From NCBI GenBank assembly GCA_017548985.1, contig JAFYYW010000009.1, positions 5,290 through 69,289 of the forward strand: a stretch of 64,000 nucleotides of DNA, written 5' to 3'. The notes below the pieces were generated by a model. It made no database searches. It saw only the letters and a list, made by a program, of their open reading frames with translations, and was not told the DNA's origin. Both the position numbers and the translations under genes were made by a program. This DNA comes from Bacteroidales bacterium (GTDB lineage: Bacteria > Bacteroidota > Bacteroidia > Bacteroidales > UBA932). Of this stretch, positions 1-64,000 are shown in pieces. Each line of letters opens with the position of its first letter. Positions within the stretch are counted from its first letter, which is position 1.

Positions 1-1131
1 CTTACCCTTCATGATGGACGCGGCCTCAGAGAGGTTGTCGTAAGTACCTCCGGAGCAACCGGCGATCAGAGCCTGGTCAGCGCAGACCTTCCCGTCCTTG
101 ATCTTTGACAGGAGATCTATCTGCACCTTGTCGCCGAAACGTTTCTTGGCGTCGTCCTCGACAGCCTTGAGGATACCCTCAGGGTCAGCCTGCAACTCAT
201 GGATAGTGAATGCGTTGGAAGGATGGAACGGCAGAGCGATCATGCTCTCCTGAGTGGAAAGGTCGATGCGGATCATGCTGTCATACCATGCGACCTTGCC
301 GGGCTTGAGTTCCTTATAGCACTCAGGGCGGCGATGAATCTCATAATGCTCCTTGACTATTTCGTCAGTGACCCAGATGGAGCTGAGGCAGGTGGTCTCG
401 GTGGTCATAACGTCGATTCCATTGCGGAAGTCGATAGGAAGCTCCTTGACACCAGGACCAGCGAACTCAAGCACCTTATTCTTCACGAAACCACTCTCGA
501 ATACTTCCTTGACGAGGGAGATGGCCACATCATGGGGGCCGACTCCATGCTTGGGTTTGCCCTCAAGCCAGACCAGGACTACCTCAGGAGCGTTGATGTC
601 CCAAGTGTTGTGGAGAAGCTGTTTCACAAGCTCACCACCACCTTCGCCGACACCCATGCAACCAAGTGACCCGTAGCGGGTGTGGGAGTCGGAACCGAGA
701 ACCATTCCACCGCAGGTGGCAAGAGCCTCACGGACATACTGATGTATAACAGCCTGATTGGCGGGAACATAGATACCACCGTACTTCTTGGCCGCGGAAA
801 GGCCGAACACATGGTCATCCTCATTGATGGTTCCGCCGACAGCGCAAAGGGAGTTGTGGCAGTTGGTCATGGCATAAGGGATAGGGAACTTCTCCAGGCC
901 GCTGGCGCGGGCTGTCTGGATAATACCCACATAGGTGATGTCGTGTGACGCCATAGCGTCGAAACGGATTTTTAGCTTAGAGCCTTTTGTACCCTGGACA
1001 TCATGGGAACGGAGAATCCCATAAGCGATAGTGTTCTCACGCGCCTCGTCTTTGCCGGGCAATCCCTCGGGATTGTCAACAATCGTCTTTCCGTCAAGGA
1101 GATACACTCCATGTTGGATCATTTCTACCAT
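1..1131 (-). CDS. ybhJ: Aconitase-family hydratase, YbhJ-like (3' end lies beyond the window edge)
   Basis: Absent from the ORF track because it has no stop in the window. Hand translation from ATG at 1131 gives MVEMIQHGVYLL...KIRFDAMASHDITYVGIIQTA...TNCHNSLCAVGGTINEDDH...GSDSHTRYG...DVMTTETTCLSSIW, which matches the E. coli YbhJ motifs. Confidence 0.85.
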   Translation of the reverse strand, partial: MVEMIQHGVYLLDGKTIVDNPEGLPGKDEARENTIAYGILRSHDVQGTKGSKLKIRFDAMASHDITYVGIIQTARASGLEKFPIPYAMTNCHNSLCAVGGTINEDDHVFGLSAAKKYGGIYVPANQAVIHQYVREALATCGGMVLGSDSHTRYGSLGCMGVGEGGGELVKQLLHNTWDINAPEVVLVWLEGKPKHGVGPHDVAISLVKEVFESGFVKNKVLEFAGPGVKELPIDFRNGIDVMTTETTCLSSIWVTDEIVKEHYEIHRRPECYKELKPGKVAWYDSMIRIDLSTQESMIALPFHPSNAFTIHELQADPEGILKAVEDDAKKRFGDKVQIDLLSKIKDGKVCADQALIAGCSGGTYDNLSEAASIMKGK

Positions 1132-1152
1132 AATTGTGTGGTTTTAAGAATA

Positions 1153-3156
1153 TTAATTAGTTAATGAATCTACAAATATCGTGAGCGCCAACATGTCGGC
1201 GGCACCTCCGGGGGAGATACCCTCCGCATCGTAACGCTTTTTCATTTCTCTCAATCCTCCCTCGCTGAAATTATCCAGCAGGGCTTTCGCCTCCTCCTTC
1301 ACTTCCTGGGCTCTCTGATAACCAACCCTGTGAATAATGCAGGTGTCGTCCAGTGTGGACATTATCTTGAGCAACGTCTTCTGCAATGCAGCCGTCTTAT
1401 CTATCTCCGCTGTGCCGTCCGGGCCAGGCCGAGTCCATCCTCGCTCCGCTGCGGCTGAGTACGGCCTAAGCCCGGCGGCACCAGCGGAGTGGAAGAAGGG
1501 CAGCCAATCTTCAAAAAGAGGTTTGTAGCCTTCCCAGGCCAACTGTAGAGCACCCTTGACCCCGTGCTCTTTAACAGCTTTGGCACCATGGGAATCGTTA
1601 CCCGCAGCAAGCAAACCAGAAAGTTCAGCGATCCTTTCAGATAGTTCTGTAACCGTAAAACGTAAAGGACTATCAGTCAATATATTAGCAATTAGTGCGT
1701 GGTCATTATTCACCAGCCATATTTGCCTATTATCTTGATATTCATTTAGTTGCGAATCACGGGCAATTATCAGAGCCGCAATTGCGGCGAAGCCTAAGGC
1801 GAAAATCGCCCCGCGATAAGTGTTTACTCCCCGGGTATATTCCAGCACTTCCGCCTCAATCGCCTTTCCGAACTCTCTTAAAGAATCACCAGCGGCCTTC
1901 TGGCAGCCTGTCAAATCGCCAAGGATATGGAGATGGCGGATAAAGGAGCGGCGGATAACATCGATGCTGCCTTTCATCAGGGCATAGTCCATATCACTGT
2001 GAGCTCCATTGCTATCCTTGTCAACAAGGCCTGGCTTCACAGGAGTGTCAAGCTCTATCCTGAGTGACCTGGCCACCAGCTCAGCGACCAAATAAGGCCA
2101 CGTCGTCTGCGGCGTCATGACGACGGCGTTCCGGAAACTCCCATGTTCCAATGCCTTACGCACATCAGAAGCTTGAATATACCCGGCGAGATTGCCGTCA
2201 AGGGAAAGCCTTGACAGTTCGACAACCGATATTCCATAGGCCTGGAGAATCTCTTTCATGAGCTCGTTGTAACGGGCGGTCAGAGGGTCTGAAGGCTCGC
2301 TGCCGACAAAACGGACAGTCACTCCTAAAGACGGGGCGATGTGCCTGGCGAATAGATCGAGATCCAGTCTCATCTGGGTTTCGGCGGCTTCCGTGAGATC
2401 TTTAAGGAAATATGTCGGGAAGGTCGTCGCTGAAATCTGGTACTCACTGCCTTCCAAGACAGTGGCGAGACCCTCACAGCCACGACGTATCATCTCAAGC
2501 CGTTCCTCATACGGGAACAACGACACATCCTCCTTGACCGGAATCACAAACAACTTCCCTACCTGCCCAGAGGCCTTCTCAACCAGATACTTATGCCCCA
2601 GGGTGAACGGGTTGGCATTCATGATTATGACACCGGCAGTCGAAGGACAACCGATTGAATCCGGCCGATCAAATCCTGGCTTTGCCGCAGCCGAGCACGA
2701 CTTAAGATAATCCTCCAAACCATGACCGTTCTCCATCAGGATAGCGAGAGGAGCTTTCGCGATAATGTGGAAGCCGAGGCTGGTGAAAATGGCCTCATTC
2801 TCGGGTTTGGTGAAAACCTTGAGATTGGCTATACCCTTTGCGGAGGCATAAGCGATGATGTGGGAAACCAGCGGGGCGACAAGCCCTCTCGACCTGGCCG
2901 AAGCGACCACAGCGACACATTTGATGACATCTCCCGCAAGGCCGGCTCCGGCGACAATGGATCCGTCCCCGTCAAGGACAGAAAAATAATCGTCGACAAC
3001 TTCCAGACGCAAACCATTGGCCGTGAGGAAGTTCTCGACTTGTCTCCTGAATCGGGGAGAACTCAGCGGGATTCTCTGTATCTCTACTATGTTATCTTCT
3101 GTCTGCACCTTGTCGCAAGCTTTCCAATACTCCCGGTTCCGCCTGCTGTGGAACAA
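1153..3156 (-). CDS. citC-citG: Fusion of citrate lyase ligase CitC (N-terminal) and triphosphoribosyl-dephospho-CoA synthase CitG (C-terminal)
   Basis: GNAT-like N-terminus, then MNANPFTLGH and FPTYF (CitC), then KPGLVD..SNGAH.DMD and ISPGGAADMLA (CitG) in one 667-aa frame. The true start may be GTG at 3108, because the TTG at 3156 sits at the predicted transcription start. Confidence 0.9.
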   Translation of the reverse strand: MFHSRRNREYWKACDKVQTEDNIVEIQRIPLSSPRFRRQVENFLTANGLRLEVVDDYFSVLDGDGSIVAGAGLAGDVIKCVAVVASARSRGLVAPLVSHIIAYASAKGIANLKVFTKPENEAIFTSLGFHIIAKAPLAILMENGHGLEDYLKSCSAAAKPGFDRPDSIGCPSTAGVIIMNANPFTLGHKYLVEKASGQVGKLFVIPVKEDVSLFPYEERLEMIRRGCEGLATVLEGSEYQISATTFPTYFLKDLTEAAETQMRLDLDLFARHIAPSLGVTVRFVGSEPSDPLTARYNELMKEILQAYGISVVELSRLSLDGNLAGYIQASDVRKALEHGSFRNAVVMTPQTTWPYLVAELVARSLRIELDTPVKPGLVDKDSNGAHSDMDYALMKGSIDVIRRSFIRHLHILGDLTGCQKAAGDSLREFGKAIEAEVLEYTRGVNTYRGAIFALGFAAIAALIIARDSQLNEYQDNRQIWLVNNDHALIANILTDSPLRFTVTELSERIAELSGLLAAGNDSHGAKAVKEHGVKGALQLAWEGYKPLFEDWLPFFHSAGAAGLRPYSAAAERGWTRPGPDGTAEIDKTAALQKTLLKIMSTLDDTCIIHRVGYQRAQEVKEEAKALLDNFSEGGLREMKKRYDAEGISPGGAADMLALTIFVDSLTN
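1405..1489. repeat. REP-like long hairpin embedded in frame in the CitG domain
   Basis: Nested arms CTCCGCTG/CAGCGGAG (1405-1412/1482-1489), TGCCG(T)CCGGGC/GCCCGGCGGCA and AGGCCG/CGGCCT. The loop contains GC-GGA-GC on the minus strand. Confidence 0.7.
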
Positions 3157-3161
3157 CTCTA

Positions 3162-3169
3162 CAAATGTA
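3162..3169 (-). promoter_or_regulatory. Bacteroidetes -7 box (TACATTTG) for citC-citG
   Basis: Matches TAnnTTTG in the citX-citC intergenic gap. Confidence 0.6.
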
Positions 3170-3199
3170 ACAAATCGTTACAGATAAACAAAAGTTTTC

Positions 3200-3904
3200 T
3201 TATGATTTTAAATAAATATCAACCATTTGGTCGATTTTCGCAAGCAATTCTTCGGTTGTGTGAGACTTTGCTCTCATGCAATGCCTAACCTCGTTGCCAC
3301 ACAAAAGGCACTTCCTCGGCTCCAACCCCAAATCCTCACGCCCCAATGGTGCCGGTGAATACTTGGCGGCGGGAAGTCCCCGTACTCCCTGCGCTTCGCG
3401 CCCTATCCGGGTAAATGTCCGTCCGGGGACTTCCCGTCCGCCACTCAACGAAGTCTGTTCCGATTCAGATTCAAGGGATTCGGAGCGTAGCGACGCAGGG
3501 AGTTTGAGGGGTACGCCCCTCAATCCCCCTCGGGGGTGCAGGGGGGTGGAAGAGGATTTGGACGTGATCGTGACGATCACGTCCAAATCCATAAGGCGTC
3601 CGAGGGGGTGGGTGTCTTCGAGATGGCAGGCAAGGCGCTTGGCATCAAATGGAGACATGGGAACGAGGAAGAAGCCCTCATAACCGGTCTCCAAATCACG
3701 AAGCTCCTCTATTTCAACCGTATACGCCTCCCTGACAGCCTTAACCCCAGCTTCAGCTATCACCAAAGAACTTTTGTTCCTTTTAACCGGCCCGGGCAAT
3801 TGCACCGTGAGACACAAAAGCGAAAGGCCAGGATTGGCTTCCAGCAGCTCGCGCTGCCGCCGCACCCTGGCCTCCCGGCTCTCCAATATTTCTTCCAGAG
3901 TCAC
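3200..3904 (-). CDS. citX: Apo-citrate lyase phosphoribosyl-dephospho-CoA transferase CitX with an in-frame insertion of about 65-70 aa
   Basis: ILESREAR, HPLGRLMDLDV and LGREDLGLEPRKCLLC motifs. The extra segment lies between DLDVI and PLGRE. Confidence 0.9.
   Translation of the reverse strand: MTLEEILESREARVRRQRELLEANPGLSLLCLTVQLPGPVKRNKSSLVIAEAGVKAVREAYTVEIEELRDLETGYEGFFLVPMSPFDAKRLACHLEDTHPLGRLMDLDVIVTITSKSSSTPLHPRGGLRGVPLKLPASLRSESLESESEQTSLSGGREVPGRTFTRIGREAQGVRGLPAAKYSPAPLGREDLGLEPRKCLLCGNEVRHCMRAKSHTTEELLAKIDQMVDIYLKS
3365..3442. repeat. REP-like element, copy 1: 40-bp core (3384-3423) closed by a 17-18 bp stem
   Basis: Core ACTCCCTGCGCTTCGCGCCCTATCCGGGTAAATGTCCGTC is identical to 17065-17104. 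Arms are GGCGGCGGGAAGTCCCC and GGGGACTTCCCGTCCGCC. Confidence 0.85.
3482..3548. repeat. Second palindromic module inside the citX insertion
   Basis: GC-GTA-GC mini-hairpin; CGCAGGGAGT (3494-3503) is the inverse of core 3384-3393; TTGAGGGG-TACG-CCCCTCAA hairpin at 3504-3523; CCCC/GGGG stem. Confidence 0.7.
3554..3590. repeat. Perfect 18-bp inverted duplication of citX coding sequence
   Basis: GGATTTGGACGTGATCGT-G-ACGATCACGTCCAAATCC; the arms are exact reverse complements. Confidence 0.95.
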
Positions 3905-5323
3905 CTACTGGATGTTGTAGATCTTGTCAAGGACTTTGCCGTGGCGATCCATGACGATACCGACGACCTTGTCGCCGAATGGCAGAGGATCAGGCACACC
4001 GATCACACTTGTAGCCTTCGCGGCGAGATCGTGGATGTCCACAACCTTCAGCCCTGCCTCCTTGAGACGCTCAGCGATCTCGGGACGACGGGGGTTGACA
4101 GCTATTCCATATTCGGTGACAACCACATCGACCCCGGCGCCAGGAGTGATCAGAGTCGTCACTTTCGGGACGACGCAAGGGATACGTCCTCTCAGAAGAG
4201 GGCAAACGATGATTGACAAAGCGCTATCCTCGGCGGTGTCGGGATGGCCTCCCACAGCTCCGCGTATGATTCCGTCAGATCCGACGAGAACGTTCACATT
4301 GAAATCAACGTCAACTTCGAGGGCGGAGAGGATCACAATGTCAAGGGCGTGGACCGCTGAACCGGGATTATCGGCGCTGGCATATTCGACTGCGCTGACC
4401 TCCTGGTGGGTCTGGTCAGAGGCGATCGACTCAGCCGCGACCTTGTCAAACGACTGGACGTCAATCAGTTTGCCGATCAGGCCTTCCTCATGGAGCTTGA
4501 CCATGTGGGCAGTGATGCCACCGAGGGCGAAAGAAGCTTTGATTCCCTTCTCAAGCATGCTCTCCTTTATGTACTTCACGACAGCCAGCGAAGCTCCGCC
4601 GGTACCGGTCTGGATGGAGAAACCATCCTTGAAGTAACCGCTGTTGATCACGACCTGGGCGGCCTGCTGGGCAAGCAAAATGTCACGGGGATTCTTCGAG
4701 TCACGGATCGCTCCCGAAGATATCTTCGAGCTGTCACCCACGGAATCCACGATCACGACGGATTCGACATCGCAGGAAGAGATTGACTTGGGGTAATTAG
4801 GATAGGCCACGAGGTCGTCAGTCAGGACAACCACATGGTCGGCGTACTTTGCGTCCGGAAGCGCGTAACCAAGAGAGCCACAAATGGATTTGGCGTTCTC
4901 GCTGCGGGGGCAACCGGAAGCGTTACCCAACTCGTCGCAAGAGGAAGCTCCCAGGAAAGCGACATCAATGTGAAGCTCACCGTTGGCGATAGCGCTGCCC
5001 CTGCCACCATGGGAACGGAACACGACAGGCTCAGTCATAAGGCCATGGGATATCTCATTAGCCAGTTCACCGCGGAGACCCGAGGTGGAGATGCCGGTGA
5101 TGACGCCAGCCTTGATGTGCTCAATAAGCGGGGCGTGGACATCCGAGAGACTCGAGGCCGCGAGTTTGAGATCCTTGAAACCCATCTCAGCCAACTTGGC
5201 GACAACCAGGTTGACGACCTTGTCTCCACCGCGGAAATGATGGTGGAAAGATATGGTCATGCCATCCTTGAGGCCAGAGCGGCGGATGGCTTCCTCCAAA
5301 GAGACTACTTTAGTGTTTCTCAT
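3905..5323 (-). CDS. citF: Citrate lyase alpha subunit (citrate CoA-transferase)
   Basis: SGLKDGMTISFHHHFRGGD, FRSHGGR, QTGTGGAS and GGHPDTA motifs. Confidence 0.95.
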   Translation of the reverse strand: MRNTKVVSLEEAIRRSGLKDGMTISFHHHFRGGDKVVNLVVAKLAEMGFKDLKLAASSLSDVHAPLIEHIKAGVITGISTSGLRGELANEISHGLMTEPVVFRSHGGRGSAIANGELHIDVAFLGASSCDELGNASGCPRSENAKSICGSLGYALPDAKYADHVVVLTDDLVAYPNYPKSISSCDVESVVIVDSVGDSSKISSGAIRDSKNPRDILLAQQAAQVVINSGYFKDGFSIQTGTGGASLAVVKYIKESMLEKGIKASFALGGITAHMVKLHEEGLIGKLIDVQSFDKVAAESIASDQTHQEVSAVEYASADNPGSAVHALDIVILSALEVDVDFNVNVLVGSDGIIRGAVGGHPDTAEDSALSIIVCPLLRGRIPCVVPKVTTLITPGAGVDVVVTEYGIAVNPRRPEIAERLKEAGLKVVDIHDLAAKATSVIGVPDPLPFGDKVVGIVMDRHGKVLDKIYNIQ

Positions 5324-6225
5324 GACAATTCCTCCTCATTCAATATTCCTGAAGCGACAGCCAAGGCGATCACCCTCTCGGCGCGGAGCACGACCGGGCG
5401 GTCAACCATCTTGCCATTGACGGCGATGACACCCGAACCCTTCTCACGGGCCTCCTTGATGGCGGCGATGATCCGAAGGGCCTTGTCAATGTCTTTCTGC
5501 TTGGGAGCGAACACCTCATTGACCACCTGGATCTGGCGGGGATTGATGATCGACTTCCCGTCAAAACCGAGATTCTTGATCAACTCAACTTCCTTACGGA
5601 AGGTGTCCATGTCATCAAGGTTGGAATATACAGTGTCAAAGCAAGCGATACCAGCGGCCCTGGCGGCCACAACTATGGTCTCCCTCGCAAGAAGGAGCTC
5701 GGACCCTTCCGGAGTACGGGGGGTCTTCAGGTTGGCGGTGTAATCCTCGGCTCCGAGCGCGATACCCATCATCCTCTTGGAAGCGGTGGCGATCTCGTAG
5801 GCATTGACGATACCAAGAGCGCTCTCGATAGCCGCCATGATCTGGGTGCGTCCGACACATCCGAGTTCCTCTTCGACCTTGATGATCTCAGCCTCCAGCT
5901 CACGGACCTCATCAGCTGTCTCCGTCTTAGGCATACGGATCACATCGACCCCGGCCTTCACGACAGCCTCAACGTCCTTTTTCCCATACGGGGTGTTGAG
6001 GGGATTGATCCTGACCACCATCTCGGTGTCGCCATAATCGATTGTCTTGAGGGCGTTATAGACCAGGAGGCGGGCGGCGTCCTTCTCGGCCATCGTCACT
6101 GAATCCTCAAGGTCAAGCATTATCGAATCCGGCCCATAAATATGGGCGTCCGCCATCATCCCGGGATTGTTGCCCGGAACGAACATCATTGTTCTTCTAA
6201 GCCTTTCCATACTATTTCCAGACAT
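5320..6225 (-). CDS. citE: Citrate lyase beta subunit (citryl-CoA lyase)
   Basis: RRTMMFVPG, LDLEDSV, LGAEDY and GFDGKSIINPRQI; lies between citD and citF with overlapping ends. Confidence 0.95.
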   Translation of the reverse strand: MSGNSMERLRRTMMFVPGNNPGMMADAHIYGPDSIMLDLEDSVTMAEKDAARLLVYNALKTIDYGDTEMVVRINPLNTPYGKKDVEAVVKAGVDVIRMPKTETADEVRELEAEIIKVEEELGCVGRTQIMAAIESALGIVNAYEIATASKRMMGIALGAEDYTANLKTPRTPEGSELLLARETIVVAARAAGIACFDTVYSNLDDMDTFRKEVELIKNLGFDGKSIINPRQIQVVNEVFAPKQKDIDKALRIIAAIKEAREKGSGVIAVNGKMVDRPVVLRAERVIALAVASGILNEEELS

Positions 6226-6484
6226 CTTTGCCGGTGGCGCGTACAGCGGCGGCGGTTACTCTCGCGCGGATCGTGCAGTCCAGGGCACCTTTATCCGTCG
6301 CTTTGACATACGCGTCAGAGATGCCGAGGCCCTCGAGAGTCTCGGTGATCACCGACTTGATCTGCCGCCCGAACTGGGCGGCCACAGAGCTTTGAAGCTC
6401 TACCTGAAGGCCTTCACCCGGTCCGATCTGGATCATGATGTCTCCGGACTCGAGAGTGCCGGCCACAGCGTTCTTTACTTCCAT
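6212..6484 (-). CDS. citD: Citrate lyase acyl-carrier protein (gamma subunit)
   Basis: AVAGTLESGD (prosthetic-group Ser) and DKGALDCTIRAR; ATG at 6484 preferred over the track start at 6499. Confidence 0.95.
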   Translation of the reverse strand: MEVKNAVAGTLESGDIMIQIGPGEGLQVELQSSVAAQFGRQIKSVITETLEGLGISDAYVKATDKGALDCTIRARVTAAAVRATGKDVWK

Positions 6485-6604
6485 GGTTAGAGTGATCAAT
6501 TATAAATTGTTTGCGAAAATAGGTCTTTCCCTTATAATTTCAAAGCGTTTTAATGAATAGTTATGAACATTTTCCAACACTTGTCCACAATATGGAAATA
6601 ATGC

Positions 6605-6612
6605 TATATTTG
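6605..6612 (+). promoter_or_regulatory. -7 box TATATTTG
   Basis: TAnnTTTG 22 nt before the ATG at 6635. Confidence 0.65.
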
Positions 6613-6634
6613 TGTTAAATAAAACTGACTTTCT

Positions 6635-7918
6635 ATGGACAGAAGAGATTTCATCAAGAGTTCGGCGCTCGCCACCGCGGCACTCATGTTCGATTGGGAA
6701 AAAGCTTTCGCGGCCGGTACGACCGCTCCACAAGTGGGCAAAACCTGGAAAGGTTGGAAGAAAGGGCATTTCCAGGCGCATTTCATCTACACTGGTGTCG
6801 GTGAGTCGATTTTCATGATATTCCCGGACGGCACTACGATGCTTCTCGACTGCGGAGACCACAACGCGATCGGTCGTGGCAAGTTGGCTGTCCCGGTGCT
6901 TCCCTCTCCAGACAGACATTCCGGAGAATGGATCGCCAGATACATCCAGCGAGTTAATCCATTGAAGGACGAGGTAGACTACATGATGCTCTCCCACTAC
7001 CACAACGACCATGGAGGCTGCGCCAAATTCCATGCGGGCACAGTTACCCGTGACGGGGAGGAGTATCCTTTGAGCGGATTCGCCCAAGCCGCCGAATGGC
7101 TCAAATTCCGGAAGGCCATTGACAGGTGCTGGCCAGGATATGACGACCCCATTCCGCTCATTGAGAGATCAGCGGATAACGTGACACAGATGAAGAGGTT
7201 CTATACTTATATGTCGCGCCATCGCGGGCTTGAGATAGAGAAGTTCCAACTCGGAGCCATAGACCAGATAAAGATGATTCATAACCCGGGGAAATATCCC
7301 GGATTCTCAATCAGGAACATTTCCGCGAACGGAAGGATAGCTTATCCGGACGGAAGGATAAAAGACCTGTATGCCGACAGGAAAAAAGACGCCCCTAAAT
7401 ATTTTAACGAGAATGGGATGAGTCTCGGGATAATCATCTCCTACGGTCCTTTCAGGTTCTACACCGCCGGAGACTTCTCAGACAGTTGGGAAATGCCGGA
7501 CGGCTCTCGCCATGAGATTGAAGATGACATCGCCGAGGTATGCGGAAAAGTCAACGTCGCAAAGATCAACCACCATGGCCACTACTCCATGACTGAGAAA
7601 CTGCTTAAGGCTCTTCAGGCAAGGGTATATGTAAGCTGCGTTTGGGACCAGCTACATAACGTGGCTCCGGTGATGGAAAGGATAGCTGACAGGTCGATCT
7701 ATCCTGGCGACAGGATTGTCTGCCCCGGAGTATTCCCGAAAGAAAGGCGTGAGGAAGACGCCGGAAAGGCGTGGCTGGAAGTCATAAACAAGTCCTCCTT
7801 CAATGGCGGTCATGTGGTGCTCGATGTGCCGAAGGGAGGGAAGGAGTATTCAGTCACATATCTCACCGCCGAGGACGAGTCAATGAAAGTCCTCAGCGTG
7901 ATGAATTTCCAGTCTTGA
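6635..7918 (+). CDS. Tat-exported metallo-beta-lactamase-fold hydrolase (ComEC/Rec2-like MBL domain)
   Basis: MDRRDFIK twin-arginine signal; LLDCG, SHYHNDH (HxHxDH), TAGD and NHHGH. Confidence 0.8.
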   Translation: MDRRDFIKSSALATAALMFDWEKAFAAGTTAPQVGKTWKGWKKGHFQAHFIYTGVGESIFMIFPDGTTMLLDCGDHNAIGRGKLAVPVLPSPDRHSGEWIARYIQRVNPLKDEVDYMMLSHYHNDHGGCAKFHAGTVTRDGEEYPLSGFAQAAEWLKFRKAIDRCWPGYDDPIPLIERSADNVTQMKRFYTYMSRHRGLEIEKFQLGAIDQIKMIHNPGKYPGFSIRNISANGRIAYPDGRIKDLYADRKKDAPKYFNENGMSLGIIISYGPFRFYTAGDFSDSWEMPDGSRHEIEDDIAEVCGKVNVAKINHHGHYSMTEKLLKALQARVYVSCVWDQLHNVAPVMERIADRSIYPGDRIVCPGVFPKERREEDAGKAWLEVINKSSFNGGHVVLDVPKGGKEYSVTYLTAEDESMKVLSVMNFQS

Positions 7919-7927
7919 GTCGGGGAA

Positions 7928-8977
7928 CTATTTGACCCTAAGTCTCTTACCTATCCGTAGAACGGTACGCTCCGAGATACCGTTAAGCTGGCAAAGCTTC
8001 TTGACCGTAGTATGGTACTTACGAGCCAGGGCGCCGAGAGTGTCGCCTTGCTTGATCGTGTGGTACTGAGCGGCGGCGGCAGCCTTCCTCTCCTCCTCAG
8101 CTTTCTTCTCGGCCTCGACCTTGTCCTGGGTGTCTCCCTCGATAATGTCGATCTCTTCCTGCTCGTCCTCTGGGACGTAATTGCTGGAAGCGTTCAGATA
8201 CTTCTTTTTCAAGGTGAAGAACCTGTGCCGCAGCTCACCGGTATTGAAATCGATCAGCCACTCAGGATCGAAAGCGTAACCTTTGTAACGGGTCTCAAAG
8301 TGGAGATGGGGACCGGAAGAACGGCCTGTGGAACCGCCCAAGCCTATGATTGAGCCGGCGTTGACCCATTCATCCTCATTGACCATAATCTTCGACAGGT
8401 GGGCATAGAATGTCTCAAGCCCGTTCTCATGACGAAGAATAATGAGGTTGCCGTAGCCTTTGTAATATTTAGCCAGACGGACCTTCCCGTCAAACGCGGC
8501 ATAGACCGGAGTGCCTGTTTGGAGGGGCAGGTCGACTCCCTGATGGCGGCGTCTATGGCGGTAACCGAATTTGGAGAACACCTTGGTCTGGTTCGGGCAC
8601 TTGTACTGGCTGAGAGAGTCCACCACCCAAATTCCGATCTCATTCGGAAGACTCTCTAGGGATGACCGGTAAGGATCCGGATAATCATGGGTCCAATGGT
8701 CAGAGAACACCTCGTTGGAGACCACATAGGAAGGATCCTTGATGTATTTCCATGTGTAGTCGGCGAAGAGGATGATCTTGATATGGGGATTGGCTGTCGA
8801 GAGGGTGTCCATCGCCTTGGCGGTGGTCTCATCCATCGACTGGACCGGCTGGAGAGCCGGCCTGGGTATCAGCAGTTCCGCTTGCTTCTTTGTCGTGATT
8901 GTGGTGTCTTGCGCCATACCGGCGAAAGGCACGAGACAGAATACGACGGCGGCCGCTATCTTGCTAAACTTTCGCAT
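7928..8977 (-). CDS. M23 peptidase with C-terminal LysM domain
   Basis: HQGVDL, YAHL, GRSSGPHLHFE; LysM YHTIKQGDTLGALARKY; N-terminal signal peptide. Confidence 0.9.
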   Translation of the reverse strand: MRKFSKIAAAVVFCLVPFAGMAQDTTITTKKQAELLIPRPALQPVQSMDETTAKAMDTLSTANPHIKIILFADYTWKYIKDPSYVVSNEVFSDHWTHDYPDPYRSSLESLPNEIGIWVVDSLSQYKCPNQTKVFSKFGYRHRRRHQGVDLPLQTGTPVYAAFDGKVRLAKYYKGYGNLIILRHENGLETFYAHLSKIMVNEDEWVNAGSIIGLGGSTGRSSGPHLHFETRYKGYAFDPEWLIDFNTGELRHRFFTLKKKYLNASSNYVPEDEQEEIDIIEGDTQDKVEAEKKAEEERKAAAAAQYHTIKQGDTLGALARKYHTTVKKLCQLNGISERTVLRIGKRLRVK

Positions 8978-10322
8978 CGAATTTCTCTATTAACAAACGC
9001 TTTGTCAGCTCGACCTTCTCCTCCAGGAGGGAGTCAGAGGTGGCCTCGCATATGAAACGGAGATAAGGCTCCGTATTGGAAGGACGGATGTTGAACCACC
9101 AGTCCGGGAACTCGACCCTGTAGCCGTCGAAGTCCATAGTGGCGGTAGGGGTCTCAACTGAGGTGAAATATTCCCTGACGGCATCCATGGCGCCCTTCTT
9201 GTCCTCTATGCGGAAATTGATCTCACCGGAATTCTTGTAGCGGGCGATCTTGTCTATGAGCATGCTCAAGCTGACGCCACGAGTCTTCATCGCGGCCACT
9301 ACCCTAAGGATCAGCATCGAGGCGAGAAGGCCGCTGTCAGAATAGAAGAAGTCGCGGAAATAGTAGTGACCGGCAAGCTCTCCACCCCAGACGCCGTCCA
9401 ACTCGCGTAACTTCTTGGCGGCGAAGGCGCGACCCACCTTCCAGGTCTCCATCTGGCAGCCCATCGGAGCCAAATATTCCCCGACAGCCTTGGAGCTCCT
9501 GATATCCTGAAGGACAATTCCCTTCAATCCTCTCTCCTCAACAAAATAATGGCCGAGCACAGCGATCATGAGGTCAGGGGAAATGAACCTCCCCTCATTG
9601 TCCACGAACATGACCCTGTCAGCGTCACCATCATAAATCACACCCACATCGGCACCGACTTCCTTGACAAGAGCCTGAAGAGGTTCCACATTCTTGGGAA
9701 TCAGCGGGTTGGCCTCATGGTTGGGGAAGGTTCCGTCAAGCTCCTCGAAAATGTAGGAAGGAGAGTCTCCGAATATTTCCCTGGCGTATAACGCGGCCAT
9801 GCCGTTGGACAGGTCGAAAGCGATATTGAGGCAAGAGTAATCACCCTTGAACTTCATCAGGAAGTCAAGATAGTCCTTGTGGATGTCCATCTCGACAACT
9901 TTTCCCTTGACTGGGGCCGGAGGAGTGGGCCTTCCCGACTCGATCCATTCCTGAATCTGTCCGAGGCCGGAATCCAGGCCGACAGGAAGGGCGTTCTCAC
10001 GGGACACCTTCATACCGTTGTATTCCCTCGGGTTGTGTGAAGCCGTGATCTGGACCGAAGCCTTGAAACCATAATTGGCTGTTCCGAAATATACCATCGG
10101 AGTGGTGCTGAGGCCAATGTCATACACGTCCGCGCCGGCGTCGGTTATGCCATTAAGCAGATATTCATGCACTTCCGGAGAAGACACCCTGCAATCCCTT
10201 CCGACAAGCACCTTGTCGGTCGAGAGAAGCTCAGGAAGGAAATAGCCGACCTTGTAGGCGGTGTTGCGGTCGAAATCCACATTGTAGATGCCGCGTATGT
10301 CGTATGCGTGAAAAGCTCCCAT
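8964..10322 (-). CDS. Phosphomannomutase/phosphoglucomutase
   Basis: ITASHNP, YDGDADR, GGELAGH and RPSNTEP motifs. Confidence 0.93.
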   Translation of the reverse strand: MGAFHAYDIRGIYNVDFDRNTAYKVGYFLPELLSTDKVLVGRDCRVSSPEVHEYLLNGITDAGADVYDIGLSTTPMVYFGTANYGFKASVQITASHNPREYNGMKVSRENALPVGLDSGLGQIQEWIESGRPTPPAPVKGKVVEMDIHKDYLDFLMKFKGDYSCLNIAFDLSNGMAALYAREIFGDSPSYIFEELDGTFPNHEANPLIPKNVEPLQALVKEVGADVGVIYDGDADRVMFVDNEGRFISPDLMIAVLGHYFVEERGLKGIVLQDIRSSKAVGEYLAPMGCQMETWKVGRAFAAKKLRELDGVWGGELAGHYYFRDFFYSDSGLLASMLILRVVAAMKTRGVSLSMLIDKIARYKNSGEINFRIEDKKGAMDAVREYFTSVETPTATMDFDGYRVEFPDWWFNIRPSNTEPYLRFICEATSDSLLEEKVELTKRLLIEKFDAKV

Positions 10323-10331
10323 GGTATTGAA

Positions 10332-10886
10332 TTATTTGATTTTAGTGGTATATCGGGCGGGTACCCGGCCCTTGGCTATATTAATCAATTTCTTGGATAT
10401 TATCTTCTTGCGGATCGGCGGGACATGGTCGACAAAAAGGTCTCCGTCAAGATGGGACATCTCATGCTGGATCATCCTGCAGGCGAACTTGTCGAAGGTC
10501 TCCGTCTTTTTCTCGAGGTTCTCATCGTAATATTCAACCGTCATGCTCTCCGGCCTGGAAACGTCACAGTATATTCCGGGAATACTCAGGCATCCCTCGG
10601 AATACGTGCACTTATTCTCGCTTTCCCCGATGACCTCAGGATTGATCATCACCCTGGTGAAACCTTCCAGATAGGGATAAATATCAGCCATATCCCTGCC
10701 ATCGACTATCAAGACCCTTACGCTCTCCCCTATCTGTGGAGCGGCCAGACCGCAGCCTTCCGCCTTGGCCAGCGTGTCTTTGAGGTCAGCCACAAGGTTC
10801 TTGATATACTCCTTGGCGGAGAGATCCACCGGAACGGCGGTTTCCCTCAACACCTCTGATCCATAAAGATATATAGGTTTTACCAT
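10332..10886 (-). CDS. def: Peptide deformylase
   Basis: GLAAPQIG, EGCLSIP and QHEMSHL; ATG at 10886. Confidence 0.95.
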   Translation of the reverse strand: MVKPIYLYGSEVLRETAVPVDLSAKEYIKNLVADLKDTLAKAEGCGLAAPQIGESVRVLIVDGRDMADIYPYLEGFTRVMINPEVIGESENKCTYSEGCLSIPGIYCDVSRPESMTVEYYDENLEKKTETFDKFACRMIQHEMSHLDGDLFVDHVPPIRKKIISKKLINIAKGRVPARYTTKIK

Positions 10887-10891
10887 AACAC

Positions 10892-11311
10892 TCAACCCTT
10901 GTTAGTCCTGTCCAAATAACTCTGAAGGATAATCGCGGCGCTGATCCTGTCGACAGAATTCTTGTCCCGCCTGTCTTTAGCCTTCATCCCACCGTCGATC
11001 ATGGCCCTATGGGCAAGGACCGAGGTGAACCTCTCGTCCTCAAGAGTCACAGGGATGGACGGGAACTTCCTCGAAAGATTCTTCAGGAAGGCGTCCACGT
11101 CCGCCGCGGCCTCGGACGGAGTATTGTCCATGTTCATCGGATAACCCACCACGAATCGGGCCACAGTCTCCTTTTCAGCATAATTTTTGAGATAATCTAT
11201 TATCTTTGCAGCGGGAACCGTGTCCAGTGGTGAGGCAAAGATTCCAAGCGGGTCGCAGACCGCGACCCCGACGCGTTTGCGTCCGTAATCTATGCCTATA
11301 ATCCTGTCCAT
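10892..11311 (-). CDS. ruvX: YqgF/RuvX-family nuclease
   Basis: IGIDYGRKRVG, DERFTS and VDRISAAIILQ. Confidence 0.95.
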   Translation of the reverse strand: MDRIIGIDYGRKRVGVAVCDPLGIFASPLDTVPAAKIIDYLKNYAEKETVARFVVGYPMNMDNTPSEAAADVDAFLKNLSRKFPSIPVTLEDERFTSVLAHRAMIDGGMKAKDRRDKNSVDRISAAIILQSYLDRTNKG

Positions 11312-11318
11312 GAACCGA

Positions 11319-11326
11319 CAAAGTTA
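11319..11326 (-). promoter_or_regulatory. -7 box TAACTTTG for ruvX-def-pmm
   Basis: TAnnTTTG ending 7 nt before the ruvX ATG. Confidence 0.65.
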
Positions 11327-11354
11327 AAGAAAAAGACTTTCAAGTCAAAATTAT

Positions 11355-12209
11355 ATGTCTAAAGACAAGAAACATACACCCACAAGAAACTACCGGATCA
11401 CCGTGGTTGACGATGACACCCACGACCAGTTGTGGGTGAGAAAATTCACCAAGCTGAACCTTGTGGTCGGAATCATCACCGCCCTGGTCGTGACACTGGC
11501 GCTGTTATGGTGCCTTGTGGCTTTGACACCTGTCAAGACCCTTATTCCGGGCTATCCGGATGCCAGGACCAAACATGACGCGATCCAGAACGCGATAAGA
11601 ATCGACTCGCTGGAGAACGTGATAGCGAGATGGGAGCTATATTCAGAGAATCTCCGCAGGGTCGTCGAAGGAGAAGCTCCGCTTAAGATCGACAGCATAA
11701 TGGAGGCCCGTTCCAGGGAAAAACGGATGTCAGAGAAAGATCTCAAGGAGATAGCCTCCAAGGACTCCCTACTCCGCAAGGAAGTGGCGGCGGAGGATCG
11801 TTTCGACATAGCCTCAGGAAGCCCCAAGTCGCTCCCGATTGAAGGAATGCATTTCTTCACCCCTCTCAAGGGAGTCATCTCGCAAGGATATGACAAGGCC
11901 CTTCATCCGTACATAGATATCACCGCTCCGGGCAACTCGGTTGTCATGTCGGTGCTGGACGGCACGGTCATCTCCGCCGGATGGACAGATGAGGAGGGTT
12001 ACACTATCCGCATCCAGCACGACGGAGACATCATCTCAGTCTACAAGCACAACCAGAAACTCACCAAGAAGACCGGGGACAAGGTCACCGCCGGCACCCC
12101 GATAGCCATAGTGGGAGGTACAGGCAGCACCGCTGAGGGAGATCATCTCCATTTCGAACTCTGGCACAAGGGAGAGGCTGTGGATCCCACAAAATATATC
12201 AGTTTCTGA
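11355..12209 (+). CDS. M23-family peptidase with N-terminal membrane anchor
   Basis: TM segment, HPYIDI, YKHN and GDHLHFELW. Confidence 0.88.
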   Translation: MSKDKKHTPTRNYRITVVDDDTHDQLWVRKFTKLNLVVGIITALVVTLALLWCLVALTPVKTLIPGYPDARTKHDAIQNAIRIDSLENVIARWELYSENLRRVVEGEAPLKIDSIMEARSREKRMSEKDLKEIASKDSLLRKEVAAEDRFDIASGSPKSLPIEGMHFFTPLKGVISQGYDKALHPYIDITAPGNSVVMSVLDGTVISAGWTDEEGYTIRIQHDGDIISVYKHNQKLTKKTGDKVTAGTPIAIVGGTGSTAEGDHLHFELWHKGEAVDPTKYISF

Positions 12210-13381
12210 TGGAGAAGAGAAGAATAGCCATACTCGGATCCACAGGATCCATCGGAAGACAGACTCTGGACGTGATCCGTGAGCATCCTGACTTGTTTGA
12301 GGTCGAACTGCTCACCTGCAACAATAGTTTCGTCACCATCGCCGCACAGGCCCGTGAGTTCGACGCCAATAATGTCGTGATATGTGACGAGACTCGTTAC
12401 AAAGAACTCTCCGACGCGCTGGAAGACACTGACACCAAGGTCTTCGCGGGCATGAAGTCGGTCTGTGACCTGGTCACCTCTGACAGGGTCGACATCGTGG
12501 TCGCCTCAATGGTGGGATTCAGCGGGTTGGCACCTACGATCGCCGCCTTGAAGGCCGGCAAGGTGATAGCTCTCGCCAATAAGGAGACCCTTGTGGCCGC
12601 CGGATCGATAGTGATGGGATTGTCCAGGAAGTACAATTCGCCGATCCTTCCTGTCGACTCCGAGCATTCAGCCATATTCCAGTGCCTCCTCGCGGCTCAA
12701 GGAAATAAGGTAAGCAAGATTCACCTGACCGCCTCAGGAGGCCCGTTCAGGACCTGGGACAAGGAAAAGATCGCTACCGCCACGAAGGACATGGCATTGA
12801 GGCATCCCAACTGGAATATGGGCTCAAAGATAACGATTGACTCCGCCACGATGATGAACAAGGGTTTCGAGGTCATCGAGGCCAGGTGGCTGTTCAACAC
12901 CCCTGTTGACAAGATCCATGTGGTAGTACACCCGGAGTCAGTGATCCACTCCATGGTAGAGTTCGAGGACGGGGCTGTCATCGCCCAAATGGCCTCACCC
13001 GACATGCGGGAGCCTATCCAGTTCGCCATCGGCTTCCCCGAAAGGCTGCCTCTCGGCAACAAAAAACTGGATTTCGCCACCCTCGGGACCCTCTCCTTCT
13101 TTGAGCCGGATCTGGACAAGTTCCCCTCTCTTGGATTGGCTTTCAAAGCTATCGGAAGAGGCGGGAATATCCCTTGCGCCCTCAATGCCGCCAACGAGTC
13201 CGCTGTCGCCGCATATCTCCGGGATGAGATTCCCTTCTACGGAATCTCAGATGTGGTCGGGGAATGTATGGAGAGAATACACTTCATCGCCGATCCGACG
13301 ATAGATGACATATTCGACACCAATAAGCAGGCCCGCTCCATGGCCGACGATATCATAGTCTCAATGGGTAAAAAAGCCTGA
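12209..13381 (+). CDS. dxr: 1-deoxy-D-xylulose-5-phosphate reductoisomerase
   Basis: LGSTGSIG, LANKETLV, PVDSEHSA and HPNWNMGSKITIDSATMMNKG. Confidence 0.97.
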   Translation: MEKRRIAILGSTGSIGRQTLDVIREHPDLFEVELLTCNNSFVTIAAQAREFDANNVVICDETRYKELSDALEDTDTKVFAGMKSVCDLVTSDRVDIVVASMVGFSGLAPTIAALKAGKVIALANKETLVAAGSIVMGLSRKYNSPILPVDSEHSAIFQCLLAAQGNKVSKIHLTASGGPFRTWDKEKIATATKDMALRHPNWNMGSKITIDSATMMNKGFEVIEARWLFNTPVDKIHVVVHPESVIHSMVEFEDGAVIAQMASPDMREPIQFAIGFPERLPLGNKKLDFATLGTLSFFEPDLDKFPSLGLAFKAIGRGGNIPCALNAANESAVAAYLRDEIPFYGISDVVGECMERIHFIADPTIDDIFDTNKQARSMADDIIVSMGKKA

Positions 13382-13387
13382 CGCGCC

Positions 13388-14725
13388 ATGGATGTGTTGA
13401 TGAAAGTCCTTCAAGTGATCCTGGCCCTGTCGGTGCTGATCATTATCCACGAGTTCGGCCATTTCTCATTCGCCAAGCTATTCGGGATCAGGGTGGAGAA
13501 GTTCTACCTGTTTTTCGACATTTCCAACAAGAAGTTGTTCAGCACCAAGGGACGCTTCTTCACCAGGCTCTTCCCTAAAGCGAAGGACTGGGAGACTGAA
13601 TATGGCATCGGCTGGCTTCCGCTCGGAGGCTATTGCAAGATAAGCGGGATGATCGATGAGAGCATGGACACAGAGGCTCTCAAAAAGGATCCCCAGCCAT
13701 GGGAATTCCGCACTAAACCGGCCTGGCAGAGGCTTCTGGTGATGGTTGGTGGCGTGCTGTACAACTTCATATTCGCCATCCTATGCTACATAGCCATCAT
13801 GGCGATATGGGGCAACACCTACATCAAGAACGAGGGAAGCAGGATATACCCGGACGCGCTCGCCATCGATATGGGCTTCAAGGCCGGAGACGAGATCCTG
13901 AGGATGGACGATTATGTCCCCGAGAACTTCGGGATGCTCCAGGCTGACCTGGCCCGCAGGAATGTCCACAAAGTGGTGGTCTTGAGGGATGGTGACACAG
14001 TCGATGTCTACATCGACCATTCGAAGATCGGAGAAGTGCTCAACTCCCCCGGGATGTTTGACTTGGCCGTCCCTTTCGTGATCGATTCAGTGATGAGCGG
14101 TTCCCCGAATGTCGATGCCGGGCTTTTGAGAGGTGACCGGATAGTGGCGTTGGACAGCGTCAGCACCCCGTTTATCCAAGATATGAAAGCCTATCTGGCC
14201 AATGTCCCCGGCGATTCTGTCACAGCCTTTATCCTCCGTGGTACTGACACCCTGGCTGTCCCGGTGCTGGTCGACTCTGAAGGCAGGATCGGGGTATATA
14301 CACAGGTACCCTCATACACGACCAGGACATATACGGTACTCCAGGCCATCCCCGCCGGATTCAACCTCACTTTCGAGACCATCGGAGGCTACCTGCGGGA
14401 TCTCAAGCTCGTGGCCTCGCCAAGCACTGAGGCTTATAAGTCCGTAGGAAGCTTTATCGCTATAGGTCAAGTGTTTCCGTCCACGTGGGACTGGTTCCGT
14501 TTCCTTCATATACTGGCCCTGCTCTCAATCATGCTCGGCGTGATGAACCTGCTTCCTATCCCGGCTTTGGACGGTGGTCATATCGTCTTCTGCCTCTACG
14601 AGATGTTGACCGGGCGAAAGCCCAGCGACAAGTTCCTGGAAGTCGCGCAGATTATAGGTATGATCCTGCTGATGCTGCTGATGGTCCTGGCCTTCGGTAA
14701 CGATATCCGACGCCTGTTCCACTAA
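13388..14725 (+). CDS. rseP: RIP metalloprotease RseP
   Basis: HEFGH, PDZ-like region and NLLPIPALDGG; follows dxr. Confidence 0.95.
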   Translation: MDVLMKVLQVILALSVLIIIHEFGHFSFAKLFGIRVEKFYLFFDISNKKLFSTKGRFFTRLFPKAKDWETEYGIGWLPLGGYCKISGMIDESMDTEALKKDPQPWEFRTKPAWQRLLVMVGGVLYNFIFAILCYIAIMAIWGNTYIKNEGSRIYPDALAIDMGFKAGDEILRMDDYVPENFGMLQADLARRNVHKVVVLRDGDTVDVYIDHSKIGEVLNSPGMFDLAVPFVIDSVMSGSPNVDAGLLRGDRIVALDSVSTPFIQDMKAYLANVPGDSVTAFILRGTDTLAVPVLVDSEGRIGVYTQVPSYTTRTYTVLQAIPAGFNLTFETIGGYLRDLKLVASPSTEAYKSVGSFIAIGQVFPSTWDWFRFLHILALLSIMLGVMNLLPIPALDGGHIVFCLYEMLTGRKPSDKFLEVAQIIGMILLMLLMVLAFGNDIRRLFH

Positions 14726-14804
14726 TTTTTTCCATTGTTATTTTCACGGAAATGATTAAATTCGCCTTTCCTTTCGAAGGACGGATTTAACAACTATATT
14801 TTCC

Positions 14805-16232
14805 ATGGGAGGTTTCTTCGGAACTATTTCAAAACGGGAGTGTGCCACCGACCTTTTCTACGGCACAGATTACAACAGCCATCTGGGGACCCGCCGCGGC
14901 GGTCTCGCGACCTTCGACCCCGAGCGGGGATTCATGAGAGGTATCCACAGCCTTGAGAACGGATATTTCCGAAACCGGTTCGAGGATGAGCTCAGCAAGT
15001 TCACGGGCAATTCCGGAATAGGAATCATCAGTGACACCGACGCCCAACCCATGCTGGTCAACTCCCATCTCGGGAGATTCGCGCTGGTCACAGTGGCCAG
15101 GGTCGGTAACGCCGAGGCTCTCGCCAAGAAGTTCCTCGATGAAGGGATGTACCTTACGGAGTTCAGCAGCGGGAAGATCAATATCACCGAGCTTGTCAGC
15201 TTGCTGATAGTCAGGGGCAAAACCTTCGTGGAAGGCATTGAGAACGTGTTCCGTGAGGTAAAGGGTTCCTGCTCGATGCTTATCCTGACCGAAGACGGCA
15301 TCATCGCGGCGAGGGACGCCTGGGGCCGGACTCCTATCGCCATCGGTTCCAAGGACGGAGCCATGGCTGTAAGCTCGGAGAGCTCGGCCTTCGCCAATCT
15401 CGGATTCAGCATCGAACGGTTCGTCGGTCCGGGCGAGATCATCCGGCTGAGGGCCGACGGCATGGAACAACTGAGGGCACCGAATCCAAGAAAACAGATC
15501 TGCTCCTTCCTTTGGATATATTACGGATTCCCGACCTCTTGCTATGACGGGAAAAACGTCGAGGAAGCCAGGTTCGCCAGCGGCAAGGAAATGGGAGAGA
15601 ATGAGGATATCGACGTCGACTGCGCCTGCGGCGTGCCGGACAGCGGAATCGGGATGGCAGTTGGTTTCGCGGCCGGCCACAAGGTTCCGTATATGCGCAC
15701 TATAGCCAAATACACCCCTACCTGGTCCAGGTCGTTCATGCCCTCATACCAGAGCATGAGGGATCTTGTCGCGAAAATGAAGCTCATCCACAATGTGGAT
15801 ATGCTCAAGGGCAAGAGGGTCCTCTTCTGCGATGACAGCATCGTACGCGGCACCCAGTTGCGGGACAACACACGCCAGCTCCACGAAAGCGGAGCCAAGG
15901 AGGTCCACATGCGCATTTCCTGTCCTCCCCTCGTGTTCGGATGCCCCTTCCTCAACTTCTCCACGAGCAAGACCGAGATGGAGTTGATCACCCGCCGTAT
16001 CATCGGTCAGTTCGAGGGCGACCCCGACAAGAATGTGGATAAATACACTGATTCGACCACTCCCGAATATGCGCGGATGGTCAATGAGATCGCCAGCCAA
16101 CTCAATCTTGACTCCCTGAAATTCAACACTATCGAGACGCTTGTCAAGAGTATAGGCCTTCCCCGCGAGGATCTCTGCCTCCACTGCTTTGACGGCTCGT
16201 CAGCCTTCACCCTCGAAGAGGAGAACAAATAA
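14805..16232 (+). CDS. purF: Amidophosphoribosyltransferase (lacks the N-terminal Cys)
   Basis: Ntn-fold N-domain, CDDSIVRGT PRPP motif, and Fe-S-type cysteines (CSF, CPP..FGC, CLHC). Begins MGGFFG. Confidence 0.88.
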   Translation: MGGFFGTISKRECATDLFYGTDYNSHLGTRRGGLATFDPERGFMRGIHSLENGYFRNRFEDELSKFTGNSGIGIISDTDAQPMLVNSHLGRFALVTVARVGNAEALAKKFLDEGMYLTEFSSGKINITELVSLLIVRGKTFVEGIENVFREVKGSCSMLILTEDGIIAARDAWGRTPIAIGSKDGAMAVSSESSAFANLGFSIERFVGPGEIIRLRADGMEQLRAPNPRKQICSFLWIYYGFPTSCYDGKNVEEARFASGKEMGENEDIDVDCACGVPDSGIGMAVGFAAGHKVPYMRTIAKYTPTWSRSFMPSYQSMRDLVAKMKLIHNVDMLKGKRVLFCDDSIVRGTQLRDNTRQLHESGAKEVHMRISCPPLVFGCPFLNFSTSKTEMELITRRIIGQFEGDPDKNVDKYTDSTTPEYARMVNEIASQLNLDSLKFNTIETLVKSIGLPREDLCLHCFDGSSAFTLEEENK

Positions 16233-17396
16233 ATGAAAGCGTTCTTCCTAGCCTTTCTGGTGGTGGTGAGTGCCGCCACCCTTTACGTCGCCTGGCATAT
16301 CTGGCGGCTAACTCCGGCTAGTTGGTTCGTGAGGCTTATCGTTGTCGGAGCCTTCCTGCTCTGGACGGCCAGTTTCTTCTTCGGATTCTTCTTCCTGGAA
16401 AAGGTTCCCTTCAGGGCCGCGATCCCACTTTATCAGATTGGAAACACCTGGCTGATAGCGTTTTTGTACATATTCCTGGCCTTTTTCCTGTTAGATATCC
16501 TGTCCATTTGCGGGGCGCTGCCCAAAGGCTTCCTGAAAGAGTCATGGCCGGTGCTTGGCGGGATAGCTGGGGCGGTCACCCTTTTGCTCTGCCTCGGCAG
16601 TCTCCATTACCACCACAAGTACCGGGAAGAGCTGACGATCACCACTTCCAAGCCTCTGGAGAAACCTCTGACCGTGGTTATGGCTAGCGACCTCCATCTT
16701 GGCTATCACAACCGTCGGAAGGAACTGGGACGTTGGATTGACCTCTTCAACGCTGAGAATCCGGACCTGGTACTGTTTGGCGGGGACATTATCGACAGGA
16801 GCTTGAGGCCTGTCATCAGAGGTGACTATGCCGCCGAGTTCAAGCGGCTCAAGGCTCCAATCTGGAGTGTTTTGGGCAATCATGAATATTACAGCGACGT
16901 GGAACGCTCCGAGATGTTCTTCAAAGAAGCCGGAATCGGCTTGCTGAAAGACTGTTTCATAGACACTCTCGGAATCAGGATTGTCGGCCGCAATGACCGC
17001 TCATACCCCTGCCGCCCTGCGCTCTGGGAGATTCTTCCCGTTCCGGATGCAAGTCCTGCCGCCGACTCCCTGCGCTTCGCGCCCTATCCGGGTAAATGTC
17101 CGTCGGCGGCAGACTTGCCTCCGCAGCGACGGTTCACAATACTCCTGGATCACCAGCCATATAACTTGAAGGAGGCCGAAGAGGCTGGAATAGACTTCCA
17201 GTTCAGTGGCCACACCCACAGAGGCCAGGTATGGCCCATCTCCTGGATTACCGACAGGATGTACGAGAAATCGTGGGGGCATCTCCAAAGAGGAGACACC
17301 CGTTATTATGTCAGCTCAGGACTCGGGATTTGGGGCGCGAAGATCCGCATTGGCACCCGCTCGGAATATCTGGTGCTGCGTGTCAACAGCAAATAA
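16233..17396 (+). CDS. Membrane-anchored metallophosphoesterase (YkuE-like) with an in-frame palindromic insertion
   Basis: N-terminal TM helices; SDLHLG, GGDIID, LGNHE, DHQP and SGHTHRGQ. Confidence 0.9.
   Translation: MKAFFLAFLVVVSAATLYVAWHIWRLTPASWFVRLIVVGAFLLWTASFFFGFFFLEKVPFRAAIPLYQIGNTWLIAFLYIFLAFFLLDILSICGALPKGFLKESWPVLGGIAGAVTLLLCLGSLHYHHKYREELTITTSKPLEKPLTVVMASDLHLGYHNRRKELGRWIDLFNAENPDLVLFGGDIIDRSLRPVIRGDYAAEFKRLKAPIWSVLGNHEYYSDVERSEMFFKEAGIGLLKDCFIDTLGIRIVGRNDRSYPCRPALWEILPVPDASPAADSLRFAPYPGKCPSAADLPPQRRFTILLDHQPYNLKEAEEAGIDFQFSGHTHRGQVWPISWITDRMYEKSWGHLQRGDTRYYVSSGLGIWGAKIRIGTRSEYLVLRVNSK
17049..17118. repeat. REP-like element, copy 2: same 40-bp core (17065-17104) with a different stem
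   Basis: Arms GCAAGTCCTGCCGCCG and CGGCGGCAGACTTGC; core identical to 3384-3423. Confidence 0.85.
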
Positions 17397-18912
17397 TCTC
17401 CGCGATCATACACCTGGCCGATCCGCCGCCAACCGCCTCTATGTGAGGGACCGGGACGTCCAGAATCTTCCCGAAACCACTCAAAGTCTCCAGTTGCCCG
17501 GGAGTCAGGCTTTCCTTTGCGGTCTGTGACATCACGAGGAGTCTTTCTCCATGGATATTCCTCACTTCCAACACATTACCGGCAAAATGGCACATCTGAT
17601 CGTAAGAGATGCGCACTATCTTCCTGCCAGAATCTGACAGATTTGACTCGATGACCTCTAACTCAAGAGGAGATATTACCACATCCTCGCAAAGAATGGC
17701 GAACTTCTCACCGATTGACATCACCACGTTGGTGTGGTAGATTGGATTGCCGCCACGGTCAACCGCGTCAAAAAGGATGGAGTTGTAACCCATTTTGCGA
17801 CAGAAATCGTCCAAGACCATCTCGGAGGTCCGGGGAGAGCGGCAGGCATAGGCTACCCTTCCCTTCCGGTCCAGGACCATGCTTCCTGTGCTCTCGAGGA
17901 ATTTGCCCTTGTCTTCCCAGTAAGACAAATCCAGGATCCTCTTCGTTCCCGCGGCTCCCATAATCGTCCTTATGATGGCAGGATCACGCTCCAGCCGACG
18001 GTTTAGGGCGAACATCGGATAAAGGACAAGGGTCCCGTCTGCGTGGGTTGAGAACCAATTGTTCGGGAATATCGAATCGGGAGTACATGGCTCCGGTGTG
18101 TCCTCAACCACCACCACAGGGACATCGCGCTCTTTTAAAAGACTCACCATCCCGTCGAACTCCTCAAGGGCATACTTCTGCGCGTCCTCCCGCGAAGATG
18201 AATGCTGGAAAACGTTACTGGAAGCCGTCTGCTCATTGAAACCAAAACAGACCGGCCTTACCATCAACAATTTGGTGACCTCCTCCTTTCGTTTTGAGCA
18301 AGCGAGCGATAACATCATATTGCGGACAGAAAACACGATGGAGAACTGGCCTATGGCAAGAACCCAGTCATGGCGGATAAGGCCGTAGATGATAATCATC
18401 ACAGATCCTATAACCGCCATCACCCAATGGCCGGTGGGAAGTATGGACGCCTTGCGGCGGTAACTATATATAAGCTGGTAAACAGAACGGAGCTCGTAAA
18501 CCGCTTGGCCGGCCACACCGAAAAGGAGGAGTTTTAACGGCACATATTCATTGTGGATGAATGTCTCCTTGAAAGACGGGAAATCCCTGACTATCAACGC
18601 CAAGATTACCAAAGGGAAAAGCGCCTGGAGTACTACCACAAAACGAGGGACCCTCTTGTAAAGGCCGAGGATGCTGATGTTCCACATGTAGATGTAGTAG
18701 CCCACACTCTCCCCGAATATGATTGAGAAATCCTTCCTCAACCAGCCGTAGAGATACAGCACAACAGCCCCCAAACTGCTCAGGACCCAGTATATTCCCG
18801 GAGACTCCACCTTCTTGGATTTCTCCGACATGTACCATTGGATCAGGATCCTCAGGCCATATATGCCCATTCCGGCCAGGCCCAACAGATATACCCATAC
18901 AGGACTGTCCAT
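17383..18912 (-). CDS. Fusion of two LAB_N (lipid-A-disaccharide synthase N-terminal-like) membrane repeats with a CtlX-like amidinotransferase/pentein hydrolase
   Basis: GQ..F..R...Q(W/L)..S..P..(Y/H)W repeats in the first ~205 aa, then LLMVRP..FGFN, FPNNWFSTH, HTNVVMS and GGGSARCM. Confidence 0.8.
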   Translation of the reverse strand: MDSPVWVYLLGLAGMGIYGLRILIQWYMSEKSKKVESPGIYWVLSSLGAVVLYLYGWLRKDFSIIFGESVGYYIYMWNISILGLYKRVPRFVVVLQALFPLVILALIVRDFPSFKETFIHNEYVPLKLLLFGVAGQAVYELRSVYQLIYSYRRKASILPTGHWVMAVIGSVMIIIYGLIRHDWVLAIGQFSIVFSVRNMMLSLACSKRKEEVTKLLMVRPVCFGFNEQTASSNVFQHSSSREDAQKYALEEFDGMVSLLKERDVPVVVVEDTPEPCTPDSIFPNNWFSTHADGTLVLYPMFALNRRLERDPAIIRTIMGAAGTKRILDLSYWEDKGKFLESTGSMVLDRKGRVAYACRSPRTSEMVLDDFCRKMGYNSILFDAVDRGGNPIYHTNVVMSIGEKFAILCEDVVISPLELEVIESNLSDSGRKIVRISYDQMCHFAGNVLEVRNIHGERLLVMSQTAKESLTPGQLETLSGFGKILDVPVPHIEAVGGGSARCMIAEIICC

Positions 18913-18914
18913 GC

Positions 18915-20753
18915 CTATTCGGGATTAAGAGTTCCGTAGAAATGGCGGAATACCATTTCGCCTGTCTCCTTCGGTAACGGGCGTACGAGAGAACGCGTCA
19001 TGCCAACGGGAAAGTCGCTCTTATTCAAGACTATCATCCCGTCAAGACAGTTATTGAATGAAGGATCCACATTGAAACAGGAAACTTTGGCTCCACAACT
19101 GAAGTACTTCCTGAAAAGCACCGGAAGCCTGTACTTTCCGTCAGAGATGGCCGCGAGAAGCCTGTCGAAAGCATCAATGTCACCCTTCGGGATCTTGGAG
19201 AGAAGGCCATCCGGATTGACCCGCAGGAAATCCGGATGGAATGGATTCGGGGCCGTGGCGAAACTATCGGCATTTTCCATAAGGAAGTCCCTTTCCAAGA
19301 AATAGATGGCGAGGCTCTTATAAAAGTCCGGAAGAGCGTTACTGATACTCACTGTACCGATGCTGTAATTTGCCTGGGGATCTGTCGCCATAGCGACCGC
19401 GAGACCGGAAAGCATCAATTTCAAGGGAAGGACCTCCCGCTGGTACTTAAGGGAGAGGAACGACCTGCCAAGCTCCATGCTGTGAGGAAGGATTCTGTCC
19501 GAATCAGGGCCGAATCTCAGAAGGCTGGCCGTGTACAAACCGTCCTTGCCGAGAGCGGGAATAATCCTTGAGCCAAAGCCGACCCGATAGGCTCCCGCTA
19601 TCTCCCCATTAGGTATATTCCATAAAATCAGATGCTTATAATGGCCATCGTAGGAATCCGTGTCATAAGGATTGCCTGTGCCTTCCCCTATCGCGCGGAA
19701 TGTCTCCTCGCGCAACCGGTAAAGCTCCTTCATGGCATCCGGGGCGTCCGAGGCGTCGATAAGGTATCCCTTATAGTCCCCCGCCTGGAAAAGACACTTG
19801 TCCTCAAGCCCGGACATCTGGGATCGGACCAGATCCTGATCCACAGGCTCAATCAAAGGGGTCATCTTGATTCCCTCAGACTCTTTTTGCTCCGGAACAC
19901 ATTGGGCCTCAAGGGCATAAGTCCTATTGCGGAGATAATTCCCGAGGGTCTGGATGTCCATGCCGGCTATCTCCGAGGCGGAAATCGCCTTGCCGATCCT
20001 GACTTTAACAAGGGTGCCGTTCTTGCAGGTCAGCTCCCTGACTAATCTTAAGGTTCTTAACCTGGGATGGATCATCCCGAGGATGTGGAATATTCTCGAG
20101 TTGGTCCCGTCAAAATAGATCGGGATGACGGGAAGCCCTGAGTTCTTGATCAGTTTTGAGATATTCTCCGGCCAAGGCTTGTCTTCAATCACCCGCTTCC
20201 CGCACGGTCCCTGAGCTTGTCGAAGGGCTGTACGCCGCCCCTTCTTCTGGTAGGTCGACACCTCTCCTGTGGGGAAAAGACCGAGGGAACCACCGGAGGC
20301 GATGTGACCAAGGGCTGTACGGATCCCTGTGATGCTTTTCGCTCCTCCTTTCGAGAAATTGTCCACAGGGATGAACCACTTGGTGAGATTACTGACTTTG
20401 GCGAGAAGGAAGGTGGTGAGGATCTTGAAGTCCTCCCTTCTGGAATTAATTATCGCATTGAGTATCAAACCGTCAGCACCGCCGAAAGGATGGTTTGAGA
20501 CAGTCAGGAAACCACCTTCGGAAGGGATATTGCCCAATTGCTCTTCCGGGACCTCATACGAGATTCCGAACCTTCTCAGGACTTCCTCCGAGAAATCCGG
20601 CCCCTCAAGATCCGCGACATATGGGTACACTTTATTAAGCTTCCCGATGCCCAGGATCCTATACAAAGCCCCCGCAACGCACTTTCCCACAAGCCCTTTC
20701 AGCCCTAATGCCTGCCGCAGGCCATCCTTGCTAATCAGTACTTTCTCGTTCAT
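18915..20753 (-). CDS. Two-domain acyltransferase (PlsC-like plus GNAT N-acyltransferase), OlsF-like amino-lipid synthase candidate
   Basis: SNHPFGGADG (HX4D) and LFPTGEVS in the N-half; LYRLREETFRAIGEG and ELGRSF in the C-half; ATG at 20753. Confidence 0.8.
   Translation of the reverse strand: MNEKVLISKDGLRQALGLKGLVGKCVAGALYRILGIGKLNKVYPYVADLEGPDFSEEVLRRFGISYEVPEEQLGNIPSEGGFLTVSNHPFGGADGLILNAIINSRREDFKILTTFLLAKVSNLTKWFIPVDNFSKGGAKSITGIRTALGHIASGGSLGLFPTGEVSTYQKKGRRTALRQAQGPCGKRVIEDKPWPENISKLIKNSGLPVIPIYFDGTNSRIFHILGMIHPRLRTLRLVRELTCKNGTLVKVRIGKAISASEIAGMDIQTLGNYLRNRTYALEAQCVPEQKESEGIKMTPLIEPVDQDLVRSQMSGLEDKCLFQAGDYKGYLIDASDAPDAMKELYRLREETFRAIGEGTGNPYDTDSYDGHYKHLILWNIPNGEIAGAYRVGFGSRIIPALGKDGLYTASLLRFGPDSDRILPHSMELGRSFLSLKYQREVLPLKLMLSGLAVAMATDPQANYSIGTVSISNALPDFYKSLAIYFLERDFLMENADSFATAPNPFHPDFLRVNPDGLLSKIPKGDIDAFDRLLAAISDGKYRLPVLFRKYFSCGAKVSCFNVDPSFNNCLDGMIVLNKSDFPVGMTRSLVRPLPKETGEMVFRHFYGTLNPE
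20206..20227. repeat. REP-like palindrome GGTCCCTGAGCTTGTCGAAGGG in frame in the acyltransferase (reads ALRQAQGP)
   Basis: 18/20 identical to the reverse complement of the repeat at 28062-28081; self-complementary CCCT...AGGG ends. Confidence 0.65.
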
Positions 20754-20811
20754 TGACCTCAAATAAACCGTTAAATATACTGATTTTTTCTTTACGGCGG
20801 TTATCCGGCCG

Positions 20812-20844
20812 GGTAAGGTCGGTTTCCCAGGCCGGAACCTTGCC
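20812..20844. repeat. 9-N15-9 inverted repeat, copy 1 (GGTAAGGTC-N15-AACCTTGCC)
   Basis: Near-identical arms (one mismatch each) and the same 15-nt spacer as the copies at 21575 and 21650. Confidence 0.75.
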
Positions 20845-20895
20845 GGAAAAGAAGTAAAAACATAGGACGGATCTTTATATTGATATATTTTTTTA

Positions 20896-20903
20896 TATCT
20901 TTG
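20896..20903 (+). promoter_or_regulatory. -7 box TATCTTTG for hicAB
   Basis: TAnnTTTG 18 nt before the hicA ATG. Confidence 0.7.
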
Positions 20904-20921
20904 TATGTCTAAACTATAATT

Positions 20922-21116
20922 ATGAAAACAATCAAAGTACGTAGAGTAATCGAACTCTTAGAACGAGATGGATGGAGACTTGTCAGAACTAAAGGTGATC
21001 ACCGTCAATTCAAATGCAGGGATAAACCCGGAACAGTTACTGTCAGTGGAAAGCCAAATGATGATTTAGACCCTTTCCTGTTGCATAGCATTTGGAAGCA
21101 GGCGGGATGGAAATAG
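20922..21116 (+). CDS. hicA: HicA-family toxin
   Basis: 64 aa; LERDGW...KGDHRQFK...TVTVSGK...SIWKQAG. Confidence 0.92.
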   Translation: MKTIKVRRVIELLERDGWRLVRTKGDHRQFKCRDKPGTVTVSGKPNDDLDPFLLHSIWKQAGWK

Positions 21117-21544
21117 TTAAAACAAGAAAAAAGAATGATATGAATAAACTATATATCAATATCGATTGGGTACCTAATAACTTTAGTGCAGTGCCGGCTG
21201 ATGAAGGCCTCGCTTGTGTTGCCACAGGAAACACTCTGGAAGAAGTAAAGGAGAATATTATAAGTGCCTTGAAGTTTCATGTGGAAGGCCTTGTCGAGAA
21301 TGGCGACCACGTTCCTGATACACTAAACGGAGAGTGGGTGCCTGAGTTCATCCTTACCACCCGGGCACAACTGAAATACTGCGACCTTTACATTACAAGG
21401 AAGGCATTGGCAAAGGAAACTGGAGTCAACGAACAGCAGCTCAGCCACTACGCCAACGGCCAACGCCATCCCCGTCCCGCCATGCAGCACAGGATTTCCG
21501 ACGGCATCCGCTCCATCCGCGACCGCCTGAACGGAATCTTATAG
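21107..21544 (+). CDS. hicB: HicB-family antitoxin with C-terminal HTH
   Basis: CVATGNTLEEVKENI..AL.FH, then GVNEQQLSHYANG. Start at 21107 or 21140. Confidence 0.88.
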   Translation: MEIVKTRKKNDMNKLYINIDWVPNNFSAVPADEGLACVATGNTLEEVKENIISALKFHVEGLVENGDHVPDTLNGEWVPEFILTTRAQLKYCDLYITRKALAKETGVNEQQLSHYANGQRHPRPAMQHRISDGIRSIRDRLNGIL

Positions 21545-21571
21545 GGTTAGGTCCCACTTACGGAACTGCTA

Positions 21572-21610
21572 ATGGGCAAGGTCGAACTTCATGGTTCTGA
21601 CCTTGCCCAT
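21572..21610. repeat. 9-N15-9 inverted repeat, copy 2 (extends to 12 bp: ATGGGCAAGGTC/GACCTTGCCCAT)
   Basis: Perfect arms at 21572-21583 and 21599-21610. Confidence 0.85.
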
Positions 21611-21649
21611 CAATATTGCACCGCAGGCCCCTCCAGGACATTTTTAACC

Positions 21650-21682
21650 GGCAAGGTCCCCTCAACGGAATTCGACCTTGCC
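21650..21682. repeat. 9-N15-9 inverted repeat, copy 3 (GGCAAGGTC-N15-GACCTTGCC)
   Basis: Perfect arms at 21650-21658 and 21674-21682. Confidence 0.85.
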
Positions 21683-21714
21683 AAGTATGCGAATCTATTT
21701 GATAGTAATAAAGC

Positions 21715-22026
21715 TCAATCTTCTCTTTCTAAACAATACTGTCTACAAATAGTCGGGACACTAGGAGCAAAGCGATAATTCGGAGCATGGATATATTCCG
21801 TTGTTACTTCTCGTCTTGCAGGCTCGATACTGTCAATGATTCGACAAATCCTATCCCAATAGTCTTGGGAGAAATCTATTTCAGCACCCAATCTTCCTTG
21901 AATGTGAATCTGACCATTGTTAATTGAAACAAGAATGAAACTTCTTCTACCCAATGTAGGAATTTGATAAGGAAGTTGTTTAGCTGACAGCCAGTTAAGG
22001 ACCGAATCGTAATCAATAGAATTCAT
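21715..22026 (-). CDS. Hypothetical protein, 103 aa, AT-rich
   Basis: ATG at 22026 follows the stop of the upstream fimbrillin gene (22040); no motif recognised. Confidence 0.6.
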   Translation of the reverse strand: MNSIDYDSVLNWLSAKQLPYQIPTLGRRSFILVSINNGQIHIQGRLGAEIDFSQDYWDRICRIIDSIEPARREVTTEYIHAPNYRFAPSVPTICRQYCLERED

Positions 22027-22039
22027 ATTAATGTTTCTT

Positions 22040-22906
22040 TTAATTCCAGTCAGCGATCTCGCCGCCGATCTCGATTCGGATTGATTCGGTGGAGGTGTTG
22101 AGGGTGACATTGAAGGTGTGGTTCATTCCGGGCTTGAAGTTGAATGAACCCTCGACTAGATACGACACACCGTTCGCGACCATCTCAAAGAGAGGGGTAC
22201 GCGAGGACAGTCTCTGAGGGACAACCACGGCCTCGTAGGTTTCGTCATCCACCTTATGGCAAGTTATAGTCCTTGCAGTTCCGTACGGATCCTTTGTAAC
22301 AGAGCCGGTCGTCAAATCTACTGTAGCGTCCGGGACAGTGCTATGTACATAGAACACGGCGGAAGAAGGAAGGTCTCCGACATAGTCAGCACCCTTGACC
22401 AATTTCAAGGTGATCTTGGACAACTTGTGGCTGAACTGTAGCGGGATAGCGTCCGTCGTGTACGCCACAGAAGCAGCCTTGCCCCACAGAAAATCGCAAG
22501 ATCCATATCCGGCAGACTGATCCTCAAGGATGGAGAACGAATTGGCCGTGATGGATGTAACGTTCTCAAAATAAGGATAGTAGGCGTAGATGTCGCAAAT
22601 ACTTTCTGTTGAAGGCCATTTAACTCCTGAGTCTCCGGTCCATTGTGAGCCGTTGTAGGTTGCCTCAAGGTTATTAACATAGTTGCCGGAGATCTGCAGA
22701 GGAGCAGGAGTCTCTACCACATAAAGGCCGATCTTGTCTCCCGTCTCAAATGCGGTCTCGGTAGCCCTGGTCACCGCCGAAGGATGGACGAAACGGATGT
22801 CCATCTGGCCTGGCTCAACTTCTGTCATCTGCTTCTGGCAGGAAAGCGTGATGAGCGAGACAATCGGAATTAAAAACAATATCTTTTTCATAATCATTCT
22901 CTGCAT
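22040..22906 (-). CDS. Fimbrillin-family (Mfa/BF2867-like) lipoprotein
   Basis: Lipobox TLSC; FETGDKIGLY, YAYYPY, DQS, DFLWG and L.F.H.LS. Confidence 0.82.
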   Translation of the reverse strand: MQRMIMKKILFLIPIVSLITLSCQKQMTEVEPGQMDIRFVHPSAVTRATETAFETGDKIGLYVVETPAPLQISGNYVNNLEATYNGSQWTGDSGVKWPSTESICDIYAYYPYFENVTSITANSFSILEDQSAGYGSCDFLWGKAASVAYTTDAIPLQFSHKLSKITLKLVKGADYVGDLPSSAVFYVHSTVPDATVDLTTGSVTKDPYGTARTITCHKVDDETYEAVVVPQRLSSRTPLFEMVANGVSYLVEGSFNFKPGMNHTFNVTLNTSTESIRIEIGGEIADWN

Positions 22907-22907
22907 A

Positions 22908-25900
22908 TTAAAGGTTAGGATGATCGCCCACGATAATGGGTGCGTGGTGATGATAGTTGGATGAAGAAGAATTCGGGATCCAGGCGGGAGCGGCGTCGAT
23001 GGACGACCGGGTACCGAGCGCCGGGGCGTCCTTCGTGTAGAAGTCCTCCTGGTCGAAAGTTAGGCCAGCGTAGTCCATTATCCGCTCGACAATGGCCTGA
23101 CGGGATATGGCACTGTAATACGGGATATTGTTGTTCATACAACTGTTCGGCTCGCTGCGGAAGATGCCCCGGGTGTGGAAGAAGCCACCCTCATAGATGT
23201 CCACGGTATTGGAATATGTCGGGTGGTACATCAAGTGGCTCCAAGGAACGGCATTACGGTCAGCCGTCTCGGACATATTCTTATACCAACCGTTGGCTTT
23301 GGCAGCCCTGAACTCGTTCAAGTGCGCATTATGGCAATCACAGGCATCAATGAAAGCATTGACATAGATGTACTCATCTCCCAGTTTGCCGAACCCGTGG
23401 CCACCGGCCTCGTGCTGGACAAGACCGCGGAAATCATATGGATAAAGATCAGTGCTCTTCGGACAAAGAGCCAAGGCTGAGCCATCATTCCACATATATG
23501 TCACTCCTCCATAATCGCTACTGTTCAGCACCATAACTACAAGTCCCTTCGTGATGTCCATATTGGAATCAGCTAAGCGGGCATAATTGAATGCTTCCGT
23601 CCCGCTGTTTTGGAGAGAGCCTCCTGTCAATGAGTATTGTGTCCCGAACTTAGCCTCTCTTATCGTATTGACACTTCCTACACTGCTGTCCTCTGACTTG
23701 CCGAACACCACATAAACATCGAAATAGTCTTGATAGCTCTTATATGGCTCAATGTCAAAGAAATAACCGATTGCTTCGCGGGTGTCGGCCAAGTAGCTTC
23801 CGGAAGCTATATCAGCAGCATCGTAGCAATCTCCCAGGAAAACCAGCGGGATTCCGGAACCCATGGAATGGGTTTGCTCGGTCACCACGGATCCGTCGGC
23901 ATAAGAATAATCATACTGCTCTACCGTCAGTGTACTCCTGTAATCTTTTCCATTAAGTAAGAAAACAACCTCACCTGAACGATTTCCTGCACCTGAAGGA
24001 AGAGCATTGACCGTTACAGTCACATCGGTTTTCCCCGTTCCGGAAGAAGGAGAAACAGAAACCCAATCAGGCTTATCCTCTATGCTCCATGATGCTCCAG
24101 ACTCGGCTCGAAGGATGAAGGTCCGGCTTTCTTCCGGATTCAAGGTCTTGTACAGACGGCGGCTGATCGAGAAATCGCGATGTGCCGCAATACGCTGGAA
24201 CTCATTCCAACCAGACGCATAAGTGTAATCGTTAACGCTCGATTCCGGGACTTCAACAGTAAAATTATCTTTTGGAACGCCTCCAAAAGCATTGCTAGAA
24301 ACTACAGGAGGAGTCTCCGCAAGACATGTAATAGACATGACACTGTTACAGTTATCAAACGCCCTCTCCCCAATTGAAGCAATTCCAGAATGGAGATATA
24401 TACCTTGTAACATTGAACAACCTTCAAACACGAGTGGTTCTATCAGCGTTACTTCCGATGGGATGGTTATGGTCCCTGTCAGAGTTTTAATATTTCTAAA
24501 AGCTTGTTCTCCAATTCTCAATATATTGTCTGGAAAATATATACTCGTGAATTGATTACCATTAAAACAACCATCAGAGATATACGTCAAGTTGTCGGGA
24601 AGAACCAGTTCACCTTTAAATGAGCAATTTTTAAAGGCGCTACTCTCGATTTTCTTAAGAGATTTAGGGAGAATCAGCGATGAGAAACCTTTACAATTGA
24701 CAAAACAGAAACTTTTGATTGTTTCAATTCTGTCAGGCAAAGATAATACACCTGTAAATCCGTAGCAATTATTAAAAGCAGTTCCTCCTATTTCCTCCAA
24801 AGAATCAGGGAAGACCAATTTGCCAGTCAAGTTATAGCATCTATAAAAAGCGCTTCCGCCTATTTTTTTGAGATGTAATGGTAGTTCAAGTTGTCCATTT
24901 AGACCTATACAGTTATTAAAAGCACCATCTCCTATTTCTTCAACTAGTTCCGGTAAATCAATAGAAGAAATCTGAGTTCCTCCAAAGGCTTCATTTCCTA
25001 TTATCCTTACAGAATCAGGTAATGATAGTGCACCTGACAAAAGTGTAGCATTAAAAGCCTTATATTCGATTGCCGTAATGGGATTATCATTATTTCCATC
25101 AGGAAAAACAAATGTGTTAAATGTAGTTTTTCCATCAAAAGCGCAACTAGGAATAACCCCTTCCACCACCTTCGTCTCCTGCATATTTACTCCCTGCAGT
25201 ACCGACATATTGTCCCTCATGAAATAGAAGTCGTCGGCATTAACCGTTCCTAAAACCTTGAGGTACTTTATCGCATTCGGGTTCTTTCCGACAGCTGTCA
25301 AGGTCTCGCCGAGGGTGCCGGGGGTCTCGACATTGACGACTACATATTCCTTGGCCACAAACTCGTGGGAGGAGTTGTCATTGGTCCAGGCGGAGATGCT
25401 GGTCTGGACGGTGACTTCGTAGCCTCCGTCGGCCTTCTTGTTGATCGTCACGGCGAAGTTGTGTTGCTTGCCGGGGACATATGTGAAGGCCGAGCCTTCG
25501 CTATAGGTGTAGGCCGTTCCGCCAAGGGTGATGGAGAACAAGGTACTGGCCGAGGACACCGTCTGTGGCACCACAATGGCCCTGAAACCATTCTCGTAAG
25601 CTGCCGGGACAGTGCTACGGGCAGGTACCGCTCCGGTCGCGGTCACCTCTCCAGTGGCCAGGTTGATGGTGGCGTTGCGCTTGACATTGTTGATGAGGAC
25701 GGACTGGCTCATAGACTCGAACTCCCCTGCCGCAAAGCCGGTACCCTCCTCCAAAGTCACGACCACGCAACTCATCCTATGCTGGAACAGAAGCTGGACC
25801 GTGCTGTGGCTCGGCGTTACAGCCTCTCGCTTGGCCCAAAGGAAATCACTGGCTTCGTAGCCGCCCATCGATCCGTGTGCGGAAATTGTACTCTGATCCT

Positions 25901-26315
25901 CCTGCACCTCGAACGGTAATGCCTCGATTGAAGATATGGCGGAAGAATACGGATACATACCGAAAAGATCTACTTTCGTGTTCTTATCCTTGTAGTATAT
26001 GTCATAATCAGGAGTCCAGGTGGACGATCCGTCAAAAGTGAACCGGACGTTGGTCGCCTGGTTATCCTTCAGCATCAGAGTGCCGGGAGTGTCCCCGTCG
26101 TAATTGACTGCCCAGATGCCGACCTGATCCCCCGCGGCAAAGCCGTTGTCGGACGCTCTCGTGACGGCGAGCTGGTTGATGTCGCCTTTCATCGAGATGG
26201 GAACCTTTTCCTCAACAGGAGCGAAAGAATCCTCCTGTACCTGGCAGCCGAAAGCCAAAGCCGTGGCGGCAAGGATGGTTCCAAATAAATATATATTTCT
26301 GATTCTCATATTCAT
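22908..26315 (-). CDS. Multidomain surface lipoprotein: fimbrillin-like N-domain, BspA-type LRRs, BACON, M64-like metallopeptidase
   Basis: Lipobox AFGC; GDQVGIW, DFLWAK; LP..L..IG..AF repeats; WVSVSPSSGTG; HEAGGHGFGKLGDEY. Confidence 0.85.
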   Translation of the reverse strand: MNMRIRNIYLFGTILAATALAFGCQVQEDSFAPVEEKVPISMKGDINQLAVTRASDNGFAAGDQVGIWAVNYDGDTPGTLMLKDNQATNVRFTFDGSSTWTPDYDIYYKDKNTKVDLFGMYPYSSAISSIEALPFEVQEDQSTISAHGSMGGYEASDFLWAKREAVTPSHSTVQLLFQHRMSCVVVTLEEGTGFAAGEFESMSQSVLINNVKRNATINLATGEVTATGAVPARSTVPAAYENGFRAIVVPQTVSSASTLFSITLGGTAYTYSEGSAFTYVPGKQHNFAVTINKKADGGYEVTVQTSISAWTNDNSSHEFVAKEYVVVNVETPGTLGETLTAVGKNPNAIKYLKVLGTVNADDFYFMRDNMSVLQGVNMQETKVVEGVIPSCAFDGKTTFNTFVFPDGNNDNPITAIEYKAFNATLLSGALSLPDSVRIIGNEAFGGTQISSIDLPELVEEIGDGAFNNCIGLNGQLELPLHLKKIGGSAFYRCYNLTGKLVFPDSLEEIGGTAFNNCYGFTGVLSLPDRIETIKSFCFVNCKGFSSLILPKSLKKIESSAFKNCSFKGELVLPDNLTYISDGCFNGNQFTSIYFPDNILRIGEQAFRNIKTLTGTITIPSEVTLIEPLVFEGCSMLQGIYLHSGIASIGERAFDNCNSVMSITCLAETPPVVSSNAFGGVPKDNFTVEVPESSVNDYTYASGWNEFQRIAAHRDFSISRRLYKTLNPEESRTFILRAESGASWSIEDKPDWVSVSPSSGTGKTDVTVTVNALPSGAGNRSGEVVFLLNGKDYRSTLTVEQYDYSYADGSVVTEQTHSMGSGIPLVFLGDCYDAADIASGSYLADTREAIGYFFDIEPYKSYQDYFDVYVVFGKSEDSSVGSVNTIREAKFGTQYSLTGGSLQNSGTEAFNYARLADSNMDITKGLVVMVLNSSDYGGVTYMWNDGSALALCPKSTDLYPYDFRGLVQHEAGGHGFGKLGDEYIYVNAFIDACDCHNAHLNEFRAAKANGWYKNMSETADRNAVPWSHLMYHPTYSNTVDIYEGGFFHTRGIFRSEPNSCMNNNIPYYSAISRQAIVERIMDYAGLTFDQEDFYTKDAPALGTRSSIDAAPAWIPNSSSSNYHHHAPIIVGDHPNL

Positions 26316-26321
26316 AAGTGA

Positions 26322-27551
26322 TTAATTAGCGGTTCCTGAATGATTCTCGGTGCTCCATCCTCCGATTCCGATGATGGTTCCAGCCTTCTTCTGGGTGACG
26401 GTCACTGTGTTGGATATTGACGTGCCTGTCTCTGAGAAGACTATTGTTCCTTCCCTGTTGGCACCGGTATTCTCGGCCACATTGAAGGTGTAAGTGGTCA
26501 CCCGGCCATCTGTCGCGGAACCTACACTTGTGATCCAGTCTACTCCAGAAGCCGCGGTCACCTCAACAGGGGTTGCGGAGTTGATCAGCTGGACAGTGAT
26601 TGTCCCTCCCTCCGTTCCGACTTCTGTCTCAGCTGGATAGACCGAAGTCTTGGCTGAGAACAATTTCCTATAGTTCGGAGGGCAATCCGCTCCGGCAACC
26701 GCTGATAATAAGGCGGTTCCGTCAGGGCACTCAAGTCGCATCCGGATCACTTTCCCGGAGAGGTTGGTCGGAGCGACCATCATCCAGCAACGAAGGTTCC
26801 CGACACTCGCCATCGTGGTCTCTTCGAGATCCAGATGAATGGATTCGGACATTTCAGTGGGCGTGATAACGATCAGGGATGTCTCATCGTCGGCATTCAG
26901 GTTGAAAGTACCCTTAGTCACATACTTTGCCTCATCAACAGAGACTGTCAATGATGAGTAAGTTCCGGGGAGAACCGGCATCCTGTAACGGTGGGGTGAG
27001 CCTATGTTCAGGTAGGTGAAATAGAGCATTCCAGAAGACGGGGCCGAGCCGATGGCTGCGGAGAAACCATAATCTCCCAGATGAGATGTGTTGTCATCCC
27101 CTCTCTGAACCTGTCCGGTATAGTCCAGGGGAACAGCGGCCGGATCGAGGTCATAGTCAGGAATGAATGGTGTGTAACTTGCGTAGCGCGAGCCGCTTAT
27201 GAGGGCGAAGCCACGCCCGTCGAACTCAGCGTCGACTTGGCCATAGTATTGCTCCTGAACGGGGAACTTCATCTGGCTCCCTTCTGAAGAGACGATACCG
27301 ACTGCGTCGCCTTCAGCCCAAAGGAAGGTGAAAGTGTTAGTCCCGGAATCGAATGAATACTCTGTCCTTGTCTCAACATCGTCCCCTTTGAAAGGAGACA
27401 AGCGCATTATCACTTTCGAGATACCGTCCTCGCTATCCAAGACTTCTTCCGGAGCCTTCTGGCAGGAGAATAGGGCAGCGAAAAGGGTAACCGCAGTGAA
27501 GAGATATTGGGGTACTGTCTTCATGGAATAATTAATCATCTTCTTCATCAT
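26322..27551 (-). CDS. Fimbrillin-like lipoprotein with C-terminal BACON domain
   Basis: Lipobox LFSC; WAEGDAVGI; DWIT...FNVAENTGANREGTIVF...VTVTQK. Confidence 0.75.
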   Translation of the reverse strand: MMKKMINYSMKTVPQYLFTAVTLFAALFSCQKAPEEVLDSEDGISKVIMRLSPFKGDDVETRTEYSFDSGTNTFTFLWAEGDAVGIVSSEGSQMKFPVQEQYYGQVDAEFDGRGFALISGSRYASYTPFIPDYDLDPAAVPLDYTGQVQRGDDNTSHLGDYGFSAAIGSAPSSGMLYFTYLNIGSPHRYRMPVLPGTYSSLTVSVDEAKYVTKGTFNLNADDETSLIVITPTEMSESIHLDLEETTMASVGNLRCWMMVAPTNLSGKVIRMRLECPDGTALLSAVAGADCPPNYRKLFSAKTSVYPAETEVGTEGGTITVQLINSATPVEVTAASGVDWITSVGSATDGRVTTYTFNVAENTGANREGTIVFSETGTSISNTVTVTQKKAGTIIGIGGWSTENHSGTAN

Positions 27552-27706
27552 CCTTCATCATCATCAGGGTCTCCGCCGCCTCCCTGGTTTCCACCTCCGG
27601 CGCCAGATGTTCCGCTATCCTGCAACATAACAGATTGATCCTGGACTAACACAATCTCATCAATCCCAGGAACCTCATACTCAATTCTTTCCATCATTGT
27701 TTTCAT
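27548..27706 (-). CDS. Unannotated 52-aa peptide MKTMMERIEYEVPGIDEIVLVQDQSVMLQDSGTSGAGGGNQGGGGDPDDDEG
   Basis: Hand translation, below the 60-aa track cutoff. A-rich upstream region; its TGA overlaps the next ATG (ATGA); Y-x-x-P-x-x-x-x-I-x-L pattern. Confidence 0.75.
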   Translation of the reverse strand: MKTMMERIEYEVPGIDEIVLVQDQSVMLQDSGTSGAGGGNQGGGGDPDDDEG

Positions 27707-27774
27707 TATTGATCAGGTTATTAATTACAGTCATCATTATTATTCCGGCAAGTTACACCTTCTGAAAACTCGGG

Positions 27775-27795
27775 TCAAGTCCACATTGGTTCAAA
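27775..27795. promoter_or_regulatory. Putative operator, copy A (TCAAGTCCACATTGGTTCAAA)
   Basis: 19/21 identical to 30564-30584; lies 69 nt upstream of the peptide ORF. Confidence 0.7.
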
Positions 27796-27834
27796 TGAGG
27801 GCGAGGCGTGAGATGGCGGCAAAACACATATCAA

Positions 27835-27875
27835 AATGACGCCGAGAACATCATTAGCGATGACTCGGCGTCATT
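27835..27875 (-). terminator. Hairpin after the kinase gene
   Basis: AATGACGCCGAG/CTCGGCGTCATT 12-bp stem, 22 nt past the kinase stop, with a short U-run on the minus strand. Confidence 0.55.
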
Positions 27876-27897
27876 CAAAGGGGCAAAATGCTTCCGG

Positions 27898-28974
27898 CTA
27901 TTCAAACAACTCCGTGGCCTGACGGAAGAGTTCGTCAATGAGGTTAGAGTCGGAGGATTTGGCTTTGGGTGAAGGATTCTTTACGGGTTGCTTCTTGGGG
28001 GCGGCGGGATCCTTCGGTTCCGGATTCTTCACTTCGTTCAGAATGACAGTAGTGTCGGGCGCTTCGACAGGCTCAGCGACCGTAGTTTCGACAGGCTCAG
28101 CGACCGTAGTTTTGACAGAATCAACGACTGTAGCCTCGACGGACTCGGGAACCGGTGCGGGACGATTAAACCATCGGTCGAGAATGGGGACCAACGCGAC
28201 GGCGGCGACCAAAAGGATGAAGACGATTCCTGCTAACGCGGGGAGGCCGCTCCGGATGGCTTTTTGCACTTCCGAAACCGAGGCATAACGACCTTCAGGC
28301 CTGACTGACAACAGTTTCCGGACGATAGGTGAATATTTCCTCACCGGGAAAAGAGACATCACCATCCCAAGGGAATATAGGTCGCTCCGGACACTGGCCT
28401 TGCCACCGGAACGCACCTCCGGGGCAGCGAAAACGGCGGTTCCCGCCGGAGTCTTCAAGATCGAAGAGGAATCTGTGTCCGAAAGACCGAAATCAATCAG
28501 TTTGACGTTGTCCCCGTTGAATGTCACAAGAATATTCGAGGGCTTCAAGTCCCTGTGCAGCACCTGCTTGGCATGCATATAAGCCAAAGCGGAACAGATC
28601 TCCTCGACAATCTTGTCATATACGCTCCGCTCATGTCTGCCCTCGGCCAGAAAATCTTCCAAAGTCCGGCCATCTATCCACTCCATCTCGATGCAGGAAC
28701 CCAGGTCGGGATGGGTCTTGAAAGAATAATACTCGCAGATATTACCGTGGCCCAGGGAATAACCGATCTCAAACTCTTTGAGAAGGAGCCTTTCATACAA
28801 TGGATCTCCCCTGCGTTCCTTCTTAAGACACTTGAGAACCCTGAAACGCCCTCCCCTGTCAAACTTCCAGATCTCTGAATATCCTTCAGGAGATGAGCCC
28901 ACAAGTTCCAGGGCAGAGAGACCGGCAGGCGACTCAACCGAAGGCACGTCGAAGAACTCCGAGGAATTATCCAT
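27898..28974 (-). CDS. Hanks-type Ser/Thr protein kinase with one TM helix and a repetitive extracytoplasmic tail
   Basis: VLK, EFE, HRDLKPSNIL, DFGLS, APE and DLYSLG; TM LAGIVFILLVAAVALVPIL; ATG at 28974. Confidence 0.92.
   Translation of the reverse strand: MDNSSEFFDVPSVESPAGLSALELVGSSPEGYSEIWKFDRGGRFRVLKCLKKERRGDPLYERLLLKEFEIGYSLGHGNICEYYSFKTHPDLGSCIEMEWIDGRTLEDFLAEGRHERSVYDKIVEEICSALAYMHAKQVLHRDLKPSNILVTFNGDNVKLIDFGLSDTDSSSILKTPAGTAVFAAPEVRSGGKASVRSDLYSLGMVMSLFPVRKYSPIVRKLLSVRPEGRYASVSEVQKAIRSGLPALAGIVFILLVAAVALVPILDRWFNRPAPVPESVEATVVDSVKTTVAEPVETTVAEPVEAPDTTVILNEVKNPEPKDPAAPKKQPVKNPSPKAKSSDSNLIDELFRQATELFE
28022..28047. repeat. REP-like palindrome (minus strand GTCATTCTGAACGAAGTGAAGAATCC, reads VILNEVKN)
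   Basis: ATTCT...AGAAT stem around an AC-GAA-GT mini-hairpin. Confidence 0.65.
28063..28133. repeat. 24-bp tandem repeat TTCGACAGGCTCAGCGACCGTAGT (two exact copies and one degenerate), reads TTVAEPVE
   Basis: 28063-28086 equals 28087-28110; 28111-28133 is degenerate. Confidence 0.9.
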
Positions 28975-28997
28975 ACCCAAATATCCGCTTTTTTCCC

Positions 28998-29005
28998 TAC
29001 ATTTG
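28998..29005 (+). promoter_or_regulatory. -7 box TACATTTG
   Basis: TAnnTTTG ending 8 nt before the ATG at 29014. Confidence 0.6.
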
Positions 29006-29013
29006 CAACACCT

Positions 29014-29943
29014 ATGCGCAAGGTCCTGTCATACCTCCTGATGCTTCCGATGCTGCTCCTGACACTGGCGGCATATGGGCAGGACAGTCGGATTGATCTT
29101 GCACTGAACCGGTACGAGATCATCTGCGACAAGTGCATTCTCCTGAAAGAGAAGACGTTGAAAGGTGAGGACATCTCCACTGATGAGCTAAAGGAATTGC
29201 TGGAGCAAGTCTCGGATTTGAGAACTACCCTCCAGAAAGGCTCGAATAACATGTCCAAATCGCAGAAGGATAGATTTGAGATCATCCGCAGAAGATACAT
29301 CGCCGCGTTCTCAGGCCAGAGCGCCATCACAGACGGCGCGGTTTTGAAGGTCGCGAGGCCGGAACTGGACTTGCCGAGGCTGTCTTGGAGGCCAGAGACT
29401 GGGGTAATCGGAACGGAGATTCTTCACTCAGCCTTCGGCTACGCTCAGAGTGACAACAGGAACGCCCGGAAGGAACTCTCACTCAGCCTTATTATTCTTG
29501 GAGGATGGAGGCCAGAATCTCTCTCATACGGAGCATTGGCTTCAATAACCGATGGAAAATCAGGCGTTTACATAAAAGGTCGCTCAAACTTCAATAATCA
29601 GGTCAAGGCAGTGTATTCCTGTCTCAGCGACGGCACCTCAAACGGCTCCCCCATCTGGACTAGCGGCAATGAACTCCACTCTGAATGGAGCCTCGGGGCA
29701 GGAGGAATCTTACATATCGCTGGACCAGTGAGCATTTATGCAGGATCAGGCTACGGCCAGACCCAGACCCTTTGGGAAGACTCGGCAGGTAAATGGGCTC
29801 GGGTTGAGGACTATTCAGTCAAAGGAATATGCGCCGATGCCGGACTATTGCTCTCCTTAGGGCACTTCGCTGCCAGCGCAGGAATCAGCACCATCGGCAT
29901 GAAGAAAGCAACCTTAGAAGTCGGTCTTGGAATCAGTTTCTAA
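29014..29943 (+). CDS. Outer-membrane beta-barrel protein with an N-terminal helical domain
   Basis: Signal peptide; helical segment (LNRYE...ELLEQVSDL...MSKSQKDRF); alternating beta strands; C-terminal LEVGLGISF. Confidence 0.7.
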   Translation: MRKVLSYLLMLPMLLLTLAAYGQDSRIDLALNRYEIICDKCILLKEKTLKGEDISTDELKELLEQVSDLRTTLQKGSNNMSKSQKDRFEIIRRRYIAAFSGQSAITDGAVLKVARPELDLPRLSWRPETGVIGTEILHSAFGYAQSDNRNARKELSLSLIILGGWRPESLSYGALASITDGKSGVYIKGRSNFNNQVKAVYSCLSDGTSNGSPIWTSGNELHSEWSLGAGGILHIAGPVSIYAGSGYGQTQTLWEDSAGKWARVEDYSVKGICADAGLLLSLGHFAASAGISTIGMKKATLEVGLGISF

Positions 29944-29944
29944 A

Positions 29945-30529
29945 CTATTCAGACTTAAGCACTTCCAACACATTGAGCCCCTCGGCCTTCGCGGCGACAT
30001 AAGGAGGGGTCGCGGATCCGTCGGAGCGGCGGAGTGAGGCAATGAACAGCGGAGCCCCCAGGATAAATTCCGAAGCCTCGAAACGATCGCCCGGTCTCAG
30101 CTTGGTGTTCTCAGCGGATTCCACCTCGAAAGACGTCCCGCCAAGGAACTTGATCTTTACCAACCGGTTAGGTGCCCAGCCAAGCAGTAGTTCCGCCCCT
30201 CCCTTCAATGAAGCGGCCTCCACGGTCTTGGAAGTGAAAAATGATGAGACCACCGCTCCGGAAGCCTTAAGCGCTTCTCTAAAAGCCTTGAAATCCCTAT
30301 AACCGATGTATCGGCTGAGAGCGTCCATCGTCGCGATTCTCGGAGTAGATGAATATGACACATATCCCCAAAGTCTCTTGATAGTAGAAGCGGAGATCAA
30401 AGCACTTGTCTCCCGTTCTATCACGAAAGAGAGCAGTTCATAATCAGTTGTGGTGGAAAGACGATGGCCGAATTTCACTTCGACTTGACGGAGAAGCTCT
30501 CCCAATTCCGGTATGAAAGGTGTTCCCAT
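29945..30529 (-). CDS. Putative HTH DNA-binding protein with a C-terminal beta-rich domain
   Basis: ISASTIKRLWGY...PRIATMDALSRYIGY.DF resembles an XRE-like HTH seen in Bacteroidetes; ATG at 30529 (TTG at 30553 is the alternative). Confidence 0.65.
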   Translation of the reverse strand: MGTPFIPELGELLRQVEVKFGHRLSTTTDYELLSFVIERETSALISASTIKRLWGYVSYSSTPRIATMDALSRYIGYRDFKAFREALKASGAVVSSFFTSKTVEAASLKGGAELLLGWAPNRLVKIKFLGGTSFEVESAENTKLRPGDRFEASEFILGAPLFIASLRRSDGSATPPYVAAKAEGLNVLEVLKSE

Positions 30530-30549
30530 GACTCCGCGAAAATACCTTG

Positions 30550-30584
30550 CCAAGTTGGTTCAATCAAGTCCATGTTGGTTCAAA
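30550..30584. promoter_or_regulatory. Putative operator, copy B (30564-30584) plus a partial copy (30550-30563)
   Basis: TCAAGTCCATGTTGGTTCAAA and CCAAGTTGGTTCAA; the CCA-N3-TGGTTCAA cores are 20 bp apart. Confidence 0.7.
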
Positions 30585-30588
30585 ATTA
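30581..30588 (-). promoter_or_regulatory. -7 box TAATTTTG for the HTH gene
   Basis: TAnnTTTG whose TTTG overlaps operator copy B. Confidence 0.65.
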
Positions 30589-30596
30589 ACCATGGA

Positions 30597-33287
30597 TCAC
30601 TTGATGACAATCTTTGTCCCGGAGGGGACATGAGCCTCGTCCCGGTTCATTGTGACACCCGGAAGCGACTGATTTGAAGACACATAAACTGTCTGTAAGA
30701 CATTGTTCCCCATCGCGTCATTCATCGGGGAACAATAAAGTCCGACTCTCCGTCCATCCCATATTCCGGTCCCCAGTTCGGGATTACAGGAGACATCCAG
30801 CGTGGTTATAAGGTTGCCTCCGCAGTCAAGGCAAGCAAGCCTGTCAAGTTTGGACAAATCCAATGAAGACAGTTTATTACCACTGCAGTTAATATACTCC
30901 AACTTCGTGTTAGAGCACAAAGGAAGTTCCGTCAATTTATTGTCATCACAGAACAAGTATTTCAATTCCTTGTTCTCTGACAGATCCAAGGCCGCGATAT
31001 CATTGGACCAGCAGCGTAATTCATTAAGCTTGGGATTATGGGAAAGGTCGAGTGATGACAGGCCGGTAATGTCGCAGCAAAGGTATTCAAGCTCCGGGTT
31101 ATTCGAGACATCAAGTCTACCGAGGGAATTGTTGTTCCCAACATTAAGGTACTTCAGCCTCGGATTGCGGTAAAGGTCAAGATTCGTTATACGGTTCCCT
31201 CCTATGCTCAGATATTCCAACAATGGGAGGCGAGGCACCAGATTCTCAATCATTCCGCTATGCGTCGGACAATCATCCAACTCGAGATGACGCAACTTGG
31301 AATTCAGGGTGAGGTCAGAGAGTTTCCCGCTCGTGTAGTTGATCCGGAATTCTTCGAGATTCGGACAACCGGACACATCCACGTCGAACTCCTTGTCATC
31401 ACGAGAGTCTCTCAACTCAAGGTATTCCAGTTTCCTGAAGCCAGAGAAATCCGGAACCTTCCCATAACATCCCCTTGCCTCGAAATACTTAAGCTTTGTG
31501 AGATGGGAGATATCGGGGTAGTCCATATTGCTGAAAGACAGAAAGATACGCTCCAACTCGGAATTGTTTGACAAGTCGGTGGAATGGATAGTCTCGCCAA
31601 GATGGGCGTTGTGGGATAGGGACAACAAGACAAGTTTAGGATTGTTGGATACATCTACCCGACGGAGGGTGCCAAGAGGGCCGCAAGTAAGTCCGTCGTC
31701 GTACCATTTCCCAACGCAAGCAAGATAATCAAGATTGGGCATATATTCGATTCCCTGGAGAGACTCCACACCCCAGTCCTCCGAATCCATCGATATGCTA
31801 GTGATCTTTTCAGCCTCAGAGTAACTGATCGCTCCGTCCCCATCAAGGTCAAAGTTGGCCACCAGATATGCTTTGAATCCTTCGTCCTCTATCGGAATTA
31901 TCCCTTGCTTGAGGATTTGAATGACCGTCTCTTCCGGAACCATATCATTGTCCCTATCCGGAGAAATACCCGGAATATACTGATTCTCAGCAACAAACAA
32001 AGTCGTCAGCAAGTTATTGCCCATCTCATCATTCATAGGAGAACAATGAAGACCACAGTCTTTCTCCTGGGGGTACGATCCTAGGGAGAGATTCCTCGAC
32101 ACATCAAGGCTTGTGATCTTATTACCCCAGCATATTACCATAATAAGACGGGGATTATTGGACAAGATCAGGCTTCGCAAGGCGCAATTCCAACAAGATA
32201 ATTCCTCAAGAAGCGGGTTCCTGGACAAGTCGATATGCTGGATATCATTGTCATTGAATGCCAGACGGAGCAGTTTCGGGTTATGGGTGACATCAAGGCT
32301 TGTCAGTCCCGTATTGGCGCATCCCAGATCGACAAGGTTCGGCATACCGGACACGTCTATACTGCCCAAGGGGTTGTCCCAACAGGCTAACTGCTCAATG
32401 CTGCCAGGGAGCAAACAGGAAGATATGTTATTATTTATACAGTTCAAGAATCTTAACCTTGTGTCTTTCGAAAGATCCAACTCCGTCAACTCGTTGAACC
32501 CGACGTTTATGGATACCAGCTTAGGCGCTCCCGAGAAATCTATGCTTTTAATCAGGTTGTTATCGCAGTAGATTTCCTCCAGCATAGGATTGTCCCCAAG
32601 CTTGAGTTCCCTTATCATGTTACCATCACATTTCAGGGAACGTAGTTTGGTATTCGCGCTAACATCAATGGCTTCCAGCAATCCGGGATGTGATCCATAC
32701 CCATAAGTGCCTTCTGGAGCCCCGGGACAAGACAGGTATGTCAAGTTCTTGAAACACTCTATTCCAGATACGGAAGTGATAAGGTCCGATATGACTTCTA
32801 TGCTGGTTATCTTAAGCCCCTCCTCTTCTGAAAGGAACCCGTCACCGTCGGTGTCGAAGTTCTCCAGGATATAGCGGCGGAAATATGGATCCGGTATATC
32901 GATGCCCGCTGGCTCATCAGCTGGCTCAGGGACCGTGAAACTGCCGCTTTGTGATCTGACTTCAGACTCCCTCGCCCTGGCGAAAGCGTACCACTGATAG
33001 GCCTTTCCAGGAGTGAGCCCGGTCACGACAGATTTGAAGGAAGTTGTTAACAATTCACAAGTTACAGTACGCTTCTCTTCACCGTCAGTCCAGATCACAA
33101 AACCGCATGCCTCAGCCCTGGGAGCAGATAATTCACATCTGAAGGTAGCCGCCGTGCCACTCACCTCAGCCTCGGCCGACACTATCGCCGGAGCCAAATA
33201 CTCCTCACTCTCCTTCTCCGGCGCACAGGAGAAGAAAAGCGACGCGGAAATAAATCCTGGCAATATCCAAAAGAGGTGTTTCAGCAT
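30597..33287 (-). CDS. Leucine-rich-repeat surface lipoprotein with two D-x-D-G-D-G modules
   Basis: MLKHLFWILPGFISASLFFSC lipobox (ATG at 33287); ENFDTDGDG and ANFDLDGDG; many LDLS.N..L..L.C..N repeats. Confidence 0.85.
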   Translation of the reverse strand: MLKHLFWILPGFISASLFFSCAPEKESEEYLAPAIVSAEAEVSGTAATFRCELSAPRAEACGFVIWTDGEEKRTVTCELLTTSFKSVVTGLTPGKAYQWYAFARARESEVRSQSGSFTVPEPADEPAGIDIPDPYFRRYILENFDTDGDGFLSEEEGLKITSIEVISDLITSVSGIECFKNLTYLSCPGAPEGTYGYGSHPGLLEAIDVSANTKLRSLKCDGNMIRELKLGDNPMLEEIYCDNNLIKSIDFSGAPKLVSINVGFNELTELDLSKDTRLRFLNCINNNISSCLLPGSIEQLACWDNPLGSIDVSGMPNLVDLGCANTGLTSLDVTHNPKLLRLAFNDNDIQHIDLSRNPLLEELSCWNCALRSLILSNNPRLIMVICWGNKITSLDVSRNLSLGSYPQEKDCGLHCSPMNDEMGNNLLTTLFVAENQYIPGISPDRDNDMVPEETVIQILKQGIIPIEDEGFKAYLVANFDLDGDGAISYSEAEKITSISMDSEDWGVESLQGIEYMPNLDYLACVGKWYDDGLTCGPLGTLRRVDVSNNPKLVLLSLSHNAHLGETIHSTDLSNNSELERIFLSFSNMDYPDISHLTKLKYFEARGCYGKVPDFSGFRKLEYLELRDSRDDKEFDVDVSGCPNLEEFRINYTSGKLSDLTLNSKLRHLELDDCPTHSGMIENLVPRLPLLEYLSIGGNRITNLDLYRNPRLKYLNVGNNNSLGRLDVSNNPELEYLCCDITGLSSLDLSHNPKLNELRCWSNDIAALDLSENKELKYLFCDDNKLTELPLCSNTKLEYINCSGNKLSSLDLSKLDRLACLDCGGNLITTLDVSCNPELGTGIWDGRRVGLYCSPMNDAMGNNVLQTVYVSSNQSLPGVTMNRDEAHVPSGTKIVIK

Positions 33288-33293
33288 TATCCG

Positions 33294-33301
33294 CAAAGAT
33301 A
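33294..33301 (-). promoter_or_regulatory. -7 box TATCTTTG for the LRR lipoprotein
   Basis: TAnnTTTG ending 6 nt before the ATG at 33287. Confidence 0.6.
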
Positions 33302-33355
33302 GCTCATTAAAACAAATAAATGTCCTATTTAATGGATGCAAATCTCCTGACAGAT

Positions 33356-33691
33356 TCATAGCGACTTGACATACTCTTTCAATCCCGGGAGATCCCGTTC
33401 TATAATCATCCAGACCGTCCTCATATTTACCGTATAGTAATCATGAACCAGTACGTGACGCAATCCCTCGATAGCCTCCCAATCCATCCCAGGATGTGAT
33501 GTTATGAATTCCCTAGAGAGCCTGTAAACACTTTCCCCAATGCATTGCAGGTTATATATTACCGCATGACAAAGAATCTTGCTGGCTATGAATTCATCAC
33601 AAGAGGTGGTTCCGGCAAGAAAACCCTCTATGTTTGAGATAGATTCCAGAATCAGATCCAGTCGGGCTGAATCGTTCAATTTATCTCTCAT
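33356..33691 (-). CDS. hepT: HEPN/DUF86 (HepT-like) ribonuclease toxin
   Basis: 111 aa; AVIYNLQCIGE and W..I.GLRHVLVHDY (RX4H); overlaps the upstream MNT gene. Confidence 0.88.
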   Translation of the reverse strand: MRDKLNDSARLDLILESISNIEGFLAGTTSCDEFIASKILCHAVIYNLQCIGESVYRLSREFITSHPGMDWEAIEGLRHVLVHDYYTVNMRTVWMIIERDLPGLKEYVKSL

Positions 33692-34652
33692 AGATCAAAT
33701 ATTTATCACGTTCGGCAGATTGAAGGGCGAAGTCTTTCAGGAAACCATTTTCCACAAGATCCACTTCCCTACCGAGAATCTTCTCAAGGTCAAGTTTCTG
33801 CCGGATTATATCCAGCATGGAAACCTTGATGTCAGAATCATAATCCACCAGCAAGTCCACATCACTTTCCGGTGTCTCCTCCCCTCTGGCGAAAGAACCG
33901 AACACCCATACCCTGCAGACTTGACCGGTTTTTGAAAAATATCTTTGGATATTCGAGAACAGCTCAACTCTCGCATAATCGATAGCGGCAAGTTCATCTT
34001 CCAATTCATTAGAGACACCCCTTCTTGCCGCATACCGACGCATACGATCGACATTCAAAGAATATACTTCCATGGCTTTCTGGAAACACGGCAAATCTGA
34101 ATCGTCCTTATCTTCTTTCCTGGAGAAGGAATCGACAAGTGTCTTTTCGAGAGAGGGCGCCGGACATCCGGACAATTGAATTATAGGAGCTTCCGAGATC
34201 AGTGGCCCTACCACAATATAACCTTCAAGCGGGGCTTGGAAACTTTTGAACGCTTTCTCAAGCACCACCTTTCCATATCCGGTTTTAAGACAAGAATACA
34301 CGAAAGGAATATCACCACGTGCCACCTCCACAAAAAGATTCTGCCCTTTCAAGGATATACAATGATTAATCCCTTCACAATTATTAACCAGATAATCATT
34401 TACTTCCAGCATCCACGGCGTGACCGGAACCTTATATTCAAGTTTCTTTACAGCGACATATCTTCCTCGCCCTGTCCTGGACAGAATCCCTTTCTGAACC
34501 AGAGATCGAATCCTGGAATTCACTGTCGCTATAGGGGTATCAGGACTTGCCGCCAAGAAATCAGACAGCGTCAACTCCCTGCCACTATCAAGCAAATCCC
34601 TTATCTCATTGTTTATTTGATCTATTCTCATCATGAATTCATATCGCATCAA
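33681..34652 (-). CDS. Fusion of a DUF6577/AbiEi-like wHTH antitoxin-type domain with an MNT nucleotidyltransferase (MntA-like)
   Basis: LSRTGRGRY, PLISEAP, PSLEKTLVD and MRRYAARRG, then VFGSFARGE...SDVDLLV...GREVDLVE. Confidence 0.8.
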   Translation of the reverse strand: MMRYEFMMRIDQINNEIRDLLDSGRELTLSDFLAASPDTPIATVNSRIRSLVQKGILSRTGRGRYVAVKKLEYKVPVTPWMLEVNDYLVNNCEGINHCISLKGQNLFVEVARGDIPFVYSCLKTGYGKVVLEKAFKSFQAPLEGYIVVGPLISEAPIIQLSGCPAPSLEKTLVDSFSRKEDKDDSDLPCFQKAMEVYSLNVDRMRRYAARRGVSNELEDELAAIDYARVELFSNIQRYFSKTGQVCRVWVFGSFARGEETPESDVDLLVDYDSDIKVSMLDIIRQKLDLEKILGREVDLVENGFLKDFALQSAERDKYLIYER

Positions 34653-34740
34653 AAATAGTAATATTTCGGCAATATTTATTAATATTTGCCGATTTATTTA
34701 ATTTTCCTATTATTCGATTGTTTTGCCCAAATGAACAATA

Positions 34741-34774
34741 AAAAAACAGCCAGGCCTGAACCTGACTGTTTTTT
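34741..34774 (-). terminator. Intrinsic terminator after tRNA-Pro
   Basis: Minus strand AAAAAACAGTCAGG-TTCAGG-CCTGGCTGTTTTTT. Confidence 0.75.
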
Positions 34775-34779
34775 ATATG

Positions 34780-34856
34780 TGGTCGGGATGATCCGACTCG
34801 AACGGACGACCCCTACGTCCCGAACGTAGTGCGCTAGCCAACTGCGCTACATCCCG
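34780..34856 (-). tRNA. tRNA-Pro(CGG)
   Basis: Acceptor CGGGATG/CATCCCG, anticodon stem CTACG/CGTAG with loop TTCGGGA, GTTCGAG T-loop, encoded CCA. Confidence 0.97.
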
Positions 34857-34864
34857 ATTGCTCC

Positions 34865-35119
34865 TTACGAGAGCTTGTTGATGTAGACAGCGATACCGCT
34901 CTTGAGGTTGGAAGCCTTGTTCTTGTGGATAACGCCGATCTTCGCGAGTTTGTCGATCATGGCGTACACCTTGGGAGCTCCTTCCTCGGCAGCCTTCTTG
35001 TCTGTAGTGTTCCTGATAGCGCGGATAGCGTTCCGCGTCGACTTCGCATAATACTTATTATGCAGTCTGCGCCGCTCGCTCTGGCGATTGGCTTTCTTTG
35101 CTGATGCGTGATTTGCCAT
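34865..35119 (-). CDS. rpsT: 30S ribosomal protein S20
   Basis: MANHASAKKA...IHKNKASNLKS. Confidence 0.97.
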   Translation of the reverse strand: MANHASAKKANRQSERRRLHNKYYAKSTRNAIRAIRNTTDKKAAEEGAPKVYAMIDKLAKIGVIHKNKASNLKSGIAVYINKLS

Positions 35120-35140
35120 TGTTTTATTTTTTAATATTTT

Positions 35141-35215
35141 TGGTAGTGGGTAGGAGAATCGAACTCCTATTGCGGGAATGAAAATCCCGAGTACTAACCG
35201 TTATACGAACCCACC
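35141..35215 (-). tRNA. tRNA-Glu(TTC)
   Basis: Acceptor GGTGGGT/ACCCACT, anticodon stem CGGGA/TCCCG with loop TTTTCAT, GTTCGAT T-loop, encoded CCA. Confidence 0.95.
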
Positions 35216-35253
35216 GTACAACCGATTTGGACGCGATACGCCAAATTGGGTTG

Positions 35254-35261
35254 CAAATATA
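35254..35261 (-). promoter_or_regulatory. -7 box TATATTTG for tRNA-Glu-rpsT-tRNA-Pro
   Basis: TAnnTTTG 38 nt upstream of tRNA-Glu. Confidence 0.7.
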
Positions 35262-35312
35262 GAGATTATTTTCGAGCCGACAAAATAAATTTGAGCGAGA
35301 AACGTCTTATTT

Positions 35313-36317
35313 TCACTGGCCTTCCTCCTTATCCCATTCGAAGGAATAAAGAAGCGACTCCACCTGGCGCAGGTACTGACGTTTGTCGTATTTCGCGGCA
35401 TACACCCAGGCCTCCAGAACGATGATGTCCTTCCCGTCCTTGCTATAGAACGAATGTGACACGAAAGGACCGCCCATGAAGTCGTTGTAAACCTCCCATA
35501 GTCCCCTGGTCTCGGCGAAATCGAGGTTGTGGTATTTAAGGAACTTGACCCCGGGAGTAATGAACTGGCTAGTGATCATGTAGGTGTTGTCGAACATTCC
35601 GGGGACATATTTCTGAAGGAAAGCGTCCCTGTGGGCGATAATCCTCTCCTCAGTGAAGGGCTCGTCCTCAGTCGCGGGATATTTGTAGACGAACACACCC
35701 TGGGTCGTATACTGTTTCTCGTCGGCGATCCAAATGAAATCGTCGGTGACCTTCTTGAGGTTGTATCCCACCGGGAAATGGACCTTGCCTCCGATCATCT
35801 GGTCGACAACCTCAGCGAGTTTGCCTTCCTCATAAAGCAGGGTGTTTGTTATAACCCTGTTGCGCTCCGCCTGCTCTATGGCACCGGCGATGTTCTCACC
35901 GTCCTTTTGGAGGACAACGATGGCAGAGTCGGCATTGGAGGCGTTGACCTGGATGACGCACTGCGGTTTTGCCCAGACATTCGTGCGGTAGATGACCCCC
36001 TGCTTCTGGACAGTGGTGTCGACATTGAATATGACAATGTTCCGGTGATATTTGAACATATCCTTGAAGGATCCCGGAGCAAGGCTGACAAGCGAATACA
36101 AAGGCTCCCTCTGGGGCAGGAACTCGCAGTCCCGGGCGAGAAGCCCGCGGACCTCGTTGCCCAGGTTGCCTTCCCAACCTTCCCGGTCAATCACGACTAT
36201 GACCTCTCCAGCCTTGCCGCTGACATTAGGGAGAAGCGCCTTCCCGTTACTTCCGCATGACGCCGCCGAAACTATGGCCATAATGCCAGCCGCGACGTAA
36301 ATGAATATCTTTTTCAT
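35313..36317 (-). CDS. DUF4837-like lipoprotein
   Basis: Lipobox AASC; PQREP, WAKPQ, RGLW...FMGGPF and YLRQVE; ATG at 36317 with -7 box TAACTTTG at 36348-36355. Confidence 0.8.
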   Translation of the reverse strand: MKKIFIYVAAGIMAIVSAASCGSNGKALLPNVSGKAGEVIVVIDREGWEGNLGNEVRGLLARDCEFLPQREPLYSLVSLAPGSFKDMFKYHRNIVIFNVDTTVQKQGVIYRTNVWAKPQCVIQVNASNADSAIVVLQKDGENIAGAIEQAERNRVITNTLLYEEGKLAEVVDQMIGGKVHFPVGYNLKKVTDDFIWIADEKQYTTQGVFVYKYPATEDEPFTEERIIAHRDAFLQKYVPGMFDNTYMITSQFITPGVKFLKYHNLDFAETRGLWEVYNDFMGGPFVSHSFYSKDGKDIIVLEAWVYAAKYDKRQYLRQVESLLYSFEWDKEEGQ

Positions 36318-36512
36318 GACTCTATGATTATATACTTTTCCACGATGCAAAGTTACGACGGTTTTAGGATTATCTCCAAATTTCCGCCCCTGAAAAAACT
36401 CTCGCTCCGCATCTTATTCCAATTGATTTTCAGTCACTTCCATTTAAACAATCTCTCGCATAAGCTGAGGGTGCTAGAATCCACTTCCGAACCTGGCATA
36501 ATTCCACGAGCT

Positions 36513-36644
36513 TGGCGCCAGGAGGGTACTCCCTCTAGAAACCGTGGCCACCCTCGGCCACGTAAGAGGGGGGACCGCCGACGAAGTCGGTGGTGGGGCC
36601 GAGCGAAGCGAGGCGTTTCGGGAGGGAGCACCCTCTCGGCGCCA
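36513..36644. repeat. 132-bp multi-branched palindromic element downstream of nrdG
   Basis: Outer stem TGGCGCC..GAGGGTACTCCCTC..GAAAC / GTTTC..GAGGGAGCACCCTC..GGCGCCA, enclosing GTGGCC/GGCCAC, ACCGCCGAC-GAA-GTCGGTGGT and GCC-GA-GC-GAA-GC-GA-GGC. Confidence 0.8.
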
Positions 36645-36658
36645 CTAACATTGTGTGA

Positions 36659-37156
36659 TTAAGTGTTCGGGTCGATGCCCTTGTGCCAGAAACGGGAGGT
36701 GATGTCCGTCAGGCGGTAGTCTGGCTTGGATGAAGTGTCGTGGGTGACCTTGTAGAGCCGCTGGTTTGTGGTCGGGGAATTGAGCGGGCCGAAATGCTCC
36801 ATATATGGCCCGACCTTGACATAATCAAAAGTCATATAAAGCGCCTTCTCGACATCACGACGACCGGAATAGAGAGCCGGCGAGAGGCCGATTTCCCTGA
36901 CATGGTCAGCCAAAGCGATCAAAGCCTCCGGATCATTGCCCTCGCCCAGAAAGAGGAAACAGTTGACACCGAAATTGTCAGCGACAAGCTTGTCTATGAT
37001 CTCATTGGTCAGTTCCTCCCCTATGTCCTCCTTAAGAAAAGGCGAGTGGCACCCGACGCAATTACCTTGGCAGTTGCTTATGTCAACTGCCAAGGTAACC
37101 CTGTCAGGTATCTCCTCAATGACCACTGAGGTCATCTGGGGGACATATTTAATCAT
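36659..37156 (-). CDS. nrdG: Anaerobic ribonucleotide reductase activase
   Basis: CQGNCVGCHS radical-SAM motif, KVGPY and TTNQRLY; overlaps nrdD. Confidence 0.93.
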   Translation of the reverse strand: MIKYVPQMTSVVIEEIPDRVTLAVDISNCQGNCVGCHSPFLKEDIGEELTNEIIDKLVADNFGVNCFLFLGEGNDPEALIALADHVREIGLSPALYSGRRDVEKALYMTFDYVKVGPYMEHFGPLNSPTTNQRLYKVTHDTSSKPDYRLTDITSRFWHKGIDPNT

Positions 37157-39402
37157 ATCTTCGTCTTCTCGACGTAGACCGGAGCCGAGGCCTTGACAGT
37201 CTCCCTGGCTCCCTCATGGATGTAAAAGCGATGTCTCGCCTCTTCCTGACGCATCTCACTGAATGAGGAAACTCTCTTCAGGTAACCGATCACGCGCGTC
37301 AGATAATCAAGATTGTGGCTTCCGCACTTAGGACAAACCTCCAGGGTGTCCTTGCTGATGTACCCGCAGTCGTTGCAGACAGTGTTGCGGCAGTTGAATG
37401 TGAAGTAGTTGGTGCCATAATGGGCCGCCGTCTTCAGAAGCTGCCTGTACTGATCCTTCGACAAATGCTCGGCGACATTCATGTGAAGCGCGGATCCGCC
37501 ATCAAGATGCTTGACATAGTCGTTGCCATGAAGCTTGAACTTGTCAATCATCGAGAGGGTGTCATCCTCGGGGTTGTAGAAGTACGAGCTGTACATGTTG
37601 TGCTTGGGCGACACGTAGAAACCGTCCTTCTGATCCCACTTGTAGTTCTTCCCGGAAAGGTTCTCTCCAGGGACGAACTCGGTGTTGAACATCGCATCGG
37701 CTGTCCTGTCCTTCCTGTTGCACCTGTTGATAGTCTCGAGGATAGAGTCCACGAACTCGTTGTACTCGGGGTTGGGGCTGATCGTCAGGCCGAGGAACTC
37801 AGCCGCGTCGGTCAAACCGTTGACACCGATAGTAAGGTACTGACGCCTCATGTCAATGAAACCGGCCTGGTAAACATCCAACATACGGGCCTTAAGGAAG
37901 TCCTTGATGATCTCATTGAAAGCGGTCTGGTACTTGTGGACCTTCTCCGTCTCCTCAGCCACAGCGTCACGGATGTACTCGTAAAGCTGGTTCTTGTCGT
38001 AATCCCCTCTGCTGAGAGCCTTGCCTCCATCAATCATGACACCCTTCTTCTCAAGGAAGTAGCGCCTGGTGGCTATCTGGATGAGCCTGTTGAGATTGAT
38101 AGTCATAACAGACTTGGAACCAGTTGACACAGAGGCGGTACCCATCGAATACTGGTGGGTGGTGTGGTTGTGGGAGGAATCCGACTTGTCAAGGTCGTTG
38201 AGGGAATTGCGCAAGCGGCAGCAGCTGGCGAGACTGTCCGGGCTGTCGGACAGGTAGCAGAAGAAACTGTGACCCTTTGACCACATCTCGGCGGTGAAAT
38301 CGGCATAATCCGGATCGGCGAAATCGTCAGATCCGTCGGTCAGAAGCGCCATGGTCTCCACAGGGAAAGTCAGGATGTAATGGTTCCTTTCCTGGTTGAA
38401 CCAATTCATGAAATGCTTCTGGAGCCAGGAGAGAGTATCCCACCTGGGCGCGGTGCCATCAGGGAAACGGAAATCACCGAAAACGCCACGGAAGTAAGGC
38501 TCGTCAAAGTAACTGATATTCCAGAACACGGTCTGGTAACCGCGGTTGCCGGCGGGCATATTCATGGAATGCACCACCTGTTGGAAATAGTTGTCGATAA
38601 CCTTGATAAGGGTTCTCTTCTTGACGTTCATCTCGACGACATCCTCAAGATGGTCGATGTAGTCGTCGCCGTAGTCCTTGCGGATAAAATAGTCGAGGTA
38701 CATCAGGAACTCGGGAGTCGCCACCGCGCCCATGAACTGGGAGGAAATGGAATACACGAGGTTGATGAACTCGCCGCAGAAGGACTTGAGGTCAGTCGGG
38801 GCTATGGACACGCCACCGAGGTTACGCAGACCGTCGACGAGGAATGGATACATCGTGATCGCCACGCAGTAAGGGTACCCGGGGGTGCCGCTCTCGTCAT
38901 GCTTGTAAAGGACGTGGCTCTCAAGATCCTTGATGTACTGGTTCGCGAGTCCGCGGCCGTACAAGGACTTGATCTTATCCTTCATGATGTAGCGATTCTG
39001 CTTGATGTTGTTCTCCTTGTAGAGTTCCTGGCCGAGCGTCACTATGTTCTTGCGGGTCACATTGGCGTTGGCATCGAACTTAGATCCCGTCGCGGCGTTC
39101 GAAGCGGCGATGTAGTCTTTGATGAAGTCCCTCTTCTTGCGGAGGTCAAGCCCGGCGTCGAATTTCTCGATGTAGGCGATAGCGACCTTCTTGTTGATGG
39201 ACATGAGGCTTTCCTCAACCTGGCGACGGATCTCACGGCTTGTGATCTTGTCGTAAATGTAAAGGTTTTCGGCAATTGACACAACTACTGCCTCGGGACA
39301 CTCCTCACCGGCCGTCTTATAGGCCTCGCGGATACCGCTCATCAATTTGACCTTGTCGTACTCTTCAAACGAACCGTTGGTCTTACGTACAGTTACATCC
39401 AT
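37153..39402 (-). CDS. nrdD: Class III (anaerobic) ribonucleoside-triphosphate reductase with ATP cone
   Basis: ATP-cone start, LASCCRL, C..CG...C..CGS and TRVIGYL glycyl-radical motif. Confidence 0.97.
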   Translation of the reverse strand: MDVTVRKTNGSFEEYDKVKLMSGIREAYKTAGEECPEAVVVSIAENLYIYDKITSREIRRQVEESLMSINKKVAIAYIEKFDAGLDLRKKRDFIKDYIAASNAATGSKFDANANVTRKNIVTLGQELYKENNIKQNRYIMKDKIKSLYGRGLANQYIKDLESHVLYKHDESGTPGYPYCVAITMYPFLVDGLRNLGGVSIAPTDLKSFCGEFINLVYSISSQFMGAVATPEFLMYLDYFIRKDYGDDYIDHLEDVVEMNVKKRTLIKVIDNYFQQVVHSMNMPAGNRGYQTVFWNISYFDEPYFRGVFGDFRFPDGTAPRWDTLSWLQKHFMNWFNQERNHYILTFPVETMALLTDGSDDFADPDYADFTAEMWSKGHSFFCYLSDSPDSLASCCRLRNSLNDLDKSDSSHNHTTHQYSMGTASVSTGSKSVMTINLNRLIQIATRRYFLEKKGVMIDGGKALSRGDYDKNQLYEYIRDAVAEETEKVHKYQTAFNEIIKDFLKARMLDVYQAGFIDMRRQYLTIGVNGLTDAAEFLGLTISPNPEYNEFVDSILETINRCNRKDRTADAMFNTEFVPGENLSGKNYKWDQKDGFYVSPKHNMYSSYFYNPEDDTLSMIDKFKLHGNDYVKHLDGGSALHMNVAEHLSKDQYRQLLKTAAHYGTNYFTFNCRNTVCNDCGYISKDTLEVCPKCGSHNLDYLTRVIGYLKRVSSFSEMRQEEARHRFYIHEGARETVKASAPVYVEKTKI

Positions 39403-39495
39403 ATATATATTATTCTTGCGTGATTTTTAGTTATCAGCATGTGTAAGGGGGGTTGAAAGAGGTTCGGACTGACAAGCAGTCCGAACATTCCAACG

Positions 39496-39503
39496 CAAAT
39501 ATA
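39496..39503 (-). promoter_or_regulatory. -7 box TATATTTG for nrdDG, followed by a 10-bp leader hairpin (39462-39486)
   Basis: TAnnTTTG; GTTCGGACTG/CAGTCCGAAC perfect stem. Confidence 0.65.
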
Positions 39504-39591
39504 GCAGATAAATCGCCCCCTCGCTCAAATAAAATCGTAAAGTTATCAACAACTAGGTAACGATATTGTTAATTCGTTTACCTTCAGACAC

Positions 39592-40926
39592 TTACAGGAA
39601 AATATACTTGAGCACGAACAATATCGCCAAAACGATCATGAACCAGCTGACTTTTTCCTTCTTCCCAGTGCAAAGATTCAGAACCACATAGGCGATCAAG
39701 CCGATGAGGATACCATGGGAAATCGAGTAAGTCATGGGCATCAGTATCATGGTCAGATAGGCGGGAATAGCCTCCGAGAAATCCTCGAGAGGAATGTCTT
39801 TGATCGGGCTGAGCATGAACAGGCCCACTATCACAAGGGCGGGGCAAACAGCCGATCCGGGAATAGCCGTGAATATCGGGGCGAAGAATAGGGCAAGGAT
39901 GAAGCATCCGGCCGTCGCGGCGGCGGTAAGGCCGCTGCGACCTCCCTGGGCGACACCCGAGGCACTCTCAACATAGGTGGTCACCGTGCTGGTTCCGAGG
40001 GCGGCGCCAGCCATGGTGCCGATCGCGTCAGCCAGGAAGGCCTGGTTGATACGGACCGGCTTGCCTTTCTCATCGACCATGTCAGCCTTGGTGGTGACAC
40101 CCACGAGGGTGCCGATGGTGTCGAACATGTCCACGAACAGGAATGTGAATACCACGACTAGCATGTCAAGGCTCAAAACCTGGCTGAAGTCGAACTTGCA
40201 GAAAATCGGGGAGATGCTCGGAGGGGCGGACAGGAAACCGCTGAACTTGGTGAGCCCCATGGGAATACCGATCAACGCGGTGGCTATGATGCCTATAAGG
40301 AGGGCTCCGGGAACATTGAGAATCACAAGGATTCCGGTCAGGATCAAGCCGATCACGGAGAGAAGGCCAGGACCGCTCGTCAGGGTACCGAGATCAACGA
40401 GGGTGGCCTCATTGGCCACGACGATACCGCCGCTCTTCAGTCCGATCAGGGCTATGAACAATCCTATACCGGCTCCGATCGCCTTACGCATCGACATCGG
40501 CAGGGCGTTGACGATCGCCTCACGCACATTAGTCAGCGTCAAGATCACGAATATGAAACCCTCGATCAAGACAGCCGTTAGGGCGAACTGCCAGGAATAA
40601 CCCATTCCCAGACAGACAGAATAGCAGAAGAACGCGTTTAGTCCCATTCCGGGCGCCAGGGCGAACGGAAGTTTGGCGTAGAGAGCCATCACCAGCGTGC
40701 CGATTATAGCGGCGATCGCGGTGGTGGTGAAAAGGGCGTTCTTGTCCATCCCGGTGTCGGCGAGGATGGATGGGTTGACGGCCAGGATGTAGGACATAGC
40801 CAGGAATGTGGTTATTCCCGCCATGATCTCAGTGGAGACCTTCATCTTGGAGCCGTCGAAACCGAATAACTTGGTTAGCCAGCCTTTCTTCTCAGGTGAC
40901 TTGGCCGCTGTTGTGGTTTCAGCCAT
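39592..40926 (-). CDS. NCS2/AzgA-type purine permease
   Basis: EIMAGITTFLAMSYIL, LAPGMGLNAFF, FDTIGTL and YVESASGVAQGGRSG. Confidence 0.93.
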   Translation of the reverse strand: MAETTTAAKSPEKKGWLTKLFGFDGSKMKVSTEIMAGITTFLAMSYILAVNPSILADTGMDKNALFTTTAIAAIIGTLVMALYAKLPFALAPGMGLNAFFCYSVCLGMGYSWQFALTAVLIEGFIFVILTLTNVREAIVNALPMSMRKAIGAGIGLFIALIGLKSGGIVVANEATLVDLGTLTSGPGLLSVIGLILTGILVILNVPGALLIGIIATALIGIPMGLTKFSGFLSAPPSISPIFCKFDFSQVLSLDMLVVVFTFLFVDMFDTIGTLVGVTTKADMVDEKGKPVRINQAFLADAIGTMAGAALGTSTVTTYVESASGVAQGGRSGLTAAATAGCFILALFFAPIFTAIPGSAVCPALVIVGLFMLSPIKDIPLEDFSEAIPAYLTMILMPMTYSISHGILIGLIAYVVLNLCTGKKEKVSWFMIVLAILFVLKYIFL

Positions 40927-40971
40927 AATAATATAATAGTGTTATTTTAGTTAGAGTGTTGGTTCAGGGAA

Positions 40972-41691
40972 TTAGAAAGCCCAGCGGATACCGGCGCAAG
41001 GATTGACCATGAATCCCTTGTTACCCGCGAAGTTGCAAGATATCTCGATCTCACATCCTATGTCAAGATGGTTATCGAACGCGCTTCCGAGGTTCATCCA
41101 AAGCTGAGGCTCAGTCAGGAAGGTGAATTTGGTCTCGTCACCAAGTCCCCAGATAGTGTTGTTGCTCCAAAGATCAGCGAAGCCCTTGAAAGTGAGTCCT
41201 TTGACACCAAACAAGCCAGCCATGCTCCAGACCGCGGTGAACTTCACGGGGATGTCAGCCTTCCCGAAACCCTGGAAAGTCTCGAACATCGCGTAAAGTG
41301 TCAGCATGTTGGAGAAGTCCTGGGAATGGAGGAAATACTTGGCTCCGAAACACCAGGTTCCCTGACCCCAGGTCGTGCCGTCATACTCAACATGTCCGCT
41401 CAGATCCTTCAAGTCGCTTTCCTGCCAGAAATTGATGCCGCGCTCAATCTCGAAGTAGCTTCCGTTGATGGCGCTGGCGACATCGGGACGCTGATCCTTT
41501 TGAGTGTAGTAATGGTCGATGAAGAAGAAGGTGTCTCCGAACTTGTCACCCTTGAACATCTCGAAGGTGGTGGTCATGTACTGACGATCCTTGCCGAAAT
41601 CATAGAACACTTGGACATTTGTCTGGGCCTTTGCCATGAATGAGAAGGCCAGAGCGGCGACAGCGGCCGCGATGATGCGTTTTGTTGACAT
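40972..41691 (-). CDS. DUF5020/Tsx-like outer-membrane nucleoside channel
   Basis: Signal peptide; NVQVFYDFG, TTFEMFK.DKFGDTFFF.D; C-terminal GIRWAF. Confidence 0.78.
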   Translation of the reverse strand: MSTKRIIAAAVAALAFSFMAKAQTNVQVFYDFGKDRQYMTTTFEMFKGDKFGDTFFFIDHYYTQKDQRPDVASAINGSYFEIERGINFWQESDLKDLSGHVEYDGTTWGQGTWCFGAKYFLHSQDFSNMLTLYAMFETFQGFGKADIPVKFTAVWSMAGLFGVKGLTFKGFADLWSNNTIWGLGDETKFTFLTEPQLWMNLGSAFDNHLDIGCEIEISCNFAGNKGFMVNPCAGIRWAF

Positions 41692-41802
41692 AATTATAAA
41701 TAAGTTGGACGATACTCTTGCAAAGTCTTTACAAATTTAAACCGATAACCAGAGAAAATCCATATCTTTGTTAAGCAATAATCCACAAAGTTTTCAACAA
41801 TC

Positions 41803-42366
41803 ATGTTCGAGGAATATTTGAAATTCTACCAGGACTTTCCTTCTCCGGGAATCAAGTTCGTGGACATCATCCCCTATCTCCAGGACCGCGAGGTGTTCGC
41901 CAAAGTGACAGCTGAGGTCGGCCGTCTCGTGACAGCCCCTTCAGTCGCCTGCCCCGAGGCGAGGGCCTTCCTTTTCACCTCCCCTCTCCTGATCGCCGAC
42001 TGCGGCGTTGACAACATCATCCTGTTCCGCAAGAGAGGCAAGCTCCCCTACAGCGGCAATGACCTGCAGACCATCGAGATAATGAAGGAATATGGCGCGG
42101 ACAAGCTGATCTACCGCAACTCTGACATCGCTGCCGGCAAGGCGGAGGACGGGGTGTTCCACGTGTCTATCGTGGATGATGTCCTGGCGACTGGCGGAAC
42201 CGCCGAAGGAATCGCCAAGGCTCTTGAAGCTACCACTATCAAAATCGACGGCAAGGATTATAAGGTCAAGGTAAACGAGTTCATATTCATCGTCGAGCTT
42301 GACGGCCTTAACGGCCGCGACCGGCTCGCTGAGATAGCGCCTGTATATTCCATCGCCCATGTTTAA
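41803..42366 (+). CDS. Adenine phosphoribosyltransferase-like type I PRTase
   Basis: DFPSPGIKFVDIIP, PEARAF, RKRGKLP, EYG and IVDDVLATGGT; -7 box TATCTTTG at 41763-41770. Confidence 0.85.
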   Translation: MFEEYLKFYQDFPSPGIKFVDIIPYLQDREVFAKVTAEVGRLVTAPSVACPEARAFLFTSPLLIADCGVDNIILFRKRGKLPYSGNDLQTIEIMKEYGADKLIYRNSDIAAGKAEDGVFHVSIVDDVLATGGTAEGIAKALEATTIKIDGKDYKVKVNEFIFIVELDGLNGRDRLAEIAPVYSIAHV

Positions 42367-45007
42367 CAGGATATTCGCTGCCGCGGTGGCGCTGGTTTGC
42401 GTCGCCGGATGCGCGAAGGTCGGTCCAACGGGCCTCCGTGCCGAGTATCAGAAAGGTGACGCACTGGTTGAGGCCAGCTCCGCACCAAGGATGAGCTGGA
42501 TCAACTCTTCTGAGCAAACCGCTTGTCAGATAATTGTTTCCAAGAACAAGAACGGGAAAGACCCGGTATGGGATTCCGGAAAGGTTGACTCCGGAGAATC
42601 CCACCTTGTCCCTTATGGCGGTCCAGCCTTGGAGCCAATGACTGACTATTACTGGACTGTCAGGACTTGGGATGGAAAAGGCAAGGCCACCAGGTGGAGC
42701 GATCCTGCCCGCTGGACCACAGGACCCGCGACAGACGGCTGGGATGCCCAATGGATCGGAGCACCATGGCAAAAGGACGAGAGAGGCCAGTGGTACACCC
42801 GCTACCCGATGTTCCGCAAGGAGTTCAGTGTCGGGGCAGGCCTCGTGAGCGCCAACATGTTCATAAGCGGACTGGGTTATTTCGAGGCCAGGATAAATGG
42901 AGGAAAGGTTGGAGACGATTTCCTGGCTCCCGGTCTTACGGACTACACCTTACGTCCTTTCCTGCGTGAGAACCCCAGGATCCCGCTGGATCCTGAAGTC
43001 ACCGCCTACAGGACCCTTTATCTCAGCTACGACATCACCAGCCAGTTGAGACAAGGGACCAACGCCATCGGAGTAACCCTCGGAAACGGTTATTTCCATA
43101 CCCGGCCGACCGCCCAGTCAGCCCAGTGTGAGCCTTACGGTGTGCCGAGGCTGATCGCCAGGATAGAGCTGACCTACAAGGACGGCCACAGGGAGCATAT
43201 CAGCACGGACACGTCCTGGAAAGCCGCAGAATCCCCCTTCGTATTCGGAGATATCTGGCAAGGAGAGGCTTATGACGCCCGTGAGGAACAGCAGGGATGG
43301 GACAAGCCCGGATTTGACGACTCCGCCTGGGCCGCCGCAGTGATACGGACGACCCCCGACGGACCTCTGACCGCCAATAACGGCCCCACAGACAAGATCA
43401 CCGAAGTCTTCAAACCCGTCTCTTTCGAGAAGCTGGATGACGGATCCTATAAGGTTGACTTCGGCACCGTGATTTCCGGATGGATCCACTTCAACGGTAT
43501 CAAAGGCAGTTCCGGAGACACCTTGAGAGTCGAGTATGCCGGCGAATACGCGAGTCCCCGTTGCGAGTACATATTCTCCGGCGACGAACCTGTCGACTTC
43601 GCCCCCAGATTCACCTGGTTCGTGTTCCGGGAGGCAACCATAAGCGGCATAAAAGACCTTGACGCCTCACAGATCACAGCAGAGGCGGTCAACACAAATG
43701 TCCCGGTCAACTCATCATTCTCATCCTCGAATCCTCTGTTTGAGCGGATATTGACCATATTCCAGCGCTCTCAGATGGACAACATGCACAGCGCCGTAGC
43801 CTCCGACTGTCCCCATAGGGAGCGACTCCCCTACACCGGGGACGGAGAGGTAGCGATGGCCGCTGTCCTGTCGTCCTTCGACGCCTCGTCATTCTATAAC
43901 AAATGGATCGGCGACGTGATCGGAAGCCAGAATCCCGAGACGGGTTATGTCCCGAACGGCGCCCCATGGGAGCCGATGTGCGGAGGTGGCCCCGCCTGGG
44001 GAGCGGCAATCTGCGTGATGCCATGGGAGTTTTATCTCCGTTACGGGGACAAGTCGCTGCTGGAGAACAGTTTCGAAGGGATGAAGGGATATGTCAGGTA
44101 CCTCGGCACATGGACCAGACCGGATGGCACAATCCTGGTCGCCAAGGCCACTCCTGACGGCCAGCCGTTCTACTGGTATAACCTCGGTGACTGGCTGCCG
44201 CCCCAAAACAATGAGATTCCTTCCGAGGCCCTGGTCCACACCTTTATTTATTGGATATGCGTGAGGAACGTGGCCTGGGCTGCCGGCATCCTTGGTGACG
44301 ATGCGGCGGAGAAGGAATATTCAGAATTGAGGGACAAGATCGCCGCTTCTTTCAACGAGACATTCTACGACAAGGAGACAAAATCATACGGGGACAACGG
44401 AAGCAATGTCCTGGCTTTGTACATCGGTGTTCCCGCCGACAGGCTTGAGGATGTCAGGGCGACTTTGAGGGAAGAGCTGATGGTCAAGAACAATGGTCAC
44501 CTCAACACCGGAATAATCGGCACCCGTTACCTCTTCGAGACTCTCGCGATGAACGGGATGGGGGATGTCGCATATACCATCATGAACCAGAGGGACTTCC
44601 CGAGTTTCGGCTGGTGGATCGAGCAGGGCGCCACGACCTCATGGGAGCAGTGGAACGGTACCGATTCGAGGAACCATCCGATGTTCGGAGGTGGATTGAC
44701 CTGGTTCTCTAACATGCTGGCCGGCGTGGTCACGGATCCTGAGAAGCCGGGTTTCAAGCACTTCATTGTCAGGCCTATGCCGGTGAAGGAGCTGCCGGAG
44801 GTCAACTACTCGACGCAGACTCCTTATGGTACAGTGGCGACTAAGGTGACCCATGACGGACAGACGGTAAAGGTCGAGGTGACAGTGCCTTTCGGCTCCA
44901 CCGCGACGGTCTTTGTACCCAAGAGCCTGGACGCTGTGATCGCCGCCCCGCTCTCCGACGACAGCTACACTGTCCACGAGACAGGACCCGGTCATTTTGT
45001 TTTCTAG
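42359..45007 (+). CDS. GH78 alpha-L-rhamnosidase-family lipoprotein
   Basis: Lipobox VAGC; SGLGYFE, DCPHRERLPYTGD, GDWLPP, TTSWEQW and SRNHPMFGG. Confidence 0.92.
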   Translation: MFNRIFAAAVALVCVAGCAKVGPTGLRAEYQKGDALVEASSAPRMSWINSSEQTACQIIVSKNKNGKDPVWDSGKVDSGESHLVPYGGPALEPMTDYYWTVRTWDGKGKATRWSDPARWTTGPATDGWDAQWIGAPWQKDERGQWYTRYPMFRKEFSVGAGLVSANMFISGLGYFEARINGGKVGDDFLAPGLTDYTLRPFLRENPRIPLDPEVTAYRTLYLSYDITSQLRQGTNAIGVTLGNGYFHTRPTAQSAQCEPYGVPRLIARIELTYKDGHREHISTDTSWKAAESPFVFGDIWQGEAYDAREEQQGWDKPGFDDSAWAAAVIRTTPDGPLTANNGPTDKITEVFKPVSFEKLDDGSYKVDFGTVISGWIHFNGIKGSSGDTLRVEYAGEYASPRCEYIFSGDEPVDFAPRFTWFVFREATISGIKDLDASQITAEAVNTNVPVNSSFSSSNPLFERILTIFQRSQMDNMHSAVASDCPHRERLPYTGDGEVAMAAVLSSFDASSFYNKWIGDVIGSQNPETGYVPNGAPWEPMCGGGPAWGAAICVMPWEFYLRYGDKSLLENSFEGMKGYVRYLGTWTRPDGTILVAKATPDGQPFYWYNLGDWLPPQNNEIPSEALVHTFIYWICVRNVAWAAGILGDDAAEKEYSELRDKIAASFNETFYDKETKSYGDNGSNVLALYIGVPADRLEDVRATLREELMVKNNGHLNTGIIGTRYLFETLAMNGMGDVAYTIMNQRDFPSFGWWIEQGATTSWEQWNGTDSRNHPMFGGGLTWFSNMLAGVVTDPEKPGFKHFIVRPMPVKELPEVNYSTQTPYGTVATKVTHDGQTVKVEVTVPFGSTATVFVPKSLDAVIAAPLSDDSYTVHETGPGHFVF

Positions 45008-45053
45008 AAGGCATTCGCTATATTAGAGGATTATTGTTTGTGAATTGTTGGAT

Positions 45054-46415
45054 ATGAAAAAGATAACACTCCCAATCCTTGGCCTTCTAGCCTTTGTGGC
45101 GGTCAACGCCCAGACTTTGCAGACGGCATATCTTTCCGATGATTTCGTGTATTCCTACAGACTCAATCCCGCCTTCCATTCGGATTACGGTTTCGTGGGA
45201 TTACCTTTCATCGGAGTGACCTCCGGCACGTATAAGGGAGACTTCTCCCTCAATAACCTGTTTTACAAGAATGGTGGCGAGAAGGTCACGTTCATGAACA
45301 GCGGCGTGGCTTCCTCCGAGTTCCTGGACCACTTCAAGAAAGGCCTGAACAAGTTCAGTTCCGAGAGTTACACCAACCTCGCCGCGATCGGTTTCAAGGC
45401 CGGCGGGCTTTACAACATTGTCGATTTCAATTTCAGGAACTACACCAGCGGGAAACTTCCCGGCGACTTGGCCCGTTTCCTGAAAGACGGAGCCTCAGCT
45501 GACGGGTCCTATGACCTGTCAGGGCTGAAGATGCATTCCACATCCTTCTTTGAGATCGGCATCACCTCCTCTTGGAAAACCAGCAGAAAACTGACCCTAG
45601 GCATGAGATTCAAGGGAGTTATCGGCTTTGTCAACTCCTATATTGACATGGACAAGCTGACTATCAACCACGCCGGAGAAAACTGGACCGTGAACTCCTC
45701 AGGTGTGATCGCTTCTGCCTTTGACGGCTATCAGATTGCCTCCATGCCCGCTTATTACGACCCTTCCGTGAGCCTGATAGATTTCAGCAAGACCAAGGTC
45801 GGGAAGCCTAAGGGGATAATGAACGGTTATGGTGTCGGCGCTGACGTGGGCGTCCTGTACGACGACAGCTCCTGGCAGTTGTCAGCCTCGATATCGGACA
45901 TCGGATGCGTGTTCTGGTTCCATAATCTCTATGGTCATTCCCCGTCACCGGCCAAGGAATATTCGAAGGTTTACACCCCCCATCAGAGAGGGAGCGTCAT
46001 GGAAAGGGAGTTCTCAGACATGGGTGCCCTTCTTGGAGACGCCGCCAACTTCATTATGGAGGATGAGTTCCAGACTCTCGGCCTTCTCCCGCTGACTGTG
46101 CGCCTGGGAGCCAAGTATCTGTATTTGTCCGACATATCTTTCGGAGGTTTGGCGACCTTCCGCTATGACGACATCTGCCCGTTCTACGAGTTGCGGGGAT
46201 GTGTGAATTACAAACCCGTGAAGTCGGTGGAGCTGATCGGGAGTGTAGGAGCTGGAAGTCTTGGAATAAGTGTCGGCGCTTTCGCCAACGCCCGTCTCGG
46301 GTTCCTTAACATCTTCGCCGGGACAGAGAATCTGATAGGCACTTCCGGATCGGCCTTCCTGCCCTCATCCAAGGGCTCCCCAAACATGGTGGCCGGACTT
46401 AATATCCTCTGGTAA
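45054..46415 (+). CDS. DUF5723-like outer-membrane beta-barrel
   Basis: Signal peptide; YRLNPAF, G.GADVG, SASISDIG.. and C-terminal GLNILW. Confidence 0.75.
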   Translation: MKKITLPILGLLAFVAVNAQTLQTAYLSDDFVYSYRLNPAFHSDYGFVGLPFIGVTSGTYKGDFSLNNLFYKNGGEKVTFMNSGVASSEFLDHFKKGLNKFSSESYTNLAAIGFKAGGLYNIVDFNFRNYTSGKLPGDLARFLKDGASADGSYDLSGLKMHSTSFFEIGITSSWKTSRKLTLGMRFKGVIGFVNSYIDMDKLTINHAGENWTVNSSGVIASAFDGYQIASMPAYYDPSVSLIDFSKTKVGKPKGIMNGYGVGADVGVLYDDSSWQLSASISDIGCVFWFHNLYGHSPSPAKEYSKVYTPHQRGSVMEREFSDMGALLGDAANFIMEDEFQTLGLLPLTVRLGAKYLYLSDISFGGLATFRYDDICPFYELRGCVNYKPVKSVELIGSVGAGSLGISVGAFANARLGFLNIFAGTENLIGTSGSAFLPSSKGSPNMVAGLNILW

Positions 46416-46422
46416 AACGAAT

Positions 46423-46450
46423 AACGGCCTCAGGAAATCCTGAGGCCGTT
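46423..46450. terminator. Hairpin between convergent DUF5723 and tRNA-Leu
   Basis: AACGGCCTCAGG-AAAT-CCTGAGGCCGTT, a perfect 12-bp stem. Confidence 0.8.
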
Positions 46451-46454
46451 TCCG

Positions 46455-46537
46455 TGCGCGGGATGAGAGTCGAACTCACACGTCGCAATTGACACTAGCT
46501 CCTGAAACTAGCGCGTCTACCATTTCGCCACCCGCGC
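46455..46537 (-). tRNA. tRNA-Leu(CAG)
   Basis: Acceptor GCGCGGG/CCCGCGC, anticodon stem CTAGT/GCTAG with loop TTCAGGA, long variable arm, no encoded CCA; -7 box TATCTTTG at 46553-46560. Confidence 0.96.
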
Positions 46538-46610
46538 TTTTCAAATGGATTGCAAAGATACGAATTGTTATCGAATTCGCAAATAAAAATAGCGCGGGCT
46601 CGAGGTTTCT

Positions 46611-48185
46611 CTATTTGTTGTATTTCTTGAATGTGTTGGTGATGAGCGCCTTCTTAGCGGGGCAGACGCTGATCAGCTCGTTTTTGAAAGCTTCGACGTC
46701 GGTGACAGACGGCTTCAGTGATTCGCAGATCTGGGCCCTGGTGACTCCACCTTCCTCCAGTGTGGTCAGAATCTCCGGGTGGAACCAGTTGGAATACCCT
46801 TGCCTGGGATTTGTCCCATAACGCTCTTTGTAGACCATGTTCTGGACATGGTAGGCCCACATCTCGCTGACCTCGCAATAACCGGCGTTCTCACCGTTCC
46901 CCGTGCCATAGCATGATCCGGTCAACAGATAAGAGGAAAGCACGTAGGTCACATAAGGATTCCAGTAGGTTCCTCTGACCATCGTGAAATGTGAGGCGTG
47001 CGCCATCTCATGGATTGTGGTCGAGTAAAGGTCGGCATATTTCCCGTTCTTGTCCTTGGAACCGATCGTGATGTCCGGAGAGAATACCTGGACGACTACT
47101 TTATACGCCTGAAGGAAGTTGCTGACAAGTTTGCTGTCAAGGATGGCTCCCTGATGCATCATAAGGGCGCTCGAAGGATTAAGCTTATTCAATATCCAGA
47201 ATCTCATCTTCTTGGGAGGCAGGATGACATCCGTCGCCGAGCACTTCTGGAAATAATCGTAAGCGGCGTTGTTGACCACGCACCTGCGGAACAGGGTGGC
47301 GTCGGACTTGCTGTCAATCGTCACATCGATTCCGTCCGGATCATCCTTTCCTAAAGCAGACACGGAGGCTGGGACGAGCACGAGGTTCAAGCCGATGGTG
47401 AATCCGAGCTTGTTCTGAAAACAAAGGTTGTACTTTGGCCTGGCAGCGAATTTGGCCGGAAATGAGTAGTTGCCTTTGTCGTCAGTATAAGTCGTCGAGA
47501 TTTTGACAAGCACGTTGGCGGTGATCTTCACTCCGGAGACCCCTACCGTTTTACCCAACTTGTCATCCTTGATGGTTATCCTTCCGGAAGGGTTGGTCTT
47601 GGCTTTAGCCCTGGTTGCGACGGGAATCAAGTCACCATTGCCCGTAGCCTCGAAGGACCGGGTCTCAACAATGTCCCAATCCACATCCTCATAACCCCTG
47701 GTCGGCACAGTGTCGTCAGGAATAAAGCAGTCCTCCAATATCTCACACTCGATGCCCGGGGGAAAATTGAATCCCGGGGGAACGACAGCGTACTGCCATG
47801 AGATCTCTCCTTCCGGAATCGACGGGTCATGGTAAAAGTCGCCATCTTTAATTATCTCATAATCAAGCGGATGGTCAAACAGATCAACACCAAGGTCCTC
47901 AAGAATGGAGAAATCCTCGGAGCTTTTCGGGAGGAACCGGACATAAAGGTCCGTGACCGGGAGCTGGGCCTCGGACCTTGTGGGATAGAGTTCCGAGAGG
48001 GCGGCCATCATATTGGCGCGGGAATAAGGATTCTCGAGCTTCTGTCCAAGTTCGATCATCCCGTGTGCCACCACTTCGGTTTTGTCTTTGGTGTTCTGGG
48101 GGTCCAACGCGAGTTGAGACCCCTCCCCGGTGCCGCAAGACGCTAGCAGCAGCGTCGGCAGCAATAATTTGAAGAAGTTTTTCAT
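46611..48185 (-). CDS. Lipoprotein with HExxH zinc-metallopeptidase-like motif
   Basis: MKNFFKLLLPTLLLASC (ATG at 48185); TIHEMAHASH and downstream EMWA; -7 box TACCTTTG at 48212-48219. Confidence 0.75.
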   Translation of the reverse strand: MKNFFKLLLPTLLLASCGTGEGSQLALDPQNTKDKTEVVAHGMIELGQKLENPYSRANMMAALSELYPTRSEAQLPVTDLYVRFLPKSSEDFSILEDLGVDLFDHPLDYEIIKDGDFYHDPSIPEGEISWQYAVVPPGFNFPPGIECEILEDCFIPDDTVPTRGYEDVDWDIVETRSFEATGNGDLIPVATRAKAKTNPSGRITIKDDKLGKTVGVSGVKITANVLVKISTTYTDDKGNYSFPAKFAARPKYNLCFQNKLGFTIGLNLVLVPASVSALGKDDPDGIDVTIDSKSDATLFRRCVVNNAAYDYFQKCSATDVILPPKKMRFWILNKLNPSSALMMHQGAILDSKLVSNFLQAYKVVVQVFSPDITIGSKDKNGKYADLYSTTIHEMAHASHFTMVRGTYWNPYVTYVLSSYLLTGSCYGTGNGENAGYCEVSEMWAYHVQNMVYKERYGTNPRQGYSNWFHPEILTTLEEGGVTRAQICESLKPSVTDVEAFKNELISVCPAKKALITNTFKKYNK

Positions 48186-48261
48186 AATATAAGATAGTTT
48201 TGTTTCAGAAGCAAAGGTAAGGCAGACTATCCGTTGGATGAAATATTCAACGGATAAAAAC

Positions 48262-48284
48262 AAAAAACGCCGCTAGGCGGCGTT
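48262..48284 (-). terminator. Intrinsic terminator after deoC
   Basis: AACGCCGC/GCGGCGTT stem followed by a U-tract on the minus strand. Confidence 0.7.
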
Positions 48285-48331
48285 CCAAGGCATATTTTCA
48301 CTCTCCGGGAAGAGTCAAAATGACAAGAAAA

Positions 48332-49225
48332 TCAGAAATACGAGACAGTCTTCTGCTCAATGGCGGACATCAGTGAGTTGGCCAGGCGGCTCACCCCGAA
48401 GCGGAACAGGCTCTTATCCAGCCACTCGTCTCCAAGGATTGTCTTGACAATAGAGTAGTAGCAAACAGCGTCCTTGGCGGTCGAGATACCTCCGGCGGCC
48501 TTGAAACCGACCTTCCTTCCGGTCTTCTCATAGAAAACCTTGACGCACTCGCACATCACGTAAGCGGCCATAGGGGTGGCGTTGACGCTCACCTTTCCAG
48601 TGGAAGTCTTTATGAAATCGGCACCTTCCTCCATAGCCAGGAAAGACGCTTCAGCTATCTTCTCAGGGGCTACAAGCAAACCTGTCTCAAGAATCACTTT
48701 CAGGACAACCTTCTTACCCAGCTTGGTCGCGACACGATCAACAGCCTCCCTCATTGCCCTGATCTCCTTTCTGGCGGACTCATAGTCCTTAGCCATGAAA
48801 AAGTTGAGAGCCAGAACGATATCAATCTCGTCAGCACCAGCCTCGACAGCCATCTCACACTCCTTGACCTTCACCTCGATAAAACTCTGGGACGTAGGGA
48901 AACAACCTGACACCGCGGTGACATGGACACTCTTGTCAGTCAAGGTGTCGCTCACTACAGAGGCCATATTGGAAAACACGCAGACAGAAGCCGGAAGCGG
49001 ATACTCGGGGAAATCCTCCTTGAAAGAGTTGACCTTGGCGGCCAGTTTGGCGACATAGTCAGGAGTGTCCTCTGTGCGAAGAGTAGTCAAGTCCATTATT
49101 GACATGCAAGTCTTCAGGACTTCAGGGGTTGTCACGTTGTCGATATTGGCGGCGATAACGTCCAATCTTTTCCCGATCTTTTCCGCGTCAGGATTGTAAC
49201 CGTACTTTTCTAATAAAGGTTCCAT
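48332..49225 (-). CDS. deoC: Deoxyribose-phosphate aldolase
   Basis: MDLTTL, GADEIDIV, LKVILETG, DFIKTSTGK and GFKAAGGI. Confidence 0.95.
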   Translation of the reverse strand: MEPLLEKYGYNPDAEKIGKRLDVIAANIDNVTTPEVLKTCMSIMDLTTLRTEDTPDYVAKLAAKVNSFKEDFPEYPLPASVCVFSNMASVVSDTLTDKSVHVTAVSGCFPTSQSFIEVKVKECEMAVEAGADEIDIVLALNFFMAKDYESARKEIRAMREAVDRVATKLGKKVVLKVILETGLLVAPEKIAEASFLAMEEGADFIKTSTGKVSVNATPMAAYVMCECVKVFYEKTGRKVGFKAAGGISTAKDAVCYYSIVKTILGDEWLDKSLFRFGVSRLANSLMSAIEQKTVSYF

Positions 49226-49252
49226 TGTAGTATATCTTTAATTATCAATCTT

Positions 49253-50008
49253 CTATCCACGTATCTGAACATTCATTCCCTCCTCAATAAGGGGACGGAC
49301 CAGATTCTCCATCTCCTCTGCGGTGAACTTTTCCAAACCCTCTGCCGGGGCCTCCCGATCCAATGTGTAAACCATTATCTCCCTCGGCCTCAAATCCCTG
49401 ACAATAGCCATCCAGCCATCCAGAACCTCTGGAGAGGAAGAGTCAAAACCCGGGGCGCGGAGGAACATCGTCTGAAGGACGAAATCCCCATCAAACTTCC
49501 GCAGGGACTCGACCACATCAGCCACATGGTACTCTCCCTGAGGCTGGTTGATCTTCCGGACAAGCTCGTCCGTCGGAGCGTCCAGCTTCAGGATAGGGTT
49601 ATCCACTTTCTTCAACGCCTCGAAAATCTCAGGCTTGCCAACCCTTGTGGCGTTGGAGAGAACAGACACTTTGGCTGAAGGGAAATACTTATCCCTCAAC
49701 TCAATAGTTATGGATATGATCTCCGGGAAATCCGGGTTCAATGTGGGTTCCCCGTCCCCCGAGAAGGTAATGGAATCTATTCCCACACCATGCCGCGCGC
49801 AGTCTTTCAACTTCGACTCGAGAGCCTTCCTGAGTTTTTGGGCGTCCGGAAGTACCTTGTCGTCCCGACCATCTTTATTCCAGCCACATTCGCAATAGAT
49901 ACAATCGAAATTGCACAGCTTGCCTTTCTCGGGAAGCAAGTTGATTCCCAAAGACGAGCCCAGTCTTCTCGAATGGATGGGGCCAAAGACTATCTCCTCT
50001 CGCATCAT
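49253..50008 (-). CDS. Radical SAM protein (COG0731-like)
   Basis: FGPIHSRRLG.SLGIN, CNFDCIYC and FSGDGEPT. Confidence 0.88.
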   Translation of the reverse strand: MMREEIVFGPIHSRRLGSSLGINLLPEKGKLCNFDCIYCECGWNKDGRDDKVLPDAQKLRKALESKLKDCARHGVGIDSITFSGDGEPTLNPDFPEIISITIELRDKYFPSAKVSVLSNATRVGKPEIFEALKKVDNPILKLDAPTDELVRKINQPQGEYHVADVVESLRKFDGDFVLQTMFLRAPGFDSSSPEVLDGWMAIVRDLRPREIMVYTLDREAPAEGLEKFTAEEMENLVRPLIEEGMNVQIRG

Positions 50009-50012
50009 ATCT

Positions 50013-51200
50013 TTAAGCCAATCTATATGAGGCGCTTCCGGCTGTCAGCTGACCGTCGTCACCAAGGTTGTCAATAAACACGATCCCGGGTCTCTTGCCA
50101 ATCTCCAATGTTCCGAATATATTCTCCTTTCCAAGGAATTCGGCTCCGTTGCGGCAAGCCCAGGTCAACAGTTCATTCAAAGTGAGGCCATCGACATGTC
50201 CCTGAAGACAATAAAGCTCCCTGACCATGTCAAGGTCGTCATTACTGGAGAGCGAGTCTGTCCCGACAGTCAGCTTGAGACCATTGCGGCGCATCAGGTT
50301 AACCGGTGGCAGCGCGTTATGTATAAATATGTTAGAACACGGACAAAGGGCTATATACGGATGCCTCATAACCCTCTTCACCGCATCTATCCCCTCCTGG
50401 TCCATGCAAACCTCGTGGACAAGAAGGATATGCTCGTCGAAAGGAGCTGGATGAGCCTTCTCAAGCCTGTCTATGAAATAGAGGAGGGATGACTTCCCCG
50501 TCACTGGAGGCACGCTCATCCCAGCCGCCTTGCGGTTATCCCACATCGCTCCTTTGCCATATTTAAGCATCTCCTCTTCCTCTTCCGTCTCCTCGCTATG
50601 GAACGACAGGAAGCCGGACTTGAGTCCCTCGGCCGATACAGCCGTGACAAGCTCGGGACTCATGGTGTAGCAAGCGTGAGGGGTCGGCGAGGCGTCCAGC
50701 CTGAGCCGGTCAGCCTTCCCCTTCAGTTTCATGACAGAATCCATCACGTCCGCACAATCTTCCGGCTCGGTCCCGAATACCTCCAGAAAGGTCCTGGTGT
50801 ACATAGGGGACTCCTTCTTCACGGCGAAAGAATCATCGCAATTGCTGATGTCGGCCATGGCTGAGACTCCTCTCTCCCACATCACGTCCATCCACTCGAG
50901 TATGTCATCTATCTTTTCCTGAAGAGGTTTCGTGTCCCTCAACGCGTTGATCTGGTCGATGAAACCGGCCATGCCTGTCCCCTTGCGAAAGAGCTTGCGC
51001 ATATAAGACAGCTCCACATGGCAATGGGCGTTCACAAAGCCAGGGACGATCGCCCCGTCAAGGAATATCTCCTCCGCATCCGGATCCTGGCACTCCCCGA
51101 TAGCGGTGATTGTGCCTTTATGGTCATATTCCACATAACCGTTCCGGATCGGTCCGGGACGGTCTAACGTGTAAAGATATTCAGCGGCTATTCTCGCCAT
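50013..51200 (-). CDS. Amidohydrolase, nucleoside-deaminase (MtaD-like) subgroup
   Basis: PGFVNAHCHVE, PHACY, HSEET, LCPCSN and GTDSLSSN. Confidence 0.85.
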   Translation of the reverse strand: MARIAAEYLYTLDRPGPIRNGYVEYDHKGTITAIGECQDPDAEEIFLDGAIVPGFVNAHCHVELSYMRKLFRKGTGMAGFIDQINALRDTKPLQEKIDDILEWMDVMWERGVSAMADISNCDDSFAVKKESPMYTRTFLEVFGTEPEDCADVMDSVMKLKGKADRLRLDASPTPHACYTMSPELVTAVSAEGLKSGFLSFHSEETEEEEEMLKYGKGAMWDNRKAAGMSVPPVTGKSSLLYFIDRLEKAHPAPFDEHILLVHEVCMDQEGIDAVKRVMRHPYIALCPCSNIFIHNALPPVNLMRRNGLKLTVGTDSLSSNDDLDMVRELYCLQGHVDGLTLNELLTWACRNGAEFLGKENIFGTLEIGKRPGIVFIDNLGDDGQLTAGSASYRLA

Positions 51201-51808
51201 GGGATGGGTTTAGGTTTATTATCTGAAGACGGCTGAACAACTGACGATGAGTCCTTTATGATCAGTTCAGGGCCATGGAAAACAGTGTCCTCCACCACAG
51301 GAACCGGGTAATATACCCCCTTGTCGCTCTTATCAATCTTGATCTTGTCAGTCATCGAATTGACATAGAACACGTCCCCGTAATTGGTGAAATCATCCGA
51401 GGAGAAAGCCTTCATGGCTTTGGCGATCGAGTCGGCCCTGTGACGGATTTTCTCCTGCTGGCGGATATCCCTGTAAATGGCCGCGGACTCATCCTCAAAG
51501 GTTTTCACCACCCTCCCGAGCATCTCCGCATAACGCTTCGGGTCGGAAAGATAGTAATTCACGCTTGTCCTGTAGTCCTCGACAGTGTAGCCGTATTTCT
51601 CGAATATGGGCTCGTACAGCCAGGTCGTGTCGGCCTGACGCCTCCTGTCCTCAGACTCCATCACCCATTGGTCAACCAGGAACATGTCATAGTAGATCTT
51701 CTCCATCTGGCGCTTCGGGATCACTCCCGGCTCTTTTGAGCACGACGCCACCGCCGAGACGGCCAGCGCCACGGCGACAAAAGATCCGACCAACCTGTTC
51801 CTAGCCAT
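51188..51808 (-). CDS. DUF4296-like lipoprotein
   Basis: Lipobox VASC; IP...M..I.YD....D and IFEKYG....Y..S..YY. Confidence 0.75.
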   Translation of the reverse strand: MARNRLVGSFVAVALAVSAVASCSKEPGVIPKRQMEKIYYDMFLVDQWVMESEDRRRQADTTWLYEPIFEKYGYTVEDYRTSVNYYLSDPKRYAEMLGRVVKTFEDESAAIYRDIRQQEKIRHRADSIAKAMKAFSSDDFTNYGDVFYVNSMTDKIKIDKSDKGVYYPVPVVEDTVFHGPELIIKDSSSVVQPSSDNKPKPIPWRE

Positions 51809-51811
51809 ACC

Positions 51812-54253
51812 TTACCTCAAAGCAGCTCCGTACTCACCAGTGAATGTCGACAGCAACTTGTCCATTATCCTCTCCACATCGCTGTCAGTCAATGTCTTCT
51901 CCTGATCCTGGAGAACGAAGCCCAAGGCGTATTGCTTCTTGCCCGCGGGAATCTTGTCACCCCTGTAGACATCGAACAAGGTGACACTCTTCAAGAACTT
52001 CTTAGCGGCCTTGAAAGCGCTCTTGTAGAGATCGGCGTAACAGACATCCTCGTCCAGAAGGAGGGCGAGATCCCTGCGCACCTCGGGGAATTTAGGCAAC
52101 TCCTTGAACGCCACCTTATCCCTCTTGACAAGTTTGAACAGGGTGTTCCAGTTGACCTCGGCCGCGAAAGCGGGCTGTTTGACGTCAAACCTCTTGGCGA
52201 GTGAAGGAAGAACCGTACCGACAACCGCGAGAGGCAGATGAGAGCCAGGCAGGGAGTAGCACACTCCCTCGCTGAATATGTCAGCCGGAGCGGGGGTGGC
52301 CTCCATCTGGTAAATGTCAGCGCCGAAACGCCTCAGGAGGAGGTCAAGATAACCCTTCAGCTCGAAGAAGCTGCTCTTTCCGGGCTGGACGTTCCATGAT
52401 TTCTCAGGAGTACCTGTGATGAACATCGAATATGCCTGGTGCTCCTCGTATGAGGCGAGAGTCGTGCCGTCACCCTGGGGATCGCGGCTGTAGACAGAGC
52501 CAAATTCAAATAGTCTCATCGAGGAGATCTGGCGGTTGATGTTGTAAGCCATAACCTCAAGGCCATTGAATATAAGGTTCTGCCTCATGACATTGAGGTC
52601 GGAGCTCAGGGGATTGACGATAGCCGCGCACTTCTCTTCCGGATAGGTGGTCAGGCCTTTGTAATAAGCGGATTTCGTCAGGGAGTTGTTCATCATCTCA
52701 ACGAACCCGTTGGCCGCCAAGAAGTTGGATATTCCGTTACGGATCGCCTCGGGTTCCGGGCTTGGAGTCGCGTTGACGGACATCTTCATATGGCGAGGAA
52801 GGTCGATGTTGTTGTAGCCATAGACCCTGAGGATCTCCTCGACCACATCACACTCCCTCTCGACGTCCACCATATATGACGGGGCGGCGACCTTCGCGCC
52901 TCCGGGCCTCTTCTCAAGGAAGTCGTATGCCAGGAACGTGAGAATATTCTCGATAGTTTCATGGCCGATCTTCTTTCCTATAAAGTTCTCAATACGGTCG
53001 TAATCGAGGTCAATCACCTTCTTTCCTATCTTCTCGGGATAAAACTCCTCCATGTCACCAACAATCTCACCGCCAGCCAGTTCCTTAATAAGCAAGGCGG
53101 CGCGCTTGCAGGCGTAATCACCTATAGCCGGATCGCATCCCCTCTCAAAACGGAACGAAGCGTCTGTCTGGAGGGTGTGCCTCTTGGATGTCTTACGGAT
53201 GGAACCGGGATCGAAATAGGCGCTCTCGATGAAAACGGTGGTCGTCGATTCAGTGACACCCGAATCAATTCCTCCGAACACACCGGCGATGCACATAGGA
53301 CCGTTCTCGTCAGCGATCACGATATCCTCGGCCGAAAGCTTCCTTTCCATCTCATCCAGGGTGACTATCTTCTCGCCCTCGGAAGCCCTCCTGACGATGA
53401 CCTTCCCACCGGAGATCTTGTCGGCGTCGAATGTGTGGAGAGGCTGGCCGAGCTCCCAAAGGATGAAGTTGGAGACGTCGACCACATTGTCTATCGGCCT
53501 GAGCCCTATGGCCAGAAGCCTCTTGCGGAGCCACTCGGGAGAAGGTCCGACCTTGACACCCTTGACTGTGATACCGCAATATCTCGGAGCCGCGTTGGGA
53601 TCCTGGACATCAATTGGAATAGCGGTACCCTCGCCCGGCTTCCAAGCCTCGATCGAAGGATACTTGAAGGAGCATGGAATATCGTTGAGTTTCATCCAGG
53701 CATACAGGTCACGGGCCACTCCGATATGGGAAGAGGCGTCGACCCTGTTGGCCGTGATCTCATATTCAATGACAGCCTCGGTCTTGAGGTGGAGATATTC
53801 CTTCGCGGGAGTGCCCACGACAGCGTCGACAGGAAGCACCATGATACCGGAATGGTCCTCTCCGATGCCTAGCTCGTCCTCGGCGCAGATCATACCCATG
53901 GACTCAATCCCACGGATCTTGGACTTCTTGATCTTGAAATCGCCCGGAAGCACGGTACCGATCCTGGCGAACAGGACTTTCTGCCCGGCTGCCACGTTCG
54001 GGGCTCCGCAAACCACCTGGACGGGCTCGGCGGAACCGTCATCGACCTTCGTGACATGGAGATGGTCAGAATCCGGATGTGGCTCGCACTCAAGAACTTC
54101 CGCCACAACGACCCCGGCCAGTCCACCAGGGATTTCCTCCTGTTCCTCGACAGAGTCGACCTCGATGCCGATGTCGGTCATCACCTCAGCGATCTTCGCG
54201 GGGGTCAGGTCAAACTCGAGATAATCTTTCAGCCAATTGTAAGAGAGCTTCAT
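51812..54253 (-). CDS. pheT: Phenylalanyl-tRNA synthetase beta subunit
   Basis: MKLSYNWL, HPDSDHL, VCGAPN, ANRVD, RFERG and C-terminal FDX-ACB domain. Confidence 0.98.
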   Translation of the reverse strand: MKLSYNWLKDYLEFDLTPAKIAEVMTDIGIEVDSVEEQEEIPGGLAGVVVAEVLECEPHPDSDHLHVTKVDDGSAEPVQVVCGAPNVAAGQKVLFARIGTVLPGDFKIKKSKIRGIESMGMICAEDELGIGEDHSGIMVLPVDAVVGTPAKEYLHLKTEAVIEYEITANRVDASSHIGVARDLYAWMKLNDIPCSFKYPSIEAWKPGEGTAIPIDVQDPNAAPRYCGITVKGVKVGPSPEWLRKRLLAIGLRPIDNVVDVSNFILWELGQPLHTFDADKISGGKVIVRRASEGEKIVTLDEMERKLSAEDIVIADENGPMCIAGVFGGIDSGVTESTTTVFIESAYFDPGSIRKTSKRHTLQTDASFRFERGCDPAIGDYACKRAALLIKELAGGEIVGDMEEFYPEKIGKKVIDLDYDRIENFIGKKIGHETIENILTFLAYDFLEKRPGGAKVAAPSYMVDVERECDVVEEILRVYGYNNIDLPRHMKMSVNATPSPEPEAIRNGISNFLAANGFVEMMNNSLTKSAYYKGLTTYPEEKCAAIVNPLSSDLNVMRQNLIFNGLEVMAYNINRQISSMRLFEFGSVYSRDPQGDGTTLASYEEHQAYSMFITGTPEKSWNVQPGKSSFFELKGYLDLLLRRFGADIYQMEATPAPADIFSEGVCYSLPGSHLPLAVVGTVLPSLAKRFDVKQPAFAAEVNWNTLFKLVKRDKVAFKELPKFPEVRRDLALLLDEDVCYADLYKSAFKAAKKFLKSVTLFDVYRGDKIPAGKKQYALGFVLQDQEKTLTDSDVERIMDKLLSTFTGEYGAALR

Positions 54254-54259
54254 AATTAT

Positions 54260-55192
54260 TTATTTATCAATATCTTCCTTTGAAAACAGAGAGTTCACGA
54301 ACTCTTTTTTGTCAAACACCTTGAGGTCATCCACACCTTCTCCTATGCCAATAAACTTCACCGGGACCTTGAGCTGGTCGACAATCCCGATCACGACACC
54401 GCCCTTGGCGGTCCCGTCCAGTTTGGTGACGGCCAGGGAGGTTATGTCCGTGGCCCTGGAAAACTCCTTGGCCTGCTGGTAAGCGTTCTGCCCTGTAGAG
54501 GCGTCCAGAACCAGAAGGACCTCGTGAGGAGCGTCAGGGATAATCTTGCGCATGACATTGCGGATCTTGGTCAGCTCGTTCATCAGGTCTATCCTGTTGT
54601 GGAGACGACCAGCCGTGTCGATAAGGACGACATCCGCCTCCTTGGCCACAGCCGACTTTACGGTGTCGAACGCCACCGAAGCGGGATCGGCACCCATGCC
54701 TTGCTTCACGATGTCCACCCCGGCCCTCTCAGCCCAGATGACGAGCTGCTCAACCGCGGCCGCCCTGAAGGTGTCAGCGGCTCCGACAATGACCTTCTTG
54801 CCCATCGCCTTATACCGTGACGCCAGTTTTCCTATCGTGGTTGTCTTGCCAACCCCGTTGACGCCCACAACCATGACGACCATCGGCTTCTTCGAAAGAT
54901 CGAACGGCTCCTGAGGAGTTTCCTCCCCATCCACATCCAGCATCTTCCCTATCTCGTCACGGAGCATGTCCACGAGCTCATCCATAGACATGTACTTGTC
55001 TCTCCCCACTCTCTCCTCAAGGCTGTCCACGATCTTAAGGGTCGTGTCCACTCCCATGTCAGACGCGACCAGTGCCTCCTCGATAGCGTCAAGCACATCA
55101 TCGTCAACCTTGGATTTGCCGACAACGGCCCTTGAGAGCCTCTGGAAGAAGCCCTGCTTGGTTTTCTCAACGCCTTTGTCAAAAAGTCCCAT
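54260..55192 (-). CDS. ftsY: SRP receptor FtsY
   Basis: GVNGVGKTT, DTFRAAA, DTAGR and TKLDGTAKGG; ATG at 55192 with -7 box TATATTTG at 55214-55221. Confidence 0.97.
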   Translation of the reverse strand: MGLFDKGVEKTKQGFFQRLSRAVVGKSKVDDDVLDAIEEALVASDMGVDTTLKIVDSLEERVGRDKYMSMDELVDMLRDEIGKMLDVDGEETPQEPFDLSKKPMVVMVVGVNGVGKTTTIGKLASRYKAMGKKVIVGAADTFRAAAVEQLVIWAERAGVDIVKQGMGADPASVAFDTVKSAVAKEADVVLIDTAGRLHNRIDLMNELTKIRNVMRKIIPDAPHEVLLVLDASTGQNAYQQAKEFSRATDITSLAVTKLDGTAKGGVVIGIVDQLKVPVKFIGIGEGVDDLKVFDKKEFVNSLFSKEDIDK

Positions 55193-55239
55193 GACAATCA
55201 AAATGTAATCTTACAAATATACACAAATTCGGGGTAAAT

Positions 55240-55270
55240 AAAAAAGAGCGGACGTCATCAAAACGTCCGC
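55240..55270 (-). terminator. Intrinsic terminator after rpmB-rpmG-DUF4295
   Basis: GCGGACGT/ACGTCCGC stem followed by a U-tract on the minus strand. Confidence 0.7.
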
Positions 55271-55294
55271 CCAACAGTATCTTTTCTTCAAAGA

Positions 55295-55456
55295 TTATTT
55301 CTTTCCTTCGAAGAATTCCTTTGACTTCTCAGCTTCCACAAGCTGCTCGGTGAAGAAATAAGCGCCCGTCTTGGGAGACTTGTCCATACGGATGCATTTC
55401 ACCATGCTCTTGGCGCCGGCCTTCGCGGCGAATGTAGCGACTGCTTTCTTTGCCAT
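55295..55456 (-). CDS. DUF4295-family small protein (53 aa)
   Basis: Hand translation MAKKAVATFAAKAGAKSMVKCIRMDKSPKTGAYFFTEQLVEAEKSKEFFEGKK; usual position between rpmG and ftsY. Confidence 0.88.
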   Translation of the reverse strand: MAKKAVATFAAKAGAKSMVKCIRMDKSPKTGAYFFTEQLVEAEKSKEFFEGKK

Positions 55457-55468
55457 AACTTAATCTCC

Positions 55469-55657
55469 TTATTTGATTTCGCGGTGGACAGTGACCTTGT
55501 GGAGGTAAGGGTTGTACTTCTTGCGCTCCAAGCGCTCAGGAGTGTTCTTCTTGTTCTTTGTGGTGACGTACCTGGAAATCCCGGGGACTCCGCTCGCCTT
55601 CTGCTCAGTGCACTCGAGGATAACCTGCACTCTCGCGTCTTTAGTTTTCTTTGCCAT
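55469..55657 (-). CDS. rpmG: 50S ribosomal protein L33
   Basis: [10 protein letters not shown]...[20 protein letters not shown]. Confidence 0.97.
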
Positions 55658-55671
55658 AGTTCAAAAATTTT

Positions 55672-55914
55672 TTAGACAAGGCCTACATATCCTTTTTCCT
55701 GAGCCTCCTTAAGGGCGGCGTCAAGACCCTTCTTCTCGATGGTCCTCATGCCCTTGGTGGAAACTTTGAGAGTGATGTACCTCTGCTCCTCCTCAGACCA
55801 GAACTTCTTGGTCTTGAGGTTGAGGGCGAAGTCGCGCTTCGTATGAAGCCTGGAATGAGCGACGTTGCAGCCGATCATCCTTTTCCGTCCTGTGATTTGA
55901 CAAACTTTTGCCAT
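55672..55914 (-). CDS. rpmB: 50S ribosomal protein L28
   Basis: MAKVCQITG...NVAHS...TKR.F..NL. Confidence 0.97.
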   Translation of the reverse strand: MAKVCQITGRKRMIGCNVAHSRLHTKRDFALNLKTKKFWSEEEQRYITLKVSTKGMRTIEKKGLDAALKEAQEKGYVGLV

Positions 55915-56004
55915 GATATCTTACTTTTTTTATTGATTCAAAATACTTTGGGGCCGCAAATTTCGTTTAAATTTTTCAGAATCGCAAGTCCTTGACCTCA
56001 TTTC

Positions 56005-57351
56005 CTAAACAAATTTGAAGAATCTGCGCCACCTGATGTTGTTGGGGAACTTCCTGCCGGCGTCCGTGGACAGCCAGATGACAGACGGCTTCCCGACTAT
56101 ATGATCCTCGGGCACGAAGCCCCAGTACCTGGAGTCGAGGGAGTTATGCCTGTTGTCCCCCATCATGAAATAATAGTCCTGGGAGAAAGTGTAGCTTGTG
56201 GTCTCTTCCCCGTCGATGATGATCTTCCCATCGGCATCCACCTTCAGATCGTGTCCCTCATAAGAGGTGATAATCCGCTCGTAAACAGGCAGGTTCGAGA
56301 GCGTCAACCCCACTGTGGCACCCTTGGCCGGGATCCAAAGCGGTCCGAAATTATCCCTTGTCCATCCTGAGCCTTCCGTGAAAGGGAAGATGCTCAGATA
56401 AGAGTCCGGGAAATCCGGAGGATAGACATCCAGATTCGGCTCGACACTCACGACCGCGGAGTACCCTTTGACCTCATCATACATAGCGGAGGTGAGGGGC
56501 ATGGCGGGATAACCCGGGAGGCTTGGGTCATAGAACAACTCTGAAGTGTTCAGGCCGAGCTTATCGATGGTCCGGGGGTTGATCTGCTGGCCGTTCGTCA
56601 CGACCTTGTAGGTCAACTGGACTCCAGGATAAACCTCCTGCCGCTGTCCGTCTATCCAGACAAGGCCGTCACGAACCTGGAGAGTGTCGCCAGCGACAGC
56701 GACGCATCTCTTGACGTAGTGATCTTCCTTGTCTACGGGACGGACCTTCACAGGCCCTCCGTTGGCGATCGTGTAATCTCTGCCGGCGTTACGTACCCAT
56801 GCGTAGTAGTCTTCCGAAGGGAAGCGGGTCAAGACCGTGTCCCCATGAGGGAAATTGAATACCACATAGTCGCCTCTCTTGACATGACCGAAGCCTTTCA
56901 GACGGCGGTAGTCATTCTGGATAAGAGTCGAATAAGACTCTTTCCCGAATATCACATTGTGCGTGAAAGGGATCGTGAGCGGTGTCTGGGGGACTTTGGG
57001 GCCGTACGCGAGTTTGCTTACGAAAAGGTGGTCTCCGGTGTAAAGAGAGCTCTCCATCGAGGATGAAGGGATCTTGAACGCCTGAAAGAAGAAAATGTTG
57101 ATGAATGTCACGACAACAGTGGCGAAGATGATGGCATCAAGCCAGTCCAGCCAGACGTTGCGCTTCTCCCCTTCCTTGTAATCCTTTTTCCAGAACAGCC
57201 ACTTCACCTTCTTGGTGATGTGGAGGTCGAATATGATAATAAGGCCGAGGATCCACCACCAGTTTCCGAGCCAGGCCACCCACAACGTGTAAAGTATGGC
57301 CCAGAAACTCATCCTGACCCATTTGTTGTGGTATAAGGTGTTCAAGCTCAC
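56005..57351 (-). CDS. lepB: Signal peptidase I
   Basis: IPSSSME, GDHLFVSK, YVKRCV and MMGDNRHNSLDSRYWGFVP. Confidence 0.96.
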   Translation of the reverse strand: MSLNTLYHNKWVRMSFWAILYTLWVAWLGNWWWILGLIIIFDLHITKKVKWLFWKKDYKEGEKRNVWLDWLDAIIFATVVVTFINIFFFQAFKIPSSSMESSLYTGDHLFVSKLAYGPKVPQTPLTIPFTHNVIFGKESYSTLIQNDYRRLKGFGHVKRGDYVVFNFPHGDTVLTRFPSEDYYAWVRNAGRDYTIANGGPVKVRPVDKEDHYVKRCVAVAGDTLQVRDGLVWIDGQRQEVYPGVQLTYKVVTNGQQINPRTIDKLGLNTSELFYDPSLPGYPAMPLTSAMYDEVKGYSAVVSVEPNLDVYPPDFPDSYLSIFPFTEGSGWTRDNFGPLWIPAKGATVGLTLSNLPVYERIITSYEGHDLKVDADGKIIIDGEETTSYTFSQDYYFMMGDNRHNSLDSRYWGFVPEDHIVGKPSVIWLSTDAGRKFPNNIRWRRFFKFV

Positions 57352-57369
57352 TTTCGGGGACCCGGTGAA

Positions 57370-57714
57370 CTATTTGACGGAATTGACGATGGCCTCAAAC
57401 GCCTGAGGGTTGTTCATGGCGAGGTCGGCGAGAACCTTGCGGTTGAGACCGACATTCTGCTTCGCGAGCTTGCCCATGAACTGGGAATAGGTGATGCCAT
57501 ACTGACGGGCGGCGGCGTTGATCCTCTGAATCCAGAGGGCGCGGAAGTTGCGCTTCTTCGCCTTGCGGTCACGATAGGCATAGGTCAAACCCTTCTCATA
57601 AGTGTTCTTGGCTACGGTCCAGACATTCTTTCTGGAGAGGAAATTACCGCGGGTTCTCTTAAGAATCTTCTTGCGGCGAGCCCTGGAGGCTACTGAATTG
57701 ACTGATCTTGGCAT
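57370..57714 (-). CDS. rplT: 50S ribosomal protein L20
   Basis: MPRSVN...YRDRK.KKR.FR.LWI.RINAA. Confidence 0.98.
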
Positions 57715-57793
57715 AATCTGATCTTTTTCCGGAGGCAGCGACCGCGACTTGGCGGTTCTTTTCGGCTGCGTTCCAAGTTAAACAATAAATAAA

Positions 57794-57988
57794 CTACAGG
57801 ACCAACATTTCCTTTACCCTCTTCAGATCGTCCTTCTCGACGAGCGCGAAGTGGTCAAGATTTCTCTTGCGTTTTGTGGTCTTCTTCGTGAGGATGTGGC
57901 TGTGATAAGCATGCTTCCTCTTGATTTTTCCTGTTCCGGTAAGCGCGAAACGCTTTTTGGCACCGGAGACGGTCTTAAGCTTTGCCAT
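57794..57988 (-). CDS. rpmI: 50S ribosomal protein L35
   Basis: [21 protein letters not shown]. Confidence 0.97.
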
Positions 57989-58043
57989 TTTTACAAATAA
58001 TTAATACTGTTAATATTGTTACCGCTCTCACGGCGGTCACTTT

Positions 58044-58670
58044 TTACTTTTTCTTGACAGGGGCGATCATCATCGTCATCCTCTTTCCTTCCAGGGAAGG
58101 CATATTCTCGGCCCTTCCGTACTCCTCAAGCTCAACCGCGAACCTCAGGAGCTGTTTCTCACCTTGATCGGCGAACATGATAGAGCGTCCGCGGAAGAAT
58201 ATCGTCGCCTTGACCTTGGAGCCTTCCTCCAGGAACTCTTGCGCATGCTTGAGCTTGAACTGGAAATCATGCTCGTCGGTGTTGGGACCGAAACGGATCT
58301 CCTTGATGGTCACCTTGGTGGCGTTCTGCTTCATCTCCTTGGCCTTCTTCCTCTGCTGGTAGAGGTATTTCTGGTAATCAAGGATCTTGCACACCGGCGG
58401 CTCAGCCTTGGCGCTGATCTCGACCAAGTCAAGTTCCAGCTCATCGGCCATAGCCAGAGCCTTTGAAATAGGATAAATGCCTGGCTCGGCGATGTTGTCG
58501 CCGACAAGACGGACCTGAGGAGCGGTTATCTCCTCATTGATGTTCAGCTCATCATCCGCCTTCTGGCGGACAAATGAACGCTGGCCACGAGCCCCGGCCG
58601 CAGGCTTCGCACCGGCTGGTTTAAATCCGGTTGATGGTCTTGAACCTCCGTAACGTTTCTTGTAAGGCAT
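58044..58670 (-). CDS. infC: Translation initiation factor IF-3 with an N-terminal extension
   Basis: INEEI...VRLV, LDLVEIS...PPVCKI and KEIRFGPNTDEHD. Confidence 0.96.
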   Translation of the reverse strand: MPYKKRYGGSRPSTGFKPAGAKPAAGARGQRSFVRQKADDELNINEEITAPQVRLVGDNIAEPGIYPISKALAMADELELDLVEISAKAEPPVCKILDYQKYLYQQRKKAKEMKQNATKVTIKEIRFGPNTDEHDFQFKLKHAQEFLEEGSKVKATIFFRGRSIMFADQGEKQLLRFAVELEEYGRAENMPSLEGKRMTMMIAPVKKK

Positions 58671-58724
58671 TCCTGTTTTTAATTAAACTCTTTAAAATAA
58701 ATCTCCTATATGTTTATATCCACT

Positions 58725-60683
58725 TCAAGCGAGCTCTTGGGCCATCTGGTCCTTAAGCCACGCCACAAACTCTTCCACTTTCATCACGCCGGCGTCGGCG
58801 CCTTCCTTCCTAACAGAAACCGTGCCCTGCTCAACTTCTTTCTCTCCCACAATAGCCAGCACAGGGACGCGCAGCAACGAAATCTCACGGATACGCTTCC
58901 CGAGAGTCTCGTTTCTGTCATCTATAGAGGCGCGAATATCGGAATTATTCAGCAATCCGCAAACTTTTTTCGCGAAATCTGAATATTTCTCACTGATAGG
59001 CAGTACTTTAACCTGATCAGGGCTGAGCCATAAGGGGAGATGTCCTCCGGTGTGCTCGAGCAACACGGCGGTGAACCTCTCGATGGATCCGAAAGGAGCC
59101 CTGTGGATCATGACCGGGCGCTGTTTGCTTCCGTCGGCGGCGGTATACTCAAGCTGGAATCTCTCAGGAAGATTGTAGTCCACCTGGATGGTTCCGAGCT
59201 GCCATTTCCTACCGATGGCGTCCTTGACCATAAAGTCAAGCTTAGGACCATAGAAAGCGGCCTCTCCGTACTCCACGACTGTCTTGAGACCCATCTCGGC
59301 GGCAGCCTCGATGATAGCGTTCTCGGCCTTCTCCCAGTTCTCGTCGGAACCGATGTACTTTGACTTGTTATTGGGGTCCCTGAGGGATACCTGGGCAGTG
59401 TATTTGTCGAACTTGAAAATCTTGAACACATAGAGAATCAGCTCGATAACCTTCTCGAACTCACCCTTGAGCTGGTCGGGAGTCACGAACATGTGAGCGT
59501 CGTCCTGGGTGAATGAGCGGACCCTGGTAAGCCCGTGGAGCTCACCGCTCTGCTCATAGCGGTAAACTGTGCCGAACTCCGCCATCCTCAACGGGAGATC
59601 CCTGTAAGATCTGGGCGCCGAGCGGAAAATCTCGCAATGATGAGGGCAGTTCATCGGTTTGAGCATGTACTCCTCACCTTCCTGAGGTGTGTGGATCGGC
59701 TGGAACGAATCCTTTCCGTACTTGGCGTAGTGGCCGGAGGTGACATAAAGGTCCTTGCTTCCGATATGAGGGGTCACGACCGGGAGGTAGCCATATTCAT
59801 TCTGCTTCTTGCGAAGGAACTTCTCAAGCTCGAATCTCATCACGGAACCTCTTGGCAACCAGAGAGGAAGACCCATACCAACCCGGGAAGAGAAGGTGAA
59901 AAGCTCCATCTCCTTGCCGAGCTTGCGGTGATCCCTCTTCTTCGCCTCCTCGAGAACCACGAGGTACTCGTCGAGCATCGACTTCTTGGGGAAAGTGATT
60001 CCATAGATACGGGTCAACTGGCCGCGTGTCTCGTCGCCGCGCCAATAAGCTCCGGCTAAAGCGGTGAGCTTGACAGCCTTGATCACACCGGTGTCACGGA
60101 GATGGGGTCCGCGGCAGAGGTCGGTGAAATGGCCGTTGGTGTAGTATGTGATGGTACCGTCCTCAAGCTCGCTGATGAGCTCGCACTTGTACTGGTCTCC
60201 CTTCTCCTCGAAATGCTTCATGGCTTCCGCCTTGGAGACATCGATCCTGGTGTAATCCTGCTTCTCGCGGGCGAGCTCAAGCATCCTCTTCTCTATCTTC
60301 GGGAAGTCAGCGTCCGTGATCTGGTGACTTCCGAGATCGACATCATAATAGAAACCATTCTCGATGGCCGGTCCGATACCGAACTTGACTCCGGGGAACA
60401 AGTCCTCAAGAGCCTCAGCCATAAGGTGAGATGAGGAATGCCAGAAAACCCTCTTGGCCTCGTCATCTTCCCACTTCAGGAGCGTTATCGAGCAATCTTC
60501 CTCGATCGGACGATTGAGATCCCTTGTCTCTCCCTTGCCGATGGTAGTGTCGCCAGCGGGCTTGACGGCCACAGCCAGAACCTCCTCAGCCAGCCTAGGG
60601 CTGATGCCCATGGCGATCTCATAACCGGTCACTCCTTTCTCGTACTCTCTGACGCTGCCGTCAGGAAATGTGATGTTTATCAT
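58725..60683 (-). CDS. thrS: Threonyl-tRNA synthetase
   Basis: TGS start, [31 protein letters not shown] and AFYGPK; -7 box TATCTTTG at 60707-60714. Confidence 0.98.
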
Positions 60684-60743
60684 AACTTATATTATTTGAT
60701 AGCCGACAAAGATAAGAATTATTTTGCTATTTTTGCACAAACT

Positions 60744-61322
60744 ATGGAGTTAACGCATATGAAGAAAGAATTCACTTCCGGCGAGTCATGGAACAGCGCC
60801 GCGATAGCCGGACTCATTCTTGCTGTCGCCACTATAGCGGCCGAGCTGGTCTCCTCTCTCTGCGGAAAGATCGGCGGGTTCGCTGGCGGTTTCCTCGGAT
60901 TCATCGCGTGGGCAGGCAAACTCGTCCTTTGCGCTGTCTTGTTCAGGTATCTCATGCTCAAGTTCAAATCCTCTTATGACGGTGTCGAGTATCCCCATCT
61001 ACAAAGATACGGGCTCAAACTGGCCTTGTTCTCCTCGATCATCGTCGCCGCGTACTCCACGGTCAACCTCCTCTTCATCAATCCTACCTCTTTCGAAGAG
61101 ATAATGGACGTGATGAGGACCAGCTACTCCTCGATGCTTGACTCTAACTCCGAGGCGGCCCTTGAGAAGATGATGCCCAAGATGCCGTACTATATGGCCA
61201 TAGGAACCTTGATCTACTGCTTCCTATGGGGTTGGATTCTCTCCACCGTGTTCGCCAGGAGCCTGAGAAGTGACAATCCTTTCGAGGATATTGAAGAACC
61301 TGTTGACGATCAAGATTCGTAA
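60744..61322 (+). CDS. DUF4199-like membrane protein
   Basis: Four TM helices; ATG at 60744 follows -7 box TATTTTTG (60728-60735). The longer track ORF overlaps thrS and is unlikely. Confidence 0.75.
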   Translation: MELTHMKKEFTSGESWNSAAIAGLILAVATIAAELVSSLCGKIGGFAGGFLGFIAWAGKLVLCAVLFRYLMLKFKSSYDGVEYPHLQRYGLKLALFSSIIVAAYSTVNLLFINPTSFEEIMDVMRTSYSSMLDSNSEAALEKMMPKMPYYMAIGTLIYCFLWGWILSTVFARSLRSDNPFEDIEEPVDDQDS

Positions 61323-61431
61323 TTAAAGTGTAACCTAACTCGCTGATTAATAGGGGTTGTGCTGGATTTCGGCGAGCCACGAACCGTAAGCGGAATTAAC
61401 TTACCTAATACAATTTATAATCGTAGTTGTC

Positions 61432-64000
61432 ATGAAAAAAACGATTTGGGCGATATTGGCTACCGCGGCTTTATTCGCAGTCTGTTGCGACAAAGAGTAT
61501 GACGACTCTGCGTTGGTCCAAAGAATCAATGACCTTGAAGGAAGAGTCACTGCTCTTGAACCTCTCAACACAACCGTGTCCGGAATCAGCGCGATCGTAA
61601 ACGCGCTTAACGAGAAAGACTCGGTTTTAGGTGTTATTGAAGTAAAAGACAGTGAAGGAAATGTCATCGGTTACACCATTAACTTCTCAAAGAGCGCCCC
61701 TGTCACAATCTACAATGGAGAAAGAGGTGACAGAGGTCCACAGGGAGAGCAGGGAGAGCAGGGAGAACAGGGAGAGAAAGGAGAACAGGGAGATAAAGGA
61801 GATAAAGGAGATAAAGGAGAGAAGGGAGAGAAGGGAGAGAAGGGAGAAGTCGGTCCTATCCCATCTATCGGAATCCAGCAGGGTAAAGACGGCAATTATT
61901 TCTGGGTAATCGAGGGCCAGATCGTAAAAGACCAGAACGGTAACCCGATCCCTTGTACCCAAGTAACACCTACCTTCAAGATTGAAGAAGGTTCATGTTG
62001 GGTGTCATACGACGGCAAGAACTGGACCGAGCTCGGACTTATCTCAGGTACCGGCACCACCGTCGAGGTTGACAACACCAACGAGGATTATGTGCTTTTT
62101 ACCGTCAATGGTACCGAAATACAGATCCCAAAGGAGAAGACATTCGCTCTTGATATCAAGTACGATGGAGATCTCGCTGCTGTCGGTATAGCCGCCAATT
62201 CTACCGCGGATATCGCGTATGAGGTCAAGGGGGCGGGCGAGAACGACGAAGTGACAGTCGACGTGCTCAGCGCTACCGCCGGCATTTCCGCCAAGATTTC
62301 CAAGACCGATAATACTAAAGGTCACATCCTTATCACTACCACAGACGCGCTTGACGGAAAGATCTTCGTATACGCCGACAACAACAAGGGCAAGACCAAC
62401 ATCAAGTCCATCACCCTCGAGGCCGGCCAGATCTCCGCGATCGTCGATGTGGTCCAGGCGCCGGCAGCCGGTTGCGACATAGCTCTTACAGTCAGCACCA
62501 ACATGGCCCACAGCGTCGTTGTTCCTAACGGAATCAACTGGCTGCATATAACCATAAAGAGTAGAGCCGGTGAAGGTTCTTATCTCGAGCACCTCCACGT
62601 AGGCGAGATGACCAGGGCCACCCAAGATTACAAGTATGTGATTATTGTCGACCCTAACGAGACCGCTTCTTACCGCTTTGCTAGCATCCGCATTGTTTCA
62701 AAGACAACAGGCGAAGTTCTCAAGGCTATCGACATCGTCCAGAAACCGGCATCAGGCGTTACCGACCTCTCTTCTATCGAAGGTCTTCCGGATGACGAGG
62801 AAGTAGACATCAATGGTTCAGTCGTTCTCGCCGCTTCCAAGAAGGGCGCGGTCGTTTCTGACGGAAAGAACCCTATCTATGTTGAATCCGGGACTGTTCT
62901 CGCAGTCGGAGACAGTATCTCTTTCCGCGGTGTCAAGAAAACCAACGATAATACCAATTATGCTTATATCAAGGCCGCTTCCGTAGAAGTTATCAAATCG
63001 GGTGTAGTAGTTCCTGACCAGCCTTGGATGCATATCAGTTATTCCGAGAATTACAATATTACCAATACTGCTACTACCGCTCTTATCCAGAAGGACGCGG
63101 ATGGGAACTACTTCTTTGTGACTCCGTTGAGCTTCTATGTCTACATCGAGTCGCCGCTCGAGTCCCTAAATCTCGATGCCCTTGTAGGCAAGTATGCTAC
63201 AGTCAAAGGATACATCGACGAGGTACACGTTCTCGGAATCGATTGGACAACCATCAGCTATATCTGCGAATACACGATGATCGTGAACTCTGCTGCCGAA
63301 GTCAAGTTCGAAGCCAACTCCAACTGGTCAGTTTCTTATGACGGAAAGGTAAGCGGCGACGCGCAGAATCCTGAGCAGGTGACCAATACCGTAGTTTCAG
63401 GAAGCGACAGGTACCTCATCGGAATCATTTCCGAATCTCAGCTTAAGGGATTTCCTGTAGAGGAAGCTCCGGAAGAATACGGTGCTATCTATATGGCTGA
63501 TAGTCTCCAGTACAATATTACACGTTACAGTTCCAGCTATACCAAAGAAGAAATCATAGGCACTCTTTCATATGACTCAACTGCCAGCGAAACCTTCAAA
63601 GAGTGTGAGTTAGGCAAATACTATGCTCTTGCTGTAGGTTTTGATGAAGATGGTCTGGTAACCGGATCTTATGCTATATCCGAGTTCGAGATCAAAGAGC
63701 CATATATCGCTGCCAGATACGAGGACTTCCTCGGAGTCTGGGGTTATGAAAGCGAGGGAGGTATCCAGAAATGGGCTATCACCGAAAAAGTCACAGGCAA
63801 AAGCTACAATCTCGTAGTCAACGATGTCGTTCCCAACGGTGGTGTTTACCCTACGCTCGTCTATGACGCGGGAAGAGGTTCCTTTACTCTCGACGCCCAG
63901 GATCTCGGCGAGTTCGAATATGACGGCGAGAATAATATCGAACAGGTTGCCGCTGTCTTTGCTTCCTTCGGTGGCGGATTCTACGACAACACCGATTATA
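61432..64000 (+). CDS. Large surface lipoprotein: DUF4988/PL29-N-like start, collagen-like repeat, BACON-like domain (3' end lies beyond the window edge)
   Basis: Hand translation [38 protein letters not shown]...GYTINFS, open to the window end; [11 protein letters not shown] and [15 protein letters not shown]. Confidence 0.85.
61717..61860 (+). repeat. Collagen-like (G-X-Y)16 repeat
   Basis: [48 protein letters not shown], built from 9-bp units. Confidence 0.95.

Follow-up and report, generated by a model that had tools for sequence, protein, structure and literature searches.

How does one short sequence come to be read, in frame, inside two unrelated genes of the same bacterium? The question is raised by a stretch of 64,000 nucleotides from a Bacteroidales genome (hereafter the window), in which citX and a phosphoesterase gene carry the same 40-bp core, each within a hairpin of its own. 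A preliminary description of this DNA had proposed that the two copies belong to an uncharacterised REP- or MITE-like family in which the loop is conserved and the stem is variable or templated, and which can be read in both orientations to create new protein loops. Here we follow that proposal through the window, the genome to which it belongs and a wide set of related genomes.

Results

The same hairpin tip in citX and a phosphoesterase gene

The 40-mer ACTCCCTGCGCTTCGCGCCCTATCCGGGTAAATGTCCGTC is present exactly twice in the window, both times on the plus strand (Table 1), and the expectation from 100 shuffles of the window is zero matches. Each copy is closed by a stem with one base unpaired: at citX, GGCGG-CGGGAAGTCCCCG pairs with CGGGGACTTCCCG-T-CCGCC, and in the phosphoesterase gene GCAAGTC-C-TGCCGCC pairs with GGCGGCAGACTTGC, the two stems being unrelated in sequence. 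The GCGAAGC motif that had been pointed out in the core is there as well, on the minus strand of the core. In folding tests against shuffles, the window copies reached z-scores of -5.4 to -7.8 as RNA, on either strand, and of -5.5 and -5.1 as DNA. The two copies, their differing stems and the GCGAAGC motif had been described correctly beforehand, as had the direction in which each is read: the citX open reading frame (ORF) takes copy 1 antisense as the peptide GRTFTRIGREAQGVRG (also given as GRTFTRIGREAQGV), and the phosphoesterase ORF takes copy 2 in sense as DSLRFAPYPGKCP. The Pfam CitX match to the former ORF falls into two separate stretches.

Two of the dimensions given earlier needed revision. 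The 40-mer holds for the window, but across the family the conserved core amounts to only 29 nt, CTGCGCTTCGCGCCCTATCCGGGTAAATG, with 5-6 nt on either side of it forming a semi-variable junction. Likewise the locus of the second copy stands but its extent of 70 nt does not, the insert measuring 78 nt when set against the closest empty allele.

Copy 1 is adjoined within citX by a second, different small repeat. Its minus strand reads CTCCCTGCGTCGCTACGCTCCGAAT and onward, with the translation LPASLRSE; it has ACTCCCTGCG in common with the 5' edge of the 40-mer and is kept in the relative G258. Elsewhere the window also holds a hairpin of a second family, which the preliminary description had overlooked.

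Table 1. Coordinates of the hairpins, their parts, their host genes and neighboring repeats in the window
Feature	Position	Strand	Remarks
Family-1 hairpin, copy 1	3365..3442	+	antisense to citX; 70.8 bits with model R1
Copy 1, 40-mer	3384-3423	+	
Copy 1, 5' arm	3365-3385		
Copy 1, junction	3386-3388		TCC
Copy 1, core	3389-3417		29 nt
Copy 1, junction	3418-3420		TCC
Copy 1, 3' arm	3421-3442		
Family-1 hairpin, copy 2	17047..17124	+	sense in phosphoesterase gene; 76.4 bits with model R1
Copy 2, 40-mer	17065-17104	+	
Copy 2, 5' arm	17049-17066		
Copy 2, core	17070-17098		29 nt
Copy 2, 3' arm	17102-17118		
citX	3200..3904	-	apo-citrate lyase phosphoribosyl-dephospho-CoA transferase; 234 aa; Pfam CitX 1.4e-41
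Phosphoesterase gene	16233..17396	+	membrane-anchored calcineurin-like metallophosphoesterase (Metallophos); 387 aa; host of copy 2
Second, different small repeat	3457..3547	-	adjoins copy 1 in citX; two occurrences in genome
Family-2 hairpin	1405..1489	-	core TTAGGCCGTACTCAGCCGCAGCGGAGCGAGGATGGACTCGGCC; in frame in citC-citG fusion ORF 1153-3156; z = -4.8

A multi-copy family of one genus

A BLAST search and the covariance model R1, for which 90 copies were used, revealed 16 copies in the 2.59-Mb genome of the window (G000), with a bimodal distribution of scores: 13 are intact (66-77 bits) and three decayed, two of them at 45 bits and one at 23 bits. No two of these copies have arms in common, and therefore no recent transposition is visible in this genome. 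When 185,579 species genomes were scanned for the exact pattern, more than 115 stretches came up, nearly all from metagenome-assembled genomes (MAGs) of uncultured gut or rumen Bacteroidales; the few matches under other taxon labels are probably mis-binned contigs. In total, 141 distinct copies were collected from MAGs of uncultured Bacteroidales. Within the genus, 37 of 401 genomes are positive with the model (about 9% of species), several of them with at least 14 copies, and among 400 genomes spread over 236 genera of the order the element is found in this genus and in none of the other 235. Given 16 copies in this genome and over 140 in others, the data support the proposal that the palindromes form an uncharacterised multi-copy family whose loop is conserved and whose stems vary.

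The phage, plasmid and IMG/VR collections contain no match to the family, and we reject an origin in them. Searches of Rfam 15 at gathering score with the window and 12 loci retrieved tRNAs only, and with the element itself thresholds up to E = 10 gave only meaningless matches to miRNA hairpins, so that it does not fall into a known RNA family.

A constant centre between freely varying, paired arms

Family members are 75-90 bp long, with arms of 15-27 bp around the nearly invariant 29-nt centre, in which 16 positions do not vary at all across 90 copies and variation is concentrated at five. Two mini-hairpins can form within the centre, CGC-TTC-GCG (the GCGAAGC of the other strand) and CCC-TATCC-GGG. 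Pairing in the first is supported because the insertions that lengthen it are complementary: CGCGC/GCGCG in the copies that we call type B, and TCGC/GCGA in a variant that G668 and a single G000 copy carry. A covarying base pair closes the centre (C-G in 44 copies, G-C in 28), and outside it lie a 2x2 TC/TC internal loop and then the arms.

The arms vary freely as long as they pair. All ten of the ten inner arm pairs vary on both sides; pairing is found in 87% of arm cells, compared with about 40% once the partner arm is displaced; and covariation scores 0.444, compared with 0.118, a value of 0.444 not being reached in any of 500 shuffles. Type A copies carry a one-base bulge, in about 42% of cases on the 5' arm at 13-19 nt from the centre and in 22% on the 3' arm slightly further out, the identity of the bulged base not being conserved. 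The conserved parts are the reverse of the usual pattern, with a constant tip on free stems. Under nearest-neighbour DNA parameters the centre alone folds no better than shuffles (z = -0.8 and -0.3); its conservation therefore concerns sequence, beyond stability, and we discard stability of the centre alone as an explanation.

The feet of the hairpin show little by way of signature. GTAG occurs at either foot in at most three of 128 copies and CGTC in at most ten, positional information at the feet does not exceed 0.12 bit, and the R''/R' boxes of attC sites (RYYYAAC / GTTRRRY) are seen at either foot in at most two of 128. Tested as MITEs, the copies have arm ends that are not conserved from one to another and that carry direct repeats no more commonly than with shuffled partners, arm boundaries here being algorithmic estimates and insertion sites hypervariable. 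Alignments of filled and empty alleles likewise leave the boundaries unsharp because the insertion sites are hypervariable loops.

Insertion within genes and the choice of reading frame

Orthologous alleles without the hairpin exist. Homologues of the phosphoesterase from relatives and metagenomes are shorter by about 25 residues at precisely the position of the insert, the G032 allele of the gene is without the 78 nt that make up both arms and the centre, and an intergenic copy on contig 15 of G000 is a clean 75-nt insertion relative to G032. These alignments show that the entire hairpin, arms included, is an insertion relative to orthologues.

More than half of the well-formed copies (73 of 129, or 57%) lie wholly within stop-free ORFs of at least 150 aa, and they are of type A far more often (69 of 96) than of type B (4 of 33). 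By orientation of the host gene, 43 are in sense and 30 antisense, which bears out the earlier suggestion that the element can be read both ways as an additional protein loop. The choice of frame is not random: the three frames hold 28, 0 and 15 copies in sense and 7, 10 and 13 in antisense, the sense frame left empty (0 of 43) being the one with TAA/TGA in the centre, and the antisense frame with a TAG being occupied only by copies in which an A-to-G variant abolishes the stop. If the insert were removed at the RNA level, one in three sense copies would be expected in the closed frame, and the chance of finding that frame empty, calculated from the frame counts, would be (2/3)^43, or about 3e-8. 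Stop-containing frames are unoccupied, and therefore the element is read through; on the same counts we reject ribosomal bypass or RNA excision of the insert, and infer that it is translated in its host ORFs. With five frames in use, we likewise reject conservation of the insert at the protein level.

An AlphaFold2 model of the phosphoesterase (mean pLDDT 85.7) has a single segment below 50, residues 272-297, which is the copy 2 insert; the insert is thus predicted to be the sole disordered loop of the protein. Taken over the family, the copies sit in permissive sites, and for more than half of them the site is a variable protein loop in which the frame is kept.

At orthologous sites the centre is held while the arms drift

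To compare copies at the same site, we used the flanks alone to find, in eight relatives, the positions that correspond to G000 copies, and scored them afterwards. Eight of nine filled sites in G258 and eight of nine in G174 hold an intact family-1 element, two further G174 sites being empty, and G366 and G032 have no element at any of the G000 copy sites. In 14 such flank-located comparisons, which are between MAGs and are not phylogenetically independent, identity amounts to 97.0% (394/406) in the centre and to 71.6% (441/616) in the arms. In the flanks it is 82-99% at codon positions 1 and 2 (90-98% in the G258 and G174 pairs) and 56-77% at position 3 (68-76% in those pairs). A larger comparison of 104 locus pairs, ascertainment-biased in that the loci had been fished with the core itself, gave 85% for the flanks, 70-73% for the arms and 96% for the core. 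Copies of 73-78 bits are still present at common sites in G284 and G334, with flanks only 74-80% identical. Within G000, the load of unpaired stem bases (0.029 per base) is similar to the deviation of the core from its consensus (0.019).

The arms thus drift at about the neutral rate yet stay paired, and the centre is kept as closely as amino-acid-determining positions are. A purely selfish element should not show a centre 97% identical at fixed sites with third positions at about 70%, and the contrast may reflect site-wise selection, conversion or faster loss of damaged copies.

The arms themselves carry a history. At the citX site, CGGGAAGTCCCCG/CGGGGACTTCCCG in G000 corresponds to CAAAAGTCCCTCCG/CAGAGGGACTTTTG in G258, the core being identical and the arm changes compensated. 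The arm type GGCGGGAAGTCCCCG of the G000 citX site is also found at an unrelated gene in G174 and L109, the only case of cross-site arm identity; near-identical arms at unrelated genes therefore imply that the element brings its arms along instead of forming them from the target. The earlier idea of templated stems is not supported by this comparison: the arms are inherited with the element, being homologous at orthologous sites and changing by compensated substitutions.

Inversion in place, loss and turnover of alleles

Relative to its flanks, the element lies the other way round in 3 of the 16 orthologues defined by flanks and in 36 of the 104 core-fished locus pairs. Type B copies keep their arms in place and have the centre alone reversed. 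In type A copies the outer arm stays put and the asymmetric bulge goes round together with the centre, as seen in L194 versus L196 (phosphoesterase), in contig 36 of G000 versus L076 and at three sites of G000 versus G174. Neither these inversions nor the strong conservation of the core at orthologous sites had been noticed in the preliminary description.

Loss has left its own traces. The "empty" allele of L300 keeps the left arm, fused at a CCTCCG direct repeat with the outer right arm, and the P0014 allele retains TTTGCCTCCG, part of one arm. As such junctions show, "empty" alleles are often deletions that leave a piece of an arm behind.

The phosphoesterase loop displays all of these states at once. 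Three clades, each 95-98% identical outside the loop, hold alleles with the element in "+" orientation, in "-" orientation, deleted or replaced by another repeat, and the four states are interspersed on the gene tree. In a 97.6%-identical background, "+" and "-" alleles differ throughout the arms and the adjoining loop, and the "-" loop is common to clades with flanks only about 81% identical, from which it follows that recombination among old alleles, and not recent flipping, accounts for part of the pattern. In one 94%-identical relative the orientation is unchanged and the peptide almost identical.

A probable DNA-level structure, and the search for a partner gene

Mismatches in the stems are A.C in 84 cases and G.T in 75, so that neither strand carries a wobble signature and we reject an RNA signature of this kind. 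The absence of wobble bias, the use of both orientations and the inversions together make a structure at the level of DNA more likely than an RNA motif. The indifference to orientation would fit a cruciform, which shows both strands, or a hairpin in single-stranded DNA. There is no clear link to the replicating strand: orientation relative to local GC skew divides 53 to 42, which is not significant in a sign test (p = 0.02 when these values are put to a Wilcoxon test).

REP sequences are mobilised by HUH transposases of the RAYT type, and a link to such an enzyme had been suggested for the window copies. The Y1_Tnp domain (PF01797) yielded weak partial matches (E of about 1e-8) in ORFs of 300-370 aa on contigs without copies, in genomes with and without the element alike and never next to a copy. 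With neither correlation nor adjacency, we set this association aside, and our search turned up no transposase, recombinase or other partner gene for the element.

Discussion

We favor, with confidence somewhat better than even, the view that the element is a lineage-restricted small palindromic DNA repeat of the RPE/REP/MITE kind, constrained in its tip and in the pairing of its arms and recognised in trans as folded DNA. There are precedents for such recognition, in that HUH transposases read the hairpins of REP or IS200/IS605 elements and integron integrases read folded attC sites in a like manner. If this interpretation is correct, the element would act as DNA, extruded into a cruciform or folded into a hairpin within a single strand, and a putative protein acting in trans would read the shape of the hairpin together with the sequence of its tip. 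Such recognition, be it for mobilisation, protection or host use, would keep the centre constant, and the arms would need only to pair, their changes being compensated and accumulating at a near-neutral rate. Inversion and homogenisation of the arms could come about by strand switching or recombination between the arms, with no dedicated invertase; strand switching of this sort is known from quasi-palindromes and chloroplast hairpins. Copies are lost by deletion, an arm remnant being left in place. Several results weigh against this view: our searches gave no partner gene, no target-site duplication and no conserved foot motif (the arm ends being set by algorithm), no two G000 copies have arms in common, the centre by itself folds no better than shuffles, and its 97% identity at orthologous sites is more than a purely selfish element should keep.

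A stronger proposal is worth entertaining, albeit as an unlikely one: that this is a new kind of structured DNA element whose sequence-specific three-way-junction tip and paired arms are under purifying selection locus by locus, the extruded hairpin or cruciform being read by a dedicated protein, and that the resulting protein-hairpin system drives the inversions and the turnover of alleles. Were this true, selection as strong as that on amino-acid-determining codon positions would be acting independently of frame, strand and orientation, and the second hairpin family in the same genomes, with a conserved centre of its own, would be a parallel member of the class.

Closest among the rival explanations is that the hairpin is a domesticated structured DNA site kept by purifying selection, for example a site for an architectural, topological or replication/repair protein, its insertion in genes being incidental. 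REP and BIME sequences have been proposed as gyrase or IHF binding sites, and several of our observations are what such a site would lead one to expect: a core that, whatever its frame or orientation, equals codon positions 1 and 2 in housekeeping enzymes in its degree of conservation, arms that drift at the rate of third positions yet remain paired, high-scoring copies that persist between well-diverged flanks, a bimodal split into 13 intact and three decayed copies, and an indifference to orientation that fits a cruciform with both strands exposed. We nevertheless find it rather doubtful, because only 9% of the species of the genus have the element, close relatives such as G032 and G366 being fine with none or one; because alleles with and without it coexist in 95-98%-identical strains; and because the roughly 14 sites per genome lie in unrelated places with no positional logic, where another hairpin family can occupy the same site and loss is frequent.

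Invariant junction nucleotides inside a covarying closing stem are the classic signature of a structured RNA, and the family has this form, with strong covariation of the stem around an invariant core of two small hairpins, changes in length of the first mini-hairpin that preserve its pairing, and RNA folding z-scores well below those of shuffles. Within mRNAs and intergenic transcripts the element could accordingly serve as a three-way junction acting in cis, bind a protein or form a small ribozyme. We consider this improbable: even at E = 10 Rfam provides no match, G.U pairs show no excess over A.C in the stems (75 versus 84), sense and antisense copies are about equal in number and orientation flips at fixed sites, the frame statistics indicate that the insert is translated and not removed, and by inspection the element has no evident promoter motif of the Bacteroidetes type.

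Very improbable, in our estimation, is a programmed intragenic inverton, in which a site-specific recombinase would flip the hairpin in living populations and so provide two loop isoforms per protein by phase-variable recoding. Intragenic invertons are documented in Bacteroides (PMC10028968). Here too the core occurs in both orientations between arms that stay in place at the same site, both orientations are found within each of the three phosphoesterase clades, and either one leaves the frame open. Against this, the "+" and "-" alleles at 97.6% background are not related by a clean flip and look like old recombined alleles, and the 94%-identical relative has kept one orientation. A unit of at most 80 bp with different arms at every locus would moreover be a poor substrate for a sequence-specific invertase, and the peptide to be recoded is, in the structural model, a disordered loop. 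Hardly credible, finally, is the version of the preliminary description in which the loop alone is mobile and the stems are templated anew from the target at each insertion, for although the arms differ at every locus of the genome and their composition tends to follow the context (AT-rich in some intergenic copies, GC-rich in genes), orthologues without the element are also without both arms, two unrelated genes (G000 site 1 and G174 site 5) have nearly identical ones, the arms of one site diverge gradually and with compensation in step with the flanks, asymmetric bulges are inherited and accompany the core when it is inverted, and deleted alleles keep a piece of an arm.

The family has consequences in several directions. 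Its reversed architecture, a constant tip on free covarying stems, implies recognition by shape plus loop sequence, and more than 140 natural stem variants are available for testing this. Simple decay of selfish DNA does not predict a centre at 97%, arms at 72% and third positions at about 70%, and the question of whether the element is functional is therefore a testable one. At the level of genomes, hairpins of 80 bp in genes for essential enzymes can evidently be inverted, deleted or replaced among strains that are 95-98% identical, and they constitute a source both of variation in protein loops and of annotation and binning artefacts in gut metagenomes.

Comparison with known systems

Small hairpin-loop inversions occur in chloroplast DNA. 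Gut Bacteroides have intragenic invertons (PMC10028968), in which inverted repeats enclose a segment that may lie either way round and so recodes the protein. Invertons are locus-specific and switched by an invertase within populations, whereas the family-1 core is the same at all loci, in a unit of at most 80 bp, and its two orientations were seen as a polymorphism between strains, with alleles that differ beyond a clean flip.

The attC sites of integrons resemble the family in acting as a folded single strand with a stem of free sequence, whose structure and extrahelical bases are kept. The part conserved is the opposite one, however: attC sites have conserved R''/R' boxes at the base and a variable terminal loop, whereas the family-1 hairpin is without R boxes and without cassette arrays, and its copies lie inside genes.

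REP and BIME elements with their RAYT (HUH Y1) transposases (PMC2817692, PMC3733652) are short, GC-rich, imperfect palindromes with unpaired bases. They are thought to be recognised, like the hairpin proposed here, as a folded single strand with bulges, and intragenic, translated REPs have been described. The core also contains CCGGATAGGGCG..AAGC, which resembles enterobacterial REPs (CCGGATAAGGCGAAGC), a likeness that we regard as a lead only. The family differs in that it has no GTAG/CGTC tag at the foot, conserves the loop and not the stem, numbers about 14 copies per genome instead of hundreds, lies mostly in genes (57% intragenic), and has no RAYT gene flanked by copies or correlated with its presence. 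The analogy (PMC2817692) therefore holds for a bulged hairpin read as a structure and fails on tag, copy number, location and RAYT.

Since the Rickettsia palindromic elements (RPEs), which Ogata et al. are said to have reported in 2000, it has been known that palindromic repeats may be translated within genes, and further cases continue to emerge in rumen Bacteroidales. As with RPEs, family 1 consists of small palindromic repeats scattered through the genome, often in frame in unrelated metabolic genes, and absent from orthologues: there are 16 copies, and the hairpin of 75-78 nt is missing at orthologous positions. Like RPEs, which are in-frame, translated and tolerated loops (PMC10969869), it is found stop-free and in frame (73 of 129 copies) and, in the phosphoesterase, coincides with the one segment of pLDDT below 50. 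RPEs are about 100-150 bp long, belong to another phylum (ours being Bacteroidota), and are conserved over their whole length within each family, with one family-specific peptide. Family 1 conserves only its 29-nt centre, with arms at 72% even at orthologous sites and free to change if they pair, uses four to five of the six frames, and has repeatedly been inverted in place. The analogy with RPEs holds for behavior and not for architecture.

Other repeats at and beside family-1 sites

The window holds a second hairpin family (family 2) and a third small repeat (see table), the first inside a citC-citG fusion gene and the second inside citX. Family 2, of which the source genome (G000) has at least 13 copies, is built around a conserved centre of 43 nt (TTAGGCCGTACTCAGCCGCAGCGGAGCGAGGATGGACTCGGCC) flanked by complementary arms, and the ORF that carries the window copy encodes the Pfam domains Citrate_ly_lig and CitG. 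The two families can occupy the same position: the site at 38532 on contig 19 of G000 has a family-1 copy (the palindromic repeat with the near-invariant core) and family 2 in four relatives (G258, G174, G366 and G032).

The third small repeat was found in two copies, the second on contig 32. It contains the hairpins GAGGGG-TACG-CCCCTC and CCCCCGAGGGGG, its minus strand carries CTCCCTGCGTCGCTACGCTCCGAAT, translated as LPASLRSE, and one stretch of it, ACTCCCTGCG, recurs at the edge of the 40-mer, the core segment identical in the window's two family-1 copies. Together with family-1 copy 1, it makes up the surplus of about 50 residues in CitX.

A short repeat, GTCATYCTGAGCGAAGCGAAGRATCT, is present in about 15 copies in G000 (contigs 33, 19, 3, 17, 1, 24, 28 and 32) and at loci L201, L202 and L235 of other genomes. 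It translates as VILSEAKDL, and as DSSLRSE-stop on the opposite strand. This repeat and the family-1 core have CGCTTCGC in common; it adjoins some family-1 copies and, in some strains, takes the place of the hairpin in the phosphoesterase loop where copy 2 is inserted.

Coordinates of repeat features (L-numbers, loci from other genomes)
Feature	Location	Strand	Remarks
Family-2 hairpin	window 1405-1489	minus	in frame within citC-citG fusion ORF 1153-3156
Third small repeat	window 3457-3547	minus (LPASLRSE reading)	within citX, adjoins copy 1
Intergenic family-1 site	G000 contig 5, 2845-2971		upstream, outside window; orthologues L294, L299
Family-1 tandem array	L047 6183-6400		60-nt period, three units
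~1.2 kb type B stretch	L089 2290-3458		also L053, L095, L096, L120, L045, L072, L033, others

Variant forms and range of family 1

In relatives free of the element, the intergenic site on contig 5 is occupied by a plain terminator-like hairpin and, after it, a run of T. Family-1 hairpins take this position in G000, G258 and G174, and their arms are unrelated: AT-rich in G174, GC-rich in G000 and G258. Tandem arrays at L047, L044, L080 and L102 consist of head-to-tail units of centre plus right arm, within long ORFs.

Type B copies, with their longer first mini-hairpin, are mostly intergenic and lie inside a stretch of about 1.2 kb that is conserved, multi-copy and not present in G000. The stretch contains no ORF longer than 74 aa, matched no Rfam family and has tRNA genes within a few hundred bases; it may represent a large non-coding RNA or what is left of a larger element.

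Four element-bearing contigs (L062, L067, L073 and L094) were binned as Lachnospiraceae or Methanomethylophilaceae MAGs. Because the range of family 1 is otherwise strictly one genus, these are probably mis-binned Bacteroidales contigs.

Follow-up and report, generated by a model that had tools for sequence, protein, structure and literature searches.

The hicAB module and its inverted repeats

The window, a 64-kb stretch of the genome of a rumen Bacteroidales species (G000; 2.59 Mb in 42 contigs), carries a hicAB toxin-antitoxin module on its plus strand. The hicA gene (20922..21116, + strand) encodes a protein of 64 aa that matches the Pfam family HicA_toxin (E = 5e-19). It is followed by hicB (21140..21544, + strand), whose product, 134 aa in public assemblies, has a HicB-like N-terminal part and a C-terminal HTH_3 domain; the Pfam E-values are 9.5e-6 for HTH_3 and 3.7e-4 for HicB_lk_antitox, the latter under the Pfam cut-off. 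The promoter region of hicA holds a palindrome, TGATATA-T6-TATATCTTTG (20881..20903, + strand), that overlaps a putative Bacteroidetes-type -7 box (TAnnTTTG).

The module is surrounded by short inverted repeats. A pattern search of the window for GGYAAGGTC-N15-RACCTTGCC returned exactly three sites, at 20812-20844, 21575-21607, and 21650-21682, against 0.03 expected by chance, and this count was reached in none of 100 shuffles. Beyond those three, no further match was found in the window, even at two mismatches. The search bears out the three 9-N15-9 sites reported in the initial annotation, and their placement, with one copy upstream of hicA and two downstream of hicB, is as described there.

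No strand is assigned to the repeats. Copy 1 (20812..20844) is a singlet with a 'forward' loop, GGTAAGGTC-GGTTTCCCAGGCCGG-AACCTTGCC, located 77 nt 5' of the hicA ATG (20922); each of its arms, GGTAAGGTC and AACCTTGCC, is one base off the consensus. Copies 2 and 3, at 31 and 106 nt past the hicB stop codon (21542-21544), together make up one inverted doublet with a start-to-start period of 75 nt. Its left, 'forward' half (copy 2, 21575..21607) has a stem longer than 9 bp, up to 10-12 bp (GGGCAAGGTC/GACCTTGCCC, or ATGGGCAAGGTC/GACCTTGCCCAT at 12 bp), and a linker of 42 nt (21608..21649) separates it from the right half (copy 3, 21650..21682), which is inverted relative to copy 2. A possible REP remnant, read from the sequence and weak alone, lies over the hicB stop codon (21544..21568): it consists of an arm-like GGGTTAGGTC (8/10) followed by CCACTTACGGAACTG, identical to the copy 3 loop at 10 of 15 positions.

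Folded as single-stranded DNA, each site forms a hairpin of its own; copy 2 reaches -17.1 kcal/mol (z = -8.6) and copy 3 a z of about -3, and copy 1, with its two bases off the consensus, does no better than shuffled sequences. We discarded the possibility that the doublet forms one long hairpin, as folding yields two separate ones. The half-site GGCAAGGTC is itself frequent, with 44 occurrences in the window at no more than one mismatch (15 expected) and an excess genome-wide too; these are mostly single occurrences in coding sequence and were not counted as copies of the repeat.

A repeat family dispersed in one genus

A search of the whole G000 genome revealed a fourth copy, at C42:30971-31003, such that the earlier remark that no copy occurs elsewhere holds for the window but not for the genome. 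Perfect hairpins of such geometry number only 16 in all of G000. Within a first set of 61 genomes, the motif was confined to the window's own genus, with at most 16 copies, and none was found in the genomes of 24 other families of the order. We then considered 401 genomes (species) of this genus of rumen Bacteroidales: about 40 have at least two copies, with a maximum of about 25, and the reversed pattern, used as a control in the same genomes, never occurs more than once. The relatives are all metagenome-assembled genomes (MAGs), many of them fragmented, and calls of absence among them are soft; the record titles of their loci point to rumen and ruminant-gut MAGs.

Doublets recur in these genomes. 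The period is 75 nt in 16 of the 28 doublets and 73-74 or 62-63 nt in the others, with one at 84 nt. Alignment of 13 doublets gives as unit GGGCAAGGTC-N15-GACCTTGCCC, 42 nt, and the same again; the stems are perfect, and these 13 show no conserved bases outside GGGCAAGGTC/GACCTTGCCC, such as a GTAG or CGTC tag. The left loops of the 28 doublets are T-rich and follow a weak consensus (about TGTTTTTAGG..). Mean identity to this consensus, out of 15 positions, is 8.9 for left loops, and right loops reach 2.3 as read and 6.7 once reverse-complemented. Since right loops match the left consensus only when reverse-complemented, each doublet is an inverted pair, and an inverted pair of repeats is by definition a REPIN or BIME (PMC3116915, PMC3333891). 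The spacers in the window, initially regarded as free, are indeed 15 nt each and differ in sequence, but they are not free: over the 28 doublets there is a weak consensus that depends on orientation.

Most repeats lie in intergenic regions next to ordinary genes. Repeat loci adjoin hicAB in none of 12 cases in G096 and in one of nine in G032, and in G096 most doublets are found at the 3' ends of operons. The idea that the sites are dedicated to a cargo had to be abandoned, given a dispersed family of up to about 25 copies per genome placed mostly between ordinary genes. Our analysis establishes the repeat family and the anatomy of its doublets, and the three sites around hicAB are likely to be members of this dispersed REP/REPIN-type hairpin family of the genus.

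The repeats are linked to a Y1 transposase-like gene

In two genomes of the genus (G032 and G010), a doublet adjoins a pair of genes encoding proteins of 117 aa and about 310 aa, and in two others (G373 and G269), the larger gene (~300 aa) has doublets on both sides. This larger gene is Y1 transposase-like. Hairpins lie within 700 nt of it in all 22 loci from public rumen MAGs, often on both sides, and in all of a further 10 loci taken from high-copy genomes. They have the form (G)GGCAAGGT-N17-ACCTTGCC(C), with near variants, e.g. GGGGAAGGT, in a few loci. Paralogues of the gene (20-55% identity) have flanking hairpins that keep the 9-N17-9 geometry but are built on other stems (GTACAAGGT, GGGCCAGGT, GGCGCAGGT, GCAAAAGGT, GTGGATGGT, GTGCTCGGG, and GCTCGTACA), the two copies being inverted relative to each other. 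The repeats are linked to the Y1-like gene, and their stem co-varies with the HUH gene that they flank, which is the pattern of REP-RAYT systems. With the geometry preserved and the stem sequence changing along with the flanking gene, the sites very probably serve for recognition by a protein, which supports the protein-binding role proposed for them at the outset.

In 14 sequences of the Y1-like family, the S-N-H-x-H motif is invariant, as is the tyrosine (Y126) in A-Y-I-P-R-N. The Pfam profile Y1_Tnp matches 12 of these 14 (best E = 8e-8); the closest protein, that of G032, scores 19.8 bits, under the gathering threshold of 23 bits. A scan of the Y1-like protein and of its 117-aa partner with NCBIfam gave no match, and comparison of a sequence profile of the family with the PDB gave marginal matches only (ISDra2 transposase, E about 0.9). 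An AlphaFold model of the protein (pLDDT 89, pTM 0.86) was more informative when used for a fold search. The best PDB match was 4ER8 (E = 7e-4, target TM 0.61), the E. coli REP-associated tyrosine transposase (TnpA-REP) with a bound REP hairpin, followed by the transposases of ISDra2, IS608, and IS200. From fold similarity and genomic linkage, the Y1-like enzyme presumably binds and cleaves the REP hairpin. There are 931 relatives of the family in public data at E <= 1e-10, mostly annotated as 'hypothetical protein'.

The cognate gene was lost from the genome of the window

We tested 10 genomes for the cognate gene and found it in nine of the nine with high copy numbers, at 51-85% identity, including the close relatives G096, G366, and G284. 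The sole tested genome without it, G109, has 2-3 copies of the repeat and an assembly that is 71% complete. The gene has been lost from G000, whose best Y1-like match is a 24%-identical paralogue (C22:44977-45786) with different hairpins of its own. In G032, the cognate gene has a lipoprotein gene on one side and a tRNA/rpmF cluster on the other. The orthologous REPtron site of G000 (C15, near 42917) retains only CGGGCAAGGTCG, joined to sequence located ~90 nt downstream of the gene in G032. This arrangement fits a deletion with its junction inside a repeat arm. With the cognate gene gone, the four copies in G000 are orphans, and repeats likewise persist after gene loss in E. coli strains without tnpA-REP (PMC3333891). 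Two other samples of the species encode exactly the HicA protein of the window, and no ongoing activity is visible at the locus, since in both it is 100% identical to the window, without variants.

The locus in sister species

Two conserved genes anchor the locus: on the left, a bifunctional acyltransferase/GNAT gene (OlsF-like; 18915..20762, - strand) and, on the right, a kinase-like gene (27898..28980, - strand) with 62% identity to the G032 gene that adjoins a doublet. What lies between them varies from species to species. The two anchor genes are adjacent in G109, with no repeat. G096 has a doublet, 7.4 kb, and another doublet, with a third doublet 3 kb further on, and the left copies of the first two have a rare 16-nt loop in common. 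In G032, a doublet is followed by other genes (~14 kb), by a hicAB from a different subfamily, and by another doublet. In G000, one finds the REP, hicAB, the doublet, and then fimbrial-type genes. The loop of copy 1 is identical to that of the left copy of G032 at 12 of 15 positions, and the sequence between copy 1 and the acyltransferase gene is syntenic; on the right side of copy 1, synteny with the sisters is lost. Loop and flank identify copy 1 as orthologous to the left half of the doublet in G032 and G096. The orthologous position is empty in G109, holds a plain doublet in G032 and G096, and holds REP-hicAB-doublet in G000. Relatives with the site and no hicAB, for which the initial annotation suggested searching, do exist: the presence of hicAB varies, and the sisters have a plain doublet or nothing. 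These are differences of presence and absence at repeat boundaries, within a region where much else varies.

Toxin-antitoxin modules next to the repeats

Both repeat loci of G000, with all four copies, adjoin pairs of toxin-antitoxin type. The one on C42 is a DUF4160/DUF2442 pair with one REP downstream of it, and G032, syntenic on both flanks, has a plain doublet there. About five of 30 hicAB loci have such a doublet, against roughly 1% expected from the at most ~25 copies per 2-3 Mb genome and the 16 perfect hairpins of G000. A reading of the repeats as purely passive and dispersed does not explain this adjacency to toxin-antitoxin modules.

The association of hicAB with the repeats recurs with three different stem variants; in G251, for example, another variant is found 5' of hicA. 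In G366, whose HicB is the closest (76%), a doublet and hicAB separate two genes whose distance in G096 is 67 nt, and an arm remnant, TCGACCTAGCC, is found at the other end. G120 has, relative to G424, an additional unit formed by a doublet, about 165 nt, the promoter, and a second module, hicAB2; it starts exactly at the REP arm, ends about 10 nt past the hicB stop, and has a REP doublet at one end only. Elsewhere in G109, a full REP is followed by hicAB and then by a doublet without its first arm. The distance from REP to hicA is 77 nt in G000 and 78 nt in G366; we do not claim a shared left end for these two, as similarity over the 35 nt by the REP does not exceed that of shuffles.

The repeats are not conserved with hicAB: they are missing at about 24 of 29 homologous loci, whose flanks are unrelated beyond ~45-60 nt of promoter. 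It is the palindrome directly 5' of hicA, TGATATAT...TATATCTTTG, that is conserved, in 12 of 13 species and irrespective of the DNA around it; all 12 other hicAB loci compared have it, with a looser match in G021 and G269. From its sequence, this palindrome (20881-20903) is a likely candidate for the HicB operator. The early doubt that the repeats are a simple HicB operator was thus well placed: they are very unlikely to be the operator, and a separate palindrome at the presumed -7 box is conserved in 12 of 13 species.

Origin and role of the repeats around hicAB

Taken together, we think it probable that the repeats are REP/REPIN-type hairpins recognised on single-stranded DNA by a RAYT-like enzyme that once spread them and recombined DNA at them, and that the orphan copies mark a junction prone to indels, where hicAB lies by chance. 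The repeat unit is a 10-bp G+C-rich stem with a 15-nt loop, predicted to form a hairpin on single-stranded DNA; 21575-21682 is a complete inverted doublet, the equivalent of a REPIN or BIME, and 20812-20844 a singlet. The repeats would belong to a RAYT-like transposase of the HUH Y1 type (~300 aa), whose gene is accompanied by the 117-aa partner gene, and the doublets that flank this gene in relatives amount to a REPtron arrangement. By analogy with E. coli TnpA-REP, the enzyme presumably binds the folded hairpin and cuts and rejoins single-stranded DNA nearby, an action through which doublets would spread and rearrangements would arise at them. The hicAB pair would be a self-contained accessory module, with its own promoter and a candidate operator, sitting inside or against the repeat cluster at the margin of a variable island. 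The arms of the repeats would mark gain and loss of DNA, and the hairpins are probably hot spots for transposase-mediated or illegitimate recombination; the route of hicAB to its present position is one that we infer.

These observations also bear on the proposal of a mobile cassette. In its present form, the doublet, promoter, and hicAB would be a mobile unit, moved or captured in trans by the RAYT-like HUH enzyme or inserted at hairpins, and the repeats would be its ends or attachment sites; in one variant, hicAB between two REPs occupies the slot of the transposase gene in a REPtron. We regard this as unlikely, even if several results speak in its favour. Three independent indels (G120/G424, G366/G096, and G000/sisters) have their edges at or near REP arms, G109 has a full REP, hicAB, and a doublet minus its first arm, the association is repeated with three stem variants, and there is a precedent in E. 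coli, where a link with hicAB is found too, the REPtron being replaced by hicAB in 24 strains (PMC3333891). However, the majority of doublets have no cargo, ~24 of 29 homologous hicAB loci have no repeat and differ in their flanks outside the ~45-60-nt promoter, we saw no near-identical unit at two places in one genome, a doublet is present at just one end of the G120 unit, no significant similarity links the DNA adjoining the REP in G000 to that in G366, and the enzyme is missing from G000. What stands of the original cassette claim is that indel edges fall at or near repeat arms and that hicAB presence varies; the repeats without cargo and the hicAB loci without repeats go against it. If true, this scenario would provide a single-strand, HUH-based counterpart of integron cassettes and a mechanism for the old E. 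coli observation of hicAB replacing the REPtron. Alternatively, hicAB could have kept the repeats for a role at the RNA or DNA level, such as insulation or the stabilising or ending of transcripts, known of some enterobacterial REPs, with no part needed in its arrival. Copies 2 and 3 lie between the convergent ends of hicB and of an ORF of 131 aa on the opposite strand, stable hairpins are predicted, and most G096 doublets are at operon 3' ends, all of which would suit such a role, and E. coli REPs influence mRNA stability and termination (PMC3333891). We nonetheless find it improbable: no U-tract follows the stems and a scan for intrinsic terminators found none, a terminator would have no evident purpose at copy 1, which is placed between the starts of divergent genes, and a scan of 20600-21900 against Rfam at permissive thresholds gave no family, with two sub-threshold chance matches only.

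It is very improbable that the sites are operators for the HTH domain of HicB or another antitoxin, or sites of a tyrosine recombinase of the pdif or integron type. Such roles would account for the symmetric half-sites with fixed spacing and, for the operator, for the position of both G000 repeat loci next to antitoxins with a C-terminal HTH-like tail. They are hard to reconcile with the location of two of the three sites 3' of hicB and of the C42 site 3' of its own pair, with the fact that these sites also flank the Y1-like gene and dozens of unrelated ones, and with the different promoter palindrome conserved across hicAB homologues. Recombination sites of the known types also look different. 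The attC core sites R'' and R' are RYYYAAC and GTTRRRY, with an intI gene nearby, and a pdif module (XerC/XerD) has a 28-bp site with 11-bp arms and a 6-bp spacer. Neither R'' nor R' cores occur in the three sites and the 13 aligned doublets, no integrase-sized ORF or other recombinase gene lies in or beside the cassette, and the geometry is 9(10)-15-9(10), not the 11-6-11 of Xer sites; integron cassettes and pdif modules were rejected on these grounds. Common to both kinds and to the sites studied here are imperfect palindromes of ~100 nt set between accessory genes, toxin-antitoxin pairs among them, and single-strand folding, as in attC, may be required here too. Yet most sites of the present family have no cargo, and hicAB has its own promoter. 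The pdif/integron analogy drawn initially fails in both geometry and sequence, and the enzyme associated with the repeats is HUH Y1-like, not a tyrosine recombinase of the Xer or integron kind.

Relation to known REP systems

The favoured REP/REPIN-type reading places these repeats within a known kind of system, that of REP, BIME, and REPIN with their RAYT. As in E. coli REP/BIME with TnpA-REP and in Pseudomonas REPINs, there are short extragenic palindromes occurring as singlets and as inverted doublets with a linker (PMC3333891, PMC3116915). As in the E. coli REPtron, a Y1 HUH gene is flanked by the same repeats and the repeat co-varies with the gene, and it is to E. coli TnpA-REP (4ER8) that the predicted fold of the Y1-like protein comes closest. 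The novelty lies in the form of the parts and in the host. Classical REPs have a GTAG/CGTC tag and stem mismatches, whereas these repeats are tag-less, with perfect 10-bp stems and a loop of 15-17 nt. Their 1-25 copies per genome are far fewer than in typical REPIN populations. Compared with described RAYTs, the protein, of ~300 aa, has a long C-terminal helical/HTH-like extension and Y-I-P-R-N instead of YIxxNP, and is accompanied by a conserved 117-aa partner gene. Unlike in described REP systems, several paralogues reside in the same genome, each with its own hairpins, and the host is an uncultured rumen Bacteroidales genus.

Two other groups of Y1 elements deserve comparison. The TnpA-Y1 genes of subclass 2.6 in Bacteroidetes, around which 'atypical secondary structures' have been described, have the NHxH form of the HUH motif, as here (Quentin et al. 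2018, PMC6006769). Compared by size and motif, they differ in having a mean of 179 aa and YIH[QN]NP, against ~300 aa and AYIPRNA in the family described here (PMC6006769). IS200/IS605 elements and their gene-less derivatives (PATEs) also have a Y1 HUH enzyme, hairpin ends, and short forms without the gene. Their two ends are formed by unlike hairpins that point the same way, and terminal inverted repeats are lacking, whereas the hairpins found here are inverted copies of one sequence, and for this reason a miniature element derived from IS200/IS605 was rejected.

What appeared to be the site of a cassette thus turns out to be a defined repeat-transposase system of an uncultured genus of rumen Bacteroidales. 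To our knowledge, work on REPIN-RAYT systems has so far been almost only on Proteobacteria. The signature of the family is easily searched (stem of 10 bp, loop of 15 nt, doublet period of 75 nt), and the co-varying paralogues, together with a documented gene loss, make it a good system for studying the persistence of repeats. The recurrence of hicAB by doublets and the replacement of the REPtron in E. coli suggest a testable link between HUH repeats and toxin-antitoxin modules. In practice, the repeats are also markers of breaks in synteny and in assemblies of these genomes.

Variable island between conserved genes

The interval between the acyltransferase gene (18915-20762) and the kinase-like gene (27898-28980) is a variable island whose cargo differs by species in the four genomes of the genus that we compared: G000 (the genome of the window, where the interval spans 20762-27898), G032 (L020/L021, contig C98), G096 (L074/L166, C14), and G109 (L075, C251). 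The G000 island has fimbrial-type and M64/LRR genes. That of G096 has a radical-SAM gene together with FtsK-gamma-like genes, and that of G109 has hicAB, HEPN/MNT, and an AAA ATPase. Doublets, i.e., inverted pairs of the hairpin repeat REP (stem of 9(10) bp, loop of 15 nt), bound the island in G032 and G096.

Toxin-antitoxin-type pairs and their neighbouring repeats

In the window, a palindrome (GATATA-T6-TATATC, 20881-20903) lies just upstream of hicA and overlaps the TAnnTTTG -7 box. It is kept 5' of hicA in all 12 other species compared, two of them with a looser match, and this conservation is independent of the flanking DNA. It is probably the HicB operator.

hicAB also lies beside doublets in other genomes. 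In G120 (L113, contig C24, 5830-6000 and 6738-6930), a stretch of ~165 nt after the doublet, containing a G+C-rich hairpin and then TTTC, is ~90% identical upstream of two divergent hicAB pairs. The repeated unit thus exceeds the length of the doublet. In G366, the hicA adjoining a doublet is apparently broken (L082/L115, contig C44, about 4209-4400), with two frames in tblastn and a TAA after 'HRQ', and sits beside an intact hicB.

Another gene pair, encoding DUF4160 (80 aa) and DUF2442 with an HTH-like tail (141 aa), occurs with one REP copy in G000 (C42:30264-30933, i.e., L029 4264-4933). The equivalent position in G032 has a plain doublet, with synteny on both flanks. In the REP that remains in G000, the loop runs in the opposite orientation to that of the G032 copy at the corresponding position.

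Some doublets, as in G032 (L016, contig C45, 750-920 and 4520-4650) and G009 (L028, C47, 625-800), have a further arm (one stem half) on their outer sides, along with 2-4 bases from the start or end of the loop (GGGCAAGGTCTGCG ... CAGACCTTGCCC). The arrangement resembles insertion of a doublet into another REP's loop.

REPtrons and their remnants

Within the flanking doublets of REPtrons, a conserved 117-aa gene always stands directly 5' of the Y1-like (RAYT-like, HUH transposase-type) gene, in the same orientation (L018 4880-5233 in G032; L026 2228-2578 in G010; L150 1059-1412 in G096). It had no match in Pfam or NCBIfam.

The remnant of the REPtron lost from G000 (C15:42905-43040) is a lone arm, CGGGCAAGGTCG, abutting sequence found downstream of the Y1-like gene in G032; its upstream side is taken up by a GH32-like gene (575 aa). 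G000 has its own distant Y1-like paralogue (24% identity; C22:44977-45786, i.e., L078 2966-3871), with other hairpins as its flanking pair, G(T/G)(G/T)CC(C/G)GGT-GTCCCGTCTG(C/T)GGCACC-ACCGG..., copies of which elsewhere in G000 were counted as perfect matches only.

The genome contains 95 exact copies of the 9-mer GGCAAGGTC, where length alone would predict about 20. The excess, window-wide and genome-wide, consists of single occurrences within genes, and probably reflects codon or peptide bias rather than repeat copies.
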